In this document: positions 1 to 48,726 of the stretch, in pieces
How the letters are laid out: each line of letters begins with the position of its first letter
Numbering within the stretch: the stretch's first letter is position 1
From: a virus
Strand: one strand, 5' to 3'
Virus record (IMG/VR): IMGVR_UViG_3300045988_078204
DNA: 48,726 nucleotides
Made by a program: the position numbers and the translations under genes
Notes under the pieces: generated by a model
Seen by the model: the letters and a program-made list of their open reading frames with translations, nothing else
What the model was told of the DNA's origin: nothing
Databases searched by the model: none

Positions 1-134
1 ACTACGGAGCATCGTCAGCGACAGGATACAAGGGAGCATCGTTAGCGACAGGGGACTACGGAGCATCGTCAGCGACAGGAAACTGCGGAGCATCGTCAGC
101 GACAGGATACAAGGGAGCATCGTCAGCAAAGGAT
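1..134 (+). repeat. 27-nt coding tandem repeat units (5 units, the last degenerate), continuing the array at 48512..48726
   Basis: Units of the form (g/t/a)ac tac/aag/tgc gga gca tcg tca/tta gcg aca ggN, read directly. nt 1-79 are identical to nt 48648-48726. Confidence 0.9.
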
Positions 135-365
135 CCAGAAAGTATTGCCATTGCTTGGGGATACAAAGGACGAGTAAGTGGAGTAAAAGGATCTTTTCTC
201 GTACTAGCAGACTGGGAAGGGGATGAAAGTGAATACTGGAAACCGTATACCTGGAAACTGAAAGGAGCAAAAATGGTACGTGTGGATGGAGAACATATCA
301 AAGAAAACACATGGTACACCATGCGGAACGGAAAGATTGTGGAGGTTACGGAGGATGATAGGTAA
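1..365 (+). CDS. 3' part of a nonapeptide-repeat protein whose 5' part is at 48170..48726 (gene split by the window junction)
   Basis: Open from nt 1 (codons 3-5, 6-8, ...). It reads xYGASSATG YKGASLATG DYGASSATG NCGASSATG YKGASSAKD, then PESIAIAWGYKGRVSGVKGSFLVLADWEGDESEYWKPYTWKLKGAKMVRVDGEHIKENTWYTMRNGKIVEVTEDDR, with stop TAA at 363-365. Absent from the ORF track because it has no start in the window. Same repeat and frame logic as the open-ended ORF at the window end. Confidence 0.8.
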   Translation, partial: YGASSATGYKGASLATGDYGASSATGNCGASSATGYKGASSAKDPESIAIAWGYKGRVSGVKGSFLVLADWEGDESEYWKPYTWKLKGAKMVRVDGEHIKENTWYTMRNGKIVEVTEDDR

Positions 366-738
366 AAGAGAAATGCAAAAGATAACCATAACAGAGAAAT
401 TGATAAGAAACGAAAACGAGGCTATTGAAGCGATAAAAGCAAATATGCCAACAAGTGGGTATCAGATGTTGAGAGAGTCACTTGATATGGCAATCAAAGC
501 TCTGGAAGAAATACAGCAGTATCGGGAAATCGGCACCGTGGAAGAATTCCGGGAAGCGCAGGAGAAGCAGGAACCAATATTTGCAGAGGTGATTGTAAAT
601 GGGTGGAATTCATTTAAGTGTCCGAGTTGCGGAAGGGAATTGGAAATCGGATATAAGCATTGTATATGGTGCGGACAACATTTGAAATATAAGAGTATGC
701 GGTCAGATATTGGAGTGAGGAAGAATGAGACTGATTGA
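355..738 (+). CDS. hypothetical protein with C-terminal zinc-ribbon (CPSCG...CIWCG)
   Basis: ORF track 280..738. GGAGG at 341-345 lies 9 nt before ATG 355, which overlaps the upstream stop. An alternative ATG is at 373. Two CxxC pairs near the C-terminus. Confidence 0.55.
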   Translation: MIGKREMQKITITEKLIRNENEAIEAIKANMPTSGYQMLRESLDMAIKALEEIQQYREIGTVEEFREAQEKQEPIFAEVIVNGWNSFKCPSCGRELEIGYKHCIWCGQHLKYKSMRSDIGVRKNETD

Positions 739-1009
739 CGCTGATGAACTGATAAAGGACAGAGTAGAAAATGACCCTGTGAGAATTGCGGCTATGTGTG
801 CGCCGACTGCATATGACGTGGAAGCAGTTTCCAAGGCGTTGAAAAACGAGATGGAATTTGTTGTAAACGAATATCCAGTGTATGGGAGATATATTAAGAA
901 AAATCGTGCGATTGAAATTTTACATTCTGGTGTTATTCCACAAAAGTCACAGGAAAGCCCAGACGGAAAACGTCTGAGGGAGAGGGAAGAATTTTTTGGA
1001 GAGGAATAA
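725..1009 (+). CDS. hypothetical protein
   Basis: 94-aa ORF overlapping the upstream stop (translational-coupling layout). Same strand as its neighbours. Confidence 0.55.
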   Translation: MRLIDADELIKDRVENDPVRIAAMCAPTAYDVEAVSKALKNEMEFVVNEYPVYGRYIKKNRAIEILHSGVIPQKSQESPDGKRLREREEFFGEE

Positions 1010-1011
1010 GC

Positions 1012-1230
1012 ATGAGAACATATACAGTTATAGAATACGAAAAGGAAGATTATCAAAATTTTAAAGATAATCTTACGGACGAAAAAGCGATTGACATATT
1101 AGAACGAATTTCAAGAGGATGGTTGCCTAATTATAATTTTTCGGGAGAAGAAAGCGATTTTGAGAATTATTGTTTACATCAGGCTATATATCGTGCTCAA
1201 GATGCGTTGAGAGAAAGGACAAACAAATGA
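1012..1230 (+). CDS. hypothetical protein
   Basis: 72-aa ORF starting 3 nt after the previous stop. Its stop overlaps the next ATG (ATGA at 1227-1230). Confidence 0.5.
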   Translation: MRTYTVIEYEKEDYQNFKDNLTDEKAIDILERISRGWLPNYNFSGEESDFENYCLHQAIYRAQDALRERTNK

Positions 1231-1862
1231 GTAGAGTAAAACCGATATTATTCAATACCGACATGGTTCGGGCGAGTTTGGACGGTAGAAAAACGGTTAC
1301 AAGGCGGTGTATGAAGCCGCAACCACAAGGATATTTTGAAGTCAATGAAGAACCACTATACATATACGATACGAGTTTAGGGCAAGGACAGATACACTCG
1401 CCTTATCAGCCGGGAGATATTCTGTATGTTCGAGAAACGTGGCATAAATATACAAAGCGAGTAGGAACAGGCGAGTGTTGTCATATGGCTGAGTTTTACG
1501 GATATAAGGCAAGTATAGCCAATTCAGAAGATGCTGGAGAGAGGTGGAAACCATCTATCCACATGCCGAAAGAAGCCGCCCGTCTCTGGCTGAAAGTTAC
1601 GGATGCGAGAGTGGAGCGATTGCAGGATATAACGAACAAAGACGTTGAAAAAGAGGGCGTTGAAAAGAAGTGTATTGATAGCTATATACGGCAAATGCCT
1701 TGTGAAACAGAAGAATACATTAGACTTGCTTACATTATTGCTTTTCAAGATATATGGGATTCCATCATCAAAAAGAAAGACCTGCTACTCTACGGTTGGA
1801 ACGCAAATCCGTGGGTATGGGTAATAGAGTTTGAGCAGTGCAAGAAAACGGAGGAGATATAA
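1227..1862 (+). CDS. ASCH-domain-like protein
   Basis: N-terminus MSRVKPILFNTDMVRASLDGRKTVTRR matches the typical ASCH/phage 'KPILF..DMV.AIL.GRKT.TRR' opening. The ATG at 1227 overlaps the upstream stop. The track ORF 1170..1862 is in the same frame. Confidence 0.6.
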   Translation: MSRVKPILFNTDMVRASLDGRKTVTRRCMKPQPQGYFEVNEEPLYIYDTSLGQGQIHSPYQPGDILYVRETWHKYTKRVGTGECCHMAEFYGYKASIANSEDAGERWKPSIHMPKEAARLWLKVTDARVERLQDITNKDVEKEGVEKKCIDSYIRQMPCETEEYIRLAYIIAFQDIWDSIIKKKDLLLYGWNANPWVWVIEFEQCKKTEEI

Positions 1863-1863
1863 G

Positions 1864-2292
1864 ATGGCAATGAGAAACATTTTACATATAAGCAAATTAC
1901 AGGAGTTTGAAGATTTCCTTGAAACAAAAGGCTACATGATTGTAGCAACAAGTAAGAATCCGTTTGAAGTTTTGAGGGCACAGAAAGATGGAGATACGGT
2001 TATTGTCTATCAGAAGAAAGACACAAAAGAACATTTGTCTACAATGGACAAAGATTATCACCTTGTGCGGGAGTTTATTAAGAGACAGAGAGTGCAGACC
2101 AACGCCGACAGAATTAGAAGCATGACAGACGAGGAACTGGTGGAGTTTCTAGCTAAGACAGTTTGGAGAATGGGCGAAAATATATTCAGTTGTAAAAATA
2201 GTTCGCTTTACCCTGAATGTCTTGACGGAATGTGTGAAAAATGTCCATGCTACTTAGACTGGCTGAAAAGTCCGGCAGAAAGGGGAGAATAA
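1864..2292 (+). CDS. hypothetical Cys-rich protein, paralog A of 5742..6170
   Basis: GGAGGAG lies upstream of ATG 1864. The first ~95 aa are nearly identical to the 5742 ORF (MA.RNILHISKLQEFEDFLETKGYMI...ADRIRSMTDEEL.EFL). The C-terminus is divergent and Cys-rich, ending in DWLKSPAE. Confidence 0.7.
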   Translation: MAMRNILHISKLQEFEDFLETKGYMIVATSKNPFEVLRAQKDGDTVIVYQKKDTKEHLSTMDKDYHLVREFIKRQRVQTNADRIRSMTDEELVEFLAKTVWRMGENIFSCKNSSLYPECLDGMCEKCPCYLDWLKSPAERGE

Positions 2293-2295
2293 AAG

Positions 2296-2784
2296 ATGAG
2301 CAGAGAAATCTTATTTAAAGCCAAGCGGAAGAACTGGCGGGAGTTGCCGAAGGAAGAATGGTGGGTTGAGGGAAATCTTATCACCAACGAAAGAGAAGAA
2401 GGAACAGCATATATCGGATATATATTTGATGTTCATAACGGAGTGATTGAAGATTTTGATATTGTTGAAATCGACCCCGAAACCCTCTGCCAGTACACCG
2501 GGCTGAACGACAAGAACGGTAAGCGGATATGGGAGAATGATATTCTGCACAATGGAAACAAAATGATAGTTAAATGGAATGAGCCGTGCGGAAGATGGGA
2601 TTTATATATTGTTAATGTTAGTCATATACCAATGGGAGCATGGCGTCCACTGGTAATTGATTGGAGAACTTCTGATTGGAAAGAATATTCAGACTGTCAC
2701 GAATGCGAAGTTATCGACAATATTTTCGACAATCCCGAATTATTAGGAGGTGCAGATTTGGGATACTCCATAAAAACGTCATAG
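2296..2784 (+). CDS. YopX-family protein
   Basis: The motif LCQYTGLNDKNGKRIWENDIL, together with the N-terminal FKAKRK..W.., is typical of the YopX domain. Confidence 0.75.
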   Translation: MSREILFKAKRKNWRELPKEEWWVEGNLITNEREEGTAYIGYIFDVHNGVIEDFDIVEIDPETLCQYTGLNDKNGKRIWENDILHNGNKMIVKWNEPCGRWDLYIVNVSHIPMGAWRPLVIDWRTSDWKEYSDCHECEVIDNIFDNPELLGGADLGYSIKTS

Positions 2785-2843
2785 ACAAGAAAAAAGAGTT
2801 CCTATTAATTCCCATATGGTTATTGATATAATATAAACTGCCA
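2767..2843 (+). promoter_or_regulatory. 77-nt exact repeat copy 1 carrying an extended -10 promoter (TGATATAAT at 2824-2832)
   Basis: Identical to 7642..7718. TG-n-TATAAT is read directly. The next ATG (2848) lies only ~9 nt after the predicted transcription start and has no Shine-Dalgarno sequence, so the mRNA would be near-leaderless. Confidence 0.5.
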
Positions 2844-2847
2844 TAAC

Positions 2848-3102
2848 ATGCAAAAATACATTTGCCCGAATTGCGGACAGGCTATTGAAAATGAAAGAGA
2901 GCTAATTATGACAAGTGAATTTTATAAACCCCTTACACCCTCCTTTAGGAATGACATAAACACTGCCATAGAGAATCAAATTAAAGAGTTAAATACTTGT
3001 AAGGGCAATGCTTTTGTAAATATGCAGATTATTGGATTGACAGCACATAAAAATCTAATAAATGCATTGCCAGACGGTTATCCGATACCGTGTAAAAAAT
3101 GA
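2848..3102 (+). CDS. hypothetical protein (N-terminal CPNCG)
   Basis: 84-aa ORF directly downstream of the repeated promoter. It has no SD. Confidence 0.5.
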   Translation: MQKYICPNCGQAIENERELIMTSEFYKPLTPSFRNDINTAIENQIKELNTCKGNAFVNMQIIGLTAHKNLINALPDGYPIPCKK

Positions 3103-3326
3103 GAATTTGGAGGGAATGGAAGATGTTATATCCCAAAACTAAATTAGAGAAAAATCATACTTTTTGCACTTGCAGTATACCGAATTTCCGAAATGCGTCT
3201 GAGTGGAATAAGCCGATAAAGAGAATATCTAAATTGGTATTGCCGAAAAGTCCTTATGGAGAAACGACACATTACTTGTGCGAGGACTGTATTAAGAAAA
3301 TATATGGAGGAATAAAAGATGAGTGA
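3099..3326 (+). CDS. hypothetical Cys-containing protein
   Basis: 75-aa ORF. ATG 3099 overlaps the upstream stop. The alternative ATG 3123 has GGAGGG 8 nt upstream. Confidence 0.45.
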   Translation: MRIWREWKMLYPKTKLEKNHTFCTCSIPNFRNASEWNKPIKRISKLVLPKSPYGETTHYLCEDCIKKIYGGIKDE

Positions 3327-3534
3327 GATTAAATTAAAACCGTGTCCTTTCTGCGGAGGCGTAGCACAATTAAATTATGAACGCATTACGGGAGAGAATA
3401 AAGGATTTTGGGCACAAGTAATCTGTAGAAAGTGCCACGGACGAAGCGGTGGAACATGGGCAGGGTCTTATAGTGCGGCAGAGCGGAAAGAAGTTAATAC
3501 GTGGAACAGAAGGGCAGGTGAACAGAATGAGTGA
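3319..3534 (+). CDS. lar: Lar-family restriction-alleviation-like protein
   Basis: LKPCPFCGG...CRKCHGRSG...AAERKEVNTWNRRA has the CPFCG, second Cys pair, and WNRR signature of the Lar family. Confidence 0.65.
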   Translation: MSEIKLKPCPFCGGVAQLNYERITGENKGFWAQVICRKCHGRSGGTWAGSYSAAERKEVNTWNRRAGEQNE

Positions 3535-3748
3535 TGATTTAATCAGCCGGAAAGCGGTAATAGCTGCTGTAGACAGGCATACAAGAGAAGATGGCACTCT
3601 GGATGATGATATATCGGTAATCCTGGAAGAAGTCAAGACAGCCTTTGACAAGGAAAAGGTGGTAAAACAAATCGAAGATTACCGTGATCTTGTACCGGAG
3701 TGGGCGTTAAAAGAAATTATTGAGATTGTCAAGAAAAAGGAGGGTTGA
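3527..3748 (+). CDS. hypothetical protein
   Basis: ATG 3527 overlaps the end of the lar-like gene. The protein reads MSDDLISRKAVIAAVDRH.... The track ORF 3449..3748 is in the same frame. Confidence 0.5.
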   Translation: MSDDLISRKAVIAAVDRHTREDGTLDDDISVILEEVKTAFDKEKVVKQIEDYRDLVPEWALKEIIEIVKKKEG

Positions 3749-3751
3749 ATA

Positions 3752-3994
3752 ATGAATGATATCAACAATATTAAGAATTCGTTACGCCTTTATTTGATAC
3801 ATGAGATTCCTACGTATCATAAAGGTACAGCTAAGAGAGATATGCGGAAAATCAAAGAGGTTATGCAGAAATTTGAATATGATGATGATTTTATAGAAAG
3901 TGTCAACGATGATTTCTGCTTAGGGTGGAATACGGCGAAGGAAATTATTTCCAAAATGTTATCTGATATATATTGGAAGAACAACAGAAACTAA
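3752..3994 (+). CDS. hypothetical protein
   Basis: 80-aa ORF with GGAGGG upstream. Confidence 0.5.
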   Translation: MNDINNIKNSLRLYLIHEIPTYHKGTAKRDMRKIKEVMQKFEYDDDFIESVNDDFCLGWNTAKEIISKMLSDIYWKNNRN

Positions 3995-4020
3995 AAAGGG
4001 TTTAAACCAGGAGATCAGAG

Positions 4021-4473
4021 ATGGAGAGATTAACAGTACCAGATAAGAAGATAGACGGCGGATTAAGAAGAGCCATCATTGACGCCCGAGAAGTACGGAA
4101 AGAAGCAATGACTATTTACTGGGCGTTAAAGAAATACGAGGACACCGAACTTACACCGGAACAGATCATGGAGTTGAAAGAAGCAGTTCAGAAACTCGAA
4201 AATATATTCGGAGATGAAATTACAGTTAATCAGGTTATTGATTTTTTCGTTGATTTCTATATTGCACAGGGTGATCCAGACAGAGTGGAAAAAGCAGAAC
4301 TGTTGACAAACGAAGAAGCTGCGAAGTGGCAGGAGCTGAAAGAGCGGGATACGGCGAAGAAACCCGTGCAAACGGAAGATGGAATGGTTTGTCCGATATG
4401 TGGTAGCAAGGCAGTTCCGTGGAGCCGGTTCTGCGATGAATGCGGACAGAGATGGTGGGAAGAGGAGGACTGA
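4021..4473 (+). CDS. hypothetical protein with C-terminal zinc-ribbon (CPICG...CDECG)
   Basis: 150-aa ORF with AGGAG upstream. Confidence 0.55.
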   Translation: MERLTVPDKKIDGGLRRAIIDAREVRKEAMTIYWALKKYEDTELTPEQIMELKEAVQKLENIFGDEITVNQVIDFFVDFYIAQGDPDRVEKAELLTNEEAAKWQELKERDTAKKPVQTEDGMVCPICGSKAVPWSRFCDECGQRWWEEED

Positions 4474-4550
4474 CGTGCAGGACGGCAAGCGTCCGCAGAT
4501 ATTCTTGTCAGTGATTGGCGGTCAGCCGCCGGTGACGTTGTATATGAGAG

Positions 4551-4790
4551 GTGATAGAGGTGACGATAATTGAATTTGCTGAACGAGTATCGCCGATTCC
4601 ACTTAATAAGTTTCAGATAGAATTATTGAGAATGTATGATGAAGCTGAAAAACAGGGAATGTCTTTGCATGTGATACCACCAAGATGTGGGAAAGGAATT
4701 GTGAAAAGGATTGTGGATGAATGGAACGAGGAGAAATTAAAAACGGCTGGTATTACTGCCCCCACGGGCACAAAACAGCACAGAAAATAG
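4551..4790 (+). CDS. hypothetical protein
   Basis: 79-aa ORF with a GTG start at 4551. The in-frame GTG at 4560 is better spaced from GAGAGGTGA. Confidence 0.4.
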   Translation: MIEVTIIEFAERVSPIPLNKFQIELLRMYDEAEKQGMSLHVIPPRCGKGIVKRIVDEWNEEKLKTAGITAPTGTKQHRK

Positions 4791-4804
4791 AGAAAGATTC
4801 AAAC

Positions 4805-4891
4805 ATGGAAAATACGCCGATTTACTGCAAGCATTGTAGACGGGCGTATTATCCAGTGATTAAAGATGGAAAGATTATGGGGGTAAAGTAA
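4805..4891 (+). CDS. small hypothetical protein (28 aa, CKHC)
   Basis: Reads MENTPIYCKHCRRAYYPVIKDGKIMGVK. Its stop overlaps the next ATG (TAATG at 4889-4893). Below the ORF-track cutoff. Confidence 0.3.
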   Translation: MENTPIYCKHCRRAYYPVIKDGKIMGVK

Positions 4892-5316
4892 TGTTTGGTT
4901 TAGTTAGAAAAAAGGCACTTATACGGTACATGAAAGAAATCAAGGATGAAAACAGAGCGAGTAACATTTATGCAAAATATCCGCCTAAAGATAATAAACA
5001 GGAGAAACTGAATTGCTATTCGCAAGGATATGAAGATGGAACAGATAATTTTTACAATGTGATGGTAGATATCATCCGCAAGCACATGAATGACGGCTGG
5101 ATTCCGGTGGAGGAGCGTTTGCCGGAAGTGCCAGACGATATGGAGGACGAGTATTGTCCAGAGTTTAACGTAACAATAAAAGGGGCAAGCCGCGCAACAA
5201 CTCTAAAGTACAGTCCAGACGGCGCATGGTTTGACGACTCGGGACAAGTATATGTTGTTATCGCATGGCGACCTCTTCCAGATTTATACAAGAAAATACA
5301 GGAGGAAAATAAATGA
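4891..5316 (+). CDS. DUF551-like protein
   Basis: GWIPVEERLPE...VVIAWRPLPDLYK matches the DUF551 pattern W..V.ERLPE ... W.PLP. Confidence 0.55.
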   Translation: MFGLVRKKALIRYMKEIKDENRASNIYAKYPPKDNKQEKLNCYSQGYEDGTDNFYNVMVDIIRKHMNDGWIPVEERLPEVPDDMEDEYCPEFNVTIKGASRATTLKYSPDGAWFDDSGQVYVVIAWRPLPDLYKKIQEENK

Positions 5317-5424
5317 TAAGGGTAACTCATAAACGAAACAGATCAAAGGTACTCAGGAATCGGAAGAACAAAAGGTATATGAGACGGCATATGGATGTAC
5401 TGAGTTACTTAAGGGAAAGGGTCA

Positions 5425-5727
5425 GTGATAAAAATGAGCACAAGGGATACATACCTTAAGGATTATGGACTGACATACGAAGATGGGAGACGGATCGTTG
5501 CATACTGCCGGAAAGCCAGGGACTACGATCAGAGACTGATTCTTCAGGCAGCGCAAGAAGTATACCCGGAGATTGCACCATATCTTTTCTTAAATCTTAC
5601 AACTGGGCTTGGATATGACAGGATGGGAAATATACAGATGCAGAGGAAAGATTTTCAGGGGTACAGAAGGAAAACAATAGAGACGTATAACAGGTATATG
5701 ATACTGAATGGGAAACAGATTGTGTGA
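5425..5727 (+). CDS. hypothetical protein
   Basis: 100-aa ORF. Start is either GTG 5425 or ATG 5434. Confidence 0.5.
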   Translation: MIKMSTRDTYLKDYGLTYEDGRRIVAYCRKARDYDQRLILQAAQEVYPEIAPYLFLNLTTGLGYDRMGNIQMQRKDFQGYRRKTIETYNRYMILNGKQIV

Positions 5728-5741
5728 GGTGATGAAAATAT

Positions 5742-6170
5742 ATGGCAACTAGAAATATTTTACATATTAGCAAATTACAGGAGTTTGAAGACTTCCTAGA
5801 AACAAAAGGCTACATGATTTTGGCAACAAGCAAGAATCCGTTTGAAGTTTTGAGGGCACAGAAAGATGGAGATACGGTTATTGTCTATCAGAAGAAAGAC
5901 ACAAAAGAACATTTGTCTACAATGGACAAAGATTATCACCTTGTGCGGGAGTTTATTAAGAGACAGAGAGTGCAGACCAACGCCGACAGAATTAGAAGCA
6001 TGACAGACGAGGAACTGGCGGAGTTTCTTTCAAAATTTAGCGCCTGTAACGTATGCGGATATTATAGCAATGAAACTTATAGGTGCGACGCAGAGAGCGG
6101 TTTTGTTTGCGTGAAAGCGTATGCAGAAGCAATTATTGGGGAATGGCTGAATAAGTCTGTGGAGGCTTGA
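5742..6170 (+). CDS. hypothetical Cys-rich protein, paralog B of 1864..2292
   Basis: GAGGTGA upstream. nt 5832-6018 are identical to 1954-2140. The C-terminus is different and Cys-rich (CNVCGYY..C...C), ending in EWLNKSVE. Confidence 0.7.
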   Translation: MATRNILHISKLQEFEDFLETKGYMILATSKNPFEVLRAQKDGDTVIVYQKKDTKEHLSTMDKDYHLVREFIKRQRVQTNADRIRSMTDEELAEFLSKFSACNVCGYYSNETYRCDAESGFVCVKAYAEAIIGEWLNKSVEA

Positions 6171-6215
6171 TTTGACTTCGAAAGTGTAAAAACAATAAAA
6201 TATGGGTACAACGAC

Positions 6216-6274
6216 ACCACCCCACATGCGGTAAAATATAATTAAGAATACCGTGTGTGGGGTGAGCTTTTTTG
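6216..6274 (+). terminator. putative intrinsic terminator
   Basis: CACCCCACA...TGTGGGGTG forms a 9-bp stem, extendable by CGG/CCG, with a ~19-nt loop. It is followed by AGCTTTTTT. Confidence 0.45.
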
Positions 6275-6322
6275 AACCATGAAGGATATCAAGATCATAC
6301 AGCAGAATACGCAATCAGGAAT

Positions 6323-6445
6323 ATGGGGCGCCTTCCGTATCATACGAGGACAGCACTGTATCATCTGAATCAGATAGCGAGCTTATTAGGATTTGAAATT
6401 GTTGCCGTAAAAGATAAAAGAACAGGCAAGGAGTATAGGCATTGA
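6323..6445 (+). CDS. small hypothetical protein (40 aa), possibly coupled to the next gene
   Basis: Reads MGRLPYHTRTALYHLNQIASLLGFEIVAVKDKRTGKEYRH. Its stop TGA overlaps the TTG start of the next ORF (TTGA at 6442-6445). The frame is also open from TTG 6272. Confidence 0.3.
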   Translation: MGRLPYHTRTALYHLNQIASLLGFEIVAVKDKRTGKEYRH

Positions 6446-6867
6446 AAGAACTAGATGTAAAACAGGAAAATGAACGAAAAAAAGAATATCTTGATGGATA
6501 TAGAAAATGCGTGAGGCAGTTAGATAGGCTTAACGAAGAACTTTCAGAAATCCGAATAAATAAGATGTTCCCGTCTTTGATACAGGATGGAATGCCACAC
6601 GCTCATACCACTACTGACCTTTCTGGATATGCTGCAAGAATTGACAAAATCGAGAGAAAGATTGTGAAAGCAAGATATCAAAAGATAAATAAACTGAAAA
6701 ATATCAGGGATAGAATAGAAAGAATGAGTGATGAAAATGAGAAAGATGTACTGTTTTATAGGTACATAAAAGGAATGAAATGGGAAGAAATAGCAGTAAA
6801 AATGATGTATACGTATAGGAATGTCACAAAAATACACGGAAGGGCTTTAAAGAATTTTCAGATATAA
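6442..6867 (+). CDS. sigma-70 region-4-like phage transcriptional regulator (DUF1492/RinA/ArpU-type late activator candidate)
   Basis: The C-terminal EKDVLFYRYIKGMKWEEIAVKMMYTYRNVTKIHGRALKNF resembles a sigma region 4 helix-turn-helix (HTH). It sits just upstream of the packaging module. TTG start. Confidence 0.55.
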   Translation: MKELDVKQENERKKEYLDGYRKCVRQLDRLNEELSEIRINKMFPSLIQDGMPHAHTTTDLSGYAARIDKIERKIVKARYQKINKLKNIRDRIERMSDENEKDVLFYRYIKGMKWEEIAVKMMYTYRNVTKIHGRALKNFQI

Positions 6868-6889
6868 TGATAAATACATCCCGCTGATT

Positions 6890-7062
6890 ATGGGCGGGAT
6901 TGGTATTGCCTTGTGTGCCATCTGGGTACTGGCGACAAGCCCATTGACAAACAGTCAATCGCTATGGCGGTGTTTACGACGCTTGTGCAGGGAATTTTAG
7001 TGGCTGGACTGAGTACATACGTGAATCAGGTTATTAAGCAAATTAAAAAGATGGAGGAATAA
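6890..7062 (+). pseudogene. small two-TM membrane protein split over two reading frames
   Basis: Frame 2 reads MGGIGIALCAIWVLATSPL... and stops at 6998-7000. Frame 1 is open from ~6874 and reads ...DKPIDKQSIAMAVFTTLVQGILVAGLSTYVNQVIKQIKKMEE, stopping at 7060-7062. Each frame holds one hydrophobic helix, and the frames meet near 6930-6940. Confidence 0.35.
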
Positions 7063-7065
7063 TTT

Positions 7066-7335
7066 ATGTGTGATATGAGACCAATGGAATTAAGAGATAC
7101 TGTTGACATGATGAACAGCGAGGACTACAAAGAGAGATTCAAAGCAGAATATTATCAGACTGTTATCAGATACGGAAAGCTGAAAAATATGCTGGACAGA
7201 TGGGATGAGGGAATCCTGAACTTTTCCCCGACCTGTCCGAGAAGTACATACAATATTCAGATTAATTCTATGGCAGAATATATTGCGATTCTTGAAGCAA
7301 GGGCAGTTATGGAAGGAATTGAGTTGTGTAAATAG
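7066..7335 (+). CDS. conserved phage hypothetical protein
   Basis: 89-aa ORF with GGAGG 7 nt upstream. The helical KERFKAEYYQ...LKNMLDRW motif recurs in small phage proteins. Confidence 0.55.
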   Translation: MCDMRPMELRDTVDMMNSEDYKERFKAEYYQTVIRYGKLKNMLDRWDEGILNFSPTCPRSTYNIQINSMAEYIAILEARAVMEGIELCK

Positions 7336-7345
7336 GAGGTAAGTT

Positions 7346-7498
7346 ATGTATATGGCATTAACAGAGGAGCAGGCGTGGGAAATCAGAAAACTCGGAATTA
7401 CAGTGATTGAATGGAAATGGTGCGTGAAGGAAAATGTGAATGTGTTTATATACATTATGAATAAAGCCATAGGAAAAGCAACCGGTATAAGTTTGTAA
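7346..7498 (+). CDS. small hypothetical protein (50 aa)
   Basis: Strong AGGAGG lies 7 nt before ATG 7346. Reads MYMALTEEQAWEIRKLGITVIEWKW.... Below the ORF-track cutoff. Confidence 0.45.
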   Translation: MYMALTEEQAWEIRKLGITVIEWKWCVKENVNVFIYIMNKAIGKATGISL

Positions 7499-7580
7499 AA
7501 ATTCTTGGTGCAATGGGATATGATAAGCAGAGAGTATGGACACTAACAAGGCACACATGGCTTGCAAGGAGTAATTGTTA

Positions 7581-7640
7581 ATGCTTACACCAGAATACCT
7601 ATACCGCATAACCGAAGGGGCTGAGGAGATTAGTTCCTAG
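7581..7640 (+). pseudogene. truncated gene start (19 codons) with intact RBS
   Basis: AAGGAG upstream. MLTPEYLYRITEGAEEISS then stop. It resembles the N-terminus of phage minor capsid or head-morphogenesis proteins. It ends exactly where the 77-nt repeat begins. Confidence 0.3.
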
Positions 7641-7641
7641 A

Positions 7642-7718
7642 TCCATAAAAACGTCATAGACAAGAAAAAAGAGTTCCTATTAATTCCCATATGGTTATTG
7701 ATATAATATAAACTGCCA
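7642..7718 (+). promoter_or_regulatory. 77-nt exact repeat copy 2 with extended -10 promoter (TGATATAAT at 7699-7707)
   Basis: Identical to 2767..2843. It lies ~60 nt upstream of the tRNA-like gene. Confidence 0.5.
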
Positions 7719-7775
7719 AGATCAATAAAGGAATACTAAAATATTTAAAAAATGTTATCCGAACAATGCGGAGAT

Positions 7776-7848
7776 TGGGATATAGCTCAGTTGGTAGAGC
7801 ACCTTTCTTATACACAGCAAGTCCTCGGTTCGATTCCGAGTATCCCAA
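7776..7848 (+). tRNA. tRNA-like gene, formal anticodon UAU (Ile, AUA), with a weak anticodon stem
   Basis: Acceptor stem TGGGATA/TATCCCA. D arm GCTC-AGTTGGTA-GAGC. T arm CTCGG-TTCGATT-CCGAG. Canonical 73-nt length. The loop CTTATAC has U33 and A37. However, the anticodon stem CCTTT/ACAGC forms only 3 of 5 pairs. No encoded CCA. Confidence 0.6.
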
Positions 7849-7850
7849 AT

Positions 7851-7871
7851 CCGGAGAAATGCAATCTCCGG
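7851..7871 (+). other. perfect 7-bp hairpin CCGGAGA-AATGCAA-TCTCCGG directly after the tRNA-like gene
   Basis: Read directly. There is no U-tract after it. Confidence 0.6.
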
Positions 7872-7896
7872 AAATTTCACTTACCCCTCGACAGAC

Positions 7897-7938
7897 ACCG
7901 CGACAGGACAACGGAGGGTTCGACTCCCTCCGCGCGGT
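7897..7938 (+). ncRNA. tRNA 3'-half-like minihelix (acceptor-like stem plus T arm)
   Basis: ACCGCG ... GGAGGG-TTCGACT-CCCTCC-G-CGCGGT. The T loop TTCGACT is canonical. There is no D arm or anticodon arm. The upstream CCCTC (7885-7889) could pair with GAGGG as an alternative. Confidence 0.4.
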
Positions 7939-8031
7939 TTATACATGTGGACAAGCTCCTTTAGTTTGTATGTGATTCAATGATTTCAATTTGTTTTCTC
8001 CCCCTAATAAATCAGTCCGCATGTAAATTTT

Positions 8032-8071
8032 AAGACCGATGCTTTGCGTATTGTAGAGCACCGGTCTTTTT
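8032..8071 (+). terminator. putative intrinsic terminator upstream of terS
   Basis: AAGACCG...CGGTCTT stem with inner TGCT/AGCA pairing, followed by TTTTT. Confidence 0.4.
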
Positions 8072-8095
8072 AGGTAAAGAAAGAAGGTGAGCCGG

Positions 8096-8551
8096 ATGGC
8101 AAAAGGAAAATACGAATACTGGATAACGCCGGAAGGCTTACTGAAAATCGAAGGATGGGCTAGAGATGGTTTGACCGATGAGCAGATTGCCGAGAATATC
8201 GGAATATCAAGAAGCACATTGAATATGTGGAAAAATAGATATTCGGACATTTCGGACACCTTAAAAAGGGGAAAAGATGTCATTGACCTTCAGGTGGAGA
8301 ATGCGCTTCTGAGACGAGCGTTAGGATATGAGTACAAGGAAGTTAAGGAAAAGTATGAATATGGGAAAATGACAGAAAAAACAGTGACGAAGAAAGAAGT
8401 TGTACCTGATGTTACTGCACAAATATTCTGGCTCAAAAACAGGAAACCGGAAAAGTGGAGAGACAAGCCGGAATACGAAGATCATTCTGCCATCGATAAA
8501 CTCGATGAAATCATAAAGGGGTTGAAGCATAATGCCGATAATCCTAAGTGA
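8096..8551 (+). CDS. terS: terminase small subunit
   Basis: Contains an HTH (LTDEQIAENIGISRSTLNMWKNRY), and IFWLKNRKPEKWRDK is a typical TerS C-terminal motif. It lies immediately upstream of terL and overlaps it. ATG 8096 is 6 nt after GAAGGTG. The track ORF starts at GTG 8087. Confidence 0.8.
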   Translation: MAKGKYEYWITPEGLLKIEGWARDGLTDEQIAENIGISRSTLNMWKNRYSDISDTLKRGKDVIDLQVENALLRRALGYEYKEVKEKYEYGKMTEKTVTKKEVVPDVTAQIFWLKNRKPEKWRDKPEYEDHSAIDKLDEIIKGLKHNADNPK

Positions 8552-9791
8552 TAAGCAGAATGAATATATTAGAAATTCTACGCACAGATGGAATATAAAG
8601 ACAGGAGCAGTACGATCAGGAAAATCTTTTGTAGACACAGCGTATACGGTTCCGTATCGAATTAGAGAACGATCTGGAAAACCCGGTCTGAATGTAATAC
8701 TTGGTGTATCAAGAGAAACAATCGAAAGAAACGTACTGCAACCGATGCGAGAGATATACACATCGGCTCTAATCGGAACAATAAACAATAGAAACGTTGC
8801 AAGAGTATGCGGAGAAGATGTTTATTGCTTGGGAGCTGATAAAGTAAGCCAGGTTGCAAAAATACAGGGATCGTCTATCAAATATGCATACGGAGACGAG
8901 ATCGCAAAATGGAATAAAGAAGTATTTGAGATGCTGAAATCCCGTCTTGATAAGCAATATAGTTGTTTTGATGGGGCATGTAATCCAGAGAATCCAACAC
9001 ATTGGTTGAAAGAGTTTATAGACGATGATGGAATAGACCTTTATTTGCAAAAGTATCGAATATTCGACAATCCATTTCTTGATCCGGAATATGTAAGGAA
9101 TCTGTGCAAAGAATACGAAGGCACTGTCTACTACGACAGATACATTTTAGGGAAATGGAAACGAGCAGAGGGCTCGATCTACATTAAATTTGCAGATAAT
9201 CCAGATGGATTTGTGAAGAGTGCAGATAAAGAGCATATCTCTCGTATAGATATCGGGATTGACTTCGGAGGGAACGGATCCGGTCATGCGTTTGTGGCTA
9301 CTGCAAAGTACTCTGACGGGAGAAAACAGCCGGTAATGAGCAGAAAGCATATGAAAAAAGACTTTAGGCAAGGGATTGATGCAAACCTTCTGTCCGAACT
9401 TTTTTTGGAATTTGTAGAAGATGTTATAAAGAAATACGGGAAGCCGTCTAATGCATACTACGACAACGCAGAGACAGTCCTCGGCCAGAGCATAAAAAAC
9501 GCATGTGAAAAGAAATTCCCGTACTTGCATGTAAGGCCAGCAGTAAAAAAGAAAATTAATGACCGTATAGAATACACAGTCCAGCTCATGGGAGCCGGAC
9601 TTTTTTCAATTACAGAGGATTGTGAAACGCTGTCAAAAGCATTGCAAGAAGCGGTATATAATAGCAAGTCAATGGAAGAAGAAAGGCTTGATGACGGAAG
9701 TACTGACATCGATACGCTTGATGCGTTTGAGTACAGCATAGAAAGAGACTTCTCTGGGACACATTATAACAGAGTAATAGGAGGGATATAA
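8532..9791 (+). CDS. terL: terminase large subunit (PBSX-type)
   Basis: 419 aa. Walker A GAVRSGKS near the N-terminus. Position between terS and the portal gene. Confidence 0.85.
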   Translation: MPIILSDKQNEYIRNSTHRWNIKTGAVRSGKSFVDTAYTVPYRIRERSGKPGLNVILGVSRETIERNVLQPMREIYTSALIGTINNRNVARVCGEDVYCLGADKVSQVAKIQGSSIKYAYGDEIAKWNKEVFEMLKSRLDKQYSCFDGACNPENPTHWLKEFIDDDGIDLYLQKYRIFDNPFLDPEYVRNLCKEYEGTVYYDRYILGKWKRAEGSIYIKFADNPDGFVKSADKEHISRIDIGIDFGGNGSGHAFVATAKYSDGRKQPVMSRKHMKKDFRQGIDANLLSELFLEFVEDVIKKYGKPSNAYYDNAETVLGQSIKNACEKKFPYLHVRPAVKKKINDRIEYTVQLMGAGLFSITEDCETLSKALQEAVYNSKSMEEERLDDGSTDIDTLDAFEYSIERDFSGTHYNRVIGGI

Positions 9792-9792
9792 C

Positions 9793-11169
9793 ATGTTTCG
9801 GGTAGCAGCAGGGACAGGAATGACACCGGAAATATTGTCAGAATATATCGGAAAGCATAAGCAGGAAGTGATAAAAAGATACCAGAAATTACATGACGCA
9901 TATGTGAATGATTACGAAATCTTTCATCTTCTTAAAAAAGCTGCATATAAGCCGGACAACAGGATATCCGTCAATTTTGCAAAATACATCACGGACACCA
10001 TGAATGGGTTCTTTATTGGGATTCCGATTAAGACAACAAACACGGACGAAGTGGTATCGAACTACATTGACTTCCTGGATCAATATAACGATCAGGATGA
10101 TAACAATGCAGAGCTTTCAAAGATATGCAGTATCTACGGAAAAGGGTATGAGATGTATTACAACGACACCGAAGGAAACATCGGCATCACGTATCTTACA
10201 CCGCTTGAAGCCTTTTTCATATACGATGACAGTATATTAGAGAGACCGCTTTATTTTGTCCGGTATTATCTTGACGCTGATAACGTAGAGCGTGGAAGCT
10301 GGTCGGATGGTAGCATCGTGCAGCACTTTGTACAGGATGGATCGTATCGTTGGGATGGAGAAGCCAAGGAGCATCGATTTGAAGGAGTACCGGCAACAGA
10401 GTTTATCGAAAACGATGAGCGAGTCGGAATATTTGAAGGCGCAATGCCTATGATAGATGCTTATAACAAAGCATTGTCAGAAAAGGCGAATGATGTAGAT
10501 TATTTTGCTGATGCGTATTTAAAAGTACTTGGACAACGGCTTGAAAAAGAAGATGTGCAGCATATACGAGATGATAGGGTTATTAACTTCGACGGAGATG
10601 TAAACGGGGTAGAGGTTGATTTTCTCCAGAAGCCAAATGGGGACGAGACTCAAGAACATCTTTTAGATCGTCTGGAACGGCTTATTTATCAGATCAGCAT
10701 GGTGGCAAATATCAGTGATGAGAATTTTGGTACATCCTCTGGAATCGCAATGAAGTATAAGATGCAGGCCATGAGCAACCTTGCAAAGACAAAGGAAAGA
10801 AAATTCAGAAGCGGAATGCAGAGACGGTATAGACTGATCTTTAGCAATCCGGCATCCACTGTAAAAGGAATTTCCAGAGATGCTTGGATTAATAACGACT
10901 ACAAGTTTACTCTGAATTTCCCGGCTAACTTAGCAGAAGAGACAGACATTGCATCCAAGTTAGAAGGGATCGTATCAAAGGAAACACAGCTTTCCGTTCT
11001 TTCTGTGGTGGAAAATGTACAGGATGAACTTGACCGCATAGAAGAAGAGGAGAACGCACAGAAGGATGATGCAAGAGATAGAGTCATGCAAATGACGTTT
11101 GGGGGTGTAAGCGGTGGACAGCAGAACGTATTGGGCGATACGGGAAACGAGGAACCGGAACAAGAATAA
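9793..11169 (+). CDS. portal protein (SPP1 gp6-like)
   Basis: 458 aa following terL. NRISVNFAKYITDTMNGFFIGIPIK and the acidic C-terminus are typical of SPP1-type portals. GGAGGG RBS. Confidence 0.85.
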   Translation: MFRVAAGTGMTPEILSEYIGKHKQEVIKRYQKLHDAYVNDYEIFHLLKKAAYKPDNRISVNFAKYITDTMNGFFIGIPIKTTNTDEVVSNYIDFLDQYNDQDDNNAELSKICSIYGKGYEMYYNDTEGNIGITYLTPLEAFFIYDDSILERPLYFVRYYLDADNVERGSWSDGSIVQHFVQDGSYRWDGEAKEHRFEGVPATEFIENDERVGIFEGAMPMIDAYNKALSEKANDVDYFADAYLKVLGQRLEKEDVQHIRDDRVINFDGDVNGVEVDFLQKPNGDETQEHLLDRLERLIYQISMVANISDENFGTSSGIAMKYKMQAMSNLAKTKERKFRSGMQRRYRLIFSNPASTVKGISRDAWINNDYKFTLNFPANLAEETDIASKLEGIVSKETQLSVLSVVENVQDELDRIEEEENAQKDDARDRVMQMTFGGVSGGQQNVLGDTGNEEPEQE

Positions 11170-12445
11170 GCGTGAGGAAAAACAGTACGATAAAGAAGTT
11201 GAGAAAATCTATCAGAACATGATTGATGAGATCAACAAAGAGATCAATGGATTTTACAGCCGTTACGCCACAAAGGAAGGCATCACAATGGCAGAAGCAA
11301 AAAAGCATGTTGCAAAGATTGACATGGAAGAGTATGAGCGTAAGGCGAAGAAGTATGTAAAAGAGAAGAATTTCTCAGAGCAGGCAAATACGGAAATGAG
11401 ACTCTATAACTTGACTATGAAGATAAACAGACTGGAAATGCTGAAAGCTAGAATCGGTCTTGAAATGGTGTCTGGATTTGATGAATTGCAGAAATATTAT
11501 GATGAGATACTCACTAAACGGACGTTGGATGAATTCGAACGGAAAGCTGGGATTCTCGGTAAAAGTGTATCAGATCCCCGAAAAGCGGCGGAAGTGATTG
11601 TCAATGCATCGTTTAAAAATGCTACGTTCTCCGACCGGATCTGGATGTATCAAGGGATGCTAAAATCAGAGCTGGATAAATTGCTACAGACCGGTCTTAT
11701 ACAGGGGCAGAATCCTCGTGTATTGGCTCGACACTTGAAAGAGCGGTTTGGAGTAAGTCAGTATAACGCTGAGCGATTGATGCGAACAGAAATGGCAAGA
11801 GTACAATCCGAAGCATCTAAGCGGTCAATGGAGGAAAATGGGTTTGAAGAATACGAGTTCATGGCAGAGGGAACAGCGTGCCCGATTTGTAGAGCGCTTG
11901 ATGGAAAGCATTTTAGGGTAAAGGATATGCTACCAGGGACAAATGCGGCTCCGATGCATCCAAATTGCAGGTGCGATGTTACCCCGTATATAGACAGAAA
12001 AGAATTTGAAAACTGGTTGGATTTTCTGGACAAAGGCGGCACCACGGAAGAGTGGAATAAGCTGAAAAAGAAGAAAAAATCCGTTGAAAAGCCGGGTAGT
12101 TCTGGTATAATGAAATTACCAAGATATAAAGATGCCGTTATTCCAAAAGCGAAATTTACGCAATATGCTCTGAATCCTGATAAAGATCCAGATAAAGCAA
12201 AAGCGTTTGAAAAAGCTCTTGGATATACGGTAGATAATGCTGACGAATTGATCAGTCAAATATACGATAAGATATCAGAATACAATGCAAAGGAAAAGCC
12301 GGATAATGGATGGGGAAAGCGCTATGAGGTTATCATGGATATAGTAGGACCTAACGGTAAGACGGCAAAGGTATTAACAGCATGGATTGATGATAAGAAT
12401 ACGGGAGAAATACGGTTGACATCTGTTTATGTAGATAGGGAGTGA
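11114..12445 (+). CDS. MuF/SPP1 gp7-family head morphogenesis protein with a ~110-aa C-terminal extension resembling DUF6883
   Basis: MuF core: RTEMARVQSEA...ACPICRALDGKHF...APMHPNCRCDVTPY. A KKKKK linker follows. The extension reads KFTQYALNPDKDPDKAKAFEKALGYT...KRYEVIMDIVGPNGKTAKVLTAWIDDKNTGEIRLTSVYV. GTG start at 11114 overlaps the portal end. Confidence 0.8.
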   Translation: MDSRTYWAIRETRNRNKNKREEKQYDKEVEKIYQNMIDEINKEINGFYSRYATKEGITMAEAKKHVAKIDMEEYERKAKKYVKEKNFSEQANTEMRLYNLTMKINRLEMLKARIGLEMVSGFDELQKYYDEILTKRTLDEFERKAGILGKSVSDPRKAAEVIVNASFKNATFSDRIWMYQGMLKSELDKLLQTGLIQGQNPRVLARHLKERFGVSQYNAERLMRTEMARVQSEASKRSMEENGFEEYEFMAEGTACPICRALDGKHFRVKDMLPGTNAAPMHPNCRCDVTPYIDRKEFENWLDFLDKGGTTEEWNKLKKKKKSVEKPGSSGIMKLPRYKDAVIPKAKFTQYALNPDKDPDKAKAFEKALGYTVDNADELISQIYDKISEYNAKEKPDNGWGKRYEVIMDIVGPNGKTAKVLTAWIDDKNTGEIRLTSVYVDRE

Positions 12446-12449
12446 TGCT

Positions 12450-12614
12450 ATGGAACTACAAATGTTTGATAAGGTTCTTCTAAAGACGGGAGAAACGGCA
12501 TTCATCGTTGAAATTTTCGATGATGGAGCAGCGTATGAGATGGACATTAATAAAAAGGAAGGAAAGATTGTAACAGATACGGTATGGCCGGATCAAATTG
12601 AGAAAAAGTTATAG
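12450..12614 (+). CDS. small protein (54 aa) resembling DUF4926
   Basis: AGGGAG lies 8 nt before ATG 12450. Reads MELQMFDKVLLKTGETAFIVEIFDDGAAYEMDINKKEGKIVTDTVWPDQIEKKL. Below the ORF-track cutoff. A terminator follows directly. Confidence 0.55.
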   Translation: MELQMFDKVLLKTGETAFIVEIFDDGAAYEMDINKKEGKIVTDTVWPDQIEKKL

Positions 12615-12649
12615 ATACCACTAGTCAGAAATGGCCGGTGGTATTTTTA
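12615..12649 (+). terminator. intrinsic terminator inside the head module
   Basis: ATACCAC...GTGGTAT stem (7 bp, 16-nt loop) followed by TTTTTAT. Confidence 0.5.
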
Positions 12650-12680
12650 TACCCATTTTTAAGAAAGAGGAGTGGTGTGA

Positions 12681-12968
12681 TTGATTGTGGTAGAAGTACG
12701 AAGGGACAGGATTGTTGTTTCTGGTCATTCACAATACGAAGCGTCAGGAAAAGACATTGTGTGCGCCGGAGTTACTGCTTTAGTAACAACATTAATAGAC
12801 TCAATTTCAGGATTGACATGCGATAAAATTCAATACGAAATCATGCCCGGATGGGCTGATATACATTTTGGGAATCTATCAGAAGAATCAAAGCTTCTGG
12901 TCGATTCCTTTTTTCTTGGCGTTTGTAATATCGCCAATGAATTTCCGGATCATGTTCGGATTATGTAA
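12681..12968 (+). CDS. prp: Prp-family cysteine protease (ribosomal-processing protease homolog, DUF464)
   Basis: VSGHSQYEASGKDIVCAGVTALVTTLIDSI matches the Prp His/Cys signature (GHA....G.DIVCAAVS). 95 aa. TTG start 8 nt after GGAG. Confidence 0.8.
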   Translation: MIVVEVRRDRIVVSGHSQYEASGKDIVCAGVTALVTTLIDSISGLTCDKIQYEIMPGWADIHFGNLSEESKLLVDSFFLGVCNIANEFPDHVRIM

Positions 12969-12974
12969 CACATG

Positions 12975-13102
12975 GCAGGCGTGGAACCATTCAAAGCTAC
13001 GGTTGTGCAGGCGTGGAACACTTGAAAAGCTACGGAATACGGGCAGGCGTGGATCCCCGGTAAAAGCTACGGAAGATAGGCGTGAAATCTTTAAATTACG
13101 GA
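12975..13102 (+). repeat. four tandem 32-36-nt direct repeats between prp and the scaffold gene
   Basis: The AGGCGTG core starts at 12977, 13009, 13045 and 13078. Unit consensus: GCAGGCGTGGAAC..TT.AAAGCTACGG. The last unit is degenerate and runs into the scaffold RBS. Confidence 0.85.
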
Positions 13103-13112
13103 GGTAGAAACA

Positions 13113-13748
13113 ATGAAAAAAAGATTATTTATGGCGTTACAGATGTTTGCAGAGGATCCAGCAGGGACAGATCCGGCAGGGAATGACCCAGCAGGCGGTC
13201 AGAATCCGGCAGAAGCAGATCCAAAAGCGACAGAACCAAAAAACGAACCGGAAAAGAAGTACACGGATGAGGATGTAGACAGGATCATCAATCAGAAATT
13301 TGCACAAAAGTTTTCTGAATGGGAAAAGAAACAGTCTAAGGCAAAAGATGAAGCCGAAAAGCTTGCCGGGATGAACGCAGAGCAGAAAGAAAAATATGAA
13401 AATGAACAGCTTAAAAAACAGGTTCAGGAGCTGCTCCGGAAAGACGCGCTCGGAAAGATGGCAACAGTAGCCCGTGGGATGCTCGGAGAAAAGAATATCT
13501 CTGTGAGCGATGACCTTATTGAAATGCTGATTTCAGACGATGCAGAAAAGACAAAAAGCTCTGTTGATTCCTTCATTACAGCATTCCAGTCTGCGGTAGA
13601 AAAGGCTGTGAAAGATGCACTGAAAGGAAATCCACCGAAGAAAACATCGGAACCGGCATCGATCACGAAAGAACAGATTATGAAAGTGAAAGATCCACTG
13701 GAACGCCAGAAATTAATCAACGAACACATGGACTTGTTCCAGAAATAA
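13113..13748 (+). CDS. scaffolding protein (DUF4355-like)
   Basis: 211 aa, acidic and helical. KKYTDEDVDRIINQKFAQKFSEWEKK is typical. It lies directly before the capsid gene. The N-terminus MKKRLFMALQMFAED carries an L27-like LQxFA motif. Confidence 0.75.
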   Translation: MKKRLFMALQMFAEDPAGTDPAGNDPAGGQNPAEADPKATEPKNEPEKKYTDEDVDRIINQKFAQKFSEWEKKQSKAKDEAEKLAGMNAEQKEKYENEQLKKQVQELLRKDALGKMATVARGMLGEKNISVSDDLIEMLISDDAEKTKSSVDSFITAFQSAVEKAVKDALKGNPPKKTSEPASITKEQIMKVKDPLERQKLINEHMDLFQK

Positions 13749-13768
13749 AGAAAGGATGAAAAGATTAC

Positions 13769-14659
13769 ATGAAAAAGAAACTTTATGATTTGCAGTTATT
13801 TGCAGCAGAGACAGGGGCAAGCTTATCTACAGACCTTGAGCCTGCCATTTCTATCGATTTTACTAGTCGAATTTCTCAGAACATCAGAGAATTGAGGGAT
13901 CTTCTCGGTGTTACAAACCTGATTCCGATGTCTGCCGGAACAGATATCAAGTTTTACAAATGGACGGTAGAAAACCTTGCGGAACAGGTAGAAGAAGGTG
14001 ACGAGATCAAACCAACCAAGGTAAAACGGGCATTAAACCAGACAATCACTCTTGATCTGGACAAATACAGGAGAGTTACCACCGCAGAAGCGATCCAGAA
14101 GGTTGGACGTACGATCGCAGTTAATGAGAGTGACGATCAGCTCATTAAAAAGGTGCAGAAAGCGGTTAAAACATCCCTTTACACCATGCTGAAAGCCGGT
14201 ACTGGATCAGCAAGCGGGGCAAGTTTACAGATCGTCCTTGCAAACCTTTGGGCGAAACTTCAGGAATATTATGAAGATGAGGATGTAACCCCGATCTTCT
14301 TCATTAATCAGCAGGACGTAGCGGATTATCTTGGTACAGCACAGATCACAATGCAGACTGCCTTTGGATTTACTTATATTGAAAACTTCCTTGGACTTGG
14401 TACAGCGATTGTTTCCCCACAGGTAACAGCAAAGCAGCCGATCGCAACAGCGAAAGAAAACATCAGAGGCGCCTATGTCCCGATGTCCGGTGATGTAGCC
14501 CGTACGTTTAACCTTACCGCAGATGAGACAGGATTGATCGGTATGACACATTCCACAGCTACTTCTACGGCAACGGTAGATACTTTGATTATGTCTTGTG
14601 TCAAATTCTTCCCGGAATTTGCAGACGGTGTATTCAAAGGAACCATTGCGGGGGAATAA
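13769..14659 (+). CDS. major capsid protein
   Basis: 296 aa directly after the scaffold gene. The N-terminus MKKKLYDLQLFAAETG carries the LQxFA motif. Confidence 0.75.
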   Translation: MKKKLYDLQLFAAETGASLSTDLEPAISIDFTSRISQNIRELRDLLGVTNLIPMSAGTDIKFYKWTVENLAEQVEEGDEIKPTKVKRALNQTITLDLDKYRRVTTAEAIQKVGRTIAVNESDDQLIKKVQKAVKTSLYTMLKAGTGSASGASLQIVLANLWAKLQEYYEDEDVTPIFFINQQDVADYLGTAQITMQTAFGFTYIENFLGLGTAIVSPQVTAKQPIATAKENIRGAYVPMSGDVARTFNLTADETGLIGMTHSTATSTATVDTLIMSCVKFFPEFADGVFKGTIAGE

Positions 14660-14673
14660 TTAGCTCTGACATT

Positions 14674-15030
14674 ATGACACTTTATTCCGGCGGTCAGAGC
14701 TTACTAGGTAAGCGAGTATCTTCATTAGTTGGAAACGATTTAAAAGTCCTTGCGGATGGATCCGTAGTAGGAACCATTAAGAAAGTAACGGGATATACAC
14801 AGTTTTCCAGTAAAAAAGAAGAGCAGAGCGGGTATTATTTCCCGTTTAAGCTTACTAAGACCGGAACGACAATGACACTGAAAAAGAATGGAGTGGCAGG
14901 AGAAGGGAAAGAAGATATGGCGTTTGACCCGGAAATTATTCTGCGAGTTTCCAGAGGAGATGCCTTTACCGTAGAAGTAGATGATTCGCCTGTTGTCACT
15001 TTTAATTTCAAAAACGTCACATGGGCTTAA
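14674..15030 (+). CDS. conserved head-module hypothetical protein (possible decoration or head-fibre protein)
   Basis: VGTIKKVTGYTQFSSKKEEQSGYYFPFKL recurs in genes placed after the capsid gene in Firmicutes phages. ATG 14674 has a weak RBS. The track ORF 14596..15030 is in the same frame. Confidence 0.5.
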   Translation: MTLYSGGQSLLGKRVSSLVGNDLKVLADGSVVGTIKKVTGYTQFSSKKEEQSGYYFPFKLTKTGTTMTLKKNGVAGEGKEDMAFDPEIILRVSRGDAFTVEVDDSPVVTFNFKNVTWA

Positions 15031-15042
15031 GGAGGTGGACGC

Positions 15043-15369
15043 ATGTTGGAGGACGTAAAAGAACTTCTTGGAATCGCAGAGGATGATAAAACGATGGATA
15101 CGAGGCTGAATATTATTATCGCGGCGACTACAAAGCGTTTAAAAGTACTTTTAGGTGGACTGGATGTGCCGGATGATCTGAAATACATTGTTACGGACGT
15201 TTCCATCATGCGGTTTAACCGGATTGGATCAGAAGGGCTTTCTTCCCATTCAGTTGAGGGAGAGAGTCTTTCTTTCGCAAGCAACGATTTTGAGCCGTAT
15301 CTGGACGATATCCAATCCTACCTGAACGCTCAAAAAGAAGCGACAAAGGGAAAGGTGAGATTCTTATGA
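15043..15369 (+). CDS. head-tail connector (gp6-like)
   Basis: 108 aa. MLEDVKELLGI..DD...D..L opening, plus position. Confidence 0.6.
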   Translation: MLEDVKELLGIAEDDKTMDTRLNIIIAATTKRLKVLLGGLDVPDDLKYIVTDVSIMRFNRIGSEGLSSHSVEGESLSFASNDFEPYLDDIQSYLNAQKEATKGKVRFL

Positions 15370-15668
15370 GGTATGATACACCAGTATATTTCCAAAAGAC
15401 TATTTCGGGTGAATATGATCCGAATACTGGAAATTATGGAGAAGATTCTGTCGATGAAACCTTGCGTTATGCTTCGGTTATGGATACAAGCATAAAAACT
15501 ATGCGTCTGATCTACGGAGAAATCAGACAGGGCAGCCTTTGTATCCAGCTTCAGAACCACTATACAGACGTATTCGACCGTATACGGATAGGGGAACGAA
15601 TCTATACGGTAGACAGTAGCCGAAAGCTCCGAGTAAAGCATACGTTTGTAGTATCGGAGGTGCAGTAA
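15366..15668 (+). CDS. head closure / head-tail adaptor protein
   Basis: 100 aa. Overlapping start (ATGA). Position-based call. Confidence 0.55.
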   Translation: MRYDTPVYFQKTISGEYDPNTGNYGEDSVDETLRYASVMDTSIKTMRLIYGEIRQGSLCIQLQNHYTDVFDRIRIGERIYTVDSSRKLRVKHTFVVSEVQ

Positions 15669-16039
15669 TGAGTAACGTTAAGATTGTTGGCATAGAAAGG
15701 ATTCAGAAAAAACTAAAAAAGAATGTGCGACTCGATGATGTGAAGCGAGTTGTAAAGAGCAATGGAGCCGAAATGAAGCAAAAGGCTAAGGGAAATGCTG
15801 AAAATTTTAAAGGACATTATGAAGGGAAACGGTTTGTACCTCCGACTGGAACATTAAAAAGAAGCATAGAGCTTGCGATAACAGACAAAGGAATGACGGC
15901 AGAGGTTGAGCCTCATACACTTTATGGTGGTTATGTAGAACTTGGAACAAGAAAGATGCAAGCACAGCCATACCTAAAGCCTGCTTTCGATGAGCAGAAA
16001 GTGCAATTTAGAAAAGATATGGATAAGTTGACGAGGTAA
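15668..16039 (+). CDS. HK97 gp10-family tail-head joining protein
   Basis: YGGYVELGTRKMQAQPYLKPAF is the gp10-family motif. Confidence 0.7.
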   Translation: MSNVKIVGIERIQKKLKKNVRLDDVKRVVKSNGAEMKQKAKGNAENFKGHYEGKRFVPPTGTLKRSIELAITDKGMTAEVEPHTLYGGYVELGTRKMQAQPYLKPAFDEQKVQFRKDMDKLTR

Positions 16040-16043
16040 TATT

Positions 16044-16427
16044 ATGGATCCACAGCAGGAATTATTTAGTACATTGTTGACAGAATTAAAAAATACGGGA
16101 TATGACGTATATGATGGATTTCTCCCTCCTGATAATACGCCATATCCATTTGTTTATTTAGCAGATAATCAGCAAATTGACGACAGGAATAAAACTGCCG
16201 TTTTTGGTAGCGTATACCAAACGATTGATGTTTGGAACAACAATCCGAAAAAAAGGGGCGATGTTTCACAAATTTTGCTCAAAATCAAAGGAATATGCAG
16301 AGCAATAAGAAGAACTTCCAATTTTAATTGGGATGTACGAAATATAGAGCAACGCATATTATCAGATACAACTACAACACAACCATTACTCCACGGGATT
16401 TTAAACGTGGAGTTTTATTTTGATTAA
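16044..16427 (+). CDS. tail completion / terminator-like protein
   Basis: 127 aa lying between the gp10-like gene and the major tail protein gene. Confidence 0.5.
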   Translation: MDPQQELFSTLLTELKNTGYDVYDGFLPPDNTPYPFVYLADNQQIDDRNKTAVFGSVYQTIDVWNNNPKKRGDVSQILLKIKGICRAIRRTSNFNWDVRNIEQRILSDTTTTQPLLHGILNVEFYFD

Positions 16428-16441
16428 ATGGAGGAATGAAA

Positions 16442-16978
16442 ATGAAGAAAAAATTTCTTTATAGTTTACAGGCGTTTGCCGAAGCGGTTCAAGGAAAAAG
16501 AATTGTATATCTTTTTAGAATCGCATCCGAGGCATCTACTACAGCAGGCAAAAGAATTCCATTTGTAACAGAAGATAGCCGAACAAAAAGTAAAGATGCG
16601 GATTCTACGGCGACAAAAGACGGTTCAATTCGGACACCTGGTACGGCAGAAGTAGAAATTTCTACTACGCTGATTCTGTCCAAAGGAGACGAGATTGTAA
16701 AAAAATTGGAAGATGCAATGGATAATGACCAGTTAATAGAGATTTGGGAAGCAAATCTTGATGAACCGGGATCCACATATTCATCAAATAAATTTAAAGG
16801 AATGTATTTCCAAGGTTACATAACTGAATTTGAACAAACGGCATCGGCAGAAGAGCATGTGGAGATTTCTCTTACATTTGGAATTAATGGATCTGGGAAA
16901 CGTGGAGAAGTTACCGTAAGCGCAGAGGAACAGGAAGAAGCAAACTATTTATTCAAAGATTCAGTACAGGAGGGATAA
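16442..16978 (+). CDS. major tail protein (TP901-1/phi13-like)
   Basis: ATG 16442 is 7 nt after GGAGG (the track starts at 16436). Position is before the chaperone pair. The N-terminus MKKKFLYSLQAFAEAVQGK also carries the LQxFA motif. Confidence 0.75.
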   Translation: MKKKFLYSLQAFAEAVQGKRIVYLFRIASEASTTAGKRIPFVTEDSRTKSKDADSTATKDGSIRTPGTAEVEISTTLILSKGDEIVKKLEDAMDNDQLIEIWEANLDEPGSTYSSNKFKGMYFQGYITEFEQTASAEEHVEISLTFGINGSGKRGEVTVSAEEQEEANYLFKDSVQEG

Positions 16979-16982
16979 TACA

Positions 16983-17345
16983 ATGAAAGAATTAACGATT
17001 AAAGGACAAGTATATCAGTTTAATTTTGGGATGGGATTCTTGAAAGATATCGACAAAACAGTGCAGATTAAATCTGAAAACGGGAAGGTGGAAGATGCAG
17101 GACTTCGGTATGCTATCGGTGGATTGATTGATGGAAACCCGAAATCAATTTGTACGATTCTTTATTATGGAAATAAAGGGCAGAATCCACGTCTTACAGA
17201 AGCTTTAATTGAAGAATTCATTGATGATCCGGACACAGATATTGATGATCTGTTTGAAGAGGTGATGGGTTTTTTAAAGAGTTCCAATGCTACGAAGTGC
17301 ATTACCGAGAAGACGCTGAAAGCGGTAGAAGATATGATGAAGTAA
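16983..17345 (+). CDS. tail assembly chaperone (gpG-like)
   Basis: 120 aa, acidic C-terminus, immediately upstream of the TMP gene. Contains a slippery site. Confidence 0.75.
   Translation: MKELTIKGQVYQFNFGMGFLKDIDKTVQIKSENGKVEDAGLRYAIGGLIDGNPKSICTILYYGNKGQNPRLTEALIEEFIDDPDTDIDDLFEEVMGFLKSSNATKCITEKTLKAVEDMMK
17270..17276 (+). promoter_or_regulatory. -1 programmed ribosomal frameshift slippery heptamer T_TTT_TTA
   Basis: In the zero frame the codons are GGT TTT TTA (G-F-L), giving the X_XXY_YYZ pattern. The -1 frame is open from 17258 to 17686. Confidence 0.75.
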
Positions 17346-17686
17346 TCATTCGCAGCATTGATTATGAACAAATTGCGATTGACTGTTTTAGATATTTCGA
17401 TTTTAAAAATCTAATCGAAGTTGATAAGCTAACGATTCCAGAATACAAAATGTTGGTGAAAGCTTATGAATATAAAACAGTTGATCGCAATTATTATTTA
17501 CATTTACTTGCATTTTTAAATTTTGCGGTTCAGGCCCAAAGATCTGCTGGTAAAGGAAAGACAAAACCGGTCTATAAGCGGTTTTCTAAATTTTTCAATT
17601 ATGAAAAAGAAATCCAACGTGTGGAAGAACGAGAAAAAGGTGCTGATCGTATAAGGGATTTTTTGAAAAGAAAAGGAGGTCGCTAA
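17276..17686 (+). CDS. -1 frame extension producing the gpGT-like chaperone fusion (16983..17276 joined to 17276..17686, ~234 aa)
   Basis: After the slip the frame reads KEFQCYEVHYREDAES...KRKGGR. The stop TAA at 17684-17686 abuts the TMP ATG at 17687. Confidence 0.7.
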   Translation, partial: KEFQCYEVHYREDAESGRRYDEVIIRSIDYEQIAIDCFRYFDFKNLIEVDKLTIPEYKMLVKAYEYKTVDRNYYLHLLAFLNFAVQAQRSAGKGKTKPVYKRFSKFFNYEKEIQRVEEREKGADRIRDFLKRKGGR

Positions 17687-20600
17687 ATGGCAGAGACATT
17701 TTCTGTAAAAGCAATATTGAGCGCAGTTGACAAAGGATTTTCTGCCACAATGCGATCTGCCAGAGAAAGCATTGGTAGTTTAAAATCTACGGTTTCTAGC
17801 GGAATTGGATTTGGCGTGATGATGGCCGCTGGAGAGAAAGCGTTTGAAACGATTACTGGTGGAGTTACAAGTCTAGTAGGAGAGATGAATAGTGCCAGTG
17901 CTGCTTGGAAAACTTTTCAAGGCAACATGGAAATGAACGGACACACAGCGGCCGAAATTAAATCCATAAAAGGGGAACTTCAGGACTTTGCGGAAGCTAC
18001 AATCTATAGTTCATCGGATATGGCATCGACATTTGCCCAGCTTGAAGCTGTTGGAACCAAGAATACAACAAAGTTGGTAAAAGGATTTGGAGGACTGGCA
18101 GCAGCGGCAGAAAACCCAACTCAAGCTATGAAGACGCTTTCCCAGCAGGCGACACAAATGGCGGCAAAACCTACTGTAGCTTGGGAAGATTTCAAGTTAA
18201 TGGTTGAACAGACACCAGCAGGAATTGCGGCTGTTGCAAAAGAACTTGGAATGTCCACGCAGGAAATGATAAAAAATGTGCAAGACGGACAGATTGCAAC
18301 AGAGGATTTTTTTGATGCGATTGCAAAAGTCGGAACGAATGACGCATTTACCAAGCTTGCTACCGAGTATAAAACAGTGGGTCAGGCAATGGATGGGCTT
18401 TCGGAAACTGCGGCGAATAAACTTCAGCCTGCATTTGATACGCTATCTGCCGTTGGAATTAAAGCAATAAGTGGGCTGGTTGATAAAGTTGGAGAACTGG
18501 ATGGCAATGCGATCAATGCAGCTCTGAGTGTTGATAACTTGAAATCAGCAGCAATAGATCTTGGAGTAGTACTTGGTGGCGCCGCTGTTGCTTTTGAAGG
18601 AAATGATGTCTTTGGGGCAGCGATATCGGGGGCAAAGGAGTACGGACTGACATTATCGAATGCATGGGGAAAGATTCAAAGTCTTTCGAGTCAGACGGCA
18701 AGTTCTATCTCCGGAATCGGGAGTAAGCTGAAAAATATCAGTGTAGATTCGCTTACCCAAAAAGCGACCAAAGGAGTGAACAGACTAAACAGAACTTTTA
18801 AAGGTTTAGGAAAATCCATTGATTCATACGGAGGAGATGTAGCTTCGGCTTTTGAAGCAATTTCAACTAAGTTTAGTGACAAAGGTATTGCTGTGTGGGA
18901 GAAATTTGCCGCTGTCGGAGAAAAAGTTTCTAAATCAAGCTCAAAAATGAGTAGCAGTTTAAAAAAACACATCAAATCCGCATCAAATACTATCGGGAAT
19001 TTTACAGAAAGAGTATCTACGATCGCAAAACCTTTTGAAGGAATTTTTTCCGGTATAGGTTCCGGAATACAGAAATCTGCCGGAATAGGAATAAAAGCTA
19101 TGAACGGCATGGTATCTTCTCTCACATCTATAATGGGAGTTGCTATGTCCGCATTAGGACCGGCGGCAATAGTTGGAGTTGTTCTCGCTGGTATGGGAGT
19201 ACTGAATAGCCGATTTGGAGGAGAGATAGACTCTCTGATCCAGACCGTTACAACAAAAGGGCCACAAATCATAGGAGAACTTGTGAACTCTATAACAAGC
19301 AAACTTCCGGCACTGATGCAGTCCGGTGCACAGATGATTTCTGGACTTATGGATGCGGTTACGGCGAATCTCCCATCGGTGATTAACGGAGGGGTTCAGA
19401 TCATCAATTCGTTAGTCCAGGGAGTCGGTGCGAATATCGGTACGCTTCTTCCATCAGCAATAAATCTTGTATCAACGTTTGCGAGAGGTATTGTAAGCGC
19501 TCTGCCGCAGCTTTTACTTACCGGGATGAAGTTCCTACAGAGTCTGAGCGAAGGCGTATTGAATAATATCGATTTGATTGTCCGCTCTGCTTCTGGAATT
19601 GTACAGAGCTTTGTAGGAAGTGTAATGAGTAATCTTCCGAGCATTATCACCGCAGGTCTTCAGATACTTACAAATCTTGCGCAGGGGGCGGTTCAGGCAA
19701 TGCCACGGCTCCTTGTGGTGGGACTTAATGCGATTACAACATTGATTACAGGAATCGCAGGACAGCTCCCGAGAATTTTGCAGACGGGTGTCCAACTGAT
19801 CCAGATGCTAATACAAGGTGTTGTCCAGAACCTTCCAAGTATTTTGACAGCGGCTATACAGGCCATTACTACATTCGTACAGGGGATCGTTCAGAACCTT
19901 CCATCGATCATCTCTTCCGGGATCCAGATAGTAGGATCGCTCATTGGAGGTCTGATCCAGATGTTGCCTTCTATCGTGAGCGCAGGTTGGGAACTTATAA
20001 AATCATTGGGTTCTGGGATCATTGAGGCGATACCTAATATTATTACAGGAGCAGTGGAAGGGATAAAAGGTATCTTTTCAGACCTGTGGGGATTTATTAC
20101 AGGGAAGAACAAGGAAAGCTCTGATAAAACGGCCTCAGATCTGGCGGTTATGACGGAGAATGTCAAAACCAGTGTGAGTACAATGGGGACAGATGTGTCC
20201 AGTAGTATTTCGACGCTTAATTCGAATACAGCCACCACAATAGGAAATCTTACGGGTAATGTGGAAAGTTCATTTGCAAGTATGAATGGAACGGCTGTTT
20301 CTGAGGCATCCAGAATGATGAATGGCGTGACAAATAGCTTGTCCGGGATGAACAGCTTGGGAAGCGCCGATATGAGTGGTTTGGCAAAAAATATTATTAG
20401 TTCAGCCGGAGATGCCAATGCTTCGGCCTCGGATGATATTTCTGATATGGCAAATAATGTTAATAATTCTATGTCTGATATTCAAAACAGTGTTACAAAA
20501 GGAATGAATAAACTTCCTACTGTTGCAAAGACATCTATGTCTCAATTTGCCAGTTCGTTGAGGGTTGGATTTAATCAGGCATTGTCTGTGTCAAAATCGA

Positions 20601-21106
20601 GTGTCACATCCATCGTTTCTTCCATGAGGTCTGGATATAGTGGTGCGTATTCCAGTGGTCGCTATATCGGCCAGGGACTTGCAAACGGTATGCGTTCGAT
20701 GCTTGGAACAGTGCGTAGTGTAGCGGCGCAGTTGGCAGCGGCAGCGGATGCGGCAATCCGGGCAAAAGCCAGAATTCACAGTCCTTCTAAAGTATCAAAA
20801 AAAGATGGTGCTTACTGGGGAGAAGGATGGGTGCTAGGAATCTTAAGTAAAGTCAAAGATACAAGAAATGCTATTACGGAGCTTTTGTATATGCCGAAGA
20901 TGGGCACTCCAGCTTTATCTCTGGCAGGCACTAACGGCCTGACTTTGAATGATGACTACGAGTATGGAGAACCAAATCATACATATACCATCTATGTTAT
21001 ATCCGAACTTGACGGAAAACAGGTTGCAAAGTCTACCGCTGTATATACGCAAAAAGAGCTAGAAAAACTGGAAAAGCAGAATAACCGGAAACACGGAATC
21101 AGATAA
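17687..21106 (+). CDS. tape measure protein
   Basis: 1139 aa. The N-terminal domain (EDFKLMVEQTPAGIAAVAKELGMSTQEMIKNVQDGQI) is TMP-like. The centre has ~22-aa LPSI...G.Q.I..L.QG periodic repeats. Confidence 0.9.
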   Translation: MAETFSVKAILSAVDKGFSATMRSARESIGSLKSTVSSGIGFGVMMAAGEKAFETITGGVTSLVGEMNSASAAWKTFQGNMEMNGHTAAEIKSIKGELQDFAEATIYSSSDMASTFAQLEAVGTKNTTKLVKGFGGLAAAAENPTQAMKTLSQQATQMAAKPTVAWEDFKLMVEQTPAGIAAVAKELGMSTQEMIKNVQDGQIATEDFFDAIAKVGTNDAFTKLATEYKTVGQAMDGLSETAANKLQPAFDTLSAVGIKAISGLVDKVGELDGNAINAALSVDNLKSAAIDLGVVLGGAAVAFEGNDVFGAAISGAKEYGLTLSNAWGKIQSLSSQTASSISGIGSKLKNISVDSLTQKATKGVNRLNRTFKGLGKSIDSYGGDVASAFEAISTKFSDKGIAVWEKFAAVGEKVSKSSSKMSSSLKKHIKSASNTIGNFTERVSTIAKPFEGIFSGIGSGIQKSAGIGIKAMNGMVSSLTSIMGVAMSALGPAAIVGVVLAGMGVLNSRFGGEIDSLIQTVTTKGPQIIGELVNSITSKLPALMQSGAQMISGLMDAVTANLPSVINGGVQIINSLVQGVGANIGTLLPSAINLVSTFARGIVSALPQLLLTGMKFLQSLSEGVLNNIDLIVRSASGIVQSFVGSVMSNLPSIITAGLQILTNLAQGAVQAMPRLLVVGLNAITTLITGIAGQLPRILQTGVQLIQMLIQGVVQNLPSILTAAIQAITTFVQGIVQNLPSIISSGIQIVGSLIGGLIQMLPSIVSAGWELIKSLGSGIIEAIPNIITGAVEGIKGIFSDLWGFITGKNKESSDKTASDLAVMTENVKTSVSTMGTDVSSSISTLNSNTATTIGNLTGNVESSFASMNGTAVSEASRMMNGVTNSLSGMNSLGSADMSGLAKNIISSAGDANASASDDISDMANNVNNSMSDIQNSVTKGMNKLPTVAKTSMSQFASSLRVGFNQALSVSKSSVTSIVSSMRSGYSGAYSSGRYIGQGLANGMRSMLGTVRSVAAQLAAAADAAIRAKARIHSPSKVSKKDGAYWGEGWVLGILSKVKDTRNAITELLYMPKMGTPALSLAGTNGLTLNDDYEYGEPNHTYTIYVISELDGKQVAKSTAVYTQKELEKLEKQNNRKHGIR

Positions 21107-21115
21107 GGAGGGCAT

Positions 21116-22648
21116 ATGTACGATTTTATAGACATCACAGAATCACAAACAGGAAACGACATTCCCTCCGAGGCAATTAACGTGAATGGAGAGTATATTG
21201 AAGAACATCTTCCGGGCTACCGTACTTTATATACAGAAGGCAGGGAGATGCTGGAATCCGAAGTGACGGAGATTCAGATTGGAAGCCAAAATGGAACCAG
21301 ATACCAATATAAGCGAGATACTCCCAGAGAGATCACGGTTCATTATCAGATTCTCAGCAGTTCACCGGAGGATTTCCGTAATAAATTCAATGAGCTGTGC
21401 AGGATCCTTGACCAAGAGGAAATGAAGATTATTTTCGCTGATGAGGATGATAAATATTTTATTGGTACAAAGACAAGCTTTGACGCTCCGGAACCGGGGC
21501 GTCTTAGCACGACAGGAAGTTATACAATATATTGTGCGGATCCTTATAAATATAGCGTAGCAGAAAAGAAATCGGAAAACAGCGGATCCACGCAAATTAC
21601 ACTGCAAAATAATGGTTCGAAGTCGGTTCCTATCAACATCAAAGCCACCATGAAGTCAGATAACGGCTACATCGCGTTTACCCTGGGAGACCGGTTCTAC
21701 CAGATCGGGAAACCGGAAGAGGTAGACGGAAAGCATTATGAGGAGTCGGTGAAGCTGTTTGATGACCACTTGTATGAAGATAAAGGGTGGTTAGTAAACC
21801 AGGGGATCACCCCACCGGTTACATCTGAGCGGTTGCAGAATGGTGTTGTTAAATATGTAAAAGAGAGTACCAATGAAGGCTATGCGACGACAAAGGACTA
21901 TGGAAGTGGTAATTCTTGGCATGGGGCATCCCTTACTAAAATAGTTCCGAAAGATGTAAATAACAAATATCCGGTCAACTGGAAAGTTGCGTACCGTTTT
22001 GACTTTAATACGGATGGGGCTGTTTTCAAAGGTGTACAAGTCGGGCATACTTCCGTGACAATGATCGATGAACATGACGACATTATCTGTTCTATTATTT
22101 TTGAAGATACTTCTCCGGTAAACGAGTATTATTACATGGCGGTATTTATCGGTAATAAAAATGTATGGCATACGGACAGTACATTCCCAATGGCAAAAAA
22201 AGGAGTTACAGCAAGAGGAGATTATGGTCCTGCTGTTACAGCGGAAAAAATAGGAAACCAGGTTACGATCCGGTTCAATAATTTCGGTATCTGCAAAACG
22301 TTTTATGTAGATAACCCGGAGGCGGAGCTGAGAAAAATTACATGGTATGGGGCAGCTTATAAAGATAACTTTCATACCGAAAACAATGTGTTGCGCGCGC
22401 TCCATGTGATAAAGCATAATGTCGAGCGGTATGAGGATATCCCGAACTATTTTTCCAATGGAGATATTGTAGAAATAGACGGGGCATCCGGAAGTGTTTA
22501 TATTAATGATGCTTATGATACGGATGTGGCGGATATTGGCAGTCAGCCGCTTCTTCTCCCTCCGGGCCAGCATACATTGGGAATCATTACATCCAGTTTT
22601 GCGTCCGTACCGGATGTGGAAGTCACATACCAAGAGAGGTGGATTTAA
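21116..22648 (+). CDS. distal tail protein (Dit)
   Basis: 510 aa directly after the TMP gene. AGGAGGG RBS. Confidence 0.7.
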   Translation: MYDFIDITESQTGNDIPSEAINVNGEYIEEHLPGYRTLYTEGREMLESEVTEIQIGSQNGTRYQYKRDTPREITVHYQILSSSPEDFRNKFNELCRILDQEEMKIIFADEDDKYFIGTKTSFDAPEPGRLSTTGSYTIYCADPYKYSVAEKKSENSGSTQITLQNNGSKSVPINIKATMKSDNGYIAFTLGDRFYQIGKPEEVDGKHYEESVKLFDDHLYEDKGWLVNQGITPPVTSERLQNGVVKYVKESTNEGYATTKDYGSGNSWHGASLTKIVPKDVNNKYPVNWKVAYRFDFNTDGAVFKGVQVGHTSVTMIDEHDDIICSIIFEDTSPVNEYYYMAVFIGNKNVWHTDSTFPMAKKGVTARGDYGPAVTAEKIGNQVTIRFNNFGICKTFYVDNPEAELRKITWYGAAYKDNFHTENNVLRALHVIKHNVERYEDIPNYFSNGDIVEIDGASGSVYINDAYDTDVADIGSQPLLLPPGQHTLGIITSSFASVPDVEVTYQERWI

Positions 22649-25638
22649 TGCAATGGTTTATTATCGGGCGGGATATGCATGTGCTGTGTACCCCGTCCAC
22701 AGATTTTCCGCAGACACTTCCCATTGATGACAGCGGGGATAGTCTGGGACAGGAGATCTCTATCACAAATAACAGTGCGGTGGGGACCTATGATTTTACG
22801 ACGGATCCCCGGCATCCGGATTCCGTATATATCACAGAGGGAAATTATATTGCGTTCCGGGATAAGTATGGCAAGGATCGGCTGTATACAATCATGTCCA
22901 TCGAAGGAGATGAAGAATGGACCGTTCATTGTGAGGATATTGGATTGGATCTGATCAATGAGTATGCCGTTCCGTGGGATTATACAGCAAGATCCATTGA
23001 AGATACACTGAGCGTAGTGTTGCACGATTCCGGCTGGGAAATCGGAATCAATGAAGTGTCAAGCTACAAAAGGGCGACCAAATTCGAGGGGACTACAGAC
23101 AGCCAGCTTACCCGGATCGGGGATGTGTGTAATCAGTTTGACGCAGAGTGCGAGTTTGCCATTGAAATGAAAGGCGCAAAGGTGACAAAGCAAGTCATCA
23201 ACATTTACAAGACACTGGGGGAAGATAAGACCCAGCAGCGTTTCATCGATAACATCAACCTGATCTCCCTGTCCCGGTCCGGGAGCATCGAGGATCTGAT
23301 TACCTGTATCCGGTGTTACGGGAAAGAGGACGAGAATGGGAATAAGCTTACGATTGCTGATATTAACTACGATGATGGGCGGTATTTCAGTCCGAAAGGC
23401 GAGCATCGGATTTACGACCGGGAGGCAAGGAATAAGTGGTCCCGGTTCCGCGCATATGACTATGAAGGTCAAGGCGAGTTTGACGGCTATATCGTTGGGA
23501 CATTTGAGTACGACACAGATGATGCCAACGAGCTTTTAAACCGGGGACTGACAGAGTTGAAGAGCCGGAATGATGTGAAAGTGACGTATGAAGCAAGTCT
23601 GTATGATCTAAGGGCGGATATCGGAGATACCGTGCAGATTGCGGATAACCGGTTCCAGGAAAAAGTCTATCTTTCAGCCCGGATCCAGTCAGTGCGTAAT
23701 CATTATACGGTCTCCGGACAGGACAGCGGGGTGCTTGCCAATTATAAGATCCTGACATCGAATCCGACATCCCAGGTGACGCAGATCATGGAGCAGTTAA
23801 AAGATCAGATTGTCAGTGTAAAATCTACCGAGATTACATACCAGATTGGCAGCTCCGGTGTGGAGCCGCCAGAAGGGCAGTGGGTGCCAAATCCGCCTCA
23901 GACCAGCCCTGGACAGTATTTGTGGACGAGAAAAACAACAACTTACACAAATGGCAGCCAGACAACGGAGTATTCTGTATCAAGAAACGGCGATGACGGA
24001 AAAGACGGAGAGGATGGGAAACCAGGTCCGGCCGGACAAGACGGAAGAGGTGTGAGATCAACCTCTGTAACCTATCAATCGTCTTCCAGTGGAACCACAA
24101 TTCCTACCGGAGTTTGGAGTTCTTCGATTCCTTCGGTAAGTGCGGGGAAGTATCTTTGGACGAGAACAGTAATTGAATATACGGATGATACTTCATCTAC
24201 CTTATATTCCGTGAGTAAAATGGGTGGAAACGGGACTGATGGGAAAGGGATAAAATCAATCACAGAGTATTATCTGGCGTCCGCAAGCTCTTCTGGTGTA
24301 ACGACCTCTACATCCGGCTGGACGACAAAGATCCAGACGATTACAACAAGTAAAAAATATCTCTGGAATTATGAAGTTACCCGCTATACGGATGACACAA
24401 GTACCACAACGTCTCCGTGCATTATCGGCGTTTACGGAGACAAAGGCGCAACTGGAAATGGGATTCAAAGTATTACGAACTATTATCTTGCCACAGCATC
24501 AGGGAGTGATGTTACAACAGATACTTCCGGATGGACTACAACAGTTCAGACCATAAGCGCGGCTAAGAAGTATTTGTGGAATTATGAAGTCGTTACTTAT
24601 ACAAATGGTAATCAGTCTGAAACAGCCCCGCATATTATAGGAGTTTATGGAGATCAGGGGAAACCGGGAAAGGATGGGCATGATGGAGAAGATGGTGTAG
24701 ACGGAACGGACGGGATCAGCATGATCCTTTCAAATGAAGCGGTTGCGTTGCCGTGCGATATCGAAGGGAACCCTCTTGATTACTCCCTGGCCACCGGAAC
24801 AGCGTATGTCTATAAAGGAGCGTCGGATGTCAGCGCCAGTGCAACGTGGACAGTCTCCTGGAGCGGTATGACAGGAACATGGACGGCATCATCCCGGACG
24901 TACAAGGTAACGGGGATGACAGCGGATGTCGGGAAACTGACAATTAAAGCCGTGTATTCCGGAACTACATTAACCAAGGTATTTACAGTTACGAAAGCGT
25001 TAAAAAATATTAAAGTGAATAAGCTATCGGCGATCAGTGGAGTGCTTGGCGAAGTGACTACTGGAAAAATCACAAATACTTCCGGCGGTAAGAAAGCACT
25101 TGTGATAAATGATAATGCGGTCGAATTTTACGACTACACGACAAACGGTGAATTCTGCGGAAGAATCCGTGGCAGCAAGTTCCAAAATGACGGAGTACAT
25201 AAGTGTATGCGGCATGAAGTGGAGTACGGAGTCGAGTGGGTAGGCAAAATTCCGGGATCATCAGATTATACGGATATGATGTATCTTTTTCCGGACGGTT
25301 TTGCACTTGAAGTCCCACTTTACAACTACGGGAGGAATATGACAAGAGTATTTAATAATCTTCCAGATGATACACAAGGAACAATCGACCGTTTAAATGG
25401 AAGAATACAGGCATTTTCGGCATCTGTCAGCATATCAAAAGCGAATACCTGGGAGACGCAGGTTGTGAAGTTTCCAAAAGCTTTTGAAAAAGCACCGATT
25501 GTAATTGTGCAAGCACAGACAGGGCAAAATGGGACATTGGTATGGGCTGACGGAGCTACTACTACGCAGTTTACATTGCACAAGTACCGACCTAGTACGA
25601 CCGCTTTTGGAATTCAAATAATAGCTGTTTCTGATTAG
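22648..25638 (+). CDS. tail-associated lysin/tip protein (Tal-like minor structural protein) with repeat modules and collagen-like stretches
   Basis: ~996 aa after Dit. ATG 22648 overlaps the Dit stop (the track starts at GTG 22639). Four ~70-aa modules and two 7-triplet G-X-Y runs lie in 23831-24714. Confidence 0.75.
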   Translation: MQWFIIGRDMHVLCTPSTDFPQTLPIDDSGDSLGQEISITNNSAVGTYDFTTDPRHPDSVYITEGNYIAFRDKYGKDRLYTIMSIEGDEEWTVHCEDIGLDLINEYAVPWDYTARSIEDTLSVVLHDSGWEIGINEVSSYKRATKFEGTTDSQLTRIGDVCNQFDAECEFAIEMKGAKVTKQVINIYKTLGEDKTQQRFIDNINLISLSRSGSIEDLITCIRCYGKEDENGNKLTIADINYDDGRYFSPKGEHRIYDREARNKWSRFRAYDYEGQGEFDGYIVGTFEYDTDDANELLNRGLTELKSRNDVKVTYEASLYDLRADIGDTVQIADNRFQEKVYLSARIQSVRNHYTVSGQDSGVLANYKILTSNPTSQVTQIMEQLKDQIVSVKSTEITYQIGSSGVEPPEGQWVPNPPQTSPGQYLWTRKTTTYTNGSQTTEYSVSRNGDDGKDGEDGKPGPAGQDGRGVRSTSVTYQSSSSGTTIPTGVWSSSIPSVSAGKYLWTRTVIEYTDDTSSTLYSVSKMGGNGTDGKGIKSITEYYLASASSSGVTTSTSGWTTKIQTITTSKKYLWNYEVTRYTDDTSTTTSPCIIGVYGDKGATGNGIQSITNYYLATASGSDVTTDTSGWTTTVQTISAAKKYLWNYEVVTYTNGNQSETAPHIIGVYGDQGKPGKDGHDGEDGVDGTDGISMILSNEAVALPCDIEGNPLDYSLATGTAYVYKGASDVSASATWTVSWSGMTGTWTASSRTYKVTGMTADVGKLTIKAVYSGTTLTKVFTVTKALKNIKVNKLSAISGVLGEVTTGKITNTSGGKKALVINDNAVEFYDYTTNGEFCGRIRGSKFQNDGVHKCMRHEVEYGVEWVGKIPGSSDYTDMMYLFPDGFALEVPLYNYGRNMTRVFNNLPDDTQGTIDRLNGRIQAFSASVSISKANTWETQVVKFPKAFEKAPIVIVQAQTGQNGTLVWADGATTTQFTLHKYRPSTTAFGIQIIAVSD

Positions 25639-25646
25639 GAGGATAT

Positions 25647-25952
25647 ATGAGAGTATTGCATTTCTCAGTGAATGAACAAAATATAAAAAAATCTGGAGAT
25701 TTCTCCGGTATTGTAAAAGGTTCAAAAGGATACCTGAAAGCAGAATTTTCTTTCGGATCTGAATGGAGCCGGAGAAAGGCAGCCGCTTCCTTTTTTACAG
25801 AGGGAAAAGAATATGCAGTCCCGATCATCCGGAATCGGTGCATAGTTCCGGACGATGTGACAGACGCAGACTATTTCCGTGTGCAGGTTGTCGGTCTGGA
25901 AAAAGGACAGATCATCAAAACAAATAAAGTATTGGTAAGACAGGAGGGATAA
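25647..25952 (+). CDS. tail-module hypothetical protein
   Basis: 101 aa with AGGAGG RBS. Confidence 0.55.
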   Translation: MRVLHFSVNEQNIKKSGDFSGIVKGSKGYLKAEFSFGSEWSRRKAAASFFTEGKEYAVPIIRNRCIVPDDVTDADYFRVQVVGLEKGQIIKTNKVLVRQEG

Positions 25953-25953
25953 A

Positions 25954-28668
25954 GTGACAGCAGAAGAATTATTAAAACAAATGTCAGCCGAACCGTTTGC
26001 GGAAGAGATGGTCTGTTGCGTTATTGATCCGGAAACAAGGGTCATTGATGTTCCGGCAGAATACCAACTTCTCGGTGTCGAATCTGATGAGAAAGTGGAG
26101 CGGATGTATTTCCAGTGCCCGAAGATTGTCGGAGACAATATTGACCTGTCCAAATTGGCTTTGCGTGTCAATTTCCGGAACGCAAACGATCAGAAAGATC
26201 AATACATTGTGGATGATGTAGAAATCTCTGGGGATAACATTACGTTTTCGTGGCTCCTTTCCAGACGAGTGACGCAGTATAAGGGTAACGTCAGCTTTAT
26301 TGTGTGTGCGGTGAAAGCATCAGGGGAAGAGATTACAAATGAATGGAATACTACGCTTGCAACAGCCCAGGTTTTGGAAGGTCTGGAAGCAGATATTACA
26401 CTTCCGGAAGAAGATACGGATGTGGTAAAACAGTTAATCGCTGTTGCGACACAGAAAATTACAGATGTACAAAATGCAACTTCTTCCGCCAATACCGCGG
26501 CCAGCAACGCAGATATAAAGGCACAGGAGGCCGCCAACGCCGCCGAGGATGCCCGTGGAGTGATAGACCAGATCACGAAAGACAGTTATCTCCACACGAC
26601 TACGCAGACGTTTGTAGATACGGTGAAAGCGAGTCCTACCGCCTATGGAAACGCCATCCCGGAACAGATTGAGGGGTACATCAAACAGGATACGACAAAA
26701 GGGTTACAGTTGTTTGATGCTTCATGTCTTTCAGCGTCAAAAACACAGGGAGGAGCTACGGTCGTCAATAACGGAGACGGTAGCTTTACGGTTAGCGGGG
26801 ATGGGAATTTGACGGAAAATTTTAGTATGTCTTATAACTTATCACACGAAGATAGCTTGAAGCTATTCCCTGTTGGAACTTATCAGATTACGAGAAAACA
26901 GATTAGACCATCGTTTTTTGTTCAAATCAGAGGAGGCAGGCAACATACAATTTCGAGTATTAGCAAACCTGGCGATGTACTGTCTATATTAGAAGAAGAT
27001 ACGCAGAATCCTGATTATTATATACAGTTCTTATTTTATGGCAACGCTATAGACACGATTAAGCCCGGTACAATCAAACCGATGGCGTGGGCTAGTGCCG
27101 AAGTTCCTCAAGACGCAGATTGGGAACCCTACACTGGAGGACAGCCTTCCCCGAATCCTGACTATCCTCAGATTGTTCATGGTGTCGGGGATATGGGATT
27201 CTTTGATGGGGAACTTGTGCAAGGCTCATACAGAATAGCAGACGGTTCTTTCGGATATGGCGATAGAAGATATATCAGTAATGCAAATAAAATACCGTGC
27301 CATCAAGGAGATATGGTGACGCTACAATATGACGGTGATTGCAACGGCGTTTATATTCATTTTTATAAACAAGATAATAGTTTTATACAAAGTAAAAATG
27401 TGGTTGGAAATAAAGTTTCATTTGTAGCTCCGACAGGTACGGGATATTGTAATATAACGATTTACAAAGCAGATAGTATTTTTGTTGCATCAGCCAAACA
27501 CATTACCGTAACCATCAATGATAAATACGCCGTATGTGTCAAATCTAAGGGAAAGAATTTGCTTAATTTAACCGGAGAAATACTATACAGCTTCGGAAGA
27601 GAAACTATTTTTGACAACCAAGTAACAATAAAGCCAACTACAGACGGCAGGACAGCTCCCGGAGTTTGGTTCGTTTTAGGTGACATTAAAAAGTTTTTAG
27701 GAAAAACAATATACGTCAAAGCTGATGCTATCCAGCGATCCGGTAATTATAATCCCCGAATGTTGTTAATGACGATAAAGGGTAATACATCCGTGCGTAC
27801 CTATTTAACATATTCGTATAGCAAGGCCGGACAGGTGATGAGTGTTAAAATACCAGATGACTTGGATACAAACGAAGCATCTGATTTGGCTTTAAATATG
27901 TATGTAAATGACGGATCGTCGCAGGTGGATGCTGACGCATATGCGATATTTACAAATGTCTATGCCGGGTTGTCGGAACCCACTAACGAATTCGTCCCTT
28001 ATCAGTCCAATGTAACGTATATCCCTGTCGATTACCCGCTGTTTGAGGGGGATAAGATCGTAAGGCGTAATGGGGAGTATAAGCTGTTAAGGAAATGGAA
28101 ACAGGAGGTTTTCGATGGTTCGGAAGATGAGGGTTGGGTGCAAGGTAAATCCAACACAAATCAATTTTATACTAGTCAATACAAAGAAAAGAAAGTAAAT
28201 GCCGATATAGTATCAAATCGATTTAAACATGCTACCTCTGTTGAACCGCCATCGATATGGATTGGAAACGACATTAATATATATTTTGAATCTGGATACT
28301 TAGACAATAATACTATAGCCGGATTTCAAGAGTGGTTACAAGAGAATCCGGTTTCTTGTGTCTATGAACTAGCCACACCAACCGAAGAACCCCTTTCATC
28401 CGAAGCCATGAAAGCCCTATACAGCATCATGGCATGTGATGAGGAAACGGAGCTGACGATTGTCGGTGTTCCGTCGGATGCGGAAATCCAGAATCAGTTT
28501 TTATTGCCACGAAATGAGGACGGGGCTTTAAACACAACAGCGTATTGCACGGCCAAGCGGAACGAGATTGCATTGGAAGAGCTGGTATCACAGTCACTTG
28601 ATGCACGTGTCAACAAACTCGAAGTTGACAACGAATCGCTGAACTTACAGACACTAATCGTAGAATAA
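25954..28668 (+). CDS. tail fibre / receptor-binding protein
   Basis: 904 aa. GTG start after AGGAGGG. Position and size fit. Confidence 0.65.
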   Translation: MTAEELLKQMSAEPFAEEMVCCVIDPETRVIDVPAEYQLLGVESDEKVERMYFQCPKIVGDNIDLSKLALRVNFRNANDQKDQYIVDDVEISGDNITFSWLLSRRVTQYKGNVSFIVCAVKASGEEITNEWNTTLATAQVLEGLEADITLPEEDTDVVKQLIAVATQKITDVQNATSSANTAASNADIKAQEAANAAEDARGVIDQITKDSYLHTTTQTFVDTVKASPTAYGNAIPEQIEGYIKQDTTKGLQLFDASCLSASKTQGGATVVNNGDGSFTVSGDGNLTENFSMSYNLSHEDSLKLFPVGTYQITRKQIRPSFFVQIRGGRQHTISSISKPGDVLSILEEDTQNPDYYIQFLFYGNAIDTIKPGTIKPMAWASAEVPQDADWEPYTGGQPSPNPDYPQIVHGVGDMGFFDGELVQGSYRIADGSFGYGDRRYISNANKIPCHQGDMVTLQYDGDCNGVYIHFYKQDNSFIQSKNVVGNKVSFVAPTGTGYCNITIYKADSIFVASAKHITVTINDKYAVCVKSKGKNLLNLTGEILYSFGRETIFDNQVTIKPTTDGRTAPGVWFVLGDIKKFLGKTIYVKADAIQRSGNYNPRMLLMTIKGNTSVRTYLTYSYSKAGQVMSVKIPDDLDTNEASDLALNMYVNDGSSQVDADAYAIFTNVYAGLSEPTNEFVPYQSNVTYIPVDYPLFEGDKIVRRNGEYKLLRKWKQEVFDGSEDEGWVQGKSNTNQFYTSQYKEKKVNADIVSNRFKHATSVEPPSIWIGNDINIYFESGYLDNNTIAGFQEWLQENPVSCVYELATPTEEPLSSEAMKALYSIMACDEETELTIVGVPSDAEIQNQFLLPRNEDGALNTTAYCTAKRNEIALEELVSQSLDARVNKLEVDNESLNLQTLIVE

Positions 28669-28683
28669 GGAGGTTGATACAGA

Positions 28684-29160
28684 ATGTACGAAAAATTGAA
28701 GCAGGCAATACAAGACGGGATGTATACAGTTACAGAAGCGGTAAATCTTTTAAATGCATTTTTGCAAACCGGACAGATTACAGCAGACCAATTTACGGAA
28801 TTATTTGAAATGACAAGAGAACTTCCGGCCAATGGGGAAAAAGAAGAATCCGAGATCGCCCAAGATAATAAAGAAAAAGAATGGCAGGAATACAAAGAAA
28901 AGATAGACAAGATGTGGGATAAGTTTACTGAATCTGGCGTAATCATACCTGATCCCGAACCGGAAGAACCGGACGGAAGTAAGGAGCATCCTATCCCGGC
29001 AACCAATAATATGCAGTACTATGAAGGAAAATACTATACCTACAACGATGTATTGTATAAATGTAACCGGAATACAGATATCCCAGTATGGCATACTCCA
29101 GATCAGCTTGTAGGTATTTATTTTGAAATTGTACCGCAGGAGGAAGAGGATGAAATTTAG
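28684..29160 (+). CDS. XkdX-like N-terminus with C-terminal CBM5/12-like motif
   Basis: MYEKLKQAIQDGMYTVTEAVNLLNAFLQTGQITADQFTEL resembles XkdX. YYEGKYYTYNDVLYKCNRNTDIPVWHTP resembles a carbohydrate-binding W/Y motif. Confidence 0.5.
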   Translation: MYEKLKQAIQDGMYTVTEAVNLLNAFLQTGQITADQFTELFEMTRELPANGEKEESEIAQDNKEKEWQEYKEKIDKMWDKFTESGVIIPDPEPEEPDGSKEHPIPATNNMQYYEGKYYTYNDVLYKCNRNTDIPVWHTPDQLVGIYFEIVPQEEEDEI

Positions 29161-29482
29161 AAATTTTAAAGATAGTCTTTCCACATTGGGGGGGGTATAT
29201 TGTGCTATTGAAGGCTGGGGAATCCTGAAATGTGAGAATGCCAATGTTTTAAAAGCTGGAATTTCTACAAAGGTTGGCGAAACCTGTTTGACCGGATATC
29301 CAAAGGGAACAGAGAAAAGTTGGGGCATCCTCATCACATTTGTTGTAGGTGCGGATTTCTCACAGATTTTTTTGAGTTATACAGGAAGTGGGCTGTACAT
29401 ACGTGGCGGTTCCGCATCTGGTGTTGTTGGAACAAAGTGGTATAAATATAGCCGACAATCGGAACAGATTGATTCAATATAA
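29150..29482 (+). CDS. poly-G ORF A (110 aa)
   Basis: ATG 29150 lies after GGAGGAAGAGG. The N-terminus is MKFRNFKDSLSTLGGVY. The G8 tract encodes the GG. The track ORF 29123..29482 is in the same frame. Confidence 0.55.
   Translation: MKFRNFKDSLSTLGGVYCAIEGWGILKCENANVLKAGISTKVGETCLTGYPKGTEKSWGILITFVVGADFSQIFLSYTGSGLYIRGGSASGVVGTKWYKYSRQSEQIDSI
29188..29195 (+). repeat. homopolymeric G8 tract
   Basis: Counted directly. It starts 38 nt after ATG 29150 and is followed by TAT. Confidence 0.9.
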
Positions 29483-29495
29483 GGAGCGTGAAAAG

Positions 29496-29960
29496 ATGAA
29501 GTTTAAAGGAATAAAAGATATTTTGCTGGGGGGGGGGTATGAGATAGATTCTATATATAAAGGTATTGATGGCGGTGGATGGCGCAGGGCTTATAAGATT
29601 TCCAATACAAATCAGGGTGCATATGGATATTGCGGAGAGTTTTGTATTGCTGGACAGTTCAACAATGGGAGTAATGTTTCTATAATATTCAGTGTTGTTA
29701 CCGCATATATGGAAGCAAGTTTGAGAATCCATAATTTTGTTGGGTCCACTGTTATAGACAAAATAAGGATAACAAAAAATAATGATACCGACGAACTAAA
29801 TATTGATTTTCACTATAATACCGTAACCGCAAATGTGTATGGATTCAAAAAAATATCGGGATACAAACAGAATAGTTCGAAGGAATCATATGCGGATTTT
29901 AAGGTTGTACCAAGTCAACCAGATAGCGAGACCATTATGACAGAAGTAATTGTACAGTAA
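29496..29960 (+). CDS. poly-G ORF B (154 aa)
   Basis: ATG 29496 lies after AAGGAG. The N-terminus is MKFKGIKDILLGGGYE. The track ORF 29388..29960 is in the same frame. Confidence 0.55.
   Translation: MKFKGIKDILLGGGYEIDSIYKGIDGGGWRRAYKISNTNQGAYGYCGEFCIAGQFNNGSNVSIIFSVVTAYMEASLRIHNFVGSTVIDKIRITKNNDTDELNIDFHYNTVTANVYGFKKISGYKQNSSKESYADFKVVPSQPDSETIMTEVIVQ
29528..29537 (+). repeat. homopolymeric G10 tract
   Basis: Counted directly. It starts 32 nt after ATG 29496 and is followed by TAT. Confidence 0.9.
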
Positions 29961-29972
29961 GGGAGGAAAATT

Positions 29973-30080
29973 ATGCAGAAAAAGAAGATATCTGAAATTC
30001 TATCGGGGGGGGGAGGGTATCTCGATGGGGGGTATCCGGCGTACTGGAAGAAAGTGACGGAGGAACCACTCTATTTGTAG
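29973..30080 (+). CDS. poly-G ORF C (35 aa, possibly a truncated third paralog)
   Basis: GGGAGG lies 6 nt before ATG 29973. Reads MQKKKISEILSGGGGYLDGGYPAYWKKVTEEPLYL. Confidence 0.35.
   Translation: MQKKKISEILSGGGGYLDGGYPAYWKKVTEEPLYL
30005..30013 (+). repeat. homopolymeric G9 tract (a further G6 at 30027-30032)
   Basis: Counted directly. It starts 32 nt after ATG 29973. Confidence 0.9.
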
Positions 30081-30134
30081 CAAGTTTACAGGTGTAAAAG
30101 AATAATTTTAAATTTTACGATGTAACGAGGAAAA

Positions 30135-30335
30135 ATGAAGATTTATGATTTTACCATACTGGAATTAAACTATTTCCGGACATATTGTAATTTTACAGAC
30201 GACGAGCGGACATTGTTTGAGTATAGAGCTAAACAATATCCGCTCGAATACTGTGCTGAGTTAATGAATGTGAGTATATCCACAATCAAAAGATTAAGCA
30301 GAAAAGTAAATAACAAGATTATTCGTGTATGCTGA
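30135..30335 (+). CDS. small sigma-region-4/LuxR-like HTH protein
   Basis: 66 aa. FTDDERTLFEYRAKQYPLEYCAELMNVSISTIKRLSRKV looks like a region-4 HTH. Confidence 0.5.
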   Translation: MKIYDFTILELNYFRTYCNFTDDERTLFEYRAKQYPLEYCAELMNVSISTIKRLSRKVNNKIIRVC

Positions 30336-30416
30336 TACTTTTTTGATACTTATATGAACTGTTTGAATCACATCCTTGGTATTATACTTAAAGCATAAAG
30401 ACAAGGAGGCAAGCAG

Positions 30417-30860
30417 ATGCAGTATTTTAATCCTTATTATCAGCAACCAGTACAACAGCAATACAACCCTTTACAGCCTCAGTATGACAGGCTTGCACAG
30501 ATGCAGGCGCAATATAACCAGCCTACTTTTACACAACAGCCAAGCCTTAATGGGGAAATTGTAGACAGTGTTGACGTTGTACGTGCGAAAAATGTGGATA
30601 TGTCTGGCAACCCTACATTTTATCCTAAGTCAGACATGACAGAGATCTACGCAAAACAGTTACAAGCTGACGGTACAAGCCGGATCATTACTTATAAAGC
30701 AGTTATGCCAGATGATCCCAAGCCAGTTGAACAGTCATCTGTAAACTTGGAAGCAATGCTGTTACAGATTAAGAATGATCTTTCAACTGAGATCGCAGGA
30801 TTAAAAGAAATGATTCAAAGTGAGCCTCCTAAAACACAAAGAGGAGGATCGCAAAAATGA
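30417..30860 (+). CDS. hypothetical protein with Gln/Pro/Tyr-rich N-terminus
   Basis: AAGGAGG RBS. Reads MQYFNPYYQQPVQQQYNPLQPQYDRLAQMQAQYNQPTFTQQP, followed by a globular part. Confidence 0.6.
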   Translation: MQYFNPYYQQPVQQQYNPLQPQYDRLAQMQAQYNQPTFTQQPSLNGEIVDSVDVVRAKNVDMSGNPTFYPKSDMTEIYAKQLQADGTSRIITYKAVMPDDPKPVEQSSVNLEAMLLQIKNDLSTEIAGLKEMIQSEPPKTQRGGSQK

Positions 30861-31090
30861 TGAATCCGGTACAATTTGTAAAAATGATGCGTGGAGGAAA
30901 TCCGCAGAAAGTAGTCATGGATATGATGCGAGAGCAGGCTGGAAATAATCCGGTTATGCGAAACGCAATGCAAATGGCAGAAAAAGGAGATTCGGAAGGA
31001 ATCGAAAAACTTGCACGAAATCTTTGTAAAGAACAGGGAATCGATGCGGATGAAATGGTAAATAAGATTAAATCTCAATTTGGTGTTTAA
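30857..31090 (+). CDS. small helical hypothetical protein
   Basis: 77 aa. ATGA overlap with the upstream stop. GAGGAGG RBS. Confidence 0.55.
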   Translation: MMNPVQFVKMMRGGNPQKVVMDMMREQAGNNPVMRNAMQMAEKGDSEGIEKLARNLCKEQGIDADEMVNKIKSQFGV

Positions 31091-31161
31091 CATCGTACAA
31101 TATAGCAGACAGCCCGGGATGTCTCTAATTGTAAATATATTGCAAAAGGAGACAAAAATAT

Positions 31162-31899
31162 ATGATGAGTTCAGGTATGAGTGCAGCGGATGTAGCTGTG
31201 CTTACAGGTAATGCCGGAAATTCCCGTGGCTGTAATGATGGCTTCGGCGGAGAGGGTTGGGGATGGATTTGGCTTATCCTTATCTTCGCAATTTTTGGAG
31301 GCTGGGGAAATGGTTTCGGCGGATTTGGAGGAAACGGCGGAGGATTTAATACTCCTGGTTTCCAGGGATACGCAACGCGTAGTGATATAGATTCTGCGCT
31401 CTCTACTCAGGGTATTGAGTCTGGAATCAATGGAATTGGAACACAGCTTTGTAATGGTTTTGCTAGTGTTAATTCCAATATTAGCAATCTTGGCTATCAA
31501 TTACAGGATTGTTGCTGCCAGACACAGAGAGCGGTCGACGGTGTGAATTATAACCTTGCCGCACAGACAAACATTTTGCAAAATACCGTAAATAATAATG
31601 GAAATGCAATTCAGCAGGCTCTTTGCAGCGGATTTAGGGATGTGATCGACGCACAGAACGCCGGAACACAGAGGATCGTTGATCTGTTTACTCAGGACAA
31701 GATCCAGTCTTTACAGACTGAATTACAGTCCGCACAGCTCCAGCTCAGTAATGCAGCGCAGACAACAAACATTGTCAACGCATTGCGTCCTACACCGGTT
31801 CCGTCTTATCCGGTAATGAGTCCGTATACGTCTATCATCAATCCTACGGGATTCACATTTGGCGTAAACGGCTGTGGATGTAATACGTGTGGTTGTTAA
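31162..31899 (+). CDS. Gly-rich, single-TM, Cys-rich hypothetical protein
   Basis: AAGGAG RBS. The GFGGEGWGWIWLILIFAIFGGWGNGFGGFGGNGGGF segment is hydrophobic and Gly-rich. It has 10 Cys, including DCCCQ and the C-terminal GCGCNTCGC. A strong terminator follows. Confidence 0.65.
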   Translation: MMSSGMSAADVAVLTGNAGNSRGCNDGFGGEGWGWIWLILIFAIFGGWGNGFGGFGGNGGGFNTPGFQGYATRSDIDSALSTQGIESGINGIGTQLCNGFASVNSNISNLGYQLQDCCCQTQRAVDGVNYNLAAQTNILQNTVNNNGNAIQQALCSGFRDVIDAQNAGTQRIVDLFTQDKIQSLQTELQSAQLQLSNAAQTTNIVNALRPTPVPSYPVMSPYTSIINPTGFTFGVNGCGCNTCGC

Positions 31900-31957
31900 A
31901 TAGTATCTTCCCTACGGGAACTTTGAGAAACGATCTCAATGTTACTATTGCCTATTT

Positions 31958-31991
31958 GGGGATAGATACTAGGTCTATCCCCTTTATTTTT
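31958..31991 (+). terminator. intrinsic terminator
   Basis: GGGGATAGA-TACTAGG-TCTATCCCC followed by TTTATTTTT. Confidence 0.7.
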
Positions 31992-32010
31992 GTATAAAGG
32001 AGATAATAAT

Positions 32011-32421
32011 ATGATTGAATTACTTAACCCGACGCCACAGACCGTAGCGCCTGGACAGGGCGTTGTTTATTCCGAAGAAATTTCAAGTAAATGTTCCGCA
32101 GAACGCCACAGAGCCGGAAGCGCCCAGCTTACTCTTGTTAAACCAGGACGCTATCTTGTTGGATTCAGTGGAAATGTAGCAATTCCGGCAGGTGGAGTAG
32201 TTGGCGAGGTGTCTCTTGCCATTGCATTAGATGGGGAGCCAATCACTGGATCAGTGATGCGAGCCACTCCGGCGGCAGTATCTGAATACTTTAATGTAGC
32301 TACTCAGCACTATATTGATGTTCCGTGTGGATGCTGTCAGACGGTGACTGTACAGAACACAGGTGTTGCAGCCGTACAAGTTGATAATCCAAACCTTACA
32401 GCAGTCAGGGTATGCGGTTAG
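32011..32421 (+). CDS. hypothetical beta-rich protein, possibly a BclA-C-terminal/C1q-TNF-like jelly roll
   Basis: ATG 32011 lies after AAAGGAG (the track starts at TTG 31990). The pattern LVKPGRYLVGFSGNVAIPAGGVVGEVSLAIALDGEPITGS...TVTVQNTG...NLTAVRV resembles exosporium BclA C-terminal-domain topology. Cys motifs PCGCCQ and RVCG. Confidence 0.5.
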   Translation: MIELLNPTPQTVAPGQGVVYSEEISSKCSAERHRAGSAQLTLVKPGRYLVGFSGNVAIPAGGVVGEVSLAIALDGEPITGSVMRATPAAVSEYFNVATQHYIDVPCGCCQTVTVQNTGVAAVQVDNPNLTAVRVCG

Positions 32422-32433
32422 GAGGTGCTGAAT

Positions 32434-33201
32434 ATGAGCGAACATTACGAATTAATCAAAAAGATTAAAGATATTGCAAAGCAGGACATTGAACAGATGT
32501 CGGCAAACGGATATGACAATATTGACCGGAAATGCTTTGGTGAATCAGTAGATATTTTGAAAGATGCGATGCAGATGGAGTATTTTTCCGCAGAAACAGC
32601 AAAAGCCTGTCTGGAAAAAGAATACATGGAGATGATAAAAATTCCTAACAAAATTATGGAGGGCGAGCTGACGAAACGGATGGTGGAAGACTATGACGAT
32701 TCCGAAAATGACCGATATGGATATCGTGGACGCGCCAGAAATGGAAGGTTTGTTCATCGTTCCGGGCGTGGACGTTCTGCTGGATATATGCCATACATGC
32801 ATATTCCGGAAGAGTATGAAAATGACTGGATGGAAGACGAATTTCCTCCGATGATGACCGGCTATAGAATGGGATATCCTAATCGGGATGACAGAAACAA
32901 TATGGACGGAAATGGATGGAGCGGAAACCGGTCTGGAGATCATTCAAGATATGGATATGAACCGGAACGAAAACGATCGAAATATGGTGACGCTTATGAT
33001 CGATACGATAACTACCGTAGGCATTACACCGAAAACAAAGATACGGAATCCAAGAAAAAAATGGAGGAGTCCATGACCGAAATCTTTAACGATATGGAAG
33101 ATATGGTGGAAAGCGTGATGAAATATGCAGATGCATCGGAAAAACCGGCGCTGAAACAGAAAATTGTTCAGATGGCACAGAAAGTACAGTCGATGAATTA
33201 A
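32434..33201 (+). CDS. hypothetical protein with Arg/Gly/Tyr/Asp-rich low-complexity centre
   Basis: ATG 32434 is 8 nt after GGAGG. The centre reads DRYGYRGRARNGRFVHRSGRGRSAGYMPY...GYRMGYPNRDDRNNMDGNGWSGNRSGDHSRYGYEPERKRSKYGDAYDRYDNYRRHY. Both ends are helical. Confidence 0.6.
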   Translation: MSEHYELIKKIKDIAKQDIEQMSANGYDNIDRKCFGESVDILKDAMQMEYFSAETAKACLEKEYMEMIKIPNKIMEGELTKRMVEDYDDSENDRYGYRGRARNGRFVHRSGRGRSAGYMPYMHIPEEYENDWMEDEFPPMMTGYRMGYPNRDDRNNMDGNGWSGNRSGDHSRYGYEPERKRSKYGDAYDRYDNYRRHYTENKDTESKKKMEESMTEIFNDMEDMVESVMKYADASEKPALKQKIVQMAQKVQSMN

Positions 33202-33206
33202 TGGAT

Positions 33207-33239
33207 AAGAGCCTTAGCAATACAGCTATGGCTCTTTTT
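33207..33239 (+). terminator. intrinsic terminator
   Basis: AAGAGCC...GGCTCTT followed by TTTT. Confidence 0.55.
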
Positions 33240-33253
33240 GCGAGGTGAAATAA

Positions 33254-33634
33254 ATGAAGTTTCGAATGAATGGGATCTTATGGACTGTTCGATTTGTACA
33301 TCCGTCTGATCCGATTTTGATTGACAGGACAGGTAAAAAGACTTGCGCTGTTACAGATCCAGATACCATGTCAATCTGTTTGTCAGACGACTTATCTGGT
33401 TCGTTTTTAACTACTGTAGTTCTCCATGAACTAGGGCATGTGATGCTTTACAGCTACGGCTACTTAGAAGATATACACCGTATGTGTAAAAAGAGACATT
33501 GGATCGAGATGGAAGAGTTTATCTGCAATTTAATCGCAGACAGGGCGAAAGAGATCTTTTCCAGAGCTTATGAAATTGTCGGAGATGAAGCAATACATTT
33601 TGTACCGATCTATTTAGAAAGGATGGTGGCGTGA
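33254..33634 (+). CDS. putative Zn-metallopeptidase (HExxH)
   Basis: 126 aa with VVLHELGHVM. WTVRFV....L........G.TD......I.LS is an opening typical of small phage ImmA/SprT-like peptidases. Confidence 0.55.
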   Translation: MKFRMNGILWTVRFVHPSDPILIDRTGKKTCAVTDPDTMSICLSDDLSGSFLTTVVLHELGHVMLYSYGYLEDIHRMCKKRHWIEMEEFICNLIADRAKEIFSRAYEIVGDEAIHFVPIYLERMVA

Positions 33635-33691
33635 TGATAAGGGATGCTCCTATTTAATAACAGATAAAATACAAGAAAGGAAAGTGAGGAT

Positions 33692-34165
33692 ATGAAAAAA
33701 ATGAATTATGCAGAACCTTTTATCGATGGATACAATGCAGTGGTAGGGACGATTGTTGCAGTTCTGTCTTATATTTTAGGGGAACACTGGGTACTTTTTG
33801 TTGCGTTTCTTCTGCTTAACGTAGCGGACTGGCTGACGGGATGGATGAAAAGTCGGATAGCCGGGAAAGAAAATTCTATGACAGGATGGAAAGGTGTTCT
33901 TAAGAAACTTGGATACTGGTTGATGGTTATGGTCGCTTTTGGTGCTTCTGCTGTATTTATAGAAATAGGACATACGATTGGAATTGATCTAGGAATTACG
34001 ACACTTCTCGGCTGGTTTGTCTTGGCCTCTTTGTTAATCAATGAGATCCGATCCATATTAGAAAATTTTGTGGAAGCCGGATACAATGTTCCTACAATCC
34101 TTGTGAAAGGTCTGGAAGTAGCTGATAAGGTGGTAAACCAAAGACAAAACGATGAGGAGGAATAA
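33692..34165 (+). CDS. holin (toxin-secretion/phage-lysis holin family, 4 TM)
   Basis: 157 aa. LLLNVADWLTGWMKS...GWKGVLKKLGYW...LINEIRSILEN is characteristic. It lies immediately upstream of the endolysin gene. Confidence 0.8.
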   Translation: MKKMNYAEPFIDGYNAVVGTIVAVLSYILGEHWVLFVAFLLLNVADWLTGWMKSRIAGKENSMTGWKGVLKKLGYWLMVMVAFGASAVFIEIGHTIGIDLGITTLLGWFVLASLLINEIRSILENFVEAGYNVPTILVKGLEVADKVVNQRQNDEEE

Positions 34166-34167
34166 AT

Positions 34168-35154
34168 ATGAATATTGTAAAAATGTTAGTTGCTACAAAC
34201 AAATACGGAATTAAGTGTCCTTATTCTATGAATCCAACGAGGATTGTTGTACACAATACGGCTAATGATGCAAGCGCGCGGAATGAAGTACAGTACATGA
34301 TTGGCAATAATAATCAAGTATCTTTCCATTATGCAGTAGACGACAAAGAAATAGTACAGGGAATACCGGAAAACAGGAACGCATGGCACGCCGGAGATGG
34401 GAATGGAAAAGGAAACCGAGAGGGATTATCCGTTGAAATCTGCTATTCTAAATCTGGTGGTGATCGTTTTATCAAAGCCGAACAGAACGCTGCTAAATTT
34501 ATTGCGGAACTACTGGAAGCTCGTGGATGGGGAATTGATAAGGTAACGAAACATCAGGACTATAGTGGTAAATACTGTCCTCACAGGACGCTTGATATGG
34601 GATGGCAGCGATTTTTAAATATGGTCTCTGCTGAATTAAAAGGCGGTTCGGCTTCTAGTGGATCTGAGCAGCCTAAACCTTCAACACCATCCACATCCAA
34701 GCCTGTTTCTGATAAAATTAATGTAGTTCATCAGGCGAACGCACAGGGAAAAGGCTGGCAGCCTGAAGTAACAAATCATAATAATATCAATTCTAACGGT
34801 TATTCCGGATGGATGGGAAAGCCGATCGTAGCGTTTAGAGCAAAGACAAAGGGTGATGCGGATGCGGTAGGCTATCTGGAATACAGAGCACATCGAAAAG
34901 GCGGCGGCTGGTATGGATGGCGTAGAGATTATAACAAAGACAGTGCGGGAGATACGTTCGCAGGAGATGGTAAGAACCCGATTGATGGTCTACAGTTTAG
35001 GCTTGTAGGTATATCAGGTAAAAATGTCCGTTATCGTGTACATTGTATCGGCAAAGGATGGCTGGATTGGGTTACTAACTACGGATCTGGAGCAAACGGA
35101 TATGCTGGTTGGTACGGCTATGCCATTGATGCAGTACAGATCGAGGTTGTCTGA
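34168..35154 (+). CDS. endolysin: N-acetylmuramoyl-L-alanine amidase (Amidase_2/PGRP) with ChW-like C-terminal repeats
   Basis: IVVHNTAN...SFHYAVDD...NAWHAGDG...KVTKHQDYSGKYCPHR. The C-terminus carries GW..W/GWYGYAIDAVQIEV repeats. Confidence 0.85.
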   Translation: MNIVKMLVATNKYGIKCPYSMNPTRIVVHNTANDASARNEVQYMIGNNNQVSFHYAVDDKEIVQGIPENRNAWHAGDGNGKGNREGLSVEICYSKSGGDRFIKAEQNAAKFIAELLEARGWGIDKVTKHQDYSGKYCPHRTLDMGWQRFLNMVSAELKGGSASSGSEQPKPSTPSTSKPVSDKINVVHQANAQGKGWQPEVTNHNNINSNGYSGWMGKPIVAFRAKTKGDADAVGYLEYRAHRKGGGWYGWRRDYNKDSAGDTFAGDGKNPIDGLQFRLVGISGKNVRYRVHCIGKGWLDWVTNYGSGANGYAGWYGYAIDAVQIEVV

Positions 35155-35197
35155 TACTACACATACCATAATTAGATCAGAGAGATTATTAAAAACG

Positions 35198-35229
35198 TTT
35201 TCCTCCAGAGCCTTCACTCTGGAGGAAAA
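35198..35229. terminator. bidirectional-looking hairpin after the lysis genes
   Basis: TTTTCCTCCAGAG-CCTTCA-CTCTGGAGGAAAA. Confidence 0.55.
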
Positions 35230-35384
35230 ATATTGTATCATCTTTGGCTTTTCTTTCATCCTAATAATGTTTTCTTATTAATCTTTACATTTTTGTTTGT
35301 AACAAATTTGTGACAAAAGTACTGGAAAACGGCGTAAATACGTTATATTTTTATAAATGCGGATTAATTCTAATAGAATTTTAG

Positions 35385-35435
35385 AAACACCGAATTTTAG
35401 GGGAATACCGGGAAAACGGTATAAATTCGGTGTTT
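35385..35435. terminator. 13-bp-stem hairpin downstream of the integrase gene
   Basis: AAACACCGAATTT...AAATTCGGTGTTT. It has T-rich flanks on both strands. Confidence 0.55.
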
Positions 35436-35469
35436 TTAATTAATGTCTCCTAATGATTCCGGTACTCAC

Positions 35470-36645
35470 TTAAGCCCTTTTTTTATAATCGTTTGCGACA
35501 CGTTTGTAACACGGTATCTTTTCTATCTCTTTCCTCAAATCTTCTAAGCTTCTGTGTCCATAGATGGAATTAGTAATGTCACGAAAACTATGCCCCAACA
35601 TTCGTTTTCTGTCATTTTCGCTTACTTTGTATTTTTCACATAACATAGAAAAGGTGTGTCTGCAATCGTGGGCCGTATGTTTTCCAATACCTATACTTTT
35701 AAGAAATTCTGAAAGAGATTTATTAAAAGCGCTGTATGATATTCCCATGAGAGATCCTTTCTCATTTAGCCGATCTTGTACGATAGGGAGTATGGAAGAG
35801 TGGATGGGAACAATCCTATTTTTCCCGGCATCTGTTTTTAGTCCCCCTGAGAAGCATCTCTTTTCTAAATCTACGCTAATTACAGATAATTCACCAATGC
35901 GATAGCCAGAATAGCACATAATTAGAAGAAGCTGGGCAATATAGTTATCAGCATGTTCCCAAAGCCTTTCCAGGTCACGTATATTAAACGGAACTCCGTG
36001 TTCATCATCGTCTGGAATGTTAATCCTTAAAAGCTCTGTAGGATTTTTTTCTACTAGATTTTGCGCCAATGCATAACGATATATTTGCTTTAAAAGAGAA
36101 ACGATTAATTCCAAACTGGCATGTTTTAACTGGCAGGAGTCCACAATACGCTGAAGCTGTTCATATGTTATTTCTCCTATTTTTTTGTTATACAAAGCTT
36201 TGCAGTTATTATAAGCTGTTCTTGTTGCTTGTTTAGAGCTTGCGGAGTATTTCTTTTTCCCGTTAAATTTCCAGTTATAAAATTGGTCATACAGCTCTGA
36301 AAACAGCAATTCTTGATCGTTGGAATTTGAGCGAACTGCTACGTTATAATTTGACAGGATTCTATTTGTAAATTCGGCTAGGTCTCCATCTTCCTGCCCT
36401 CTTAATTGTTCCAGATCTTTTTCCATACCCGGTTTATATGTTCCGGCTTTGTACGCTGTCAATACAGCAAATCCAACGTACCAGTCTGACACATAGCAGA
36501 GTGCTTTTTTCATAATCGGTTTTCCATCTACTGTGAATTCTGTAACTGGTGGATGTACAGAGTACGGGTTTCTCCTGTTCCCGGAGAGTTTGCGGATCGT
36601 TCCGTAACCGTTCGGAAGGTTCGGATGCTTTTTCTTGTTTGCCAT
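35470..36645 (-). CDS. int: tyrosine integrase
   Basis: 391 aa. The C-terminal catalytic pattern is ...AHDCRHTFSMLCE...MLGHS....SIYGH (R, HxxR, Y). Confidence 0.85.
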   Translation of the reverse strand: MANKKKHPNLPNGYGTIRKLSGNRRNPYSVHPPVTEFTVDGKPIMKKALCYVSDWYVGFAVLTAYKAGTYKPGMEKDLEQLRGQEDGDLAEFTNRILSNYNVAVRSNSNDQELLFSELYDQFYNWKFNGKKKYSASSKQATRTAYNNCKALYNKKIGEITYEQLQRIVDSCQLKHASLELIVSLLKQIYRYALAQNLVEKNPTELLRINIPDDDEHGVPFNIRDLERLWEHADNYIAQLLLIMCYSGYRIGELSVISVDLEKRCFSGGLKTDAGKNRIVPIHSSILPIVQDRLNEKGSLMGISYSAFNKSLSEFLKSIGIGKHTAHDCRHTFSMLCEKYKVSENDRKRMLGHSFRDITNSIYGHRSLEDLRKEIEKIPCYKRVANDYKKRA

Positions 36646-36783
36646 AAAACATCATCTCCTTTTTCATTTTGGTCATAAAAATAACAGCCAGCAAGAACGT
36701 GTGTTCCGCTTGCGGTGGCTGCCCGAAGATGATACAATATGTTTGACTTAATGTGGGGTATCATCTGCGGATGTATTCCGTCT

Positions 36784-36817
36784 CCGTCCCAGTGTTGGTA
36801 GCGCCGGGACGGTTTTT
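36784..36817 (+). terminator. hairpin plus T5, oriented for the + strand, between two - strand genes
   Basis: CCGTCCC-(15 nt)-GGGACGG followed by TTTTT. Confidence 0.4.
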
Positions 36818-36826
36818 CGTTCAGTC

Positions 36827-37510
36827 TTAATATACATTAAATGAAGTGACTTGCGGTGAATCTTTTGTCCCGGTCACTAGCGCTTCACAAGTTCCGTCAG
36901 CTTCTGCGCCAAACATATTAGTAACCGTACATTCTGCTTTTAGATACCAAGTATTTTCATCGTGTGCTTCTTCAGCTATTTTCCCCATTAAATAGTGTAG
37001 TTTAAAACCATAAGGGAATTGTGATTCCCCATAATTTTTTGCTGCAACCCAGCAGTTTGCAGCCGGGAGCTTGTCATTCAGCGAGTCAGTCATCTTTTTT
37101 GTTTGCAAAACAGAGTTAGCTATTAATTCCACATATGCTTCCTTTTTTTCTGTATCAACCTTTACAGAATCCACACTGTAATCACCAGACATATCCGTTA
37201 TTAAATCTGTGAAATCAACTCCATCATCCTCGTATTTAACTGTATATCCTAACTCATTAGATTTTTTCATAAAATCAGATACTGGCTTTTCGGAATATGA
37301 TTCAAGTGTTTCCTGTTCCTCTTTTGCTATTTTCTTTGCTTCTTCAGCTTTTTTTGCTTCTTCGGCTTTCTTTGCTTCTTCGGCTTTCTTTTCCTTTTTA
37401 ACTTCTTCTTGCTTTGCAGAATCTTCTGATTTCTCACCTGATCCACCGCAAGCCCACAATCCACAGGCCATAACACTAGCAAGCATCATTGCAACAATTT
37501 TCTTTTTCAT
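36827..37510 (-). CDS. lipoprotein (prophage cargo)
   Basis: Signal peptide and lipobox: MKKKIVAMMLASVMACGLWAC-GGS. Contains KKAEEA x3 repeats. Confidence 0.75.
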   Translation of the reverse strand: MKKKIVAMMLASVMACGLWACGGSGEKSEDSAKQEEVKKEKKAEEAKKAEEAKKAEEAKKIAKEEQETLESYSEKPVSDFMKKSNELGYTVKYEDDGVDFTDLITDMSGDYSVDSVKVDTEKKEAYVELIANSVLQTKKMTDSLNDKLPAANCWVAAKNYGESQFPYGFKLHYLMGKIAEEAHDENTWYLKAECTVTNMFGAEADGTCEALVTGTKDSPQVTSFNVY

Positions 37511-37580
37511 TTTCCATTCCTCTCTTTCTCTTTTTTGAGAAAACCCAAACCCTTTATATAATCGCTTATGCGGTTATATC

Positions 37581-38630
37581 TTATAAATATCTTTTTGCAA
37601 CTTCTATCAAGCGTTCTCTGTATTTGTATATATCGTTCAATGAATCTATGTATACTCTTTCAAACTTTTTATTTTCGTCAGGGATAAGAAGCTGTTTGTT
37701 TTTAGTGTCGAGGTTAAGTCGACAAATCGGTTTTCTATTATTGTTCTTGTACAGAATTCCAAAATAACTTTCTGTGTCTCTGTGAGCAATGTCTTCTACA
37801 GCAATAACCCCTACAAGTAATCCTCGGATAATATAGAAAGCTTCAATTTCATCTTCTGTAGTTACAATTTTTGAAGATGAAATTTCGGTAGTTTCAGCAG
37901 GAGCTTCATTTTCTTCTGTTTCTGGCGTAAGAGCAGATGAAATTTTGTTATTTACGATTTCATTAACAAACGAGGAAAAGGCTCGTTTAACAAGGGGAGT
38001 GAATTTATCTATAATCCTTTGATTTTTTTGCCCGTCATATATATTTGTTAATATAAAACGAACAAAATCTTCTGATGGTGTATCAAATTCTTTTAAAAGA
38101 ATCCCCTTTATTAAACTGCTGTACTTAAGCTCTTCGGCCGTGCTGAAAATTTTTTCTTTGTCAAAATTATCTTTGCAGAATTTTTTGAGCTCATTGATTG
38201 AAGAATCCTTAAGGTTAAGAATATCGAGTTCTAAAAATGGAACTAAATCCATTTTGTTTGATTCTTCCAAATCTGTATAAAAACGATAAATTATACCATT
38301 TGTTAGAATTCCAAATTTAGCCGAAGTTGTTCCAAAATATCTAAAAAGTTGAGAAGAATGTTTATCTAATTGTTCGGAACAACTTTTACACTCTATGAGT
38401 ATTGTAGGACTACCATTTTCAAGAATAGCATAGTCAACTTTCTCCCCTTTTTTTATTCCTACATCGGCTGTATATTCTGGACAAAACTCTGTTGGATTAA
38501 ATACATCGTATCCAAGAATTTGAAATAATGGTACGATCAGAGACATCTTAGTAGCTTCTTCTGTAAAAATACTATCTTTAATTGTTTCTACACGTTCAGA
38601 AAATTGTTTAATTGATTCAATAAATTCCAT
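37581..38630 (-). CDS. HsdR_N-like PD-(D/E)xK domain protein (type I restriction R N-terminal-like), 349 aa
   Basis: TEEATKMSLIVPLFQILGY...KVDYAILENGSPTILIECKS provides the D...ExK motif in the context typical of the HSDR_N_2 family. AAAGAGG RBS. Confidence 0.6.
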   Translation of the reverse strand: MEFIESIKQFSERVETIKDSIFTEEATKMSLIVPLFQILGYDVFNPTEFCPEYTADVGIKKGEKVDYAILENGSPTILIECKSCSEQLDKHSSQLFRYFGTTSAKFGILTNGIIYRFYTDLEESNKMDLVPFLELDILNLKDSSINELKKFCKDNFDKEKIFSTAEELKYSSLIKGILLKEFDTPSEDFVRFILTNIYDGQKNQRIIDKFTPLVKRAFSSFVNEIVNNKISSALTPETEENEAPAETTEISSSKIVTTEDEIEAFYIIRGLLVGVIAVEDIAHRDTESYFGILYKNNNRKPICRLNLDTKNKQLLIPDENKKFERVYIDSLNDIYKYRERLIEVAKRYL

Positions 38631-38689
38631 GTACTTTTACCTCTTTTCTATATATTTCCTACGTGTTTTTTTTTAGAATTCCTTTTTAA

Positions 38690-38917
38690 TTATTTATAAG
38701 ACATTCCGTGCGCTTCACACTCTATTTCCTGAACATCATATTTCTCAAAGTCATTTTCAAATATATGTTTTAATGCGTGTTTGTAAGCATTTAATCTACC
38801 TATATTCGACAATTTTGCATTGATTAATACTGTATAGCTTCCATCTTCATTTTGTATAACCATTTCATTTCCGCAATTCGGAAAATTTATAATATTACAA
38901 TTAACATCCGGTGTCAT
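38690..38917 (-). CDS. small ImmA/IrrE-like remnant with degenerate metal site (HALKH)
   Basis: Reads MTPDVNCNIINFPNCGNEMVIQNEDGSYTVLINAKLSNIGRLNAYKHALKHIF.... The layout matches ImmA (..I.IN..LS...R...AHELGH), but Glu is replaced by Ala and the protein is only 75 aa. It overlaps the repressor stop by 17 nt. Confidence 0.35.
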   Translation of the reverse strand: MTPDVNCNIINFPNCGNEMVIQNEDGSYTVLINAKLSNIGRLNAYKHALKHIFENDFEKYDVQEIECEAHGMSYK

Positions 38918-39284
38918 CGATATTTCCACGTTCCTTTCTCTTGAGAGCAAGAGCCATGTTGTGTAATGCGCGGAGGTCGTCAGGCTCCATATCTTTTTGA
39001 ACATCAAATAAAGCACGAAGTTCTTTATTTTCAAATATTTCTTGGGCCACTTTTGCGGTCTCATCGTTTAGATAATACGTTTCGCCACCTTCCTTTTCTT
39101 CGCCTGTCATTAAATATTCTACAGATACTCCAAAGTAGTCTGCAATCTTTTTAGCATTGTCACTTCTTATCAAGTTCCTTCTGCTTTTCCAGTTACTAAA
39201 TGTTGACTGGCTGATCCCAGTTGCTTTTGAAACTTGGTATGTTGTAACATTGAACTTTTGTAGCAATATCTCAAAAACTTCGTA
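38901..39284 (-). CDS. cI-like XRE-family repressor
   Basis: ATG at 39284 is 8 nt after AAGGAG. The HTH reads TTYQVSKATGISQSTFSNWKSRRN. The gene is divergent from the cro-like gene. Confidence 0.8.
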   Translation of the reverse strand, partial: YEVFEILLQKFNVTTYQVSKATGISQSTFSNWKSRRNLIRSDNAKKIADYFGVSVEYLMTGEEKEGGETYYLNDETAKVAQEIFENKELRALFDVQKDMEPDDLRALHNMALALKRKERGNIDDTGC

Positions 39285-39343
39285 CATTTTTTGTGCTCCT
39301 TTCACAAAAAACGCAATACTACACAAAATGGAATCAAATGCTA

Positions 39344-39371
39344 TTGACTAATTCATAAATGGTGGTATAAT
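39344..39371 (+). promoter_or_regulatory. near-consensus sigma-70-type promoter facing the early genes
   Basis: TTGACT (39344-39349), 16-nt spacer, TGG-TATAAT (39366-39371). Confidence 0.5.
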
Positions 39372-39468
39372 AAAACCATACTTCACGAAATGGTAGCAAA
39401 ATAAAAAATAATTCCAAAATGAAATGCGTTTTTAAATTGTAATACTTTCAACTGGTAATTGAAGCATA

Positions 39469-39480
39469 TCACATATGTGA
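39469..39480. promoter_or_regulatory. 12-bp perfect palindrome TCACATATGTGA (operator candidate)
   Basis: Read directly. It sits inside a second promoter-like element (TTGAAG...TATATA). A TTCAC half-site also occurs at 39382-39386. Confidence 0.4.
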
Positions 39481-39520
39481 AGTATATACAATAGCATATT
39501 TGCAGGAGGGAGGATTAAAA

Positions 39521-39706
39521 GTGTACGAAAAATTTGCCGAATTATTGGAGAAAACTAACAAAACAGCTTATCAAGTATCGAAAGATACTGGAATAGGAGA
39601 GAACGTCCTTTCTTATTGGAAAAACGGAAGGAGCCAACCGAAAGTGGACAAGCTCAAAATCCTAGCCGACTACTTCGGCGTGAGCATTGAGTATTTTCTG
39701 GAGTAG
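39521..39706 (+). CDS. Cro-like XRE-family HTH protein
   Basis: GTG 39521 lies after AGGAGGGAGG. Reads TAYQVSKDTGIGENVLSYWKNGRSQP. 61 aa. Confidence 0.75.
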   Translation: MYEKFAELLEKTNKTAYQVSKDTGIGENVLSYWKNGRSQPKVDKLKILADYFGVSIEYFLE

Positions 39707-39723
39707 GGAGGAGATGGTGTGAA

Positions 39724-39942
39724 GTGAAAAAATACTTTGGAGAATATATAAGGGATCAAGCAATAAAAAATCTGCTATCCGCACAAGCGAGGATAGCAGA
39801 AATAGGAAGTGCGTCAGAAGTCATATCTTTGACAAAATTTGTTTTAAAAATTTCTAATAAATTCGACAATGTATTGCTTGATTTCGGGTTGGAACATTGT
39901 GATGAAAGCGCAGAGCAGCCACCAGATGAGAAAGGAGAGTGA
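39724..39942 (+). CDS. hypothetical protein
   Basis: 72-aa ORF with a GTG start after GGGAGGAG. Confidence 0.45.
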   Translation: MKKYFGEYIRDQAIKNLLSAQARIAEIGSASEVISLTKFVLKISNKFDNVLLDFGLEHCDESAEQPPDEKGE

Positions 39943-39948
39943 TGGAGA

Positions 39949-40128
39949 ATGGATGTAAAAAATCTTGACAGTGTTTCCAGAGAAAAACAGAAAGCAATTT
40001 TAAATAATGTCATTTTTCGATGTATGATTGAAAATCACATGACATTGGAAAATCTGGACGAAGCATGTGAGGTTATACGAGAAATTTATAGAAAGAATGC
40101 AATATTAACAAGTTCCTTGAGGGAGTAG
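39949..40128 (+). CDS. small hypothetical protein (59 aa)
   Basis: Reads MDVKNLDSVSREKQKAILNNVIFRCMIENHMTLENLDEACEVIREIY.... AAGGAGAG upstream. Just below the ORF-track cutoff. Confidence 0.4.
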   Translation: MDVKNLDSVSREKQKAILNNVIFRCMIENHMTLENLDEACEVIREIYRKNAILTSSLRE

Positions 40129-40173
40129 CAAACCAGTATGTAACAATTTTGAACTAAAAGAGAGGTGGAATAA

Positions 40174-40503
40174 GTGAGTAAAAGAAAGAGAGAAAGAGAG
40201 ATTCTTCATAACTACATGAAAGTTTTGGCTAGAAACTATGAAAAGTTTGATCCAGCCGAGATGACTGGCTCTATTTGCAAATTGTATGACAGTCTAAATA
40301 AAAATAGGCCTCATAAATGCTTAAAGAAATTGAGAAAAGAAGTTAAAGCTATGAGAAAAGAACTCCTAGAAATCAGGAGATTCCTGGAGCCCTTTTCAAA
40401 ACCCATTGTAATCAATGGCAGCGAAGTTTCTAAAGCTGTTCAGAAATCCATTCGTGGTACATTTGAAGCAATCTCAGAGACATCCCGAAACCGCGAGAAC
40501 TGA
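40174..40503 (+). CDS. hypothetical basic protein
   Basis: 109 aa with a GTG start after AGAGGTGG. Its 3' end overlaps a convergent - strand ORF. Confidence 0.4.
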   Translation: MSKRKREREILHNYMKVLARNYEKFDPAEMTGSICKLYDSLNKNRPHKCLKKLRKEVKAMRKELLEIRRFLEPFSKPIVINGSEVSKAVQKSIRGTFEAISETSRNREN

Positions 40504-40636
40504 TGTATCCAGCGATATTTTCCATAAAGTTTGGATCGGAAGTGTCAATGTTTATGCTGTCTTCACATTCATTGATATAATCACGATCTTCTTCTGTAAG
40601 AGACTTTATGAACTCGTTAAACGGCTTAATATCCAT
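40430..40636 (-). CDS. hypothetical acidic protein on the opposite strand
   Basis: 68 aa. A strong GGGAGGAG lies 8 nt before its ATG (read on the reverse complement of 40637-40660). Confidence 0.5.
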   Translation of the reverse strand: MDIKPFNEFIKSLTEEDRDYINECEDSINIDTSDPNFMENIAGYISSRGFGMSLRLLQMYHEWISEQL

Positions 40637-40876
40637 AATATTTCTCCTCCCTTCTACATACTCGGCATGGCAGTGCCTGTAGGGAATTTATAGGAGAAAA
40701 ATAAACCATAATCAATACACGCAAGAAACTGAAATCGAAAGCAGTAGGTCGTGAGACGTCATGTACCAGTACTGACCGGCTCATTGGATAGAGTCTTCAC
40801 CTCGTTGTGGCGCGGCTGCGGATAGCTTTTAGATCAGGTGAGCAGATCGGCGAAAAAAAGCCGCCGAAATTTAAAA

Positions 40877-41320
40877 CCAAAAGGTTATTTTGAAAAGCTA
40901 ATAAAGCAAAAGGTTTTTCAGAAAAGCAAAAAAAGCATTTGGTTATTTTGGTTTTTTAAGAAAAGAAAGAACCAAAGAAAAGAATATATATATAACATTA
41001 TATATTTATATATTTAATTATATATACCTAAAGCTTTAGATTATATAAGACATATAGTTATTGATTATGTAAAAAGAAAAATATAAAAAAGAAAAAGCAT
41101 TTGGTTTTTGCGATGGCAAAGCGTAGCCAACCTTTGAGATGCAAAGGAACAGCAAAGAGTAGCTATGCGAAGGCAGTGTAAAGCGATGAAATGCAAAGGA
41201 AAAGCTTGGCTCAGAGATGCAATGGCAGAGCAAGGCGAGGACGGGCTGAGGCAGAGCATCGCGATGAAGAGCAAAGGAAAGGCGTGGCCTAGAAAGCGTG
41301 GATTAGATATGCAAAGGAAA
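40877..41320. other. origin-of-replication-like region: iterons flanking a ~110-bp AT-rich core
   Basis: CAAAAGGTT.TTT..GAAAAGC occurs twice (40877-40927). AAAGCATTTGGTT occurs twice (40932-40944 and 41094-41106) and flanks the AT-rich tract 40981-41090. GCAAAGGAA occurs four times (starts 41141, 41193, 41271, 41311). Confidence 0.55.
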
Positions 41321-41370
41321 AGCATGGCGTAGATTGCGTAGAAAAAACAAGTCGAAAGGAGAAAAGTGAA

Positions 41371-41985
41371 ATGAAAGAAATGAAAGTAAGATTGGAATTT
41401 TTTGAGGAGGTGCTCGGGACTGCAAGTTCGGATCCAGAGATCCATGAGAAGTACATTGCAAGTAATGCACCGGACGCACCGAGCCGGAAAGAAGAGGTGG
41501 AAGCGCTTGGAGCGGAAGAAGTATTCGAGAAATCAATGACTGTATTCCCGAGACTGGATGATGGAACGCCGTTTCTTTGGGACTACCAGATTAAAGGATT
41601 CTTCAAAGATTCCTGTGGGATGCTAAGGAAGGTTAAGGGAACACCATCCAGCGCAATCAAAGCATACAAGAAAGAGATCGATGGATTGATTTTCGTGAAG
41701 GAAAGACAAATCCCATTTCTCTTTGAAGGAGAAATCGGTATTTGCCAGAGACCTTTACGAGCGAGTACAGCACAGGGAGAACGAATTGCTCTTTCCAGTA
41801 GTGAGACGGTTCCGGCTGGATCAGCGATCGAATTTACAATCCAGTGTATGGTAGATTCGGACATGGCGGCAGTTATTGAATGGCTCGATTACGGAGATCT
41901 GAGAGGAATCGGACAGTGGAGGAACTCGGGAAAGGGACGATTCAAATGGCGCGATATCACAGACTCACAGAAAAATAAAAAATAG
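41371..41985 (+). CDS. hypothetical protein (204 aa), first gene after the ori-like region
   Basis: AAGGAG RBS. Has a Gly-rich C-terminal motif GIGQWRNSGKGRFKW. I could not assign a family. Confidence 0.6.
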   Translation: MKEMKVRLEFFEEVLGTASSDPEIHEKYIASNAPDAPSRKEEVEALGAEEVFEKSMTVFPRLDDGTPFLWDYQIKGFFKDSCGMLRKVKGTPSSAIKAYKKEIDGLIFVKERQIPFLFEGEIGICQRPLRASTAQGERIALSSSETVPAGSAIEFTIQCMVDSDMAAVIEWLDYGDLRGIGQWRNSGKGRFKWRDITDSQKNKK

Positions 41986-42120
41986 CCCCGGAGTGCTGGC
42001 ACACCACCGAGGCTGTGTAACTAGCTAACCCACCTAGCTATTTACAGGAATATAATACCAAGTTTTCCTGCAAATAGCAATAGGTAATCGAACAAATGTT
42101 TGAAATTTGGAGGAAAACAG

Positions 42121-42273
42121 ATGAAAAAAGATTGGAAAAAGACAGAAGAGTATTTGGGAGCAGGAGTAATAGGAGAAATTAAAGAACATGCAAAGCGGTG
42201 GTATAAAGCGAGCGTAGTAGTATTTGCCGTACTTGTGGTAACAAATTTTGCATGGATTTTCCGGAGAAAGTAA
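42121..42273 (+). CDS. small membrane protein (50 aa, 1 TM)
   Basis: GGAGG lies 7 nt before the ATG. Contains ASVVVFAVLVVTNFAWIF. Below the track cutoff. Confidence 0.45.
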   Translation: MKKDWKKTEEYLGAGVIGEIKEHAKRWYKASVVVFAVLVVTNFAWIFRRK

Positions 42274-42376
42274 AGTATGCAGTATTTTGGAGAATGTTTT
42301 TACTGCACGAAGAGAAATCGATGCCTAGATGCTCACAGGAATACTCGATGTCGTGACTACGAGAAAAGGAGGAGAA

Positions 42377-42619
42377 GTGGAACCGATTATAAGAAATGCC
42401 CAAAAAGCAGCTTACATACTCCAGATAGCACCGCAGGCGTTCCGGGAACAGGCAAAGAGGGGCATGAATCAATACAGTCGGGTAGTGAGTGGGAAGAAGA
42501 AAAGGACATACGAGTTTTATCCGTACAAAGCGGCGGAAGATCTGAATGTACCTGTTGAGCATCTGGAAGCGAGAAGCATGGAATATGAAAAACAAAAGGT
42601 AGGTGAGGGAGATGCATAG
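42377..42619 (+). CDS. hypothetical HTH-like protein
   Basis: AAGGAGG lies before GTG 42377, in the frame of track ORF 42329..42619. Contains NAQKAAYILQIAPQAFREQAKRG. Confidence 0.4.
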   Translation: MEPIIRNAQKAAYILQIAPQAFREQAKRGMNQYSRVVSGKKKRTYEFYPYKAAEDLNVPVEHLEARSMEYEKQKVGEGDA

Positions 42620-42887
42620 AAGAAAACTACGGAAATACCGGATCTTGAAAGACATCTGTGCAGTAGTCGGGGGAATTGCCGTACTGGTGATGGCCGGATC
42701 CGCTGACAGTTACAGCCAGAACATTATCTCAACGGCAGAGTTTTTTATGGCGTTCGGGATCGCGCTGGATATGACGGTTGTAGCGTACATGTTGTATGAC
42801 TGTGTGAAAGACAGGGAGAAGCATTATCTCCAGATGAGGGAACTGCGCCGGAGACACCGGCTGCAGGGCATGAAAAAGAGTGCATAG
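42612..42887 (+). CDS. membrane protein (2 TM)
   Basis: Contains ICAVVGGIAVLVMAG and FFMAFGIALDMTVVAYML. The start is ATG 42612 or GTG 42603. Confidence 0.5.
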   Translation: MHRRKLRKYRILKDICAVVGGIAVLVMAGSADSYSQNIISTAEFFMAFGIALDMTVVAYMLYDCVKDREKHYLQMRELRRRHRLQGMKKSA

Positions 42888-42959
42888 GGACGGCAATCCC
42901 ATATATGCACTCGGATAAAAGATCAAGTTAAGTATAGCGCATTTAAGGAGGATTTGCAA

Positions 42960-44393
42960 ATGAGCAAGATTACAAAAATTAAAATCAAAAATCTTTTTGG
43001 TATATCAGAATATAACGGTGATGGTAAAAGTGTAGAACTTTCTGGGCAAAACGGAGTCGGGAAATCATCCGTAATCGACGCAATTAGATACGCACTGACT
43101 AATAAATCTGATCGTAGATACATCGTAAGGAATGGAGAGACAGAGGGAGAGATTCTGATCGAGACTGACAGCGGACTTAGAATCAACAGAAAAGCGAGAA
43201 CAAATCAGGCAGATTATAAAAGCGTGAAACAGAACGGGCATGAAGTTGGCAGTCCGGAAACATTTCTGAAAGACATTTTCACACCGTTGCAGCTTTCGCC
43301 TGTCGAGTTTATGGACAAGACTGAGAAAGAACAGAATGCGATTATTCTGGACATGATCCAGTATGATTGGTCACTACAGACAATTCGAGACTGGTTCGGA
43401 GAAATTCCTGACTGGGTATCTTATGACCAGAATATCCTCCAGATCTTAAATGACATTCAGTCAGAAAAAGGAGATTACTACAGAAACCGTCAGGATGTCA
43501 ACAGAGATATTCGAAATAAGAAATCCTTTATCGAGGACATTGCAAGCGAGATCCCGGAAGGATATGACGCAAAGAAATGGGAAAACGAGAACCTTGGAGA
43601 ACTGTACCAGAAAATCGAGAGGGCAAGGAAAGAGAACGAGAATATCGAAAAGGCGAAACGGTTTGTTGAGCAGAGAGATAACAAGGTTAGATCGTTTGAA
43701 GCAGATAAAGAAATTAAGCTTTCAGCGCTGGACAGAGAATTTGCTGCAGAAAAGGAACGCCTTGTAAAGGAGAAGGAAAGACTTGAAGCACAGCTGAGAG
43801 AAAACGAAATTAGGATGTCTGGACTTGCAGAGAAAAAAGAGGACAAGACAGCAGTGATCAAAAAAGAGTATGAGGCAAATGTGGCGAAGTATGACAGCGC
43901 AATGGAAGAATACAAAGACATTGCAGAGAAAGACCTGATTGACTTCTCTGAACTGCAGGAACAGGCACAGCAGACAGAAAAGATGAAATCCTATCTGAAT
44001 GAGTACAAGAGAATGTTGGATCTACAGGATGAAGTTGCAGAACTTACTGAAGAATCAGAAGAGTACACAAGAAAAATCGAAAAAGCGAGAATGCTTCCAG
44101 GGGAAATTCTTGAAACAGCAACTATCCCGATCAATGGACTGACTGTAAAAGATGGAATCCCACTTATCAATGGACTTCCGATCAGCAATCTTTCAGACGG
44201 AGAAAAACTGGATCTTTGCATTGATGTCGCAATCCAGAAGCCAAACGGACTGCAGATCGTTTTGATTGACGGAGTGGAAAAAATGTCCACGAAAATGAGA
44301 GAGGGCCTTTACAAAAAGTGCAAGGACAAAGGCCTGCAATTTATTGCAACAAGGACAACAGATGAAGAAGATTTGACAGTGATCGAGTTATAA
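42960..44393 (+). CDS. SMC/RecF/SbcC-like AAA ATPase
   Basis: ATG 42960 is 8 nt after GGAGG. Walker A GQNGVGKSS. The centre is a long coiled coil. ABC signature-like LSDGEK and Walker B LQIVLIDGVE. Confidence 0.75.
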   Translation: MSKITKIKIKNLFGISEYNGDGKSVELSGQNGVGKSSVIDAIRYALTNKSDRRYIVRNGETEGEILIETDSGLRINRKARTNQADYKSVKQNGHEVGSPETFLKDIFTPLQLSPVEFMDKTEKEQNAIILDMIQYDWSLQTIRDWFGEIPDWVSYDQNILQILNDIQSEKGDYYRNRQDVNRDIRNKKSFIEDIASEIPEGYDAKKWENENLGELYQKIERARKENENIEKAKRFVEQRDNKVRSFEADKEIKLSALDREFAAEKERLVKEKERLEAQLRENEIRMSGLAEKKEDKTAVIKKEYEANVAKYDSAMEEYKDIAEKDLIDFSELQEQAQQTEKMKSYLNEYKRMLDLQDEVAELTEESEEYTRKIEKARMLPGEILETATIPINGLTVKDGIPLINGLPISNLSDGEKLDLCIDVAIQKPNGLQIVLIDGVEKMSTKMREGLYKKCKDKGLQFIATRTTDEEDLTVIEL

Positions 44394-44405
44394 GGGAGGA
44401 CATTT

Positions 44406-45065
44406 ATGGACGAATTAATGAAACAAGAAATGAAATATGATGTTTCGGCCCCATTTTCTAATGGAGAAAATTTTAATAATTTGTACAAGATGGCTCAACG
44501 AATATCAAAATCGCAGCTTGTTCCGCAAAACTACCAAGGAAAACCGGAGGATTGCATGCTTGCGATTGATATGGCAAACAGGAACGGTATGTCTCCTGTA
44601 ATGGTAATGCAAAATCTTTATGTAGTAAAAGGAAAACCGGTATGGTCCGGACAAGCTTGTATGAGTATGATTAAAGCCTCAAAAGAATTTAAAAATGTAA
44701 GAGTTGTGTATGTTGGAGAAGAAGGTACGGATGAATGGGGCTGTTATGTAAAGGCTACATACAAGGAAACAGGAGAAGAAGCGGTCGGAACGAAAATCAC
44801 AATAAAAATGGCAAAAGACGAAGGATGGTATTCTAAACCGGACAAATACGGAAAAGAAACATCTAAGTGGCAGACGATGCCGCAACAAATGCTTGCGTAT
44901 CGTGCGGCAGCGTTATTTTGTAGGATTTATTTACCAAATGAAATTATGGGATGCTGCGTAGAAGGAGAACCAGAAGATATTGAAACTGTGCCGAAAAAAG
45001 AAGCGGAAAATCCTTTTGATATCGTAGAAAAAGTATCAGAAGAAACGGAGGCGATTTTCAAATGA
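44406..45065 (+). CDS. recT: single-strand annealing protein (RecT/Red-beta-like)
   Basis: 219 aa lying between the ATPase and the exonuclease. The QLVPQNYQGKPEDCMLAIDMANRNGMSPVMVMQNLYVVKGK pattern resembles RecT-type recombinases. Confidence 0.5.
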   Translation: MDELMKQEMKYDVSAPFSNGENFNNLYKMAQRISKSQLVPQNYQGKPEDCMLAIDMANRNGMSPVMVMQNLYVVKGKPVWSGQACMSMIKASKEFKNVRVVYVGEEGTDEWGCYVKATYKETGEEAVGTKITIKMAKDEGWYSKPDKYGKETSKWQTMPQQMLAYRAAALFCRIYLPNEIMGCCVEGEPEDIETVPKKEAENPFDIVEKVSEETEAIFK

Positions 45066-45859
45066 TTTTAACACAGGAAAATTATTATAGCAAAGAAGCA
45101 AATGAAGAATATTTGAGCGTATCGCAGTACAAGGATTTCTGCGGATCTGTCGGAAGACTGGGATGTGAGGAACAGGCACTGGCGAAAATTAGAGGAGACT
45201 ACGAAATGGAAACGACAACGTCTCTCTTGGTTGGGAGTTATGTAGATGCTCATTTCGAAGGAACGCTTAACATATTTCAGGCACAGCACCCAGAAATTTT
45301 CACAAAATCAGGGACGCTGAAAGCAGAGTACCGGAAGGCAGAGGAAATTATAAACAGGATTGAAAAAGACGAACTGTTTATGAAGTTCATGAGCGGGGAA
45401 AAACAGAAGATATTTACAGGAGAATTGTTCGGGGCAAAGTGGAAAGTGAAACTTGACAGCTATCTTCCTGGAATATGCATTACGGACCTGAAAGTGATGA
45501 AATCTCTAAGGGAGGCGCACTATGCGAGAGACATTGGACTCATGGATTTTGTCCGGTACTGGGGATATGACATTCAGGCTGCCGTCTATCAGGAAATCGT
45601 AAGGATCAATACCGGAGAAAAACTTCCGTTTTTCATCGCCGCCGCAAGCAAGGAAAAAGAACCAGATATCGAAATTATTCAGATACCGCAGGAATGGATG
45701 GATGATTGCTTATCTGGAATGGAAATGAATGTGAAGAAAATCATTGCTCTCAAGGATGGCGAAATCGATCCGATCCGGTGTGAAATGTGTGACTGGTGTA
45801 AGAGAACAAAAGTACTGAAGAATCCGATTTATCCGGACATGCTGATAGGAGAGATTTAA
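45062..45859 (+). CDS. PD-(D/E)xK exonuclease (Cas4/RecB-like with C-terminal Cys cluster)
   Basis: Contains ITDLKVMKS (D-x-K) and CEMCDWC near the C-terminus. Start overlaps the upstream stop (ATGA). Confidence 0.65.
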   Translation: MILTQENYYSKEANEEYLSVSQYKDFCGSVGRLGCEEQALAKIRGDYEMETTTSLLVGSYVDAHFEGTLNIFQAQHPEIFTKSGTLKAEYRKAEEIINRIEKDELFMKFMSGEKQKIFTGELFGAKWKVKLDSYLPGICITDLKVMKSLREAHYARDIGLMDFVRYWGYDIQAAVYQEIVRINTGEKLPFFIAAASKEKEPDIEIIQIPQEWMDDCLSGMEMNVKKIIALKDGEIDPIRCEMCDWCKRTKVLKNPIYPDMLIGEI

Positions 45860-46137
45860 TGGAAAAAGGAGATACGGTAGTTACCGAATACGTGGGATAC
45901 TGCTTGATGTGCGGAAAACCGTATAACATAGAGGGGCATCATTTGATTTGCGGATGCGGGAAACGGAAACAAGGGACCGATGATGGACTGCTTATTCCTC
46001 TGTGTCAAGAATGTCACAGGAAACTGCATGAAGATGGAATGAGGATGAAGCTTTCTAAAATGTTGGGGCAGGCAATATATGAGCAGAACCACACAAGGGA
46101 GGAATTCAGGGAACGATATGGGAAATCCTACTTTTGA
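45859..46137 (+). CDS. HNH-like endonuclease
   Basis: Contains EGHHLICGCGKRK...LLIPLCQECHRKLHED. Confidence 0.5.
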   Translation: MEKGDTVVTEYVGYCLMCGKPYNIEGHHLICGCGKRKQGTDDGLLIPLCQECHRKLHEDGMRMKLSKMLGQAIYEQNHTREEFRERYGKSYF

Positions 46138-46522
46138 GATCAGAGGAAAATTTTATAAAGGACATTGTTTCCCTGGACTGAATGAATACATAAAGGAAAT
46201 AGGGAAAAATCCGAAAGCCGGAAATAGGATGAAGCAGGAATATCAAATGATAGCCTGTAATGCAATCAGAATTGGGTTAAAGAGGTTCAAAACTGACAAA
46301 CCAATTATCCTGCACTATGTATTCAAGGAGCCAAAAAAAGGAAATAAAAGAGATAGAATGAACGTCTTTTCATTCGCTGACAAGGTGATCGAAGATGCTT
46401 TGCAAAGAACCGGTGTGATACCGAATGACGATCCAGAACACATCGCTAATACAACGCATGAATTTGAGTACACTTCCGGGGTGCCGAGTATCAAAGTGGA
46501 AATAGAGATTGTCAACAGCTAA
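46118..46522 (+). CDS. rusA: RusA-like Holliday junction resolvase
   Basis: DRMNVFSFADKVIEDALQRTGVIPNDDPEHI resembles the RusA D..N...K.I.DAL...GVI.DD motif. The start is uncertain (46079 or 46118). Confidence 0.5.
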   Translation: MGNPTFEIRGKFYKGHCFPGLNEYIKEIGKNPKAGNRMKQEYQMIACNAIRIGLKRFKTDKPIILHYVFKEPKKGNKRDRMNVFSFADKVIEDALQRTGVIPNDDPEHIANTTHEFEYTSGVPSIKVEIEIVNS

Positions 46523-46608
46523 AGAATAATATATCACATGTCACTCGTAAACATCACGCATAACGAAGTGGATGCCCTCCTGGGAAACCGGGAGGGGAAA
46601 GGAGGAAA

Positions 46609-46956
46609 ATGAGAAAAATTAAAGAACAAGCGCAGGAATATTTCTCCAGGATTCCAGATGGACATAGAAATGCAATACAAAGACCGTGGGACAGAGTAGT
46701 GGATAGAACCCTAAGAGCTATGATTGAAAAAGCAAACAATAACGGAGACTGCATTATTAATGTAGGAGACGGCATTTATAGACCTGTTCCTTGGGATCCG
46801 GTAGATGAAAAAGAATTTCATGAATATTTGAATAAGGAGGACAGCAGAGCCAATGCTATCCAGCTAAAACGGTTGTGTATGCAGAAAACTTTTGAAGGGT
46901 GGAAGAATAATGCGACATACTTTGAGCATAAAAGGGAAACTGAGAAATTTGAGTGA
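46609..46956 (+). CDS. hypothetical protein
   Basis: 115 aa with AAGGAGG RBS. Confidence 0.5.
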   Translation: MRKIKEQAQEYFSRIPDGHRNAIQRPWDRVVDRTLRAMIEKANNNGDCIINVGDGIYRPVPWDPVDEKEFHEYLNKEDSRANAIQLKRLCMQKTFEGWKNNATYFEHKRETEKFE

Positions 46957-47007
46957 TTACATAAAACCAGGAAATACAAATAGATAAGGAAAGAAGGTGC
47001 AGAAGCA

Positions 47008-47853
47008 TTGGCAAGACCGAAAAAGAGCGGTTTGTCATACTTTCCTTTGGATACGGATTTTTTTGAGGACAATAAGATCAGAATCCTGAAAGCCCGGTAT
47101 GGGAATGATGGAATGATTTTATACATTTACCTGTTATGTGGAATCTATAAAGAAGGGTACTACATGCAGGTGGATGATGATTTTGAGTATATTTTATCAG
47201 ATGATCTTGGAATGGATCAAAATAAGGCGAAGCAGGTCTTGAACTTCTTACTGTCACGGTCACTGTTTGACAACACACTTTTTCAGTCGGACAAGGTCTT
47301 GACCTCTGCCGGGATACAGCGGAGATTCCAACTTGCCATCAAGGAACGGGCGAGAAAGAATCCCATAACAGTCGGAAGGTACTGGATTTTAAGTAAGGAA
47401 GATACAGAACCTTTTATTAAGTGTACTCTTTTTGATGGTTTTTCCGGTAATCAGAATTGTTTTTCCGGGAAAAACGAGCAAGATTCCTCGGAAAAATCCC
47501 TAAAGAAAAGTAAAGTAAATTATATATATGATATTACGTTCCCGACAGAACTGACCAGAGCCCTCGATTTGTATTTCCTTGTTCGTGAGCAGAACTACGG
47601 TAAGATCTCCGATATTCAGAAACAGGCGTTGATTGAGGAGTTAAAGGGAATTGGTGCGGACACAAAAGAGCGGATCGCCATCGTGAAGAAAGCAACAGCA
47701 GGAGGATATAAGGCATTTTATCCGACTAAGGGGAAGACGTCTGGCGACTCCCGAAAGAAATCGCAGAAAACCAGATTCAGTAATTTTGAGGAACGTAATT
47801 ACAATATGGACGACTTGGAACGTCAGTTATTAGGAAGTGAGCTAAGGAAATGA
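47008..47853 (+). CDS. replisome organizer (DUF4373 N-terminal domain, DnaD-like)
   Basis: Reads LSYFPLDTDFFEDNKIRILKARYGNDGMILYIYLLCGIYKEGYY. TTG start after GAAGGTG. Confidence 0.7.
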   Translation: MARPKKSGLSYFPLDTDFFEDNKIRILKARYGNDGMILYIYLLCGIYKEGYYMQVDDDFEYILSDDLGMDQNKAKQVLNFLLSRSLFDNTLFQSDKVLTSAGIQRRFQLAIKERARKNPITVGRYWILSKEDTEPFIKCTLFDGFSGNQNCFSGKNEQDSSEKSLKKSKVNYIYDITFPTELTRALDLYFLVREQNYGKISDIQKQALIEELKGIGADTKERIAIVKKATAGGYKAFYPTKGKTSGDSRKKSQKTRFSNFEERNYNMDDLERQLLGSELRK

Positions 47854-47923
47854 AAAAATATGAATTAACAACAGATACAAAAACAAAGATAGTAAATGAG
47901 CTTATGAGAAAGGAGAAGAATTA

Positions 47924-48154
47924 ATGGACAATTTAACACTTGCTATAGAGATCTTGACACGCTGTGAGACGGAGAAAAAGCGACTTGAGGAATACGAAAA
48001 AGAGTATGCGGTCGTAGAAAAAGCCGGGGAAGGGTTCACATGGAAAAAGTGGAACGAAGTATACAACAAATACAATCCCATACCGAAAAAGACACAGATC
48101 AACAGCGGCATAAAATATGCACGGAAGTTACTTGTAGAATCATATATCAAATGA
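47924..48154 (+). CDS. hypothetical protein
   Basis: 76 aa with AAGGAG RBS. Confidence 0.5.
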   Translation: MDNLTLAIEILTRCETEKKRLEEYEKEYAVVEKAGEGFTWKKWNEVYNKYNPIPKKTQINSGIKYARKLLVESYIK

Positions 48155-48169
48155 TTGGAGGAAAAGTGA

Positions 48170-48726
48170 ATGAGTGAAGTAATAAAATCTTATAAGGGTT
48201 TTAATAGAGACCTAACATGCAGAGGAAAACAATATGAGGTAGGGAAAGAATATGAAGAAGATAGAGCACAATCATGTGAATGTGGGATGCACGCCTGCGA
48301 GTATCCGCTTGACTGCTTTTCATACTACGATCCGGCACATTCAGTTTACTATGAGGTTGAGCAGAGTGGAGATTTGTCGAGAAGAGGGGATGATAGTAAA
48401 GTAGCATCCACAAAAATGAAGATCGGAGCTGAAATCAATATTGCAGGAATGGTAAAAGCGTCCATTAATTACATAAGGGAAAGAATCAAGGAAGAAAAAG
48501 GATCTGATGATGACTACGGAGCATCGTTAGCGACAGGGGACTACGGAGCATCGTCAGCGACAGGATACTACGGAGCATCGTCAGCGACAGGATACAAGGG
48601 AGCATCGTTAGCGACAGGGGACTACGGAGCATCGTCAGCGACAGGATACTACGGAGCATCGTCAGCGACAGGATACAAGGGAGCATCGTTAGCGACAGGG
48701 GACTACGGAGCATCGTCAGCGACAGG
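48170..48726 (+). CDS. 5' part of the nonapeptide-repeat protein (continues at window start)
   Basis: GGAGG upstream of ATG 48170. The N-domain reads MSEVIKSYKGFNRDLTCRGKQYEVGKEYEEDRAQSCECGMHACEYPLDCFSYYDPAHSVYYEVEQSGD. Eight 9-aa units then start at 48512. The frame is open to the window end, so it is absent from the ORF track. Confidence 0.8.
   Translation, partial: MSEVIKSYKGFNRDLTCRGKQYEVGKEYEEDRAQSCECGMHACEYPLDCFSYYDPAHSVYYEVEQSGDLSRRGDDSKVASTKMKIGAEINIAGMVKASINYIRERIKEEKGSDDDYGASLATGDYGASSATGYYGASSATGYKGASLATGDYGASSATGYYGASSATGYKGASLATGDYGASSAT
48512..48726 (+). repeat. 27-nt coding tandem repeat (8 units) with an 81-nt super-period
   Basis: The order is DYGASLATG / DYGASSATG / YYGASSATG / YKGASLATG, after which the last three repeat. 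Unit starts: 48512, 48539, 48566, 48593, 48620, 48647, 48674, 48701. Confidence 0.9.

Follow-up and report, generated by a model that had tools for sequence, protein, structure and literature searches.

Poly-G tracts as likely slipped-strand contingency loci in a tail-module cassette array of a Sellimonas intestinalis prophage

Downstream of the tail fibre gene in IMG/VR record IMGVR_UViG_3300045988_078204 lie three consecutive small ORFs, here termed A, B and C, each carrying a long run of G residues shortly behind its start codon. Do these runs act as slipped-strand contingency loci and, if so, what do they switch? A first-pass annotation, made from the sequence alone, had proposed contingency loci controlling tail-tip or adsorption accessory proteins of a Gram-positive siphophage. 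Comparison with related genomes supported the first part of this proposal, and we consider it likely that the poly-G tracts represent genuine contingency loci of the slipped-strand type, located in a cassette array of the tail module, with the reservation that neither read-level nor phenotype data are available. The adsorption function of the cassettes is an inference without expression, virion or adsorption data. The features are listed in Table 1, where "the window" denotes the whole stretch of 48,726 nucleotides analysed.

Table 1. Features of the tail fibre and cassette region (positions in the window)
Feature	Position	Strand	Remark
Tail fibre gene, 904 aa	25954..28668	+	phrog_6782 tail fiber protein, E 4.8e-14; TMP, Dit and Tal genes precede
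158-aa partner gene	28684..29160	+	conserved; stop overlaps ATG of ORF A (ATGAAATTTAG)
ORF A, 110 aa	29150..29482	+	poly-G-switched orphan gene
Tract A	29188..29195	+	G8 in the window, ON
ORF B, 154 aa	29496..29960	+	poly-G-switched stand-alone tail-fibre-type beta-sandwich domain (predicted)
Tract B	29528..29537	+	G10 in the window, ON
A7 run inside ORF B	29847..29853	+	possible secondary slippage site
ORF C, 35 aa	29973..30080	+	leader and tract, no domain body
Tract C	30005..30013	+	G9 in the window
G6 run	30027..30032	+	near-stable; right-hand junction common to every cassette arrangement

Placement of the G tracts and frame logic of the proposed switch

A scan of the whole window (41% GC) revealed four G runs, all in the cassette region, and no other run of at least six G or C. 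Since 7.5–8.8 G runs of this length were expected under an iid or first-order model, G runs are depleted outside the cassette region and concentrated inside it. The motif GGGGGGGG gave 6 matches compared to 0.72 ± 1.12 in 100 dinucleotide shuffles, none of which (0/100) got to 6, and the probability of four random sites landing within 845 bp was about 2e-5. Among 17 large genes of the window, GGG is a minority glycine codon with a share of 18.5%, and GGGGGG encodes none of the 29 Gly-Gly pairs found there. In ten related loci of 8.5 kb each, the tracts were likewise the sole G runs of six or more. The tract coordinates and lengths given by the first-pass annotation held exactly, as did its statement that no other G or C run exceeded about 6 and that the clustering was non-random.

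The tracts occupy codons 12–16 of ORFs A, B and C and begin 38, 32 and 32 nt from the respective ATG, within the 32–38 nt claimed before. With eight, ten and nine residues they meet the first mark of a contingency locus, namely a homopolymer of about seven or more bases in or just upstream of a coding sequence. The arrangement of a G(n) tract followed by TAT or TAC was retained in five diverged leaders, and the bases behind the tract are read in differing frames: GTA TAT in ORF A, TAT in ORF B and GGT ATC in the alternative cassette P0010. Two details of the annotation failed: ORF A reads Gly-Gly-Val-Tyr instead of the Gly-Gly-Tyr claimed after each tract, and in ORF C the G9 run is followed by AGGGTAT and not directly by TAT.

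Simulation of tract lengths showed that ORF A is full length at G8 or G11, other lengths yielding 20–26 aa, and that ORF B is full length at G7 or G10, other lengths yielding 14–17 aa; the consequences claimed for one G more or fewer were thereby confirmed for both genes. The corresponding ON products are 110/111 aa and 153/154 aa, and both in-frame lengths are common. For ORF A, the 110-aa form was present on 549 contigs and the 111-aa form on 94. Database versions of ORF B measured 79, 83, 153, 154, 184 and 190 aa, with 153 aa (G7) on 236 contigs and 154 aa (G10) on 104, while the 83-aa (304 contigs) and 79-aa (286 contigs) forms were the internal-start products expected from a broken ORF B. 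The abundance of ON alleles that lie three bases apart implies repeated return to frame by passage through the OFF state. A second mark of contingency loci, toggling between full-length and truncated products with both states found in nature, was thus met by simulation and by the observed ON and OFF alleles.

Tract-length variation among related prophages

Comparison of tract lengths in related genomes had been set beforehand as a test, and it was positive: the lengths vary, and the tracts are also retained in homologs. The comparison set comprised about 30 related contigs, mostly prophages of Sellimonas intestinalis (Lachnospiraceae), with up to 100% identity outside the tracts. In otherwise near-identical contigs, tract A was present as G7, 8, 9, 10 and 11, while tract B ranged over G6, 7, 8, 9 and 10 and tract C over G8, 9 and 10 among the related contigs; in one further case (L018) an A>G change fused tract C with the following GGG to give G14. 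The G6 run was G7 in just two contigs (L018, L031) and G6 in all others. Eight contigs (L016, L017, L003-5, L007-9) aligned to the window without any mismatch over 815–1335 bp, with gaps at the tracts only. These data fulfilled a third mark, length variation among near-identical genomes far above the substitution background, and show that tract length evolves much more rapidly than the adjoining sequence, leaving the genes either in frame or cut after 14–26 codons.

Consequently, each gene is found ON or OFF independently of its neighbour. In a census of 16 contigs retrieved without regard to tract state, ORF A was ON in 6/16 and ORF B in 8/16. The A/B states were ON/ON in four contigs, ON/OFF in two, OFF/ON in four and OFF/OFF in six; all four combinations occur, in line with independent switching of ORFs A and B. 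No selection for the ON state was evident, as the OFF fraction of ORF A was near the two thirds expected under neutral drift.

Several short contigs start or stop exactly at a tract. Such breaks are what length heterogeneity within a sample would cause, a possible and indirect hint in the absence of read data. Some Mb-size contigs may represent long-read assemblies, in which homopolymer lengths are error-prone, and L029 and L031 look suspicious in this respect. One of these, L031 (allele P0046), also showed a frameshift at the A7 run of ORF B, resulting in a 125-aa product ending ...GFKKNIGIQTE. The A7 run might hence be a secondary slippage site, but this rests on one observation on a Mb-size contig and assembly error could explain it.

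Host, gene neighbourhood and cassette proteins

The host is S. intestinalis, a Gram-positive human gut Lachnospiraceae species, and the phage a temperate siphophage or prophage; the host was assigned from cluster names and the phage type from the gene order (TMP-Dit-Tal-fibre, followed by holin and amidase). The claim of a Gram-positive siphophage therefore held. In contrast, the 158-aa gene upstream of ORF A, claimed to be XkdX-like, gave no match to Pfam XkdX (PF09693) at E<=0.01, and its PHROG matches are all of unknown function. The assembly collection lists the exact 158-aa protein in 2382 blocks, and the gene is always located upstream of poly-G cassettes. In an unrelated phage (L020), a 140-aa homolog precedes the poly-G ORF, and a weak XkdX match falls on a separate 49-aa gene distinct from this homolog. 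The sequence 3' of ORF C varies between prophage backbones: a 1503-aa tail protein lies downstream of the cassette in L001, L024 and L032, while an endolysin and the prophage end follow directly in L022, L026 and L029. A promoter and terminator scan of the region yielded nothing above shuffles, and the "terminators" called at 29176-29195 were merely tract A. Searches of IMG/VR with ORF B, the 158-aa protein and an alignment recovered a single contig, two scans of GTDB species-representative genomes gave no match, and blastn of the region returned marginal matches alone, all outside the cassette.

None of the three ORFs had a match in Pfam or PHROGs, tblastn of ORF B over a set of 50,697 deposited phage genomes and a sequence search of the PDB with the same protein were equally negative, and the ORF B domain has no Pfam family. 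A profile of this domain collected 34 representatives at E<=1e-3, spanning residues ~19–150. The unnamed domain repeats the motif GWYRV...IDKIRYT...DIHY...PSGETV beside DUF859/phrog_372 regions and occurs two to three times in tandem in large proteins. Regions of the DUF859/phrog_372 "tail protein" type are present in two of the tandem-domain proteins, P0009 and P0015; a match to phrog_3639 "minor tail protein" was obtained for P0013, whose genomic context was limited to a 2-kb contig. A distant stand-alone homolog (P0022) is devoid of a tract. An early AlphaFold2 (AF2) run of ORF B with 4 sequences was poor (pLDDT 57.9), rendering the PDB search from that model meaningless. A 36-sequence domain alignment, on the other hand, led to a model with pLDDT 89.2 and pTM 0.83, which found 45 BFVD matches at E<=1e-3, the named ones being tail fibre, tailspike and S74 proteins. 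The best E value against predicted tail-fibre structures was 8.7e-11 with TM up to 0.70; matches to tail proteins in the PDB were weak (E 7e-3, TM 0.51 or less). Homology and predicted fold strengthen the tail-accessory role claimed for ORF B, which we regard as likely, with virion location, binding and a role in adsorption remaining inferred.

ORF A resembles ORF B over the first ~55 aa only (BLASTP E 0.003), and hhalign against the ORF B domain profile gave a probability of ~1%, so that the domain feature was not met and homology beyond the leader and these first ~55 aa is unsupported. As no relation to tail proteins was detectable, the tail role claimed for ORF A is a possibility backed by position alone. 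ORF C is likely a leader-only remnant of a deleted cassette. Its leader ISEILSGGGG agrees, also at the DNA level (AAATTCTATCG(n)), with that of the full-length P0010 cassette in L019, and ORF C itself is missing or degenerate in L010, L019 and L026. Cassettes of the P0010 type, a fourth kind (L019, L032-L037), bear a tract at the equivalent 5' position that is polymorphic (G7/8/9), and the G6 run persists behind them as well. The homolog in L020 has a G10 tract at the equivalent 5' position, the sole G run of six or more in 10.5 kb, which places the ATG leader and the body of this gene in different frames. The tail module of L020 also holds an RVT_1 gene beside the poly-G ORF, so DGR-type and poly-G devices may coexist. 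A C9 run in L024 (1504-1512) is a possible further candidate for a module of this kind.

The MK...L..GG leaders prompted a comparison with double-glycine leaders of class II bacteriocin or pheromone precursors, for which one would expect a short leader with an invariant Gly-Gly at its end, secretion of a small peptide and a C39-peptidase ABC exporter nearby. This reading was rejected: the Gly count varies with the tract (GG or GGG), ORF B is predicted to be a 154-aa tail-fibre-type beta-sandwich, and the neighbours scanned, which make up only part of the window in which an exporter could lie, are tail, regulatory and lysis genes.

Alternative explanations, working model and related systems

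Several alternatives to contingency loci were considered. The tracts could be hot spots of mutation in accessory genes that are dispensable, with OFF alleles as ordinary pseudogenes heading for loss and no adaptive reversible switch. This view is consistent with OFF frequencies close to neutral drift (A 10/16, B 8/16), with deletion alleles of A, B and C in L011, L012 and L026, with ORF C as a remnant already and with the lack of selection on prophage late genes within a lysogen. However, a neutral run should be erased by interrupting substitutions or synonymous Gly codons, while an interrupted tract was seen only once in about 30 contigs (tract A of L013, GGGTGGGGGGG) and a long unbroken G run persists at the equivalent 5' position in five diverged leaders and two phage lineages. 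G runs are avoided across the remaining genome, and the abundance of alleles three bases apart again speaks for repeated return to frame. We thus judge the hot-spot explanation unlikely.

Also unlikely is the assumption that the ORFs are prophage-expressed morons acting on the lysogen, e.g., by superinfection exclusion or a surface change, in which case lysogens and not virions would be phase-variable. In its favour, the cassette occupies the tail-to-lysis interval, a frequent moron site, and is directly followed by the endolysin and prophage end in the three prophages mentioned above; moreover, every tract variant seen came from prophage or metagenome DNA, which the host replicates. Against it, the cassette shares its strand with the late tail genes and a start/stop overlap with the upstream gene, no promoter-like or terminator-like excess was found, and ORF B is homologous to tail-protein domains with a tail-fibre-like predicted fold. 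Signal peptides or membrane segments were not evident on reading the sequences.

Sequencing or assembly artefacts at G homopolymers, with an invariant real sequence behind them, are very unlikely. Homopolymers are the chief error of long-read assemblies and are harder for Illumina too, several contigs have low coverage (cov 2.4-4.2), and contigs frequently break at the tracts. Yet the length differences reach 3–4 bases, G7/G10 of ORF B and G8/G11 of ORF A are each supported by tens to hundreds of contigs of independent origin (NCBI, JGI, ENA, Logan), and the adjacent G6 is near-invariant in those assemblies. Contigs of short-read style (SPAdes-style NODE, Logan SRA) showed an equal range, with platforms judged by name only. 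Programmed recoding by transcriptional slippage or ribosomal frameshifting, which would make the protein at any DNA length, is also very unlikely: long homopolymers can induce RNA polymerase slippage and this could soften the OFF state, but the DNA length itself varies, which recoding does not need, and the alternative frames stop within 1–10 codons and hence encode no second product.

Returning to contingency loci as the preferred reading, we propose that the tail-fibre module of a temperate S. intestinalis siphophage contains a series of small late genes, each laid out as a ~12-codon leader (MKF..KD.L.. or similar) followed by the poly-G tract. Slipped-strand mispairing during prophage or phage DNA replication would alter the tract length, which would drift freely in the lysogen since the late genes are silent there. 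On induction, a clonal lysogen population would release virions with differing combinations of accessory proteins. ORF B, like the alternative cassettes P0003, P0010 and P0006, would represent a stand-alone copy of the beta-sandwich domain that would elsewhere form distal repeats of phage tail proteins. Such proteins would most likely decorate or cap the tail fibre and alter adsorption or host range as a form of bet-hedging, the short leader helix and Gly linker serving as a putative flexible attachment; ORF A would be an orphan governed by a like switch.

Hypermutable poly-G tracts have been described in Campylobacter phages (Sorensen et al. 2021, Cell Rep 35:109214; PMC12823448 ref 58), where they give "phase variable RBP expression" (PMC10579305). 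Both systems place poly-G inside genes of the host-recognition module (here inferred from position and, for ORF B, homology and predicted fold), change of length shifts the frame on or off, and several switchable genes per genome create, or here would create, a mixed phage population. The poly-G-bearing Campylobacter phages are virulent myoviruses. Here, by contrast, a temperate siphovirus resides as a prophage in a Gram-positive gut commensal of the Lachnospiraceae, and the switched genes are tandem small stand-alone cassettes (110-155 aa) that have a common leader-plus-tract module at one 5' position and are exchanged between prophage backbones. No experimental phenotype exists here, and as to RBP or tail-fibre identity, only ORF B is linked to tail-protein repeats and a tail-fibre-like fold, ORF A lacking such a link.

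Polymerase slippage at simple-sequence repeats in ORFs of T2/T4 and other phages likewise produces frameshifts that can revert, and thereby heterogeneous populations (Gomez, Barrick and Waters, bioRxiv 10.1101/2025.10.21.683753). The T-even loci are mostly runs of at least six of any base, in all gene classes and more than 100 per genome, with mutant read frequencies of ~3e-4 (bioRxiv 10.1101/2025.10.21.683753), whereas here G/C runs are otherwise absent, three long G tracts (8-10) lie in one cassette array at one codon position, and ON/OFF ratios in the population are near 1:1. Bacterial poly-G phase variation is known from surface genes of Campylobacter, Neisseria and Haemophilus (e.g., PMC9311878 section 4.1.1, PMC10877375) and resembles the present case in a tract of 7-11 G near the 5' end of the coding sequence and, as inferred here, in slipped-strand mispairing with stochastic ON/OFF states. 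Unlike these, the viral locus belongs to late structural genes that are silent in the lysogen, so that any selection acts on the virion generation and not on the cell. DGRs (Bordetella BPP-1) and invertible tail-fibre segments (Mu G, P1 C) share the position at the 3' end of the tail module and the presumed diversification of the receptor-binding end from one genome, but the region has neither a reverse transcriptase with template repeat nor an invertase with inverted repeats.

To our knowledge, experimental poly-G phase variation of phage host-recognition genes is not known outside Campylobacter phages, and for contingency loci in general, the demonstration in T-even phages and a small number of other virulent ones is recent. 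A known poly-G principle now appears in a very common prophage of human gut Lachnospiraceae, to judge from the 2382 blocks with the 158-aa gene, and in a distinctive architecture of tandem small cassettes sharing a portable switch. As S. intestinalis is cultured, with isolates behind records such as RGE52608.1 and NSJ25106.1, the system lends itself to direct experiments. Should the cassettes indeed alter adsorption, the assembly breaks at this locus would be explained, temperate gut phages would hedge their host range without DGRs or invertases, and caution would be called for with gene callers, which split or drop such poly-G-switched genes. A bolder reading, to which we give slightly less credence than to its opposite, is that a widespread family of gut-commensal prophages uses a modular "leader + poly-G" switch before interchangeable tail-fibre accessory cassettes, one lysogen thereby giving rise to combinatorial virions (A+/-, B+/-, alternative cassettes) with different receptor specificities. 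If true, temperate phages of Gram-positive bacteria would here have their first example of a contingency-locus tropism system, one in which drift would accrue in silent lysogeny and be read out only at induction.

Poly-G tracts and their genomic setting

A count of all homopolymers in the window (48,726 bp, 41% GC) revealed only four G runs of six or more, and no C run of this length anywhere. From base or dinucleotide composition, 7.5–8.8 G runs ≥6 and about 0.5 of ≥8 were expected; the remaining genome is thus poor in G runs, and the 845-bp stretch with the four runs is strongly enriched. Four random sites would land inside 845 bp with P of about 2e-5, and GGGGGGGG matched six times in the window, compared with 0.72 ± 1.12 in shuffles. 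Among the Gly codons of 17 large genes in the window, only 18.5% were GGG, and GGGGGG encoded none of 29 Gly-Gly pairs, so that the poly-G tracts exceed what protein sequence alone would give. The tracts begin 38 (ORF A), 32 (ORF B) and 32 nt (ORF C) past the ATG. When tract length was altered in silico, only G8 or G11 gave a full-length ORF A and only G7 or G10 a full-length ORF B; every other length led to a stop after 14–26 codons. The first-pass annotation had reported G8, G10, G9 and G6 runs, the tracts lying 32–38 nt past the ATG, with present lengths that keep ORFs A and B in frame; both the positions and the frame analysis held.

Features of the window
Feature	Position	Strand	Remarks
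Large terminase	8532
Portal	9793
Major head protein	13769
Tape measure	17687
Dit	21116
Tal-like	22639
Tail fibre	25954-28668
158-aa gene	28684-29160
ORF A	29150-29482	+	110 aa
Tract A, G8	29188-29195		read from sequence
ORF B	29496-29960	+	154 aa
Tract B, G10	29528-29537		read from sequence
A7 run	29847-29853		inside ORF B
ORF C	29973-30080	+	35 aa
Tract C, G9	30005-30013		read from sequence
G6 run	30027-30032		read from sequence
Small sigma-factor-region-4-like HTH gene	30135-30335		66 aa, phrog_1190; directly 3' of ORF C
Several genes without known function			3' of HTH gene, 5' of holin
Gly/Cys-rich protein	31162-31899		245 aa; C-terminal end GCGCNTCGC (phrog_16490)
136-aa protein	32011-32421		weak BclA C-terminal (C1q-like) domain match
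Holin	33692
Amidase	34168
Integrase	35470-36645	opposite
T9 run	38666-38674		longest homopolymer outside cassette; between two minus-strand lysogeny-region genes

The window is a temperate siphovirus genome. By portal protein, the nearest deposited phage was Dorea phage DO134P1 (65%), and the hosts of other relatives were all Bacillota. NCBI members of the ORF A/B protein clusters were named Sellimonas intestinalis, with contigs of up to 3.3 Mb, indicating a host among the Lachnospiraceae and a prophage state of the element. Since the 158-aa gene ends in a stop codon that overlaps ORF A's ATG and no excess of promoter-like or terminator-like signals was seen, the three ORFs appear to belong to the late tail operon, a probable assignment inferred from sequence context. 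An identical 158-aa protein occurs in 2382 assembly-collection blocks, always 5' of poly-G cassettes (leader, tract and body) and across three prophage backbones. PHROGs without known function match its C-terminal ~55 residues, as does a crAss-like phage record (cr1_1); the protein may be the docking partner. The 245-aa and 136-aa genes between cassette and lysis genes are both odd for this interval.

Tract length in related loci

At the protein-cluster level ORFs A and B had very few relatives, yet the clusters were large. Related DNA was gathered by exact-protein look-ups, with a nucleotide pattern taken from the conserved leader of ORF B and from IMG/VR; a further set, blind to tract state, was gathered via the exact 158-aa neighbour. 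Eight contigs showed zero mismatches to the window over 815–1335 bp (BLASTN), the sole differences being gaps, all at tracts. Every length from 7 to 11 was seen for tract A and from 6 to 10 for tract B; tract C measured 8, 9 or 10 (14 in contig L018, via an A>G change), and the G6 run was 6 everywhere except in contigs L018 and L031 (7). Among 16 contigs collected blind to tract state, ORF A was in frame in six and ORF B in eight, the A/B combinations being ON/ON in four, ON/OFF in two, OFF/ON in four and OFF/OFF in six (ON, in frame; OFF, frameshifted and truncated). Only distinct neighbourhoods are returned by the look-up, so these counts cannot be read as frequencies. Tract length is hypervariable and sets whether each ORF is open, and the states are independent between ORFs.

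By cluster membership, in-frame ORF B was represented by 153-aa (G7, 236 contigs) and 154-aa products (G10, 104 contigs), with upstream-extended calls of these alleles in 114 and 51 contigs; the 83- and 79-aa internal-start products expected from a broken ORF B occurred in 304 and 286. In-frame ORF A was found as 110 aa (G8, 549 contigs) and 111 aa (G11, 94 contigs). As the two common in-frame lengths lie three bases apart, lineages went out of frame and came back.

Several short contigs start exactly past tract A or stop at tract C, the behaviour typical of assemblers faced with reads of conflicting tract length. Gene callers yield at least ten different ORF B 'proteins' (67–190 aa; window 29388-29960, database entries P0001 and P0040-P0053), according to the tract length and the start codon chosen. 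Annotation and assemblies alike are broken up here by the poly-G switch. Allele P0046 (contig L031) is frameshifted exactly at the A7 run, leaving 125 aa; this is either a second slippage site or, the contig being of Mb size, a mistake in the assembly. Allele P0002 of ORF B lacks 78 nt without loss of frame, P0005 is a fusion removing most of ORF A, and contig L026 has lost most of B plus C (deletion alleles located at L011:1160-1170, L012 and L026). Structural instability in the cassette region is not confined to the tracts.

Cassette proteins and cassette exchange

A search with the ORF B profile through 1.84 billion representatives returned 34 matches at E<=1e-3, mostly large proteins in which the domain (residues ~19-150; motifs GW(Y/R)R, IDKIRYT, DIHY and PSGETV) is present in one to three tandem copies. 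In two of these, Flg_new repeats accompany regions of DUF859/phrog_372 ('tail protein'); another one fits a minor tail protein PHROG. The domain was absent from Pfam and had no sequence relative in the PDB. An AlphaFold2 model from a 36-sequence domain alignment predicted a confident beta-sandwich (pLDDT 89.2, pTM 0.83), with flexible residues 1–17 comprising a short helix (5–10) and then the Gly tract. Foldseek against predicted viral structures returned 45 matches at E<=1e-3 (best 8.7e-11, TM 0.66-0.70), those with names being tail fibre, fibre, tailspike, Peptidase_S74 and gp37 proteins; PDB matches were weak and of similar type (tailspikes, Kp9 fibre, T4 gp9). ORF A shares with ORF B only the leader and weak similarity over ~55 residues (E 0.003); it did not match the domain profile and is therefore an orphan. 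In ORF C, leader and tract run straight into the common right-hand junction (G6-TATCCGGCGTACTGG); the ORF is missing or degenerate in several relatives; we read it as the probable relic of a deleted cassette.

The tract is kept across diverged cassettes. In contig L010, flanks of 97–99% identity enclose P0003, a 61%-identical allele that takes the place of ORF B, with an unchanged leader and G7. Another cassette, P0010 (150 aa, 34% identity with ORF B), sits 3' of the 158-aa gene in L019 and L032-L037; its leader MKFKEIAQILSGGG bears G9 (ON), G7 or G8 (OFF). L020 represents a different phage (46% GC, ChW-amidase endolysin), in which a 140-aa homolog of the 158-aa gene precedes the ORF B homolog P0006. 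Its ATG leader MTFKSLASALIRGG... bears G10, the sole G run ≥6 in 10.5 kb, and is out of frame with the body at this length. In all these cassettes, as in ORFs A and B, TAT or TAC comes after G(n), and the reading frame varies: GTA TAT (A), TAT (B), GGT ATC (P0010). What is conserved is a DNA motif, not a peptide. The more distant stand-alone homolog P0022 (25% identical) lacks a tract; the switch therefore belongs to this subfamily, not to the domain. At least three kinds of prophage backbone carry the cassette block: that of the window, one with a Peptidase_S74 fibre and the endolysin directly 3' of the cassette, and one with a 1503-aa tail protein 3' of it. Endolysin or 1503-aa protein there takes the place of the 66-aa HTH gene of the window type.

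Two further observations concern other tail modules. That of the unrelated, P0006-bearing phage contains an RVT_1 reverse transcriptase gene (L020:5512-6708), probably a diversity-generating retroelement beside the poly-G switch. In another Sellimonas-type prophage (L024, contig logan:SRR12650319_3672), two large tail genes flank a 64-aa ORF with a C9 run ~59 nt past its GTG start (L024:1504-1512), the sole C run ≥6 in that 8.5-kb locus and possibly a further contingency tract.

Alternative explanations and proposed mechanism

Neutral decay of dispensable genes is unlikely in view of the conserved, uninterrupted tracts and the n/n+3 alleles, but cannot be excluded. That the ORFs are a moron expressed from the prophage is very improbable given operon structure and fold. 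A sequencing artefact is very unlikely: length differences are large and recur across sources and assemblies, while G6 is stable in the same assemblies, although individual Mb-size, possibly long-read contigs (L029, L031) may bear errors. Recoding at G runs is likewise very unlikely, since tract length varies at the DNA level and the other frames lead nowhere.

The feature is real and follows a known principle. Nearest among known systems are the poly-G tracts, also hypermutable, in Campylobacter phages (Sorensen et al. 2021, cited in PMC12823448 and PMC10579305); the T2/T4 contingency loci, described recently (bioRxiv 10.1101/2025.10.21.683753), come close too. The feature differs from these in host phylum, temperate lifestyle, the concentration of the genome's only G tracts in one array, the leader-plus-tract module common to the ORFs, and cassette exchange. 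The full-text literature searched yielded no description of a poly-G switch in Sellimonas or other Gram-positive prophages.

The first-pass annotation had proposed slipped-strand contingency loci after the tail-fibre genes, to be checked, among other ways, by comparing tract lengths in related genomes. The comparison bears this reading out: lengths vary, and the evidence for the switch itself is good; the adsorption role and true switching within a clone remain inferred, without experimental data. From established knowledge of contingency loci, length changes would arise by slipped-strand mispairing at replication. The cassette genes would be silent in the lysogen, so that tracts could drift during host growth and be read out at induction, a scheme that agrees with the near-neutral ON fraction. 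Judging from context and fold, the products would be late tail-fibre accessory proteins, and the payoff may be a mixed virion population.

Follow-up and report, generated by a model that had tools for sequence, protein, structure and literature searches.

Gene Content and Boundaries of the Locus

The window analyzed here is the whole 48,726-nucleotide stretch of viral DNA (IMG/VR record IMGVR_UViG_3300045988_078204). Between its tail and lysis modules lies a cluster of seven genes, g1 to g7 (Table 1). ORF calling recovered all seven on the plus strand between positions 30135 and 33634, with compositions matching those given in a preliminary description of the sequence. The flanks agreed as well: a 904-aa tail fibre lies upstream, and a Phage_holin_4_1 holin and an Amidase_2 endolysin lie downstream. 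Each gene is preceded by a Shine–Dalgarno site of the GGAGG/AGGAG type. Searches against Pfam and NCBIfam placed none of the seven proteins above the curated cut-off of any model.

At the left edge, 99% DNA identity with an IMG/VR copy of the same phage starts at 30032, beside a poly-G run; the preceding segment (28585–30032) is swapped for other sequence in that copy. At the right edge, DNA homology with cassette-less phages restarts at about 33668, shortly before the holin gene.

Table 1. Positions of the cassette genes and associated elements in the window.
Feature	Position	Strand	Length	Description
Left edge and g1 upstream region	30032..30134	+		DNA identity boundary
g1	30135–30335	+	66 aa	Sigma-70 region-4-type HTH
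Tandem direct repeat	30334..30351	+		GATACTT-N4-GATACTT; overlaps the g1 stop codon
g2	30417–30860	+	147 aa	P/Y/Q-rich N-terminus, 'DRLAQLQ' helix, conserved small beta-domain, C-terminal helix
g3	30857–31090	+	77 aa	Met/Gln/Asn-rich helical protein
g4	31162–31899	+	245 aa	Signature protein of the cassette
g4–g5 structured leader	31900..32010	+		Hairpins H1 and H2, terminator H3, U-run, g5 RBS
g5	32011–32421	+	136 aa	Standalone TNF/C1q (BclA_C/ExsF-like) jelly roll (predicted)
g6	32434–33201	+	255 aa	N-terminal helical pair, R/G/Y/D/M low-complexity core, conserved C-terminal helix
Second terminator-like hairpin	33207..33239	+		Between g6 and g7
g7	33254–33634	+	126 aa	HExxH (HELGH) putative zinc metallopeptidase; last cassette gene

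The Signature Protein and Its Partners

The layout of g4 comprises a short hydrophobic helix between GGWGNGFGGFGG, a helix of about 120 residues with an invariant CCC triplet, a PxPAY motif, and a terminal GCGC cysteine cluster. Invariant columns were taken from alignments A2 and A8, and the secondary structure from AF2, whose monomer model of g4 was poor (pLDDT 53). The periodicity of the long helix is 3.6–3.67 residues. The ten cysteines noted earlier are at positions 24, 97, 117–119, 155, 238, 240, 243, and 245, and glycine makes up 15% of the protein. The hydrophobic stretch that had been described as a single transmembrane segment does exist, but it is short and borderline (KD19 1.48, KD15 1.94) and has no flanking Lys or Arg, which leaves membrane insertion and topology uncertain.

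The protein matched phrog_16490 (7e-68), and its family is large: 7,993 of 8,000 scored candidates reached E ≤ 1e-5, and at least 3,458 clusters were obtained (representatives at 50% identity). The family has no Pfam model and no name. The top 150 representatives range from 127 to 340 aa and all terminate at the Cys tail; none is a g4–head fusion, which counts against the model proposed below.

The g2 protein (14% Gln; family alignment A5) matched phrog_21718 (8e-31) and nothing in the PDB. It was found in 24 of 26 scanned loci, the exceptions being a 5'-truncated locus (L004) and a crAss locus. Methionine accounts for 14% of g3. The g3 and g4 proteins are 35% and 40% identical, respectively, to their counterparts in C. 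perfringens phages. When the sequences were compared by eye, a g3-like Met-rich segment appeared joined to the g4 N-terminus in the Bacteroides and crAss versions. The g2, g3, g6, and g7 proteins contain no stretch hydrophobic enough for a TM segment and none that resembles a signal peptide.

For g5, the AF2 model (pLDDT 94, pTM 0.89) and Foldseek confirmed the suspected BclA C-terminal/C1q fold, and the predicted structure is a TNF/C1q jelly roll. The best PDB matches were F-BclA (6e-8, TM 0.80), ExsF/BxpB (TM 0.78–0.80), and BclA (TM 0.73). The Pfam BclA_C match (E = 1.2e-5) stayed under the gathering score, while phrog_20016 matched at 1e-51. The BFVD neighbours are standalone gut-phage proteins of 130–143 aa (TM 0.84–0.90). 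Peak hydrophobicity falls inside predicted strands of the confident all-beta model, and the protein carries a conserved CC pair and a C-terminal Cys. The mechanical ORF begins at TTG 31990; the ATG at 32011 agrees with the family alignment and the RBS. In many cassettes this slot is filled by an unrelated Cys-rich family, S5b, whose members are related across phyla (HHalign probability 98–100%).

The g6 protein (family alignment A7) contains 20 Tyr, 20 Arg, and 22 Met. Its variants in other loci bear DUF7841, which is significant in both the Bacillota and the Bacteroidota branch. In g7, residues H58-E59-L60-H62 and E87-E88 are invariant (alignment A6), and matches were obtained to DUF6782 (4.8e-4) and phrog_1233 (2e-8). 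It accompanies the cassette at non-lysis sites in L004 and L005; many of the 26 diverse loci have no detectable peptidase.

Regulatory Elements

The first gene is the presumed regulator of the cassette. Matches of g1 to Pfam Sigma70_r4/r4_2 were weak and below cut-off (E about 0.015–0.02), and phrog_1190 matched at 4e-6; for the L105/L106 homologue, confident matches to Sigma70_r4 and r4_2 are on record. The gene lies 5' of g2 in 12 of the 26 diverse loci. A consensus scan revealed a weak promoter-like site upstream of g1 (30085–30114, 9/12 matches) and no canonical sigma-70 promoter between g1 and g2, which we count against our model. The GATACTT tandem is unique in the window, even with two mismatches allowed. 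It recurs 3' of the g1 stop in L025, L008/L009, and L006, and in L097 both copies read TATACTT. It is a candidate operator to which g1 may bind.

Two strong terminators had been described. Of the first, placed at 31958–31991, the part at 31958–31982 was borne out as a 10-bp stem with a T-run and compensatory changes. The consensus scan missed the second, but its hairpin folds and its position is kept in relatives. The g6–g7 spacer forms an interrupted stem of about 11 bp (−16.4 kcal/mol), and a strong hairpin with a U-run occupies this position in each of L003, L004, and L005.

The g4–g5 leader consists of a variable hairpin H1, a conserved hairpin H2 (AUGUUCGGC-loop-GCCGAUAUU), and the terminator H3 (31958–31982). 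RNAalifold found double-sided compensatory changes in 7 of 12 pairs, and individual folds gave an equal layout in more than ten divergent loci. An alternative pairing of the 5' arm with the terminator can be folded in the window, L003, and L005, so that antiterminator pairing is possible. No Rfam family corresponds to this leader. The g2 and g3 genes overlap by 4 nt and g5 and g6 are 12 nt apart; in most other loci, the g5 stop and the g6 start are 10–15 nt apart or overlap. With this spacing, g3 is translationally coupled to g2, and g6 is tightly coupled to g5. The conserved terminator leader divides the cassette into coupled sub-operons, g2-g3-g4 and g5-g6(-g7).

Distribution and Mobility

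The cluster had been described as self-contained, with its own small HTH, and a search for the same gene set in other phages supported this. The set behaves as a movable insertion. The order g1-g2-g3-g4-slot5-g6(-g7) was the same in all 26 diverse loci, each of which contains g4; therefore, the clustering is not due to chance. Bacillota-type loci are collinear for g2-(g3)-g4-slot5-g6.

At least six genomic positions harbor the cassette, and these differ even among close relatives. Cassettes whose g4 proteins are 72–83% identical occupy three distinct contexts: before the holin (window and L003), before the tail fibre (L004), and between the capsid/connector genes and the head–tail adaptors (L005). 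Of 78 contigs with a 73–88% identical holin, 77 lack the cassette. These cassette-less relatives are mosaic, and their DNA-level sharing with the window is limited to the holin, a point against our model. The cassette is missing from phages whose fibre and lysis genes are homologous. The seven genes form a mobile unit that has crossed unrelated genomic positions and phage lineages. Its terminators, variable insertion site, and absence from holin-sharing contigs also back the earlier moron-like reading. The cassette is found in thousands of gut phages, and only one match was obtained among 72,556 plasmids.

A true g4 with all signature motifs is encoded by the plaque-isolated Bacteroides uniformis phage C3_41T2LP (HMM E = 1.5e-47; BLASTP 35% over 164 aa, E = 7e-14), and g4 is also present in crAss-like Suoliviridae. 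Its neighbours there are a homologous Cys-rich beta-protein, a DUF7841 protein, and an HExxH peptidase. Among 80 Bacteroides-type loci, g4 and a g2-like gene were present in 80 each, DUF7841 in 79, the peptidase in 77, and a slot-5 protein in 75. Cassettes are thus built around the same signature protein in phages of Bacillota and Bacteroidota. Between the phyla, g1, g2, g6, and g7 show weak homology or none that can be detected (HHalign probability 0.6–42%), which speaks against our model.

Alternative Functions

It is possible, though unlikely, that the cassette specifies non-essential decoration, fibre, or ejection proteins, which would be added on or in new virions while these are still in the cytoplasm; g5 would be a lectin-like knob, and the Cys residues would become cross-linked after release. 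The cassette always runs in the direction of the late genes and often lies inside structural operons: between MuF and scaffold/capsid in L006, L008, L026, and L102, and between capsid/connector and tail in L104 and L005. Receptor-binding domains of phage tail fibres (8ke9, 9k09) and viral fibre proteins of the collagen/BclA type are further matches of the TNF-like fold. Signal peptides are absent from all of the soluble proteins, and the g2-like protein of the Bacteroides cassettes matches phrog_473, 'virion structural protein', at its C-terminus (E = 1.4e-8). However, the carriers have unrelated virion architectures, from siphovirus-like prophages of Lachnospiraceae to crAss-like podoviruses, and several lineages have the cassette beside replication or recombination genes. 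Its own HTH and terminators, and the membrane-type helix of g4, would be at odds with a virion role. The g2-like relatives in deposited phages are all annotated as hypothetical only, and a search for proteomic evidence found none.

An accessory role in lysis or egress is unlikely. According to this explanation, the Gly-rich hydrophobic segment and long helix of g4 would, at a late stage of infection, disrupt or fuse membranes as a spanin, disruptin, or class-I fusion protein does, and g7 would prime g4 by cleavage. The holin directly adjoins the cassette in the window and L003, with no terminator between g7 and the holin, and the crAss cr53_1 cassette comes after a holin and a LysB-like gene. 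Inspection of ORF lists by eye pointed in the same direction: an apparent M15-type endolysin precedes the L015 cassette, and small TM-plus-coiled-coil proteins precede those of L006, L007, L011, and L017. The only PDB profile matches of g4 were HA2 and paramyxovirus F, over the fusion peptide/coiled coil, but at E about 0.07 these fall short of significance and probably reflect composition. Many cassettes are distant from lysis genes (L005, L104, the Bacteroides phage), monoderm hosts lack the outer membrane that fusion would require, and the cassette contains no lipoprotein partner. Moreover, phages with homologous holins manage without it, and g2, g5, and g6 are left unexplained.

A role in inter-phage competition or defence is doubtful. 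Here, g4 would be the membrane effector of superinfection exclusion or abortive infection under the control of the HTH and the metallopeptidase, a pair likened to ImmR/ImmA or CapH/CapP. An accessory, mobile, self-regulated cassette at varying module junctions would suit this role, as would the placement of the HTH and the peptidase at opposite ends in both phyla. In variants, a putative peptidase-like protein of the GDCxxRA family (phrog_3754) takes the peptidase position, and the g4 helix matches the ZorA tail weakly in PADLOC (E = 1.2e-4). Nevertheless, the PADLOC models gave no convincing match for any component, g1 resembles sigma-r4 rather than Xre, and the peptidase often goes undetected. 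Plasmids are nearly free of the cassette, and it is common in crAss-like phages, which are not known as lysogens. The extreme low-complexity proteins would also be atypical of known defence systems.

The initial proposal was lysogenic-conversion cargo that alters the spore, exosporium, or cell surface of Firmicute hosts. As a general role, this is already largely refuted, and we consider it very improbable. In its favor, exosporium proteins head the structural matches of g5. Coat and exosporium proteins are Cys-, Gly-, Gln-, and Tyr-rich, a make-up that the cassette resembles, and they lack signal peptides because they are assembled in the mother-cell cytoplasm, so the missing signal peptides would fit them too. 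The minimal HTH of g1 can be likened loosely to GerE, and most Firmicute carriers are Lachnospiraceae or Oscillospiraceae, many of which sporulate. However, the cassette family also occurs in the B. uniformis phage and many crAss-like phages. Bacteroidetes are non-sporulating; a role as spore cargo is therefore improbable. The crAss-like phages infect Bacteroidetes (PMC10136315). Furthermore, no SigE/SigK consensus was found within the cassette, sub-threshold BclA_C was the sole coat or exosporium match in Pfam/NCBIfam, an unrelated protein can substitute for g5, and plaque-forming C. perfringens phages carry the cassette. A secondary, lineage-specific use in sporulating Clostridia is conceivable.

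Proposed Model

We favor, with a probability of roughly 0.4, the reading that this locus is one representative of an accessory cassette that is widespread in gut phages, moves horizontally, regulates itself, is not spore-specific, and encodes a membrane-associated assembly. The g1 protein would bind the tandem repeats and control the g2–g4 operon. In the infected cell, the short Gly/Trp-flanked hydrophobic helix of g4 may enter the cytoplasmic membrane, and the protein may oligomerise through its long polar helix, which would measure roughly 18 nm if helical throughout. The Cys rings of g4 (the CCC triplet and the terminal GCGC) could staple the bundle by metal or disulfide into a thiol-rich stalk, with g3 shielding or chaperoning g4. 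The slot-5 beta-protein would dock as a multivalent hub, here an ExsF-like trimer of g5 and elsewhere S5b. The low-complexity g2 and g6 proteins may be assembly partners or matrix, and g7 may trim or mature one component. We found no match of this model to any characterised system.

The cassette is probably an uncharacterised phage accessory system. Its assembly would act in the lytic cycle on a target common to monoderm and diderm hosts, that is, the cytoplasmic membrane or the cytoplasm. The most plausible putative role is the modulation of the envelope or egress, or the exclusion of competing phages.

Organization of the Cassette

All seven open reading frames that the preliminary description had placed at 30135-33634 were found there on the + strand, each preceded by a GGAGG/AGGAG-type ribosome-binding site. 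They encode a 66-aa HTH protein (g1), proteins of 147, 77, 245, 136, and 255 aa (g2-g6), and a 126-aa HExxH peptidase (g7). The cassette is ordered as g1, a candidate operator, g2-g3-g4, a leader with terminator T1, g5-g6, terminator T2, and g7. g2 and g3 overlap by 4 nt, and g5 and g6 are 12 nt apart. The start of g5 was set at ATG 32011 instead of an upstream TTG, in agreement with the family alignment and the Shine-Dalgarno site. The compositional claims were borne out: g4 contains 10 Cys, including DCCCQ and the terminal GCGCNTCGC, and 15% Gly. Gln makes up 14% of g2 and Met 14% of g3, while g6 has 20 Tyr, 20 Arg, and 22 Met residues.

The cassette is flanked upstream by a 904-aa tail fibre and downstream by a Phage_holin_4_1 holin and an Amidase_2 endolysin, followed by an integrase on the opposite strand. 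Because 99% identity to an IMG/VR copy of the same phage (L107) begins at 30032, the block was taken as bounded at roughly 30032-33668. In this otherwise 99%-identical copy, a 512-bp segment replaces a stretch that includes the region of an XkdX-like 158-aa gene and an unannotated 190-aa ORF; the right breakpoint lies within a poly-G run, and a second G-run occurs further upstream. The gap that separates the endolysin from the convergently oriented integrase gene contains a perfect inverted repeat of 13-14 bp, with T-runs on either strand; it is likely a bidirectional terminator closing the late operon.

Recurrence, Position, and Mobility

We compared 26 diverse loci from MAGs of Lachnospiraceae, Oscillospiraceae, Christensenellales, and Clostridiaceae, from C. 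perfringens phages, and from Dulem virus 35. g4 was present in all 26 and g2 in 24 (iterated HMMs), the exceptions being the 5'-truncated locus L004 and the crAss locus. g5 and g6 occurred in most loci, g1 in 12, and g7 in the closest relatives. The C. perfringens phages XP41-N3 and CPD1 carry collinear genes for 147-, 77-, and ~210-aa proteins, with 35% identity for g3 and 40% for g4. The orientation matched that of the neighbouring genes everywhere, and the position was variable (see the table). Three different contexts were found among cassettes with a g4 72-83% identical to that of the window, and g7 moved along.

A holin 73-88% identical to that of the window was encoded by 78 IMG/VR contigs. 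The cassette was absent from 77 of these, the exception being the window's own phage. Where the cassette-less contigs also encoded a homologous fibre, the fibre-holin distance was ~0.4-1.5 kb. These relatives are mosaic, their DNA homology covering the holin only, from ~33668; the fibre-lysis architecture can thus do without the cassette, which does not imply that an isogenic deletion is viable. The stronger statement, that the cassette is missing from near-identical phages, was toned down, the holin being all that those relatives share at the DNA level.

The proposal that the region is a moron held as regards its variable presence and its movement as a block (77 of 78 contigs without it; three positions). 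Its terminators are genuine and conserved, and a promoter of its own is putative. Like phage morons, the cassette is self-contained, has its own regulator, and lies at module junctions. Classical morons consist of one or two genes expressed from the prophage, whereas this is a conserved 5-7-gene cassette, in which we found no independent sigma-70 promoter. Since its orientation is always that of the lytic genes and its carriers include crAss-like and plaque-forming phages, it probably acts during lytic growth. We conclude with high confidence that the region is an accessory cassette of gut phages, mobile and self-contained, and bound neither to one virion architecture nor to a host envelope type or to sporulation. 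Its cultured carriers are the C. perfringens phages CPD1, XP41-N3, 17DYC, HMD-PC1, and PMQ04 and the Bacteroides phage C3_41T2LP, which makes its function directly testable.

Coordinates and genomic contexts of the features discussed (L-numbers are homologous loci from other phages, prophages, MAGs, and IMG/VR contigs)
Feature	Locus	Coordinates	Remark
Segment replaced by 512 bp in L107	window	28585-30032	
Second G-run	window	29186-29195	
Unannotated 190-aa ORF	window	29388-29960	
Poly-G run	window	30005-30035	right breakpoint
Tandem GATACTT-N4-GATACTT	window	30334-30351	overlaps g1 stop codon
g4-g5 leader	window	31900-32010	~115 nt
Homologous leader spacer	L006	8667-8787	
Homologous leader spacer	L011	8685-8806	
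Homologous leader spacer	L102	7475-7615	
Terminator T1	window	31958-31982	leader hairpin H3
Terminator T2	window	33207-33239	g6-g7 spacer
Inverted repeat	window	35198-35229	
phrog_3754 GDCxxRA protein	L013	3669-4040	
phrog_3754 GDCxxRA protein	L015	9916-10290	
phrog_3754 GDCxxRA protein	L017	9939-10313	
phrog_3754 GDCxxRA protein	L019	2369-2752	
phrog_3754 GDCxxRA protein	L011	6824-7123	
phrog_3754 GDCxxRA protein	L006	6000-6380	
SNDxLxxELxKQD protein	L007	8699-8920	directly after g4
SNDxLxxELxKQD protein	L008	8699-8944	directly after g4
SNDxLxxELxKQD protein	L013	2202-2456	directly after g4
SNDxLxxELxKQD protein	L001	6845-7045	after slot-5 gene
SNDxLxxELxKQD protein	L015	10292-10549	further downstream
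Homing endonuclease	L010	6765-7436	- strand
Homing endonuclease	L002	5125-5748	
Homing endonuclease	L103	3934-4554	
Homing endonuclease	L185-L264		33 of 80 loci
Region with in-frame TAG	L101	2838-7879	crAss cr53_1, Suoliviridae
444-aa ORF ending in g2 homologue	L003	6364-7698	Drancourtella MAG prophage
Context: tail fibre to holin	window, L003, L011		
Context: MuF-like minor head protein to scaffold and capsid	L006, L008, L026, Dulem virus 35		
Context: capsid/connector to head-tail adaptors and tail	L104, L005		
Context: tail to primase/replication genes	L007, L105, L106		
Context: lysis/antirepressor to Gam/Erf recombination genes	C. perfringens phages		
Context: after recombination genes	Bacteroides phage		
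Context: holin and LysB-like gene, cassette, virion genes	crAss cr53_1		

Occurrence Across Phyla

Phage C3_41T2LP, plaque-isolated on Bacteroides uniformis, encodes a true g4 (HMM E = 1.5e-47; BLASTP 35% identity over 164 aa, E = 7e-14) with the motifs GGWGNGFGG, QCCCD, PAPIPAY, and a terminal GCGCGC. Its neighbours are an HTH protein, a Cys-containing beta-protein, a protein with a beta-domain and a coiled coil, a 77-aa R/G/D/Y/E low-complexity protein, a DUF7841 protein, and an HExxH peptidase. In the Bacteroides-type branch (80 IMG/VR loci), g4 and a g2-like gene were found in all 80, DUF7841 in 79, the peptidase in 77, and the beta-protein in 75. At the level of sequence comparison, cross-phylum homology is rigorous for three components, g4, S5b, and DUF7841. 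S5b, the Cys-rich beta-protein family that alternates with g5 in slot 5, gave HHalign probabilities of 98-100% among its Firmicute MSCK-type, C. perfringens, and Bacteroides/crAss versions. DUF7841 (PF25223) reached significance in the proteins of the Bacteroides phage and of crAss and in the Firmicute g6 variant of L015, and was borderline in the variant of L013 (24.9 vs 25.2 bits). For g1, g2, g6, and g7, HHalign probabilities across phyla were 0.6-42%, and the correspondence is one of position and composition only.

crAss-like phages are among the most abundant human gut viruses. The cassette occurs in many of them, mostly in Suoliviridae, and some are TAG-recoded. Most crAss-like phages have been assigned to Bacteroidetes hosts by CRISPR spacers (PMC10136315). 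In crAss cr53_1 (L101), TAG is recoded: it occurs in frame in the genes for the holin, the LysB-like protein, and virion proteins, and once in the g4 homologue. The 'spike protein/glycoprotein' of this locus is the g4 homologue, and its 'RNA polymerase sigma factor/ubiquitin-like protein' corresponds to DUF7841 plus an RG/DY low-complexity protein. These labels, together with 'outer capsid protein/viral fiber', are probably compositional artefacts in the crAss and Bacteroides phage records.

The Signature Protein g4

According to the family alignments, GGWGNGFGGFGG flanks the short hydrophobic helix of g4, the CCC triplet is invariant, and the protein also has a PxPAY motif and a terminal GCGC. 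The AF2 monomer model, built from a 91-sequence alignment, had a pLDDT of 53 and was too poor for a fold search; thus, secondary structure alone was used. The prediction, clear at this level, comprises a hydrophobic helix (34-44), a disordered Gly-rich linker, a long helix (89-208) in which hydrophobicity recurs with a period of 3.6-3.67 residues, and a tail of Pro and Cys that is disordered. Free of flanking Lys/Arg, the hydrophobic stretch is a short one (KD15 1.94, KD19 1.48). The N-terminus recalls double-glycine leader peptides, a motif kept within Lachnospiraceae-type members only. Copper or metal sequestration may be another reading of the Met- and Cys-rich motifs. A profile search against PDB sequences returned HA2/F0 matches alone, at a non-significant E = 0.064-0.1; matches of this kind probably explain the 'spike glycoprotein' labels in the crAss records.

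The g4 family saturated the word-indexed search, first with 6,769 and later with 7,993 of the 8,000 candidates scored. An exhaustive profile search yielded at least 3,458 representatives at 50% identity, of which 556 had E <= 1e-30. The best 150 were all 127-340 aa long and all ended at the Cys tail. None of the members listed from the word-indexed search had a Pfam domain or a name beyond 'hypothetical protein'. A g4-head fusion, sought as support for a split stalk-head model, did not occur among the 150 representatives. Hundreds of copies per branch were found in IMG/VR, many in crAss-like phages, and a single match in 72,556 plasmid records. HNH or I-HmuI-type homing endonuclease genes were inserted repeatedly beside g4, at differing points, in phages of the Clostridiaceae, C. 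perfringens, and Bacteroides types, which points to g4 as a frequent homing target common to co-infecting phages.

The Slot-5 Proteins

The AF2 monomer model of g5 was confident (pLDDT 94, pTM 0.89) and comprises, in its 136 aa, a jelly roll only. The predicted ten-strand TNF-like fold is that of the BclA_C/TNF-C1q superfamily. Foldseek against the PDB returned F-BclA (E = 6e-8, TM 0.80), ExsF/BxpB (TM 0.78-0.80), and BclA (TM 0.73); the BclA C-terminal/C1q-TNF fold that had been suggested for this protein proved right. In BFVD, g5 best matched proteins of 130-143 aa that stand alone in uncultured gut viruses of the sipho-, podo-, and myovirus types (TM 0.84-0.90). At the sequence level, g5 matched Pfam BclA_C (PF18573) at 25.6-25.8 bits, below the gathering cut-off of 38. 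Three of 13 family members matched PF18573 at E <= 0.01, and some closer homologues carry a precomputed PF18573 assignment. The NCBIfam GXX_rpt_CTERM match was weak (E = 0.003, 17 bits vs 50), and the profile search against PDB sequences gave no match. g5 lacks the N-terminal collagen-like GXX stalk and the exosporium-targeting N-terminus of BclA-type fibres.

The closest architectural analogue is ExsF, the trimeric hub of the B. cereus-group exosporium, which holds the fibre N-termini. g5 shares the TNF/C1q fold of ExsF/BxpB and the BclA C-terminal domain (9h3d, 8d02, 7r1m, 1wck, 9h38; TM 0.73-0.80), and is, like ExsF, a standalone ~140-aa domain with neither collagen stalk nor signal peptide. 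By this analogy, g5 may be a hub that anchors partners. Unlike ExsF and BclA, to which its sequence identity is 11-17%, g5 has a conserved CC pair, is replaceable by an unrelated family, has no recognisable sporulation promoters, and is phage-encoded, including in lineages related to those of non-sporulating hosts. It is unrelated to S5b (HHalign probability below 4%), and slot 5 thus has two alternative occupants, one of them the TNF-like protein. An Ena/DUF3992 endospore-appendage identity for S5b was dropped, being without Pfam support.

The Remaining Components

The cassette families are recorded only as unknown-function PHROGs and one Pfam DUF. Strong PHROG matches were obtained for g2 (phrog_21718, 8e-31), g4 (phrog_16490, 7e-68), and g5 (phrog_20016, 1e-51). 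g1 reached 14.7-15.4 bits for Sigma70_r4/r4_2, below the Pfam cut-off, and 4e-6 for phrog_1190; confident matches are recorded for its homologue in L105. In g2, a P/Y/Q-rich N-terminus and a helix precede a small, conserved beta-domain and a C-terminal helix; in g6, the low-complexity core lies between an N-terminal helical pair and a C-terminal helix that is conserved. The HExxH claim for g7 was upheld by HELGH; H58, E59, H62, and E87/E88 are invariant in an alignment that includes the Bacteroides phage protein, so that both the HExxH and the downstream acidic ligand of a zincin are conserved. g7 stayed below the curated peptidase-family cut-offs (DUF6782 19.9 bits vs 27, SprT-like 13 vs 25.6) and had no PDB profile match. 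Profile searches of g2, g6, g7, and S5b against PDB sequences gave nothing useful, and no cassette protein exceeded an NCBIfam cut-off.

Further small proteins accompany the cassette. A ~124-aa family with the motif YNPNPxGxxVGDCxVRA (phrog_3754, no Pfam) flanks it in many loci and in some occupies the peptidase position held by g7 in the window; from its motif, it may be a papain- or C39-like peptidase. Some cassettes also encode a helical ~65-85-aa protein with a SNDxLxxELxKQD motif, which has no counterpart in the window. In L003, the g2 homologue ends an ORF whose N-terminal part is fibre-like (phmmer 2.8e-20 to the 904-aa tail fibre of the window); either the two genes are fused or the ORF was called too long at a recombination junction.

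Regulatory Elements

The tandem GATACTT repeat occurs nowhere else in the window. Several other loci have this arrangement after g1 as well, and in L097 both copies read TATACTT, having changed together. From this pattern, the tandem could serve as the operator of the sigma-region-4-like g1. Sigma-70-like sites numbered 19, compared with 20.5 in shuffled sequence, and none was well placed before g2. Both terminators reported earlier were recovered, the first, claimed near 31958-31991, with a shorter right end. T2 was missed by the consensus scan, yet it has an interrupted stem of ~11 bp, and the spacer folds at -16.4 kcal/mol; three homologous loci have a strong hairpin and a U-run at this place.

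The g4-g5 spacer is a conserved structured leader, with hairpins H1, H2, and H3 preceding the g5 ribosome-binding site. Of these hairpins, H1 varies, H2 (AUGUUCGGC-loop-GCCGAUAUU) is conserved, and the GC-rich H3 forms the terminator. Double-sided compensatory changes were seen in 7 of 12 predicted pairs, and the layout recurred in more than 10 divergent spacers folded singly. In the lowest-energy fold of the window, L003, and L005, the 5' arm pairs with the left arm of the terminator, an antiterminator-type alternative, and the leader may therefore be an attenuator. The Rfam search of the cassette returned only noise, and the leader has no Rfam family. Thus, a three-hairpin leader/attenuator new to Rfam and a candidate operator for a minimal sigma-region-4 HTH emerged as side products.

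Proposed Mechanism and Alternatives

We tentatively propose, with a probability of about 0.4, that the cassette builds a membrane-associated, thiol- or metal-stapled assembly active during lytic growth. g4 would be its anchor and stalk, g3 the g4 chaperone, g5 or S5b the hub, and g2 and g6 partners or matrix; g7 would act as maturation peptidase and g1 as regulator. Taken together, g4 and g5 would resemble type II membrane-anchored stalk-head proteins, such as TNF ligands (EDA), and BclA, with an anchor, an oligomeric stalk, and a TNF-like head, the g4-g5 contact being putative. In contrast to those proteins, the anchor-stalk and the head are separate polypeptides here, and the predicted g4 stalk is a polar, hendecad-like alpha-helix instead of the BclA collagen.

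An accessory of the virion is unlikely. The further PDB matches of g5 include cyanophage tail-fibre receptor-binding domains, besides TNF/C1q proteins, EDA-A1, and 4-1BBL. A lysis or egress factor is more doubtful. As in spanins (Rz-type i-spanin) and class I viral fusion proteins (influenza HA2), an N-proximal hydrophobic/Gly-rich segment of g4 precedes a long coiled coil with conserved Cys, and in several phages the cassette lies beside holin genes. Unlike spanins, it has no o-spanin lipoprotein partner, no lipobox protein having been seen on reading the cassette proteins by eye; it also occurs in phages of monoderm hosts and is often remote from the lysis genes. We consider an exclusion or defence cassette improbable. 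Like the HTH plus Zn-metallopeptidase regulatory pairs ImmR/ImmA and CapH/CapP, this mobile accessory operon has, in both phyla, a small HTH first and an HExxH peptidase last. Unlike them, g1 is sigma-region-4-like, not Xre/MerR-like, and g7 weakly matches DUF6782 and SprT, not M78/ImmA. PADLOC gave no convincing match to a defence system, its sole hit among the cassette components being the g4 helix to the ZorA tail (18.8 bits, coiled-coil type). The least probable reading is the spore-surface or exosporium cargo of the preliminary description, since the expected restriction to endospore-forming hosts fails with B. uniformis phage C3_41T2LP and the crAss-like phages (Bacteroidetes are not known to sporulate), an approximate B. 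subtilis SigE/SigK consensus had no match within 29960-33700, and g2, g3, g4, g6, and S5b had no Pfam/NCBIfam match to coat/exosporium families (CotY/ExsY, GerQ, CdeC, Ena/DUF3992) at E <= 0.1, which leaves the sub-threshold BclA_C of g5 as the cassette's one match of this kind.

The stapled assembly can be put more boldly, as a phylum-spanning gut-phage system that would build an exosporium-like, thiol-stapled protein assembly inside infected cells. We regard this as a long shot, placed between egress and exclusion. It would combine a membrane-tethered g4 stalk, a jelly-roll hub (g5 or S5b), a matrix of prion-like, RG/DY-rich, and Met-rich low-complexity proteins, and a dedicated maturation peptidase. 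It might anchor a virus factory at the membrane, or enclose progeny leaving strict anaerobes in a protective coat or matrix. If true, the likeness to spore surfaces would reflect a common assembly logic, that is, cytoplasmic self-assembly and cross-linking upon release, and not a spore function.

The cassette could be new as a system, its parts being combined in no characterised one, and might still prove an unusual form of decoration, exclusion, or egress. The module was not described in the literature searched on the cultured carriers, on prophages, BclA, and the exosporium, and on the crAss 'spike glycoprotein'. The family spans at least 3,458 clusters, yet its core components have no characterised homologue. 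A conserved, portable set of 5-7 genes that serves phages of monoderm Clostridia as well as of diderm Bacteroides points to a general, undescribed phage function.
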